Part shown: in pieces, positions 1 to 47,755 of the stretch
How the letters are laid out: each line of letters begins with the position of its first letter
Position numbering within the stretch: position 1 is the stretch's first letter
Source of the DNA: Eledone cirrhosa
Taxonomy: Eukaryota
DNA length: 47,755 nucleotides
Assembly: GCA_964016885.1 (NCBI GenBank)
Contig: CAXHJY010000586.1
Span: 1-47,755, forward strand
Reading direction: 5' to 3'
The notes under the pieces: model-generated
Told to the model about the DNA's origin: nothing
What the model saw: only the letters and a program-made list of their open reading frames with translations
Database searches by the model: none
Program-made: the position numbers and the translations under genes

Positions 1-359
1 TAAATAAATAAATACGTATATAACAAGCGCGCACACATACCAACATGTAAATACACGAATGTTCGTCAGTCAACCAAAACATGAAGTACACATATACACA
101 CACCCTACATACGTACAAACCTGCATACACACACAGACGCAAAACTCCCGTATACACATAGCCAAACCATATGTACCAGAATATATATAAAAAATTATAC
201 GCCATAACATAAACAATCAAATATACGTACAAGAAGGTATACGTACCTTCACAAAACATACGGGTAATATATACTTACCTATGCAAATAAGTAATGGTAT
301 AAACAAAACATATACTTAGCTCCCACATCAAGACGTAAAATATCCACGTATTGATCGTA

Positions 360-2222
360 CTATCCGTTAGGGTATAACGTGGGGCTGTAATACAGGAAAG
401 TTTTGTGCAATTTATGTTTACAAGCCGAAATTGCCTCAGATCTTTTGTTTAAGATGTAGTCTGTGGCGTAGAATATTTCCAGGGCCTCGGCGGCGCCGAG
501 GTCATATGGTCTTTTATTTCCGTTATACAATCTACTCCTAGCTAGGATCTCCCAGTATAACTTATATTGGGTGTGGTTGTCTTTTAGACTCCAGATATAA
601 GCTGAAAGTGACGTCATATTCCTTCTTAGAAGGTAACGAAAAGAATGGGTATGCATGTAAAGACGCTGCTTGAATCTATTGGCGGTTAACCCTATGTAGG
701 CCCTACGGGACGTGGGTGTTACAACCTTACATTTGTAGACAATGTTACTAGAGAGGCATTTCCCGGATAGGGGGCAATCAACCCGATTCCTACAATTACA
801 GTTAGTACTAACTACAGGGTTGCACGTGTTCTTACGGCTAGGTAGTTTAGCTAAATTTGAAGCTATGATGTTATGTGCAAGGCTAGAAGTCGTAGAGTAA
901 GAAATTTTAATAGTATTTCTATTAAAAATGTTACTATATTTATGTGTAGGGGGAAATGCTTCGTAATAAGGGAAAGACAGATCTTAGCTAATGGTGTGGC
1001 CACCTCCATATTATATGGTGGGGGTATACCAACAAATGCGACGGGATCTATTTCTTCTAGGTCTTTTTTCGTACTCTGTATATGCTACCTTATCGACAAA
1101 TCCACTTCGAGCAAGAGCTTCATTGTAATAAGTGGAATGGTCGTTGAAAATACGCTCGTTGGTAGAAAGACGGGAAAGCCTCAACCAAACGTTTCTTACC
1201 AGGTTCTTGGTTATGCTGGCAGGATGGTTGGAATGCTTACTTATGTAATTAAGCGTATCATTCGGCTTTCTCTACGGGTAATACAACCCATTCGATAAAT
1301 TGAGGGTAACGTCGAGGTAATTAACGACCGAGAGATTGGCTTCAACCTGTATAGAGAGGTTGAAGCCTTTAAAGAAGACTGTGAGTTCTTTTCTGAACCT
1401 GTCGCAAGCACGAGGTCCGCACTTAGTCATGGTCAAAAGACCATCGTCACGGTACAAACCACCGCCTGTGTTGGGGAATTCGTCCTTGATAGAGAAAAGA
1501 AGGAAAAGGCCGATAAGATCAGTAACCTCCGCAGAATCGCTGGCGCCCATACTCACGTCGATTGGGGTACTATTGGATTTTTTAATCCAAAAAGAGTCGT
1601 CGAAATTAATCACCGACTTTCGGGCATTGAGGATGACATCAACTTCGAAATCCTTAACCACTGTGAGTGTTTTAGGGAAATTGATAGCTCTAAGGAGAAG
1701 TGGTAAAGTGATGGAGGAGTAATAATTGTTGATGTCGAATTGGATAAAACGGCAATGTTCCTTGTTACATATGCCGTTGAACCAATCAATCACCGCGAAA
1801 GAATTGTTCCACAGTGCAAGAGGGACCAAACTTCTAATTTCAGGTATAATTCTATCAAGAATCGTTTTACTAAGTCTTCCTAAATCGGACTTCGTAGGGT
1901 TAATAAGCCGAATAGAGGGGTTGTTCGGAAAATTGGATTTGTGATCCTTCAGGATAAAATGGAGAGAAATAGGGTCCAGAGGTTCGGTCCGGTCCAGGAT
2001 GTTGAGATCAGATGTGATTTTAAACCCAGCATCGTTGATTTCATTGATGACGCACCGATTAGTTTTACGGTAATCCTTAGTTACAGCATTATGTAGTAGT
2101 TGATGGTAAGTACTGCGCTCCACTTGATATAGGTTGCCAGTTTTGTCGGAATGGACGTGAACGGCATTAGAATCCTTAATAGAACGAATTCTATTCTTCA
2201 GGTCTTGCTGGAAGGAATTGCT
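360..2222 (-). mobile_element. Penelope-like retroelement, 5'-truncated and disrupted (RT + Cys-rich linker + GIY-YIG endonuclease)
   Basis: ORF 1272-2123 has the RT motifs FIQFDINNYYSSI, MGASDSAEV and YRDDGL, preceded by SDKTGNLY. Downstream on the minus strand: CNCRNRVDCPLSGKCL, NIVYKC..YIGLTANRFKQRLYMH and C-terminal LNKRSEAISACKH (ORF 360-656). The frame is broken by stops/frameshifts. Confidence 0.9.
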
Positions 2223-2489
2223 CCTATATATATATGTGTGTCTATGACCAGTGTATCTAGATCACAGACACCCATATATATATATATACACATATACATT
2301 ATACAAACACACACATCAAAAAACCATTCATCCTAATGCTCCAATATATGTTAACAACATTATTAACAAAATTCCTAGTAATCAAACTAAACACCTAAAT
2401 CAGTTAATCTAACTAAACCTATATATAATAAAGTTACTAATAGTAACTCTCTTAGTAAACATCGTGATACATCGTATAAATATAAAAAA

Positions 2490-3600
2490 CAATATCGAAA
2501 CCGTAATAGACGGGTTACTTGGTATAATGCTCCATTTAATCTACAAATTAAAGACAATATCCCTAAAAATCCTTTGCTATCCTAGAGAAAAACTTCCCAC
2601 CAAACCATAAATACCATCACATTTTAAATAGATCAACTGTCAAATTTTCCTACTCCACTACCAAAAATATACAACAGAATATAAGTGCGTACAACAATAT
2701 AAGTGTAAAAAACCCACAAATATACCACCAACACATCAATCCAACCCTAATACTAAAATAAACCGCAACAAACCACCATCTCCTTCACCTATAACAAGTC
2801 GAGAAAACTTCACACCAAATTTGACTAACTCCCCTGATATAATATTTACGAATGGTTGTAACTGTAGAATCAAAAGAAATTGCCCATTAAAGGGAAATTG
2901 TCTTATTAATAACATAGTCTATAAATGTAAAATTAGCACTAAGGACTCCACTTATTCATATATAGGAGCTACGTCTAACCAATTTAAAGTAAGATTTAAT
3001 ACCCACAAATATAGTTTTAAAAATGCCGCATTAGCTAATACAATATCCTTGGCTGAAATAATTAATAATTATAGAAAGAAGAATATCGATTACAAACTGA
3101 CCTGAAGTGTGCTCAAAAGGGCCACCCCTTATCAAAATAGCAGATACGAGTGTAGGTTATGCTCCCAGGAACTTTTTGAAATCAGGAAATCTAAGGATAT
3201 CCTATTAAATAAGCGACAGGAATTAATTATATCTTGCAATCATAGAATTAGAAGAACCTTCAAATATTATAAACCTAATTAATATACACCTTACTCTTAT
3301 ATTTTACAAATTATTATAATTGTTTTTTTTTTAATTTAGTTAACCTATAATTAGTATTTTATTACAGAGAACTTCATAATTTTATTTCCCTCTTACAGCT
3401 CTCTTTTCCTATAAAGATAAACACATCTCATCATTTCTGAGGAGGGCATGTATATGTGAAAGTATGTATATTTCCTCTGATAATTTGTAATATTTTTACA
3501 TAGATCTATATGATATACATACCAACACACATATACATCCTAGAAACGATCGCAAAATGATGATTTTTTTAATATAAGGAACTTGTTCTTTGTTTTTATT
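2490..3600 (+). mobile_element. Penelope-like element 3' fragment (linker + GIY-YIG + 3' terminal repeat region)
   Basis: ORF 2821-3105 contains CNCRIKRNCPLKGNCLINNIVYKC..YIGATSNQFKVRFNTH. After a stop it continues to CRLC..LLNKRQELIISCNH. A decayed hammerhead follows at 3428-3563. Boundaries are approximate. Confidence 0.85.
3428..3563 (+). ncRNA. Degenerate type I hammerhead ribozyme (PLE terminal repeat)
   Basis: Stem I TCATCATTT/AAATGATGA, core CTGAGGA, long stem II (GGCATGTATATGTG..CACATATACATCC), then GAAAC-GATC-G. The U of the NUH triplet is missing. Confidence 0.55.
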
Positions 3601-3734
3601 TCATTGTTTTTATTAATTTATCTTGACTCAGTTTTCCTATGATTTTTATAGAAAATATTTGAATGCATCTTCTCTTTTCATGATATTTGGATTACATTGA
3701 GTTCTTCATACGGATTGGACACTACCGTCAAACC

Positions 3735-4100
3735 ATGACGAACGAATAACTATTCTAAAGAGATTACGCAATAGTGATTGCTTAAACACGAGAAGTGAAT
3801 TTTTAACACGTTGTCCACACGTCGCCAAACACCTATTACATAACTACAAGGCTCCGGACTGCTTCTTTGTAATTTTATTTTATTTTCAACCTAAAAACTT
3901 TTCGGACTTTCGCAGTTATCTCCCTTACACCTCTCGCACGCAGTCTAGTATTGCCTGTGTGAAGTGACCGAGTTTCTGCGCATGCGGGTTCGTACGGTTG
4001 TCCTTCCTGTTCCTATAACCATGCCATCCCGAGCTGAAGATCCGGTAAGGTGAACCAATTGTTCTCGGTATGGTGAACTAACTGTTGTGTAACCACTTCT
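3735..4100 (+). mobile_element. PLE extreme 3' fragment with decayed hammerhead (4029-4068)
   Basis: Translates as LNTRSEFLTRCPHVAKHLL (GIY-YIG C-terminus, like the other PLEs here). Followed by CCGAG-CTGAAGA-TCCGGTAAGGT-GAAC-CAATTG-TT-CTCGG, then (TA)n. Confidence 0.6.
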
Positions 4101-4454
4101 ATATATATATATATATATATAAATATATATATACAAAACCACCACCAGCTCTCTCTCTCTCTTCCATTCTCCTTCTCCTCTCCCTCTCTCTATGTCTCTC
4201 TTTCAATCTACTCTCTCACAACCACCCCCTCTTCCTCTCTATCCTTCTCTCTCTCTCTGTTTATGACGGTACACAGAAAACCCCGTATCTCGGGAACCCG
4301 TGCTTCGATTTACGCGAAACTTGTTTTATTCCATTTTAATTCCCATTTCAGGGTTAACTTCCTTTCAAAGTATTTTCCCATTATGCGCCCTTTTGGTTGT
4401 ATTACATTACAGACAAGTAAGCAAGCAAACAATCATAGAGTTTTATAATATGTG

Positions 4455-4486
<32 letters not shown>

Positions 4487-4489
4487 AGA

Positions 4490-4583
4490 GATTACAGTAA
4501 TCAAAGTTCAGTTTAAGTCATTTAATTAAGTCAACAATTGTAAGCAAATAAATGACTTAAACTGAACTTTGATTACTGTAATC
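4490..4583. repeat. Short inverted repeat (35-bp arms) beside (TA)n
   Basis: GATTACAGTAATCAAAGTTCAGTTTAAGTCATTTA at 4490-4524 and its reverse complement at 4549-4583. Confidence 0.9.
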
Positions 4584-4752
4584 ACTATATAACTGCTCTG
4601 TATAACAACTGATGTTATTACATTGAGCTATTTAACTTACTGGTAATAGGATAGTAATTAAAGACTATCTTTCACTATTTAGGGTTTGTGTATATATAAT
4701 ATATTACCATCAAAGGTTTTATTGCATACATAACCATAAATAGTACCCTTAA

Positions 4753-4787
<35 letters not shown>

Positions 4788-4827
4788 ACGAAACATAAGT
4801 CAATTGCATGAACTCATAATCCTTTAT

Positions 4828-4887
4828 TTACTGCTATATATATTTCAACGATAGCCATTGAATAGCTATGACCTCATCAGGCAGTTA
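4828..4887 (-). ncRNA. Type I hammerhead ribozyme, catalytic core intact
   Basis: Minus strand: ACTGC-CTGATGA-GGTCATAGCTA-TTCAA-TGGCTATCGTT-GAAA-T-ATAT-A-TA^GCAGT. The base of stem II is weak (G-U pairs and a mismatch). Confidence 0.7.
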
Positions 4888-5474
4888 GTCAGTTCTTAGA
4901 TAAGCCAGCTCTGTGTTTATAGTGTTGATGGTATCAGAGCCTTGGGACATATGAGCTTGTTAGGAATAATTTAATGTTGTCAGCAGGAATAGTTTAATTC
5001 TCATTGGTCAGTTTGTAGATGCTAGTAGGGTTGGTATTTGACCTCAAAGAGGCAGGTGGTGTTGTAAAGTTCAAACCGTCAGGCAAGATGACAATAGTTC
5101 TATATGACTGATTTTCACAAAAAGCATTCCTGGTCAGATATATATTCAATTAAGATTAATAGTATGAAATAGATACTACAGGTCATTCTTAAATTGAGGA
5201 ATTTATGTGGAGTGGTGCTACTAAAAATGATGGTTAGAGTAGAAAATTTACAAATAAAAAGACTTATGTAGGTTGGCTTGCACGTACACTCAGACCCACC
5301 TCCACAGACACACACACACATCCACACATACAAATTGAGGAATGAATGTGGGGTGGTAATACTTAAAATAATGGTTAGAGTCAAATACTTAGATAGTTTA
5401 GAAAATTTAGAAATAAAAGGCTTATGTTGGTTGACTTGTACATACACTCACACCTACCCCATCAGACACACACA

Positions 5475-5780
5475 CAAATCGATACAGGTGTGTATATATA
5501 TGTACGCACAAGTATATATATATATATAAAATATATATATATATATATATAAAACACATATATATATAAAATATATATATATAAAATATATATATATATA
5601 TAAAATATACATACATATAAAATACACACACATATAAAATATACATACATATATATATATAAAATACACATATACATATATATATATATATAAAATATAT
5701 ATATATATATAAAATATATATATATATAAAATACACATATAAAATATATACATATATACACATAATATATATATATAAAA
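5475..5780. repeat. Compound (TA)n/(CA)n microsatellite
   Basis: Directly visible. Confidence 0.95.
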
Positions 5781-5949
5781 TCAGGTTCAATAAAACGTGG
5801 TTTTGATGACTCCTAACCAGTAGAGGATCCGGTGGACCATCCACCATAGGGTCCACAAACTATGGGTGGTTGTTGTTGTCCATTGGTCATTGGTATGGGG
5901 TGTAGGAGACCTACATGGGTGGGGCGTTGTGGGAGGCCTTAACCGGAGT

Positions 5950-6510
5950 TTATCCATATAGCTTGAGGAAAGTTCCCGTCCTTAGGTGTCTGCAGGCACC
6001 GAATAAGTCGGTCCTTCTGTTTAATAGCTTGGTTCCGCCATGAAGTATCTCGAGTGTCTCACTAAGACAGAGGTTGCAAATACCAGACCCTCCTCTGTCT
6101 GGGGGAACCTTTCTAACCACGGACCAGACCAGAGAGTGCGGGGTCTTTTCAAGTTTGAGCTTCCAGATCAATTCAGAAAGGACCGTACATTTCCTTTTAT
6201 CTATTCTGTTAAAGGGATGGCGATGGTTATACCACCGATCTTTGAAGCTCGTTGCTGTGGATCCTATGTAGTGGTGCTCCGAGTTAGGGGTTGTGACCTT
6301 GCACCTGTAGACTACGTTTTTCGTCATGAATTCATTACTAAGGGGGCATAGTGATGGGCCTCTGCAATTACATGACTTCTTAAGCCCCACCACATGTACC
6401 GCGTGGTTACCATCACTCGGGGTTGGCTGGGTAGCCTCCGCAATCAGCACAGGGTCGTTGGGAAAATTCACAATTTCCCCTTCTTTAAGATATGATCGGA
6501 CAACGAACAT
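5950..6510 (-). mobile_element. Penelope-like element GIY-YIG fragment
   Basis: ORF contains CNCRGPSLCPLS, NVVYRC..HYIGSTATSFKDRWYNH, CNLCLSE and LLNRRTDLFGACRH. Confidence 0.85.
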
Positions 6511-6911
6511 TTCCGGAAATATAAAGAAGAATTCTTCATTAGAAAGTACAAACCACTACTGAACACAAAAAAATGATATTCCATCTTCAAATAACGGGAT
6601 ACTCCCCACTTTCTCTCCTCTTTAAACAATCGCATATTGATAAAAGAAAAATATTCCAATTGGATGACACTCGCACTTTCAAACATTCGATCGTTGAAGA
6701 GAACAACCCTCGGAGGTACACTAACATTTCATTAATTCCCCGTTCCCCACCCCAATCTATATGTGAACTTAAATACTTGAGTAGATGTGTATACATATGT
6801 GTGTGTAGATGTGAATGTATGTATGTCTGTCTGTAGATGTACATGTATGTGTATACATGTGTGTGTATGTATGTGTGCATATGTGTGTATATATGAATAT
6901 CTATATGTATT

Positions 6912-6942
<31 letters not shown>

Positions 6943-8043
6943 GTGTATGTATATATGTATATGCATATATGTGTAGATATGTAGATGTGTGTGTGTATAT
7001 GTTAGTGTATATATGTGTGAGTGTGTGTATGCGTGTGTATATATGTATCTGTATATGGGTTGTATGTTTACATATAGGGAAGTGTATATGTGACCAAGCA
7101 TGTCGCTCGCCCCACACACCCGCTCCCAAACCAATATCACCATCGTACATTTCTGACAAACTATCCTGAATTCTCTCTTTGACTCCCAAACTATCCTGAA
7201 TTTTCTCTTTGCTGTCATCCCATTCTTATCAAAAGACAAGTATCTTACACCTCATTAAAACTCCACCACCACCAGACGCACACCTAAATTCATCTTTAAT
7301 ATAGAAAATTGTAGAAGTTATCTAAACTATAATAAAGTAAGGAGTGCGGGACTGCGTCCAGAATATATTTGTTCATCCCGTTTGTAAAATGAAGTTGGAT
7401 TACTTTGAATAACTAATTGTTTCTACTTTGATTACTTTGAATAAATAATGAATGAATATTACATAATTTATCTACTAAATTTCTTTATTCTTGATTTAAT
7501 ATAAATAATATTGTTGCTTATTTAAAGATTCACTTCTTTAAAATTTTCAAATGTCAACACTTCCGGTTAGCGATCGCTTAAATAAACATTCATATATTTC
7601 CGTCACTAATTTTCTCCTAATGCAGTTTATATATAATATCGTCCTTTTTTAATGTATCATGGATTACATTACTGATTACATAAGACAGTGTAACGCAGCC
7701 TTCGTTCAATTTCTGTGTATATAGCCAATTACGATTTTATTTGATGTATCATATCTACATACATATATACTTGCGTATAACAAAAAGAAAACCCACACAA
7801 ACGGTGGGTTTTCTGCTAGTTCTTTATAAATTTAAGGTAGTTGATTCAGCTATAACAAAAGAATTTGAAAAATATCTGCCATTATATTCATCAAAGATCA
7901 TTTATTGAAATGTAACCAGCAGGAGGGGATTTTTACAGCGCCTTTCTTAAACAGTTTTTAAACAACCCAACACTACTCCCAATTATCTTGCTGTTACCAT
8001 TCACTATTTTCTGTATATGCACATATATATGTGTGTATATATG

Positions 8044-8090
<47 letters not shown>

Positions 8091-8399
8091 ATATATAATT
8101 ATATATATATATACGTGTATGTGTGCATGCTTTAATTCCTTTAAATTTTCATCAACACTCCTTCACTCCCCCACTCGTTAACACCCCCCCCCCCCACCCC
8201 CACCCTCAGAAATACCCAAATCTCTCTTATATAGAGAGTCACACATCACAACACAACCTGAGATCAGTTCGACAATCGCCACCAACGAATGCGAGAAAGT
8301 TCTCCAGAAAAGTTAACCAGGAATCTTTAAAATTCTTCCCACCGAAGTTAACAAAGAACTTATATACATACATGCATACATACATATACATAGATAGAC

Positions 8400-11300
8400 A
8401 GTCAACGCGATAAGTCGCATATTTTGGCGTGGGAGACTATTTATTAAATTTAAGATGAATACTATCTCCGACAATAATGCCACAACTACAGTCAGGTTGA
8501 ATAACTGGTTATTCTTCTAACTATATCTTCTGAAGACACCTTTTATTCGAATTCGTAGAGATATCCGACTAAATACATAATTCATCTTACAAGGATTTGC
8601 TACAAACAGCATGGCTGAACACAACATCACCAAAAAAATTAAGGAAATACCGAAGACAAATAACAAGGAAGGTAATCAAACTTTATTCAGTTGTAACTAC
8701 AGAAGAAAACGAAATTATAAATCGCATTTCTCTTTGAGTTGCGAACTTAATAATGATTTATTTAATTGTTATAAAATGGCAAAAAACAATCCCTCCATTT
8801 GCTATATGAATAGAATGAAGCTACACTGGGACGAAATGCACCCAGAGCTAAATTATTTCACAGCGAAACAATTACGCCAACAAGCGACGTTTGTTGAAAG
8901 TAAAAATAAGATAAATATTATTAATTGTAAGTCCCCCACAACAAACATGTTATCAACAACTCGTGTTACAGTTCGCCAAGCTACTAAACTTCCTAGCAGT
9001 CAGGTCGATCAATGCCTTGAAACAACTATGCCAGTAAGAAACTTGACACCACCTGTACCATCTAAGTCTACCTCGAATGCTGGCAAAAACACTATCGATA
9101 ATAATAATAATCGAAGAAATTTAACACCACGTGTACCATCCGAGTCTACCTCGACTATTGTGGAAAATACTATCGATAATGATAATCAAAAGTATAAACA
9201 ATTGAAAATTTCCCTCAATGAAATCTTCCAGAGAGAAATTAACTCATGTATAAATATCTCTCTTGCTGAACGTGTTAAAACGACAATATTGAATAAAAAA
9301 CCAAATAATGAAATATTACGTGTTATTGACGAAATAGGGATGAATATTTACGACGGATAAAAACCCCAACATTTTGGCAAATCAACGCCTGTTTATATGC
9401 CTTAGCAATAACAGTGAAGCATTATCTTGGTGATAGCAGAGATATTAACACGAACAAAACAGCACCAAAAATACCATCATTTATAACTAAAATAGAAAAA
9501 AAGATTGCTGACCTACGAAAAAACATAGGATATGTGACAATGCTCCTTACATGCAAACAAACACAAAAAACCTCACTCCTCACCAACAAAGAGTGAAAAA
9601 TAAAATAGAGACGATGTTTGGTAACAGTAGAACCAGAACTCTCCAATATAAGCTGATCACCCTCAAACAAGAATTGAGAGCTGTTAGCGAAAAACGCCGA
9701 TACCTGAAGAAGGTAGATGAGAGAAAAGTGCTTAATAAAAGATTCAGACGAAACCAAACATCAGTCTATAGAAATATGAAGGGCAAAATAATAAGTGTCA
9801 CTGAGGCTCCATCCCAGAAAGACAGATTCCTTTTGGAGAAAAATATGGGGTGAAAAGAAGAATTTCAACCAAGATGCAGTGTGGCTAAGAGAAATCCGAA
9901 AGAACTATTGCTCCTACACTACAACAAAAACATACGAAATAAGTGAGGGTACCCTTGAGACTGTGATAGGAAACCTCCAAGATAAGAAAACACCAGGAAG
10001 AGACATGATTGTCGGCTACTGGTACAAAAAACTGATATTCTATCGGAGGTATCTTACTGACCTCTACCAACAAGTTCTTAAGGGAGATACACTTATACCA
10101 GAATGGTTGACATTAGCACAAACATTACTGGTCCCCAAGAACAAAGACACCCACTTGGAAAAAACTACTGACCCATTGCATGCCAGAACCTGATGTATAA
10201 GATGTATACAGCCTACCTGAACCTATTCCTCCCAGATCACTGTGAAAATAATAACATCATCACAGATGAACAAGCAGCTAGAAAGAAAGGGGTTTGGGGA
10301 TGTGCTGAACAACTCCTAATCAACAAAACTGCGATGTCGGAGGTGCGACAACTTAGGAGGAATATGACTACAGTCTGGTTGGACTACAGGAAAGCTTTCG
10401 ATTCTGTTCCCCACTCTTGGATGATAGAGGCCCTCCAACTTGCTAAAGTCCCAGACATTATTGTCAGAGCCATAGAGAGCTGTCTTCTTCTTGGGTTATT
10501 ATCCTAAGGTTAAAGACATAGAGGGAGGACTCTATTTTCACTGATAAAATAAAATATTGCAGGGGTATATTTCAGGGGGACAGTCTCTCTGTGATATTAT
10601 TCATCTTGTCATTAAACCCCTTGTCCTTTCTGTTCAAGAAATGTGAGGGATACATCATTGGCTCACAGGAGGACAGAAATACGAACCTAACCCATAATTT
10701 CTTTGTGGACGATCTGAAACTCTATGCCAAGAACATGGATGGGATGAAGAAAAATCTTGACCTTGTTACAACGTTCTCAAAGGATATAGGAATGGAGTTT
10801 GGCCAAGATAAATGCTCATACATGACTGTAAAGCGGGCAAAAACAACAACCCAATCTAGCAACATTGTCATCAATGGCCTAACTGTTTCACCGATATCTG
10901 ATGAGGACTGCTACAGATACTTGGGGATAGATGAGATAATGGTATCTGTAATAAAGAACGCGTAACCAAGGAATACTACACCCGATTAAGAAAGATCTGG
11001 TCATCGGAACTCTCTGCAGAAAACAAAACAGTGGCTCACAATGTGTTTGCTGTGCCTGTTCTAACACCAACGTTTGGAATACTCAATTGGACGATAGACG
11101 AAATCCGAGCAGTTGATGTTGGAACTCAAAAAATACTGAACACCGGAAACTTCCACATCAGCAGTGACATAAACCGCCTTTACTTGAAGCGTAAGCAGGG
11201 AGGCAGAAGCCTAACATCAGTCCAGACAACATTTGAATGTCGCATCTTATCTCTCCGACAACATCTACGAACCTCGAAGCGTAGAAGCCCGTTTCTCGAG

Positions 11301-12660
11301 CAAGTCTATCTGCATGAAACAGATAAGATCATGAGAGTTGGGAAGGAATTCCTCGAGAGATATTCCCTGTGTGATAATCAAAAACTCACACCCAGGGAAG
11401 TCGCTCAGCAGTATCGCAGTGAATCCATGGATGAAAAACTGCATGCCTATCAGCAAAAAATCATGCATGGATATGTTGCCAGGAAGCTCCAGAGTGAGAG
11501 TAATATAGATAAGGAAAGTACTCTATCTTGGACCAACAACCGCTATATTGGCTCCTACTTTGAAGGATACGCTTTTGCAATCCAGGAACAGGAGATTAGC
11601 ACGAAATACCTGATTCACAAAAGAGATAGGGATGCAGGCAAAACACCTAGATGTGATAACAAGTGAGGAATCTGCAAAACTAACATCGAGGATATCACCC
11701 ATGTCATCAGCAGCTGTCCAAATATGTCATCGCGGTATTATCTACCTATGAGGCTGGTGGATTGGCAGTATCGGTAGAGGGTCGGACGCCATGCTTTCCA
11801 GCATAGTTACGTCCCTTTATGATCTGAGTTCAAATCCCGCCGAGGTTGACTTTGCCTTTCATCCTTACGGGGTCGATAAAATAAAGTACCAGTAATGCAC
11901 TGGGTAATTGCTGGCCTTGTGCCTAAAATAGAAACAATTATCTACCTATGAGGCATGATGTAGTGTCCAAAACACTGTACAATGCAGTTCGTAAAAAAGA
12001 TAGCCCGATAATAAACACATTAAAAGCTACAGCAATGTGGAAGACATCCATGTACATAATATGAAAGAGTAAAAACCCCAATAAAATGTAGGCATAACAG
12101 ACCAGATATTATGATATGGGATAGGGAGAAGAAAGCATGCACAGGAGTAGAAATTAGATGCCCAGCAGATGCCAATATAATATCAAAGATTAGTGAAAAG
12201 GAGAACATTTATGCAGAACTGATGAGAAATCTGCAGATACTCCACCCTTATTACACCTTCAGATTTATGCCTGCAATTATTGGGGTACTGGGATATGTTA
12301 GTAACTGCCAAATCTTGAGAAGCTAGGCTTCACAGGAACAGAAAGAACACAACTAGTTAGGAAATTACAAGTACAATCCATTAATGGAACAGTAAAAATA
12401 TGTAAAACATTCCAAAATATTTGCATCTAATAACTGCATATACACATGTACAGATACAAAGCATATATACATGCACACATACAACTCAAAACGTACACAT
12501 CCACACATACAATAACATCCATATCTACACACGCATGCATACATACATATCTACCTAGTTGATGTTGTGTAAATTTCAATGAGGGAGTCTTGTGTCTATG
12601 TTAGAAACCGACTCTCTCTCTCTATTGGTAAAACTTTGTGAAATTATAAAACCAGAAGAA
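8400..12660 (+). mobile_element. R4/Dong-clade non-LTR retrotransposon (RT + CCHC + restriction-like endonuclease), near full length, frameshifted
   Basis: N-terminal YMNRMKLHWDEMHPE..QLRQQA; RT motifs WLDYRKAFDSVPHSW, RGIFQGDSLS, FFVDDLKLY, YRYLG; FAIQEQ; CCHC knuckle (C..C..EDITHVISSC); RHD and RPDI..E endonuclease motifs. Flanked on both sides by (CATA)n-like tracts. Confidence 0.9.
11755..11936 (+). mobile_element. tRNA-derived SINE inserted into the R4/Dong element, with an 18-bp target-site duplication
   Basis: Pol III A box TGGCAGTATCGG and B box GAGTTCAAATCCC. TSD ATTATCTACCTATGAGGC at 11737-11754 and 11937-11954. Related copies occur elsewhere in the window. Confidence 0.9.
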
Positions 12661-13191
12661 CATACATACATACATGATGGCTGTCCCCTTGTTATCGAGT
12701 ATGGCCATTGCACGATATACTATTATTAATAACTATCAATTAATTCTATCGTGCAATGCCTGTGCGTGAGGAAACACTGTGCACTGAGCCAATCCCGCTC
12801 TCTGAGCGACAGTAGCTATAACCCCAAAAGAAGAAAAGAAAAACATCATCGGTAACTACTGAGCCGCAGGTTTTATATGTGAGTTATCCCAGTTTCCTGA
12901 ATTGCCTTCTCCTAGAAGAATGCCCTGACAAAGGCTAGGGCTCCTTCACTCCCAGTGGTTTAACCAAGCGGTACATGAGTATATACATATTTACACAATT
13001 TCGGATGGCCGTTGACTCTTATGAGTTCTTCCGCCCTTTGTCAGGTTTTGTTTTTTGTCCTGCAGGGTGTCCAAAATCACCCTCCTCACCAAGTAAAGTT
13101 GGTGGGGTTGCCGGTTTAGTCGCCGACGACCCGACCATGCGACAGGTTGTACTGGGTTACATGTTACCACTAGCACTCAAGAGTGACTCGA
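12661..13191 (-). mobile_element. RTE-derived non-autonomous retroelement with (ATGT)n tail
   Basis: Homologous to 28915-29191 and 29191-29770. Carries an RTE-5'UTR-like CTAGGAGAAGG...AAACCT segment (recognised from memory) and ends ...GACAGCCATC-(ATGT)n on the minus strand. Confidence 0.6.
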
Positions 13192-13258
13192 CATACACAC
13201 ATACATACATACATACATACATACATACATACATACATACATACATACATACATACAT

Positions 13259-13503
13259 CATTATTGGTGCTACGGGTTATATACCAACCCGCTTGGACCA
13301 AAGTATGACCGAACTTGGATTTGCGGACAAAAAGCGCAGCTCCCTAATTCATAGTCTACAAATGGCTGCGATAGCTGGCACCTTCAAAATATGCAAAACA
13401 TTCTTGCGATTCAAGGGATGACAATTTCTTTTCTTTTACAACCTTGCCACCAGGAAGGTGGCCGGTCAAAAAAATATACTCGAAATTAAGAGAAAGAGAA
13501 AAC
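13259..13503 (+). mobile_element. 3' end of a second R4/Dong family (5'-truncated), within (CATA)n
   Basis: IIIGATGYIPTRL..KICKTFLRF plus a 3'UTR nearly identical to the reverse complement of 29771-30015. (CATA)n on both sides. Confidence 0.85.
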
Positions 13504-13778
13504 ATACATACATAAATTTCATGTATTTTTGTGTGCATGTCTATTTGTGCACGCGTATATAAAGTGAGTTTAGAGTTGACTTTACCTGTAATTCGTGTTT
13601 TACAATTCAGGCTTAGATGCACCTTGGTAAGTAGAGATTAGATACGTTATTAATAATGGACAACCTCAATCATTAGGTAACATCTGTTGACTAATCTTTT
13701 CGATGAGTGCCATTTCTTTAAATACAACACGTGTTACATAGTGACACAGTTGACATGTACATTATTGTTATCATATTT

Positions 13779-13779
<1 letters not shown>

Positions 13780-13832
<53 letters not shown>

Positions 13833-13850
13833 ACAAACACACACACACAT
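13780..13850. repeat. (CA)n microsatellite
   Basis: Directly visible. Confidence 0.95.
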
Positions 13851-13925
13851 GTATAGTGACAGCACTCCTCCTCTCTCATCTCTCTGCCCCTCTCTCTCTC
13901 TATCTACACACACACATATATATAT

Positions 13926-14882
13926 ACTAGACATGAAAAATGCGCAAGCTCAAAAGTGCCACAGAATGTTATAATAAACCTTCAAAAGTGTGGGACTAGA
14001 GTTGTTGCTAAAAAATATTGTAATCATTATATATCGTACATTCTGTGGCATCCTTTATAAAAATAGCTTAAACCAACGAAGCCTTTATTTTTACGCTATT
14101 TCACTTAGTTAATTCTTAGAGTGTAACATATAAAAATATGATTTACAACTATAAAATAAATTAATTAATATAATAACAGAGCTGCGGAGCTGAAATTTAG
14201 GAAATAATGGAGTATCGGATCCTGAGTTGGAGCCAGTCAATTTTTGGCCGACTCCGCAGCCCTGTATAATACATTTCATATTAAAGTTATTAATAAACCT
14301 ATTTTACACTGCATGCAAATTACCATGAGATATTGATATTAGATATAAGATACAGCGCAATATCTACAGCTGTAAAAGTACGAAAGCGAAGTAATAATAA
14401 GTGGCTTAAAGTAATTCCAATATGAAAGTTTGTAGTGATAAAAATTTGATAATGCAATACGATTGTTAATATTATAGTTCTATGAAAATGTAACAATAGA
14501 TAACTAAATTATTTTACTATTAGTATATTTAAGAAATTATCATTATAGATTTGATCGTTCATATAAGCATCATATTAATTTTCAACACAATTATTTTGTT
14601 ACTATGAGTATATGATAATAATATTACGTAATTATTTATAGCTGTTATTACATTAAACATAGATGTATTTATTTTTATATGTTACACTCTAAGAATTAAC
14701 TAAGTGAAATAGCGTAAAAATAAAGGCTTCGTTGGTTTAAGCTATTTTTATAAAGGATGCCACAGAATGTACGATATATAATGATTACAATATTTTTTAG
14801 CAACAACTCTAGTCCCACACTTTTGAAGGTTTATTATAACATTCTGTGGCACTTTTGAGCTTGCGCATTTTTCATGTCTAGT
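13926..14882. repeat. Long inverted repeat, 213-bp arms (13926-14138 / 14670-14882); foldback or MITE-like
   Basis: ACTAGACATGAAAAATGCGCAAGC...CATATAAAAATA is matched by its reverse complement; no mismatch found by eye. Confidence 0.9.
14177..14264. mobile_element. Miniature hAT-type element
   Basis: TIR-like ends CAGAGCTGCGGAG / CTCCGCAGCCCTG; 8-bp flanks TATAATAA / TATAATAC (7/8 match). Confidence 0.6.
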
Positions 14883-15439
14883 TTAATATTTTTTTAAGGC
14901 AACGCTTGTAATAACTCTAGTTAAAGAGGATATATATTAATAATAAATTATCGTTGTAATGTAATTAGATTATGTAATTGTTATTATAAATTATCTTATA
15001 AATATTAGTGTAAGATGTATAAAAATATTTTCAGACTTTTAATATAAACAACTACAAAAAACAATCAATATTAAATCAATATATTATACATAATAGAAAA
15101 CATAAAATAAACAATACAAAAACAAAATATTTACATACAATTGCAATTATCAGTGTATATACATTTTCTTTATATTCCCTGAGCAAATTAATAAGATTTG
15201 TTTTTATTGTACATAATTTGATGACTTGTTGGAGTGTATTAAAAGATAGCAACAATTTGTGATTAAATTGTTATCTTAAGCAACTCACTTTTTAATAGTT
15301 GTTGGCTGAGCGAAATTGTAAAAGCCTATGAGCAAATATAAAAAAAAATACACAAACAACATTTCCTTGTGTTATTACAACATTAGATAAAATAATTGAG
15401 CAATGTCGTTATATTTTGCTCTTATTGCACATTAATAGT

Positions 15440-15605
15440 GTTTCTATTTTTCGGCACAAATCCATTACGGCAGTCCATTACTGGTACTTTATTTTATCGA
15501 ATTAGTAAGTATGAAAGTCGAAGTTAACCTCGGCAGGATTTGAACTTAGAATGCAAAGGACCATAACAATACTGCAAAGCATGGTGTCTGACGCTCTACC
15601 AATAC
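15440..15605 (-). mobile_element. tRNA-derived SINE, diverged copy of the 11755 family
   Basis: Reverse complement contains AAGTTCAAATCCTGCCGAGGTTAACTT...GATAAAATAAAGTACCAGTAATG. Confidence 0.75.
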
Positions 15606-16073
15606 TTGTGTTGAGCTGGTCATTAATTTATGGTGGTCGTGCGTGGAGTAGAGCAATCGCTAGTTGAAATATTATGAACAAAACATTTTTATTTGCCGAA
15701 GAACATATTTTCAATACTGTTTGTGAATGTGACGAAGGAAATACATTCTGATATGGAACAGTGTACAAAGTGTGTCTGTGAATAACATAATGTTACCTCA
15801 TGTTGTTGTCAAGACATAATGGATTTCGTATATCCAGTTAGAAGATGAAACCTAGCCATCTCGGATTAGTTATATTTCATGCCATGTGTAAACGTGTTTG
15901 AGGATAGCAAAATATGCGTGTTTCTTGTCTGGAAACTTTCTGCTAAACTGATTGGTTTCGTTTTTGGCACTATACAATACTCATCCAACAGATAGCTGTA
16001 TTGGATCCTTGATTGGTTAATATTTAGGTGAGGGTGCTTGATGCAGAGTTAGTGCAAAATGGATCAATGAGTG

Positions 16074-16730
16074 TAATAATAATAATGATAATAATAATGA
16101 AAATATTGTGTACAATGCTGAGGTGCACTACAACTCATCAAAAGTGCATATATAATACATAGGGTAATATAAAAACGTCATGAAAAAAGAACAGTGCATG
16201 AGTCATGATATACACATATGTGCATGTGTATGGAAGGGGGACATCAGGTGTAGTTTTGGTGTATTTCGGAATGTATGATGGTTTTAAAGGATGCAGTGTG
16301 TCATCAACTAACAACTGATGCAGGAAGTTTGTTCCATCCTTCAGCAACTCTGAGCATGAAGAAATATTTCCTAAAGTCATGGGAGCTGTGTTGTTTTCTG
16401 ACTTTGTAGGCATGTCCACGTGTTAGACACATGGAGATCAAAAAGGTGTTCGGGGTTGTTGTTGGTCGGATGGTTAATAACTTTGTGGGTGTTTACCAAG
16501 TCCATTGCCAGAGGGAAGCAAAATATTCAGGGTATGGTAGGTGTCTGATGGAGGGTATGCGCTTGGTTGCATGTCTCTGAACAGTTTCCAGGAGGTCAAT
16601 GTTCTGAGCAAGATAGAGGTTCCAGACTGATGACGCGAACTCCAAGTGTATTCGTACCATAGATGTATACAGCTTTAAATAGATGGCTGGAGAGCAGCTA
16701 ATGAAGATCTTGCTGATTGATGCCAAGTCA
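16074..16730 (-). mobile_element. CR1/L2-group LINE 3' fragment with (TTA)n tail
   Basis: LKLYTSMVRIHLEFASSVW..IDLLETVQRHATKRIP..LPYPE is typical of the post-RT region of CR1-group LINEs. (AAT)n at 16074-16100. Confidence 0.75.
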
Positions 16731-16938
16731 ATCTTAATAAATTGACTGATTTATCTGTTCACTACTGCTAATCCACCGCTGTTTGTACAATTTTTTAGAT
16801 AATGTCAATTTCAGCTTGAATCATTGGCGTAATGAAATTTGAAAAGATTATAAGCAAATCTTTTTTAAAATACACAGACAACATTTAACTGTATCGTTGC
16901 AACATTAGATCTAATAATGGAGCAACATTTGTGCAGAA

Positions 16939-17403
16939 TTATTGTTTGTGCAATAAGATATTTGCAGATCTGTACTTGGTCTGCTCTTTAGCCAACTCGG
17001 TACGTTTAGAAGCTCTACGCTCGGCTTGCTTTGGAGATATAATAGCTGAATTTGCAGATCTATACTTGGCCTGCTTGTTTGCCAACTCATACCGTTTTGA
17101 ACATCTATACTTGGCCTGTTTTTGTGTTAATTTAGCAAAATTCACAGCTCTATAATCGGCCTGTTTTTGTCTCAACTTCTCCCGATTCCGCATCCGGTAA
17201 GCTGCTTTCACATCCAATTTAATACGCCCATCTAGATTATTAGCACAGGAATGTGAACAAGCTTGTGGGACCGCATCATTGTAAGTATATGAACTGCCTG
17301 CAACATCAAGACCCAATTCACAAGTGCAGCGTTGCTCATTCACATCGGCAGTGGGGACACCAAAATCAGTGACAGGTCTCGATTCACTCGCGAGATACAT
17401 CAC
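16939..17403 (-). other. Orphan ORF with 14-aa basic helical repeats (KQAKYRxxNxxxL), probably a Helitron N-terminal remnant
   Basis: About five 42-bp repeats of TATACTTGGCCTG-type sequence. No catalytic motif is visible, so the Helitron assignment is inference. Confidence 0.35.
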
Positions 17404-17429
17404 AGCTACACTATATATTTAAACATATA

Positions 17430-17495
17430 TACAGTGATACCTCGCTACTTGGCGGTTCAACTATCGCGGATTCACGATTTCGCGCATTTTTAGAA
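17430..17495 (+). mobile_element. pogo/Tigger-like terminal inverted repeat end
   Basis: TA-CAGTGATACCTCGCTACTTGGCGGTTCAACTATCGCGGATTCACGATTTCGCG resembles Tigger-type ends. The partner end was not found. Confidence 0.5.
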
Positions 17496-17570
17496 TATAT
17501 ATATGAACACCTAAAATTTTTCATTAAATCCATTAAAATATTAATAATAAACACAGTTCTAATCATACGC

Positions 17571-17602
<32 letters not shown>

Positions 17603-17691
17603 TAAGTAATTAATACCGTATAAATGGTACAAAGACTGTTTATGTAAAATGTATTTCTCAACAGAGTATTGAATACTTAGGAGAAATTCAA

Positions 17692-18025
<334 letters not shown>

Positions 18026-19337
18026 TCTAGTCCTTCGCTCAAGATTAATCTATAAGTTTAGATGTCTGCCTTCGTTTAAGTAAATATTACAGTAAGATTT
18101 TTAATATAAACAACTACAAAAAACAATTAATATTAAAACGAAAAAATTATCAATGATAAAAGAAGCGGATGCAACTTTTTTTTTTTATAAAGTTATATTC
18201 CTGTTTCTTTAAAGAACATTTCATTTTTGTTCTATTGTAGGCGAAATAATGCAATGGTTTAATAGGGAAGATATAACTTACCAATTATGTCTCTAACCGT
18301 GTAACGCTTTTTAAGTAGATAACTACAATTGAAAATACTAAAGAAATGGAACCAACAATTCAATTTGAAAGTCGTCTACTTATAGTGACAGTGTATTACT
18401 GGTACTTTATTTTATCGACCCCGTAACGATGAAATGCAAATGCTTAAAATTTAAATTGCCTTAATTCTATCGTCTGCTGTTTCATTAAAGGGAGATTCTC
18501 GTCTGTATTTAATTCTATCGTCTACTGTTCCACTAAACAGATATACCTCCACTATCGTCTCTATTTATACATTTTAACTTATAACTTATACACATTTGAT
18601 TTGAAATATTTTATCTAGTCCCCCCTCTCAATATTATGATGATTTCTTTCGAATGAAACATTTCTAGTCCTGTAGAAGCCATTTATATATATAATTGAAC
18701 TGAGTTAAAAATTCACAATATTTATAATTAAATAAGCTCATATATATATGTGTGTATTTATCTGTTTATTGTATTATATATAATGTGTGTATATACAGGA
18801 TGTCTCCCAAAAATATATACACACTTCAACAGCATTCTAATAACTATTGCCTGCACAGGTAATCAAAGTGTCAATCGAATGTTAGTTTCGTGTTTTAACA
18901 GTACAAATTTACAATACACACATAAAACCAGTGTGTATACACATACATGAATGTGTATATACAATATATATGTATATATATATATATAGACACATATATT
19001 CACGGTGCAACGGAACATTAAAATATAGATGCGGGAGGTGGGGTGTATATATAGGGGCGCTGGGGATAAAGGAGTGTAAAGCGTGTGTAATTGATATATT
19101 GAAGGAGAGGAGCGTGCAGCGATAGAGTAACAAATATATAGAGAGGGGGAGAGATGGTATTGAAGGGGAGGAGTGCAAAGCGAAAGAGTAAGAGAGATAT
19201 ATATATAGAGACGGAACAGATAGAGAGAAACAGGCGTAAGTAACAGTGGAAGAGATATATAGAGAGGCGGAAATGTGTTATTGAAGGGAAGGAGTGTAAA
19301 GCGAAAGCGTAAGATATATATAGAGAGAGGGGGAATA

Positions 19338-19391
<54 letters not shown>

Positions 19392-19549
19392 ACACTTACT
19401 CTGATTGGTTGAAAATTAGCCAATGACATACGATCACCACCACCACGGCTATCCCGGGAAAATTTATGAAGAAGTTAGGCATATATGTTAGAACACGAAA
19501 AGTGAACATTCTGTTGTTTCACACTTTTCGTGTTCTAACAGATATATAG

Positions 19550-19765
19550 TGGAGGCACGTGGCCTAGTGGTAAGAGTGTTGGACTTACTATCATAATGTC
19601 GTGGGTTCGATTCCTGGGTTGCGTGTAGTGTTCTTGAGCAAAACACTTCATTTCACGCTGCTCCAGTATACTCAGCTGGAAATGAGTACCAGCAGTAGGT
19701 GGAGGTTTAAACCTGCGATGGACTGGCGTCCTGTCAGTGGGGAGTCTTGTTCTCTCAGTCGCTTC
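19550..19765 (+). mobile_element. tRNA-derived SINE, second family (CORE/V-like body)
   Basis: A box TGGCCTAGTGG, B box GGTTCGATTCC, then GTGTTCTTGAGCAAAACACTT... and CCTGCGATGGACTGGCGTCCTGTC. Confidence 0.8.
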
Positions 19766-21260
19766 AATCTAAATACTGGATTAATAGAACCTTTCCACAA
19801 AAATAATGAAAATCTTGCCTACATTAGTCACAACTCAAATCACCCCAAATCCATAATTAGATCCATAGCACGTAGTATATCCCTCCGAATATCCCGCTTA
19901 TCCTCAAACCTAGAAATCTTTAACGAGCATGCTGACTATTATAATGCAGCATTACGTAGGGCCGGTCATAAAGATAAACTGCAGTATATAGTGAATAAGG
20001 CCAACGTAAACAATCCTAGTAATTACTACTCCAACCGCTCACATAATAGTAGGAATAACTTGACTAGACATAGGGTTAGACACGTAACACCTGGAGTAAA
20101 CGGCCAAAACACTAATAACGTAAACCCAAGAAACAATAGAAGAAACAGACAAAGAAAATACCTATGGTTCAACCCAATATTCAACTCCTCTATAAAAACT
20201 AGACTGCCCTCTACAATCTTTAAACTAATAGATAAACACTTCCCTATCTCGCATAGATATCACAAAATACTCAATAGATCTACTATAAAACTCTCATTCT
20301 CAACAGCAGCTAACATAGAATCACACATACGCAAGATCAACCACAGAAATATCTCTAGTAAATCAACTGCACCTATATATAAGCACAAACACATCACAAC
20401 ATCACAACCACAAGCGCATACAAACGCGCAGCAGCAAAACCCCATTGGGCATATATCACAACCCACTTATAACAGAGTACTAAACAGAAATGTAAAAGCT
20501 GCACAAAATAGCGCCTAAAACTGTAACTGTCACCTACCAGATAGGTGCCCATTGGCGAACAGATGTCTCGATTCGAGCCTGGTGTACATGTGCACGGTCA
20601 TCTCGGGTAACTCCACCTGGAATTACATAGGATCCACCGCGGGTTCTTTTAAAAAAAGATGGTATGTGCACAGACACTCAATGAAAAACCGTGCACTTAT
20701 GGGTTCCACAACCCTAGCCCAAAAAATATGGGAATTGAAGGACAGCAACACTAACTACAGTATCAACTGGTCGAAGTTGTCGGCTGCTAAAACCTATAGT
20801 ACAGGGATGTCCCACTGCGGGCTATTTGATCTTGAGCTATTGTATATCCTCAAAAATGTAAAAAGGCTACTTAACAATAAGTTAGAAAGATCTATCTTCT
20901 GCAGACATAGAATTGCCACTAAATTCATAAGATTCAAACCTCCGTGAATCGAACCAACATAACATAACTTTAAATTAGGATAACTACTACCCACAGAAAT
21001 ATATTCATTAAGTATACTATATCCTTCACAAGTCTATACCACACAATTGTCTGTAAGTACCTCATCTACCCACAAACTTATTCCTTCTCAGCTGCTGCCA
21101 TCATTTGATCCTAAATCCTAGTTTTTCTCAAATCACTACTACAATGTAACTTTACCTTCCTTTTGCCATAATTACAATTAGCACGCTTATCTCTTTGCAT
21201 GTATGTATATTTTTGTACGAGTGTATATTGATGTGTATGTATGTGTCTATGTACACATGC

Positions 21261-21450
<190 letters not shown>

Positions 21451-21825
21451 AAATATATGCGTATATTACTTCATTGACCTCTATATTAACTCAACAACTA
21501 TTTATCTCTGACAGTGTTGTCCCACTCATGTATACTGTTGAAGTTGAAGAGAAAGACTGTAAACACTGGCTTATCTTTATAATTTAAAATTGATATACAC
21601 TTCGATACTCTGTACATGCCAAACGCTTACTTTTGCCTCATGACAGCTAGTTTTACACGCCGTAACGTTAGATACATTAAACCCCCCACCTAAGTAATGT
21701 CAGGGTCTCCTTAAATAATTTATTAATAGCATTGTTGTAATTGTTGTTATTGTTCTAATTGAATGCCATTACGACTTCATATAGTAGCCTGTATATTCTT
21801 TTCTTGCCTGTGTATTTTCTTCATT

Positions 21826-21944
21826 CTCGCATGCTCCGAAGATCTGACTGGTTATAATTTTGTATTGGCGATCGAGTAACGCGAAAATAAGCGAATAGCG
21901 ATCTCTAGACCTACCAGTTCAGAGAAACAAATGTCAGCTATGAG
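21826..21944 (+). ncRNA. Degenerate type I hammerhead (core CCGAAGA)
   Basis: CATGCT-CCGAAGA-TCTGACTGGT...ACCAGTTCAGA-GAAA-C-AAAT-G-TC^AGCTATG. There is a U4-to-C change in the core. Confidence 0.6.
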
Positions 21945-21991
21945 ATTAAAAACCTTTTTTGTATAGCAAACCATGTCAACCTTCTTTCCTG

Positions 21992-22059
<68 letters not shown>

Positions 22060-22089
22060 AGATCAAAAGATGGTTAAAAGAGTTCCAAG

Positions 22090-22160
22090 TATTTTATTAT
22101 GCACATTTCAAAAACAAATATCATCATGGGATGATATCTGCGTTCTCATCAGATAAAATA
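22090..22160 (-). ncRNA. Type I hammerhead ribozyme, intact core
   Basis: Minus strand: TATTTTAT-CTGATGA-GAACGCAGATATCATC-CCAT-GATGATATTTGTTTTT-GAAA-T-GTGC-A-TA^ATAAAATA, with a perfect 8-bp stem I. Confidence 0.75.
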
Positions 22161-22904
22161 GGGATACATGATATGAAGCTTAAAAAACACTTGTGAATAG
22201 TGAAGTTTTAAATCAACATATGAAAAATAAATTAAGATTGATGTATGAGATTGGGAAAAAGGGAGGGGGGTGTAAGGAAGAGGAAGAGATGATAGTAAAG
22301 AATGGTGGGGGAGGAGTACAAGAAAGAAGGATGTGAGAGGGGAGAGATGAGTGATAGAGAGAGATAGATAGCCTTTACAACTGAGAAAAATATATATATT
22401 GTCTCACAGAGAGAAATTAAAAAGCCGTTGGAAGATAATAGATAATTTAAAAGAATTTGAAATTAAAAGTTAATGAGGTTTATGCATGAAGAAAAAGGAA
22501 TTAAGAATAATATTAAATTAAGGTTTGTATATTGAAGGGTTTAATAATATGTGCGAGGAAAAGAAATTATTAATATGTATTATTAAAATAAAAATATTAA
22601 TGTTATTAAGGATATAATGTGAAAAGAAGGAGAAGAATGGATGAGTTATGAATTTAGAGGAATTAGTTAGGGTTTAAGTTTGTTTTTATGTATTGTAATA
22701 TGTAAAAGTCAAATTAAGTATTAGTTTAAAACGAGCATGAAAGGATGGAGGAGATAAGAGAAATTTATGGAAGAAAATATCTAACGTCAAAAAATGATAT
22801 GTTTACGAAGGACTTCTAATGGTAATACTATAACGTATTAAAAAAAAAATGTTTATGGCCAATGATATGAGGAAAGATGGAAGAATGGATAATGTTGTGG
22901 TGAG

Positions 22905-23010
22905 TAATAATTGTTTCTACTATTGGCACATGGCCAGCATTTACCCAGTGTATTACTGGTACTTTATTTTATCGACCCCGTAAGGATGAAAGGCAAAGTT
23001 AACCTCGGCG
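22905..23010 (-). mobile_element. SINE 3' fragment (11755 family); a shorter piece lies at 23145-23190
   Basis: Reverse complement of GCCGAGGTTAACTTTGCCTTTCATCCTTACGGGGTCGATAAAATAAAGTACCAGT...GAAACAATTATT. Confidence 0.8.
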
Positions 23011-23011
23011 C

Positions 23012-23049
<38 letters not shown>

Positions 23050-23067
23050 GCAGACAAAAATATATCT

Positions 23068-23141
<74 letters not shown>

Positions 23142-26100
23142 ATAATAATTGTTTCTGCTTTTGGCATAAGGCCATCAATTACCCAGTACATTACTCATCA
23201 GCCCGCGTACCTTTTGGGATTACAGGCAGAGTCTGTCGGAAGTCCCCAGATAACAGGAAAGTGACATCTCCCATTGGTTCTTGACAGTCCCTGATGTCTC
23301 TGAGTGATCGGTCTAATGCCTCGAAAGCCGCCGTGTGGGCCATTGTGCATTCGTCCCAAACAATTAGTAGGCAGCGCTTTAACACCAGTGCTTTTCCGGA
23401 AGACTTGCTGATGTTGCACGTGGGTGTCTCAGATGATGCCACGTTGAGAGGTAGACGAAGGCAGAATGTGCCGTCCTGCCACCAGGCAGCAAAGTTGCTG
23501 CAATGCCGGAAGAAGCCACGGCCAATGCTATGTTTCCGTGTTGCCTCACTGCAGCGAGTAAAAGTTTGATTACAAATGTTTTGCCCGTGCCTCCAGGTGC
23601 GTCCAGGAAGAATATACCCGCTCTCCGATTACTGATGGAATCAACGATAATGTTGTAGGCTTGTTTTTGATCCATTAGAAGTTTTGGTTCATTTTCTTTA
23701 ACATACCTTTTGAGTTCGTCGACATCATATGACGTTTCACGTATAATGTCGTTGGAAATGTCAGATGGCGCACCTCGAAGTGTTTGCGGAAGCTCATATT
23801 TCTCCAAGACATCTCCGCCCATTGAAGCCACTCTGTCTTCAGTATCGATCAGAGCTCTGTTATATATAGCGTGTGAAAAGCCGACATCTAAGTTTGGAGA
23901 TTGCAATTGAGCGAGATGCCTATATTCGTCTGCGAAATCATCTTTAAACTTTTGCCATAAAGGGTAAGGATCGCTCAATTCACAGACGTGCAAGAGGATA
24001 GCAAAAAGTGCTCTTAGACTACGGGTTGATTGTGAGATGGCAGCTTCCGTCAAGGTTGCATCCCATTGTGCGTCATCTTCTAAAAGACCACGCCTCAAGC
24101 AGGCTTCTCTGTACTTTCCGCAGGCGTATCCATCGACGGTTCTCAGATGAGTGAAGTTGGTCGGCCCTCATACCTCATGAAGCAGACGTCGCAGGTAGAA
24201 GCATTCGTGTTGGGTAAGGTGGACCGTATAAACTCGCCCAAGCCAATTGTCTAATTTGATGCCTGGATGTCCAACCACCTCTTGTCCTACCTTCCTTTGT
24301 AGCCATTTTGTCCGGTTCCATGTATAGTAAAACGGTATTTCAGAATACAGCAGAGTTCGAGCGAAGTCGTCGTGTTGACAAAGTTTTAAAAAAGCAGTGA
24401 GTGTAGTTTCCTTTGGTGAGATCGCTAGCTGAGCAGCTGTTGCATCGTTGGAATACACCCGTTGACCGTTTTCAAGGTGGACGGCAAGTTGTTTAATGAC
24501 GGGGTGTCGTTGGTGAAGTGAGAAGCTAAAAACGTGCCAAAAGGCTTCATTGTTGCTAATGTATCGGCCTGCTTGGTAGTCAGATACCTCATCTCTATTG
24601 TTTTCATGACGAAGACCAAATACAGCAGCATCCGATCCGTTGTTTACGTACTTACAAACGTATTTAATTGATTTTACTGAGTTGCAAAATTCGACGTCTA
24701 TATGGGCGTTGAATGCTTTCAAGAGGAGGGGGCAATATGGCACTATCCAGCTGTTATCGATTTCGCGTTCACCAACTTTTGCTGTAAACCCACCGTCTTC
24801 AGGTCTCCTGTGCCTACACAACGGATATCCGTCACCGCCAGTCTATGTTTCCTGTAAAAACGGCCCGGGATATCGTTTTATACACTTTCCGTCGTGTATG
24901 CACGGGGACTTCATATTGAGTCCATGTCGGCAAGGACCATGGACCATGTTTGATGTGACTATAGAGGTCCTTGCTAATCGACGGATCAGGTAGTTCGGCA
25001 GAAATGAATTTGTCGATGTAGTTTGAACTGATTTTGTAACCAACCAAATCAAGATATGGGCATGCGGCAGCCCTCGTTTCTGCCATTCAACCGTGTACAT
25101 GTCGCACCTGACAGGCCCCAAAACCTGTCCTTTCTTTAATAAATCCATTAATTTGGATAATTTCAGGCGAAACACTCTTGCTATGAAATCGTGCCACTGT
25201 CTTGGCGCTTGACCGTCGAAAAGTTCGTTTGTAATCTCCTTCCACTTGGGATTGCATGTAAATGTTATGAAAAGGTCGGGGCTCCCATAATGTCGTACGT
25301 AAGTCATGGCGTCCTGAGTCCTCTCGTGCATGTATCGGGGTCCCCCTGTGAACGTTGAAGGCAAAATACACAATTGCCCTAAATTGTCTGGGGATACATC
25401 GTTGTTAATTCCATCGCGTAGATGAATGTAGCATTCAGATCGAAGTTTCTTTTGATTTAATTTAATGAACCATAATCTCTCGGACTCCATTTTAACGGCA
25501 ATATCAAAAGGTCCCGAGAACGGTGTAGACGGTTGAATGAATTCTCCCTTACCATAAATCGGAAAGTGTAAAAATCCATGGAGGTGACAGTTTTGATAAG
25601 ATGTGCCTCACCATTGTCTGCCGAATGTTGAGGAATGCCGAAATTGTATCCGTCCTCGCCGTTGACAAATAGCAATGGATACTGGAGTGCATCGTAGGAC
25701 CTGTGTGTCTCATTGATACGCTGTAATGTGCTGTCTCGGTGCTGTTCACCACAAATAACCGCAGCAATCTCATTATATCTTGGTGCGTTGAACCGACCAG
25801 CGTGTTCTCCAGATGGCCTTCGGTCAGCATGTATGACCACACTAAAGTTTTGGTCGGTGGCTGTTTCCAAAGCGTACTTGAAATAGCTGGTTTTGTCATG
25901 AAGCATTTCTTGAACTTTTATTATGGTTCCAATGTTAGTTTCGGACGAAATAGAGTTTCGCATGTCTGCCTGCTCCTGATAGTTTCCAACGAAGTATAAC
26001 TGAAGAAATAGGGGATCCTTTTCTGCCAGAGGCTGAATAGACCCAATCAAGTGGTAGATCTGCCGCTGGACCTTGAAAGTTGGCATGAACCCACGTTCCA

Positions 26101-26469
26101 AGGTAAGCTTTGCTCCGAAGGATGTCATCTGAAACGCGGAATTGTAGCGGCGGATATTACGCAGAAACTTCGATGATTCCTCCGTCGTGTCTGTCAATAG
26201 GAGTTAGTCTAACTTTACCGTTTGAACAGTACATTCCATCTCTCTCCTCTGGCCACATTTTCGTACGACAAAACTGGCAAGTAGAGGTCATTTCCCCAAT
26301 TTGAATATCTGCATGGACGGCGCAGTCGGGGGGAAGGGTCGTAGTTAAAGGCCTTCAACAACCATCGTGAATTGCAAGTCCTAGAAATACCACGTAACGA
26401 TGATCGCCGCTGTTCACTTTGAAGAAGTCGACCACGTCATTGCTCTATGGTTTCAGTATTTCGTTCAGC

Positions 26470-26900
26470 AGCAGTAGCAGTGGCGTCACTGCCTCGTCGA
26501 ACGGCGCATCGTCCTTCATCCTGTCGAGTGCGAGCAGCGTATGTTGCAGCGGCGTCCCTGCTACGTCGAACGGCGCGTCGTCCTTCATCCTCTCGTGCAC
26601 GAGCAGCGTATGTTGCAGCGGCGTCCCTGCTACGTCGAACGGCGCGTCGTCCTTCATCCTGTCGAGCGCGAGCGGTGAATGTTGCAGCGGCGTCCCTGCT
26701 TCGTCGAACGGCGTGTCGTCCTTCACCCTCTCGTGCACGAGCAGCGGATGTTACAGTGGCGTCCCTTCTACGTCGAACGGCGCGTCGTCCTTCATCCTCT
26801 CGTGCAAGAGCAGCGTATGTTACAGTGGCGTCCCTGCTACGTCGAACGACACGTCGTCCTTCATCCTTTCGTGCGCGAGCAGCAGTCGCGGCAGCACTTT
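26470..26900 (-). repeat. 63-bp (21-aa) coding minisatellite in the Helitron N-terminus
   Basis: About six copies of ARAREDEGRRAVRRSRDAAATYA-like units in ORF 26437-27132; GC-rich. Confidence 0.85.
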
Positions 26901-43500: not shown

Positions 43501-43920
43501 TACCTATCTTCCGGCTTCTCTAGAGAATCGTGAAAGCACATATCGTTATATGCTTTTTCTATGAAAATTAGTAGTGGGCAGACCAATTTGCATAGAGCGT
43601 GAGTACGTACCGGTTCAACGGAGACGATAAAAACAAATAACGAAACGAAATTAAATTTCGTTTCGTTTGTAACTCACTTTTGTATGACTGACGCTTAAAC
43701 AATTAAGTTAAAAATGTACATCCACATATGTATACTGAAATACTAGTATGCATATGAATACACACACGTGTACATATGTAGATGTACCGAGTTTTCACTG
43801 GTCACTTTACTGTGAGTGTCCAGCTATTCTGTATGTAGACACACAGACAAACCGGTTCTTAGAGTCATACTGGTTTTTGAGGAAACACCTTTCCTCTATT
43901 CTCCAGAAAGCCAGACAAGG

Positions 43921-43965
43921 AATATTGGACTAGTTTCGATGTTGTTACATCTCATCAGCAATATT
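43921..43965 (-). ncRNA. Hammerhead ribozyme, copy 2
   Basis: Identical to 43456-43500. Confidence 0.93.
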
Positions 43966-44385
43966 TACCTATCTTCCGGCTTCTCTAGAGAATCGTGAAA
44001 GCACATATCGTTATATGCTTTTTCTATGAAAATTAGTAGTGGGCAGACCAATTTGCATAGAGCGTGAGTACGTACCGGTTCAACGGAGACGATAAAAACA
44101 AATAACGAAACGAAATTAAATTTCGTTTCGTTTGTAACTCACTTTTGTATGACTGACGCTTAAACAATTAAGTTAAAAATGTACATCCACATATGTATAC
44201 TGAAATACTAGTATGCATATGAATACACACACGTGTACATATGTAGATGTACCGAGTTTTCACTGGTCACTTTACTGTGAGTGTCCAGCTATTCTGTATG
44301 TAGACACACAGACAAACCGGTTCTTAGAGTCATACTGGTTTTTGAGGAAACACCTTTCCTCTATTCTCCAGAAAGCCAGACAAGG

Positions 44386-44430
44386 AATATTGGACTAGTT
44401 TCGATGTTGTTACATCTCATCAGCAATATT
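44386..44430 (-). ncRNA. Hammerhead ribozyme, copy 3
   Basis: Identical to 43456-43500. Confidence 0.93.
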
Positions 44431-44849
44431 TACCTATCTTCCGGCTTCTCTAGAGAATCGTGAAAGCACATATCGTTATATGCTTTTTCTATGAAAATTA
44501 GTAGTGGGCAGACACATTTGCATAGAGCGTGAGTACGTACCGGTTCAACGGAGACGATAAAAACAAATAACGAAACGAAATTAAATTTCGTTTCGTTTGT
44601 AACTCACTTTTGTATGACTGACGCTTAAACAATTAAGTTAAAAATGTACATCCACATATGTATACTGAAATACTAGTATGCATATGAATACACACACGTG
44701 TACATATGTAGATTACCGAGTTTTCACTGGTCACTTTACTGTGAGTGTCCAGCTATTCTGTATGTAGACACACAGACAAACCGGTTCTTAGAGTCATACT
44801 GGTTTTTGAGGAAACACCTTTCCTCTATTCTCCAGAAAGCCAGACAAGG

Positions 44850-44894
44850 AATATTGGACTAGTTTCGATGTTGTTACATCTCATCAGCAATATT
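44850..44894 (-). ncRNA. Hammerhead ribozyme, copy 4
   Basis: Identical to 43456-43500. Confidence 0.93.
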
Positions 44895-45314
44895 TACCTA
44901 TCTTCCGGCTTCTCTAGAGAATCGTGAAAGCACATATCGTTATATGCTTTTTCTATGAAAATTAGTAGTGGGCAGACCAATTTGCATAGAGCGTGAGTAC
45001 GTACCGGTTCAACGGAGACGATAAAAACAAATAACGAAACGAAATTAAATTTCGTTTCGTTTGTAACTCACTTTTGTATGACTGACGCTTAAACAATTAA
45101 ATTAAAAATGTACATCCACATATGTATACTGAAATACTAGTATGCATATGAATACACACACGTGTACATATGTAGATGTACCGAGTTTTCACTGGTCACT
45201 TTACTGTGAGTGTCCAGCTATTCTGTATGTAGACACACAGACAAACCGGTTCTTAGAGTCATACTGGTTTTTGAGGAAACACCTTTCCTCTATTCTCCAG
45301 AAAGCCAGACAAGG

Positions 45315-45359
45315 AATATTGGACTAGTTTCGATGTTGTTACATCTCATCAGCAATATT
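45315..45359 (-). ncRNA. Hammerhead ribozyme, copy 5
   Basis: Identical to 43456-43500. Confidence 0.93.
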
Positions 45360-45779
45360 TACCTATCTTCCGGCTTCTCTAGAGAATCGTGAAAGCATAT
45401 ATCGTTATATGCTTTTTCTATGAAAATTAGTAGTGGGCAGACCAATTTGCATAGAGCGTGAGTACGTACCGGTTCAACGGAGACGATAAAAACAAATAAC
45501 GAAACGAAATTAAATTTCGTTTCGTTTGTAACTCACTTTTGTATGACTGACGCTTAAACAATTAAGTTAAAAATGTACATCCACATATGTATACTGAAAT
45601 ACTAGTATGCATATGAATACACACACGTGTACATATGTAGATGTACCGAGTTTTCACTGGTCACTTTACTGTGAGTGTCCAGCTATTCTGTATGTAGACA
45701 CACAGACAAACCGGTTCTTAGAGTCATACTGGTTTTTGAGGAAACACCTTTCCTCTATTCTCCAGAAAGCCAGACAAGG

Positions 45780-45824
45780 AATATTGGACTAGTTTCGATG
45801 TTGTTACATCTCATCAGCAATATT
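45780..45824 (-). ncRNA. Hammerhead ribozyme, copy 6
   Basis: Identical to 43456-43500. Confidence 0.93.
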
Positions 45825-46244
45825 TACCTATCTTCCGGCTTCTCTAGAGAATCGTGAAAGCACATATCGTTATATGCTTTTTCTATGAAAATTAGTAGTG
45901 GGCAGACCAATTTGCATAGAGCGTGAGTACGTACCGGTTCAACGGAGACGATAAAAACAAATAACGAAACGAAATTAAATTTCGTTTCGTTTGTAACTCA
46001 CTTTTGTATGACTGACGCTTAAACAATTAAGTTAAAAATGTACATCCACATATGTATACTGAAATACTAGTATGCATATGAATACACACACGTGTACATA
46101 TGTAGATGTACCGAGTTTTCACTGGTCACTTTACTGTGAGTGTCCAGCTATTCTGTATGTAGACACACAGACAAACCGGTTCTTAGAGTCATACTGGTTT
46201 TTGAGGAAACACCTTTCCTCTATTCTCCAGAAAGCCAGACAAGG

Positions 46245-46289
46245 AATATTGGACTAGTTTCGATGTTGTTACATCTCATCAGCAATATT
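46245..46289 (-). ncRNA. Hammerhead ribozyme, copy 7
   Basis: Identical to 43456-43500. Confidence 0.93.
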
Positions 46290-46709
46290 TACCTATCTTC
46301 CGGCTTCTCTAGAGAATCGTGAAAGCACATATCGTTATATGCTTTTTCTATGAAAATTAGTAGTGGGCAGACCAATTTGCATAGAGCGTGAGTACGTACC
46401 GGTTCAACGGAGACGATAAAAACAAATAACGAAACGAAATTAAATTTCGTTTCGTTTGTAACTCACTTTTGTATGACTGACGCTTAAACAATTAAGTTAA
46501 AAATGTACATCCACATATGTATACTGAAATACTAGTATGCATATGAATACACACACGTGTACATATGTAGATGTACCGAGTTTTCACTGGTCACTTTACT
46601 GTGAGTGTCCAGCTATTCTGTATGTAGACACACAGACAAACCGGTTCTTAGAGTCATACTGGTTTTTGAGGAAACACCTTTCCTCTATTCTCCAGAAAGC
46701 CAGACAAGG

Positions 46710-46754
46710 AATATTGGACTAGTTTCGATGTTGTTACATCTCATCAGCAATATT
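46710..46754 (-). ncRNA. Hammerhead ribozyme, copy 8
   Basis: Identical to 43456-43500. Confidence 0.93.
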
Positions 46755-47139
46755 TACCTATCTTCCGGCTTCTCTAGAGAATCGTGAAAGCACATATCGT
46801 TATATGCTTTTTCTATGAAAATTAGTAGTGGGCAGACCAATTTGCATAGAGCGTGAGTACGTACCGGTTCAACGGAGACGATAAAAACAAATAACGAAAC
46901 GAAATTAAATTTCGTTTCGTTTGTAACTCACTTTTGTATGACTGACGCTTAAACAATTAAGTTAAAAATGTACATCCACATATGTATACTGAAATACTAG
47001 TATGCATATGAATACACACACGTGTACATATGTAGATGTACCGAGTTTTCACTGGTCACTTTACTGTGAGTGTCCAGCTATTCTGTATGTAGACACACAG
47101 ACAAACCGGTTCTTAGAGTCATACTGGTTTTTGAGGAAA

Positions 47140-47755
47140 ATCCACCGAAACTCGGCCATTTCGGACCATACCAAAATCAACATACTGATTGCGGATTTGG
47201 TACGGGTGATGAGAAATGTGTCCCGCATGTGCAACCCCGAAGAACTAGAGAGACACATACAACACTTCATCCACCGTATGCAGTTCTCTGGCTACAATCA
47301 GAGAGATAGAATCAGAGTGTATAAAGGAGCCAGAACCAAATGGGAAAAAATGGTAAATAATGACATAAATGGGACCTGCCCCTTGTATAGGAGCAAATTT
47401 TGGAATAGAATAGAAAGAACTAAGAACAAGGCCAATAGAATAAACTCATGGTATGATAGCAATAAATACCAGAGTGTTATGTTCATCAATACAACCCCTA
47501 GAGGCGAACTAGCCTACAAATTTAGAAGGGCCCTAAAGAAACATAATCTCAATATTAAGATAGTAGAAAGACCTGGTACCTCCGTAAAAACACTTATTAG
47601 CAAGACATACCCGTTCCAAAGACCCTCATGTATAGATAAGAAATGTATAACCTGTAAAATAAGCCCCCATATTAACTGTAAAACTAGAAATGTAGTATAT
47701 AGCATAAGATGTACTGAGGGACAATGTAGAAACAAAAATGTAGTGTACATAGGTG
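47140..47755 (+). mobile_element. Penelope-like element, 5'-truncated, with an open frame running off the window (RT thumb, Cys linker, start of GIY-YIG)
   Basis: Manual translation from 47140: IHRNSAISDHTKINILIADLVRVMRNVSRMC..RMQFSGY..GTCPLYR..SWY..SVMFINTTPRGELA..IVERPG..CIDKKCITC..NCKTRNVVYSIRC..C..VYIG, with no stop. Absent from the ORF track because it does not terminate in the window. Confidence 0.8.

Follow-up and report, generated by a model that had tools for sequence, protein, structure and literature searches.

Purified Penelope-like element (PLE) protein cuts and extends both DNA strands, initiates synthesis at two internal positions, one at either edge of the genomic tail, and is predicted to act as a dimer (PMC11167929). 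Inserted PLEs carry the tail at one end and an inverted 5' copy (PMC8557442, PMC3846280), a pattern that Frangieh et al. attribute to these two RT start sites (PMC11167929). In the EN+ PLEs described to date (Frangieh 2024, PMC11167929; Craig 2021, PMC8557442; Arkhipova 2013, PMC3846280), the paired internal starts and one-sided tail are accompanied by head-to-head inverted copies, AT-rich or (TA)n targets and mobilisation in trans. The insertions described here share all of these features, with longer tails (56 nt in the element named PLE1 and ~70 nt in a retrozyme, versus 30-40 nt in EN+ PLEs). They differ in that a non-coding repeat with no relation to the pLTR bears the signature, and in that the arms of a small number of insertions derive from two RNAs. 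In Arkhipova 2013, inversions are explained by self-priming on an antisense template, and cross-mobilisation between families was not seen.

The mobilisation of retrozymes by PLEs is a standing hypothesis based on co-occurrence and shared ribozymes (Cervera & de la Peña 2020, PMC7229834). The available text of that study gives no insertion anatomy for metazoan non-LTR retrozymes, whereas the present family has two fixed priming sites, a tail at one side only, inverted arms and insertion in (TA)n. The unit length of 465 bp lies just above the range of 150-450 given there and inside the range of 51-972 given by Li, Clavereau & Pollet 2026 (10.64898/2026.07.22.740005). The latter preprint also concerns non-autonomous PLE-linked hammerhead repeats, and one of nine predicted elements was found to cleave. 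Its repeats come from frogs and show pLTR homology, whereas the present unit has no homology to PLE1. Local expansion is attributed there to unequal crossover, whereas multi-unit arms flanking an inversion point here to expansion during insertion.

In L1 twin priming and synchronous bridges, as proposed here, both DNA ends prime, the cDNAs are joined head-to-head and cDNAs of two RNAs can be joined (10.1101/2024.08.27.596794, PMC11702581). L1 uses poly(A) and a variable internal site and its arms are mostly non-overlapping, whereas here the sites are fixed and the arms overlap by several units. A literature search, with subscription papers and supplements outside its scope, returned no PLE-type two-site ends in a retrozyme and no mixed retrozyme-PLE arms. 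The window analysed here is the entire 47,755-nt contig C613 of the 3.0-Gb Eledone cirrhosa assembly, and the sequence ends at 47755. It is judged to contain a real, very recent mixed-arm structure belonging to a retrozyme family with a clear PLE signature, in which mixed arms are rare.

The array, its junction and the PLE1 arm

An array of 8.56 head-to-tail 465-bp units (37% GC) occupies 43162..47139, and its ribozyme-sense strand is the minus strand. A search for tandem repeats in the window reports it with a period of 465, 8.6 copies and 99% matches (43162-47139). Five of the eight full units are identical, and the remaining ones carry two substitutions, a 1-nt deletion and two substitutions, respectively; the last, partial unit is 259 nt long. 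Eight hammerhead cores were found on the minus strand by a motif scan, one in each full unit. The type I hammerhead of the last full unit (46710..46754, minus strand), identified by motif scan and local fold and recurring as the same motif in all eight, consists of a 7-bp stem I, CUGAUGA, a 5-bp stem II, GAAA and a short palindromic helix III. Cleavage is predicted after GUC at 46717. Metazoan hammerheads of this layout, with a short palindromic helix III, have been described as functioning in dimeric form (PMC4209133). Rfam returned no match for the hammerhead at the gathering score, and the call is therefore based on the motif scan, the local fold and stem variation. In the commonest stem II variant among the sampled arrays, both partners of one pair are changed (34 arrays, a large subfamily), which probably reflects one inherited event; one sampled array has a mismatch at that pair.

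The unit folds with a z of -9.4 relative to 100 shuffles. The retrozyme "tail" (43162..43236, minus strand) extends from site A (phase 1, the array end at (TA)n) to site B (phase 69-76) and contains a 13-bp hairpin. No frame of 120 codons is present within the array except by read-through at the junction. The PLE frame extends open for 49 codons into the array (46993-47139) and includes in-frame ATGs, probably by chance. The presence of one hammerhead per unit, the small, AT-rich, self-paired and ORF-less monomer and the dispersed recent copies identify the unit as a putative non-LTR retrozyme, for which self-cleavage and a circular form are predicted.

The head-to-head junction lies at 47139..47140, where phase 259 of the unit is joined to position 2906 of the 4343-nt PLE1 reference copy. 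It is blunt, with no filler and no microhomology on either side. An earlier note on this DNA had placed the GAGGAAA end of the last unit at 47138 with a PLE frame beginning at 47140; the direct fusion at 47140 stands, but the unit ends at 47139 and the spacer is thus zero. Other statements of that note were borne out. The PLE frame beginning at 47140 is open to the window end and contains the thumb, a Cys linker and the GIY-YIG motif. The ribozymes face away from the PLE, with the hammerhead cores on the minus strand and PLE1 on the plus strand. The left end of the array adjoins a short (TA)n run (43144..43163). PLE1 is also unlike the other PLEs of the window, which contain the CxCX5C linker and DKT that PLE1 lacks and that have been described for Hydra clade PLEs. 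These Hydra-type fragments, with CxCX5C linker and DKT motif, are located at 360-2261, 5950-6555 and 19574-20947.

The 5'-truncated PLE1 arm (47140..47755, plus strand) belongs to a Penelope-like element with a C-terminal GIY-YIG and a CX4CX2C linker, and runs off the end of the contig. All 616 bp match, at 100% identity, a genomic copy that has the RT upstream and the endonuclease downstream in frame. Complete copies of PLE1 encode a single ORF with RT and C-terminal GIY-YIG, and the full-length copy at L053 has a 1263-codon stop-to-stop frame. The GIY-YIG and CCHH of PLE1 were taken from the translation, with a motif spacing that we assume to apply. The Pfam RVT_1 match to PLE1 is weak (E 3e-4, below Pfam's cut-off), and a Pfam search of six frames at E 0.01 returned nothing. 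The closest named homologue is a hypothetical protein of Octopus vulgaris (67%), among 107 homologues that are nearly all unnamed. PLE1 has a pLTR with its own hammerhead, a tail at one end and an inverted 5' copy, and its linker fits the CX2-5CxxC of the Neptune/Nematis type as defined in PMC8557442.

The interval 33090-42598 of the window is collinear with C11:17,683,392-17,693,944 (95-99.5%), and the matching C11 site has the same (TA)n run with neither arm present. No PLE1 match was found in C11:17,654,000-17,722,400, for which 28 kb was fetched rightwards of the site. We take the C11 site to be the other allele, with a paralogue as a possible alternative. A young repeat fragment (42599..43118, minus strand), probably a LINE-like 3' end at (TA)n, lies ~45 bp left of the array; it is 97-100% identical to many copies (1095 candidates) and is missing from the C11 site.

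Elsewhere in the window, minus-strand frames at 30927-32421 resemble what we take to be a fucosyltransferase-type glycosyltransferase. This region has about ten copies at 94-95%, ~60 kb apart, on C12, and the right part of the window matches C11. Broken frames at 23191-26203 are presumably from a Helitron-like Rep/helicase, and those at 9795-11666 and 28393-30858 are, from their translations, presumably non-LTR RT/REL-like.

Two-ended insertions of the retrozyme and the PLEs

The genome contains 1,664 exact matches to (TA)n followed by phase 1 of the unit (site A). The first 100 of these ends, all on C1 and including two apparent duplicate pairs, were sampled. Seventy-seven insertions lead to site B and (TA)n, 13 directly to (TA)n and three to (TA)n via a short filler; three run into other elements and four are unresolved. 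Site B is reached through an inverted arm that is at times only a few bases long and is sizeable in 69 of the 100 arrays. Among the aligned second arms with a visible end, 66 of 68 stop at phase 69-76 and none of the 68 at phase 1. Both fixed ends, ~70 nt apart, are 3' ends of the ribozyme-sense strand, and the inner junctions are variable. Arms longer than one unit are common (45/69 A arms and 42/69 B arms), and some exceed 15 units. Within an insertion, the two arms are nearly always of one sequence type. Over 56 pairs, the median difference between partner arms is 0.5%, and that from other arrays is 5.5%. The partner arm is the outright nearest sequence in only 30 of these pairs, which leaves derivation from one RNA molecule unproven. 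The sample is conditioned on site A, so that B+B pairs are possible. Two site-B ends, G000:C1:141,066,903 and 141,067,633, face outwards 730 bp apart and may form such a pair.

The PLEs of this genome show the corresponding ends. PLE1 has 11,198 exact site-A ends, and at least 17 of the 40 insertions sampled from these have an inverted arm that ends at site B, 56 nt upstream, the count being a minimum because the strict script misses a few pairs visible in the alignments. A second element, PLE2 (2263 candidates), has its own fixed ends at (TA)n, ~37 nt apart (L137-L156). CG follows site A in both PLE1 and the retrozyme. The tails of these two share a 10-mer, a length reached by 63 of 2000 shuffles, whereas two other tails give 6-mers; this similarity is marginal and was noticed before being tested.

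The retrozyme thus carries the PLE insertion signature of two fixed ends, a one-sided tail, an inverted arm and the same target. Penelope enzymes are therefore likely to spread these ribozyme repeats, and we consider it highly probable that the family is mobilised by PLE-type enzymes. The earlier note had expected the array to be linked to its mobilising enzyme by one of two routes, amplification of the PLE's own pLTR or a template switch onto a circular RNA; the tie to Penelope-type machinery is retained, but neither route is.

Other structures were observed among the 293 loci examined. A 66-nt GC-rich filler between retrozyme arms is present at L162 (oriented 595-660), with no other copy among these loci. 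A 613-bp tandem family (L192, L194, L204, L224, L287 and L292) has a fixed end and no simple hammerhead core, and is possibly a second non-autonomous family on the same machinery. At L192 (C1 151.82 Mb), two copies of the 613-bp family are fused directly to a retrozyme arm.

Pieces of both the unit and PLE1 were detected in 8/8 public runs (six organism labels, six studies), to which little weight is given; no RNA run was listed among the public runs. Runs X5, X6, X7, X9 and X11, with five further organism labels, contain pieces of both, many of them 95-99% identical, as might result from close kinship or horizontal spread. None of the pieces listed for the eight runs bridges the junction. Since the runs depart from the window sequence at near-fixed bases, and contigs record presence only, the missing bridge is no evidence either way.

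Array-PLE fusions and their possible origins

Pairing of an array with PLE1 was found in 0/100 sampled arrays and 0/40 sampled PLE1 arms. Two further direct fusions, L274 and L284, were found outside the sample, with the same polarity and ending at PLE1 site B and (TA)n. L274 is complete and consists of (TA)n, retrozyme site A, an inverted PLE1 piece of 171 bp joined directly to the array, PLE1 site B and (TA)n. In L284, at least 4.6 units are joined to a PLE1 arm that ends at site B, and the left end is unseen. Both are chance finds, and L284 lies beside a copy chosen for its youth. The earlier note had named a lack of association between other arrays and this PLE as part of what would refute its reading, and this is half borne out: no array of the 100 pairs with PLE1, but L274 and L284 are fused to it and the C11 site lacks both arms. 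A query with the junction itself returned no second copy among the 40 of 2335 candidates that were scored.

A scan of the 293 loci (1.88 Mb, overlapping) gave three PLE1 fusions (the window, L274 and L284) and two PLE2 fusions. The latter, L091 and L114, make up 2/100 of the unbiased sample, and PLE1 is therefore not singled out as the mover. PLE1 is indicated as the partner enzyme by three fusions and the marginal 10-mer, and PLE2 by two fusions in the unbiased sample; all fusion rates derive from samples. Two other candidates were rejected. A hybrid at C1 4.76 Mb (L078), suggested by its coordinates, is two insertions 1.4 kb apart, and L168 has a neighbour across (TA)n instead of a fusion.

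The array of the window is one arm of a two-armed insertion, and its second arm was likely copied from PLE1 RNA. For the junction we prefer a single co-primed event of two RNAs at one break, and consider the chances of this to be about even. The main competing explanation, which we regard as rather unlikely, is that two successive insertions occurred in the same (TA)n, the later cDNA being joined into the earlier insertion with deletion of the intervening part. The surroundings are compatible with such a history, since a (TA)n run is shared by an array and a PLE1 end in 4/100 arrays and a third young element lies 45 bp away, on this haplotype only. Fusion of unrelated neighbours does occur in this genome. 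Three of 40 PLE1 arms (L201, L209 and L211) are fused to RTE-like LINE fragments that lack their 5' part and end in (GAT)n followed by (TA)n, which makes successive insertion with deletion a live route, and several PLE1 arms end in anonymous flank. The RTE-like label is our assumption from a translated motif and the (GAT)n end. In line with this route, L091 and L114 retain part of an inverted retrozyme arm ahead of PLE2, and one of them ends at the PLE2 tail site.

The three PLE1 fusions show a different picture. None contains a remnant of the inverted retrozyme arm that is sizeable in most sampled arrays, and none of the 96 resolved arrays runs into RTE. All four visible ends in the PLE1 fusions are of the same kind, with the array at A and PLE1 at B. 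The ages of the two arms also agree in rank in all three, with a possible selection bias for the two young ones. Both arms are young in the window and in L284, where units are 0-0.2% apart and PLE1 is 0-0.2% from the nearest copy, and both are old in L274, with units at 1.6% (older than 42/45 arrays) and PLE1 at 7.3% (beyond all 16 background PLE1 arms).

A chimera of the assembly or of reads, or a bridge between insertions at different loci of the kind known from synchronous L1 (10.1101/2024.08.27.596794), is improbable. In its favour, C613 is short and unplaced and ends 616 bp past the junction. Collinearity with C11 is missing from its leftmost 33 kb, copies on C12 match 30930-31750 at 94-95%, and a search for a second copy of the C11 right flank found none. 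A copy on C28 has the same sequence as the PLE piece, even at a base present at 15 places only. Against these points, the same structure is found inside chromosome-scale contigs (L274, which is complete, and L284), the polarity and site-A start obey the rule of the family, and the neighbours of the C28 copy share only repeats with the window. The possibility that the PLE arm is simply the C28 copy was considered; the shared base occurs at 15 places, yet the 12 others fetched are 83-99.7% identical to the PLE piece and none is 100% identical.

The template switch put forward in the earlier note, in which one RT copied PLE RNA and then switched onto a circle, has very little probability. Same-polarity switches may exist, as suggested by the PLE1 piece of 171 bp that follows the array in L274 and the retrozyme pieces before PLE2 in L091 and L114. 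In the window, however, the two parts have opposite polarity, so that an antisense circle would be needed, and the far end of the array is the family's own priming site A at (TA)n, from which it follows that the array was primed separately from the left. Amplification of PLE1's own pLTR into the array, the other route of the earlier note, can practically be dismissed (descent from the pLTR of some other, unsampled PLE may still apply), since the 3' repeat beyond the PLE1 GIY-YIG stop and its hammerhead differ from the unit, BLAST of the unit against full-length PLE1 gave no significant match (best E 0.16), and the 3' regions of 20 PLE2 copies match the unit only in the fused array itself and in two weak simple-sequence matches upstream, although the idea has a precedent in Xenopus, where 24/57 retrozyme families match TEs, mostly PLE termini (10.64898/2026.07.22.740005), and the marginal 10-mer is common to the tails.

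Proposed mechanism and significance

We infer that retrozyme insertions of this family arise from two cDNAs, one started at each end of a single cut, and that both are usually copied from the same circular or multimeric RNA. A dimer of the PLE RT/endonuclease would cut both (TA)n strands and start a cDNA from each end at an internal site, as a rule using a single RNA. Where the template is a circular or multimeric retrozyme RNA, each RT would continue through several units, and the two cDNA ends would then be joined head-to-head. In the co-primed reading of the window, priming at retrozyme site A on the left would be followed by synthesis of 8.56 units, and the right end would be primed on PLE1 RNA, predicted at site B ~770 nt past the contig end. 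More specifically, a PLE1 dimer, with one RNA per subunit or with hand-over of the RNA, may use a mimicked two-site tail to read an unrelated ribozyme circle, rolling round it from both ends of one cut; this version is put forward tentatively and is held to be somewhat more doubtful than even.

The enzyme that moves animal retrozymes and the origin of the inverted copies and one-sided tail of PLEs are both stated as open in the available literature. If the interpretation is correct, mixed-arm insertions would directly record which enzyme moves a retrozyme, and the inverted copy and tail of PLEs would stem from two cDNAs with separate priming, not from foldback. If the window junction was co-primed, it would show that different RNAs can serve the two ends of a single cut. 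The genome offers more than 1000 young retrozyme insertions with the PLE signature and an empty site for a very recent one. It also provides a candidate pair, an intact PLE1 frame and a 465-nt RNA with two predicted start sites, which fits the existing in vitro assay.
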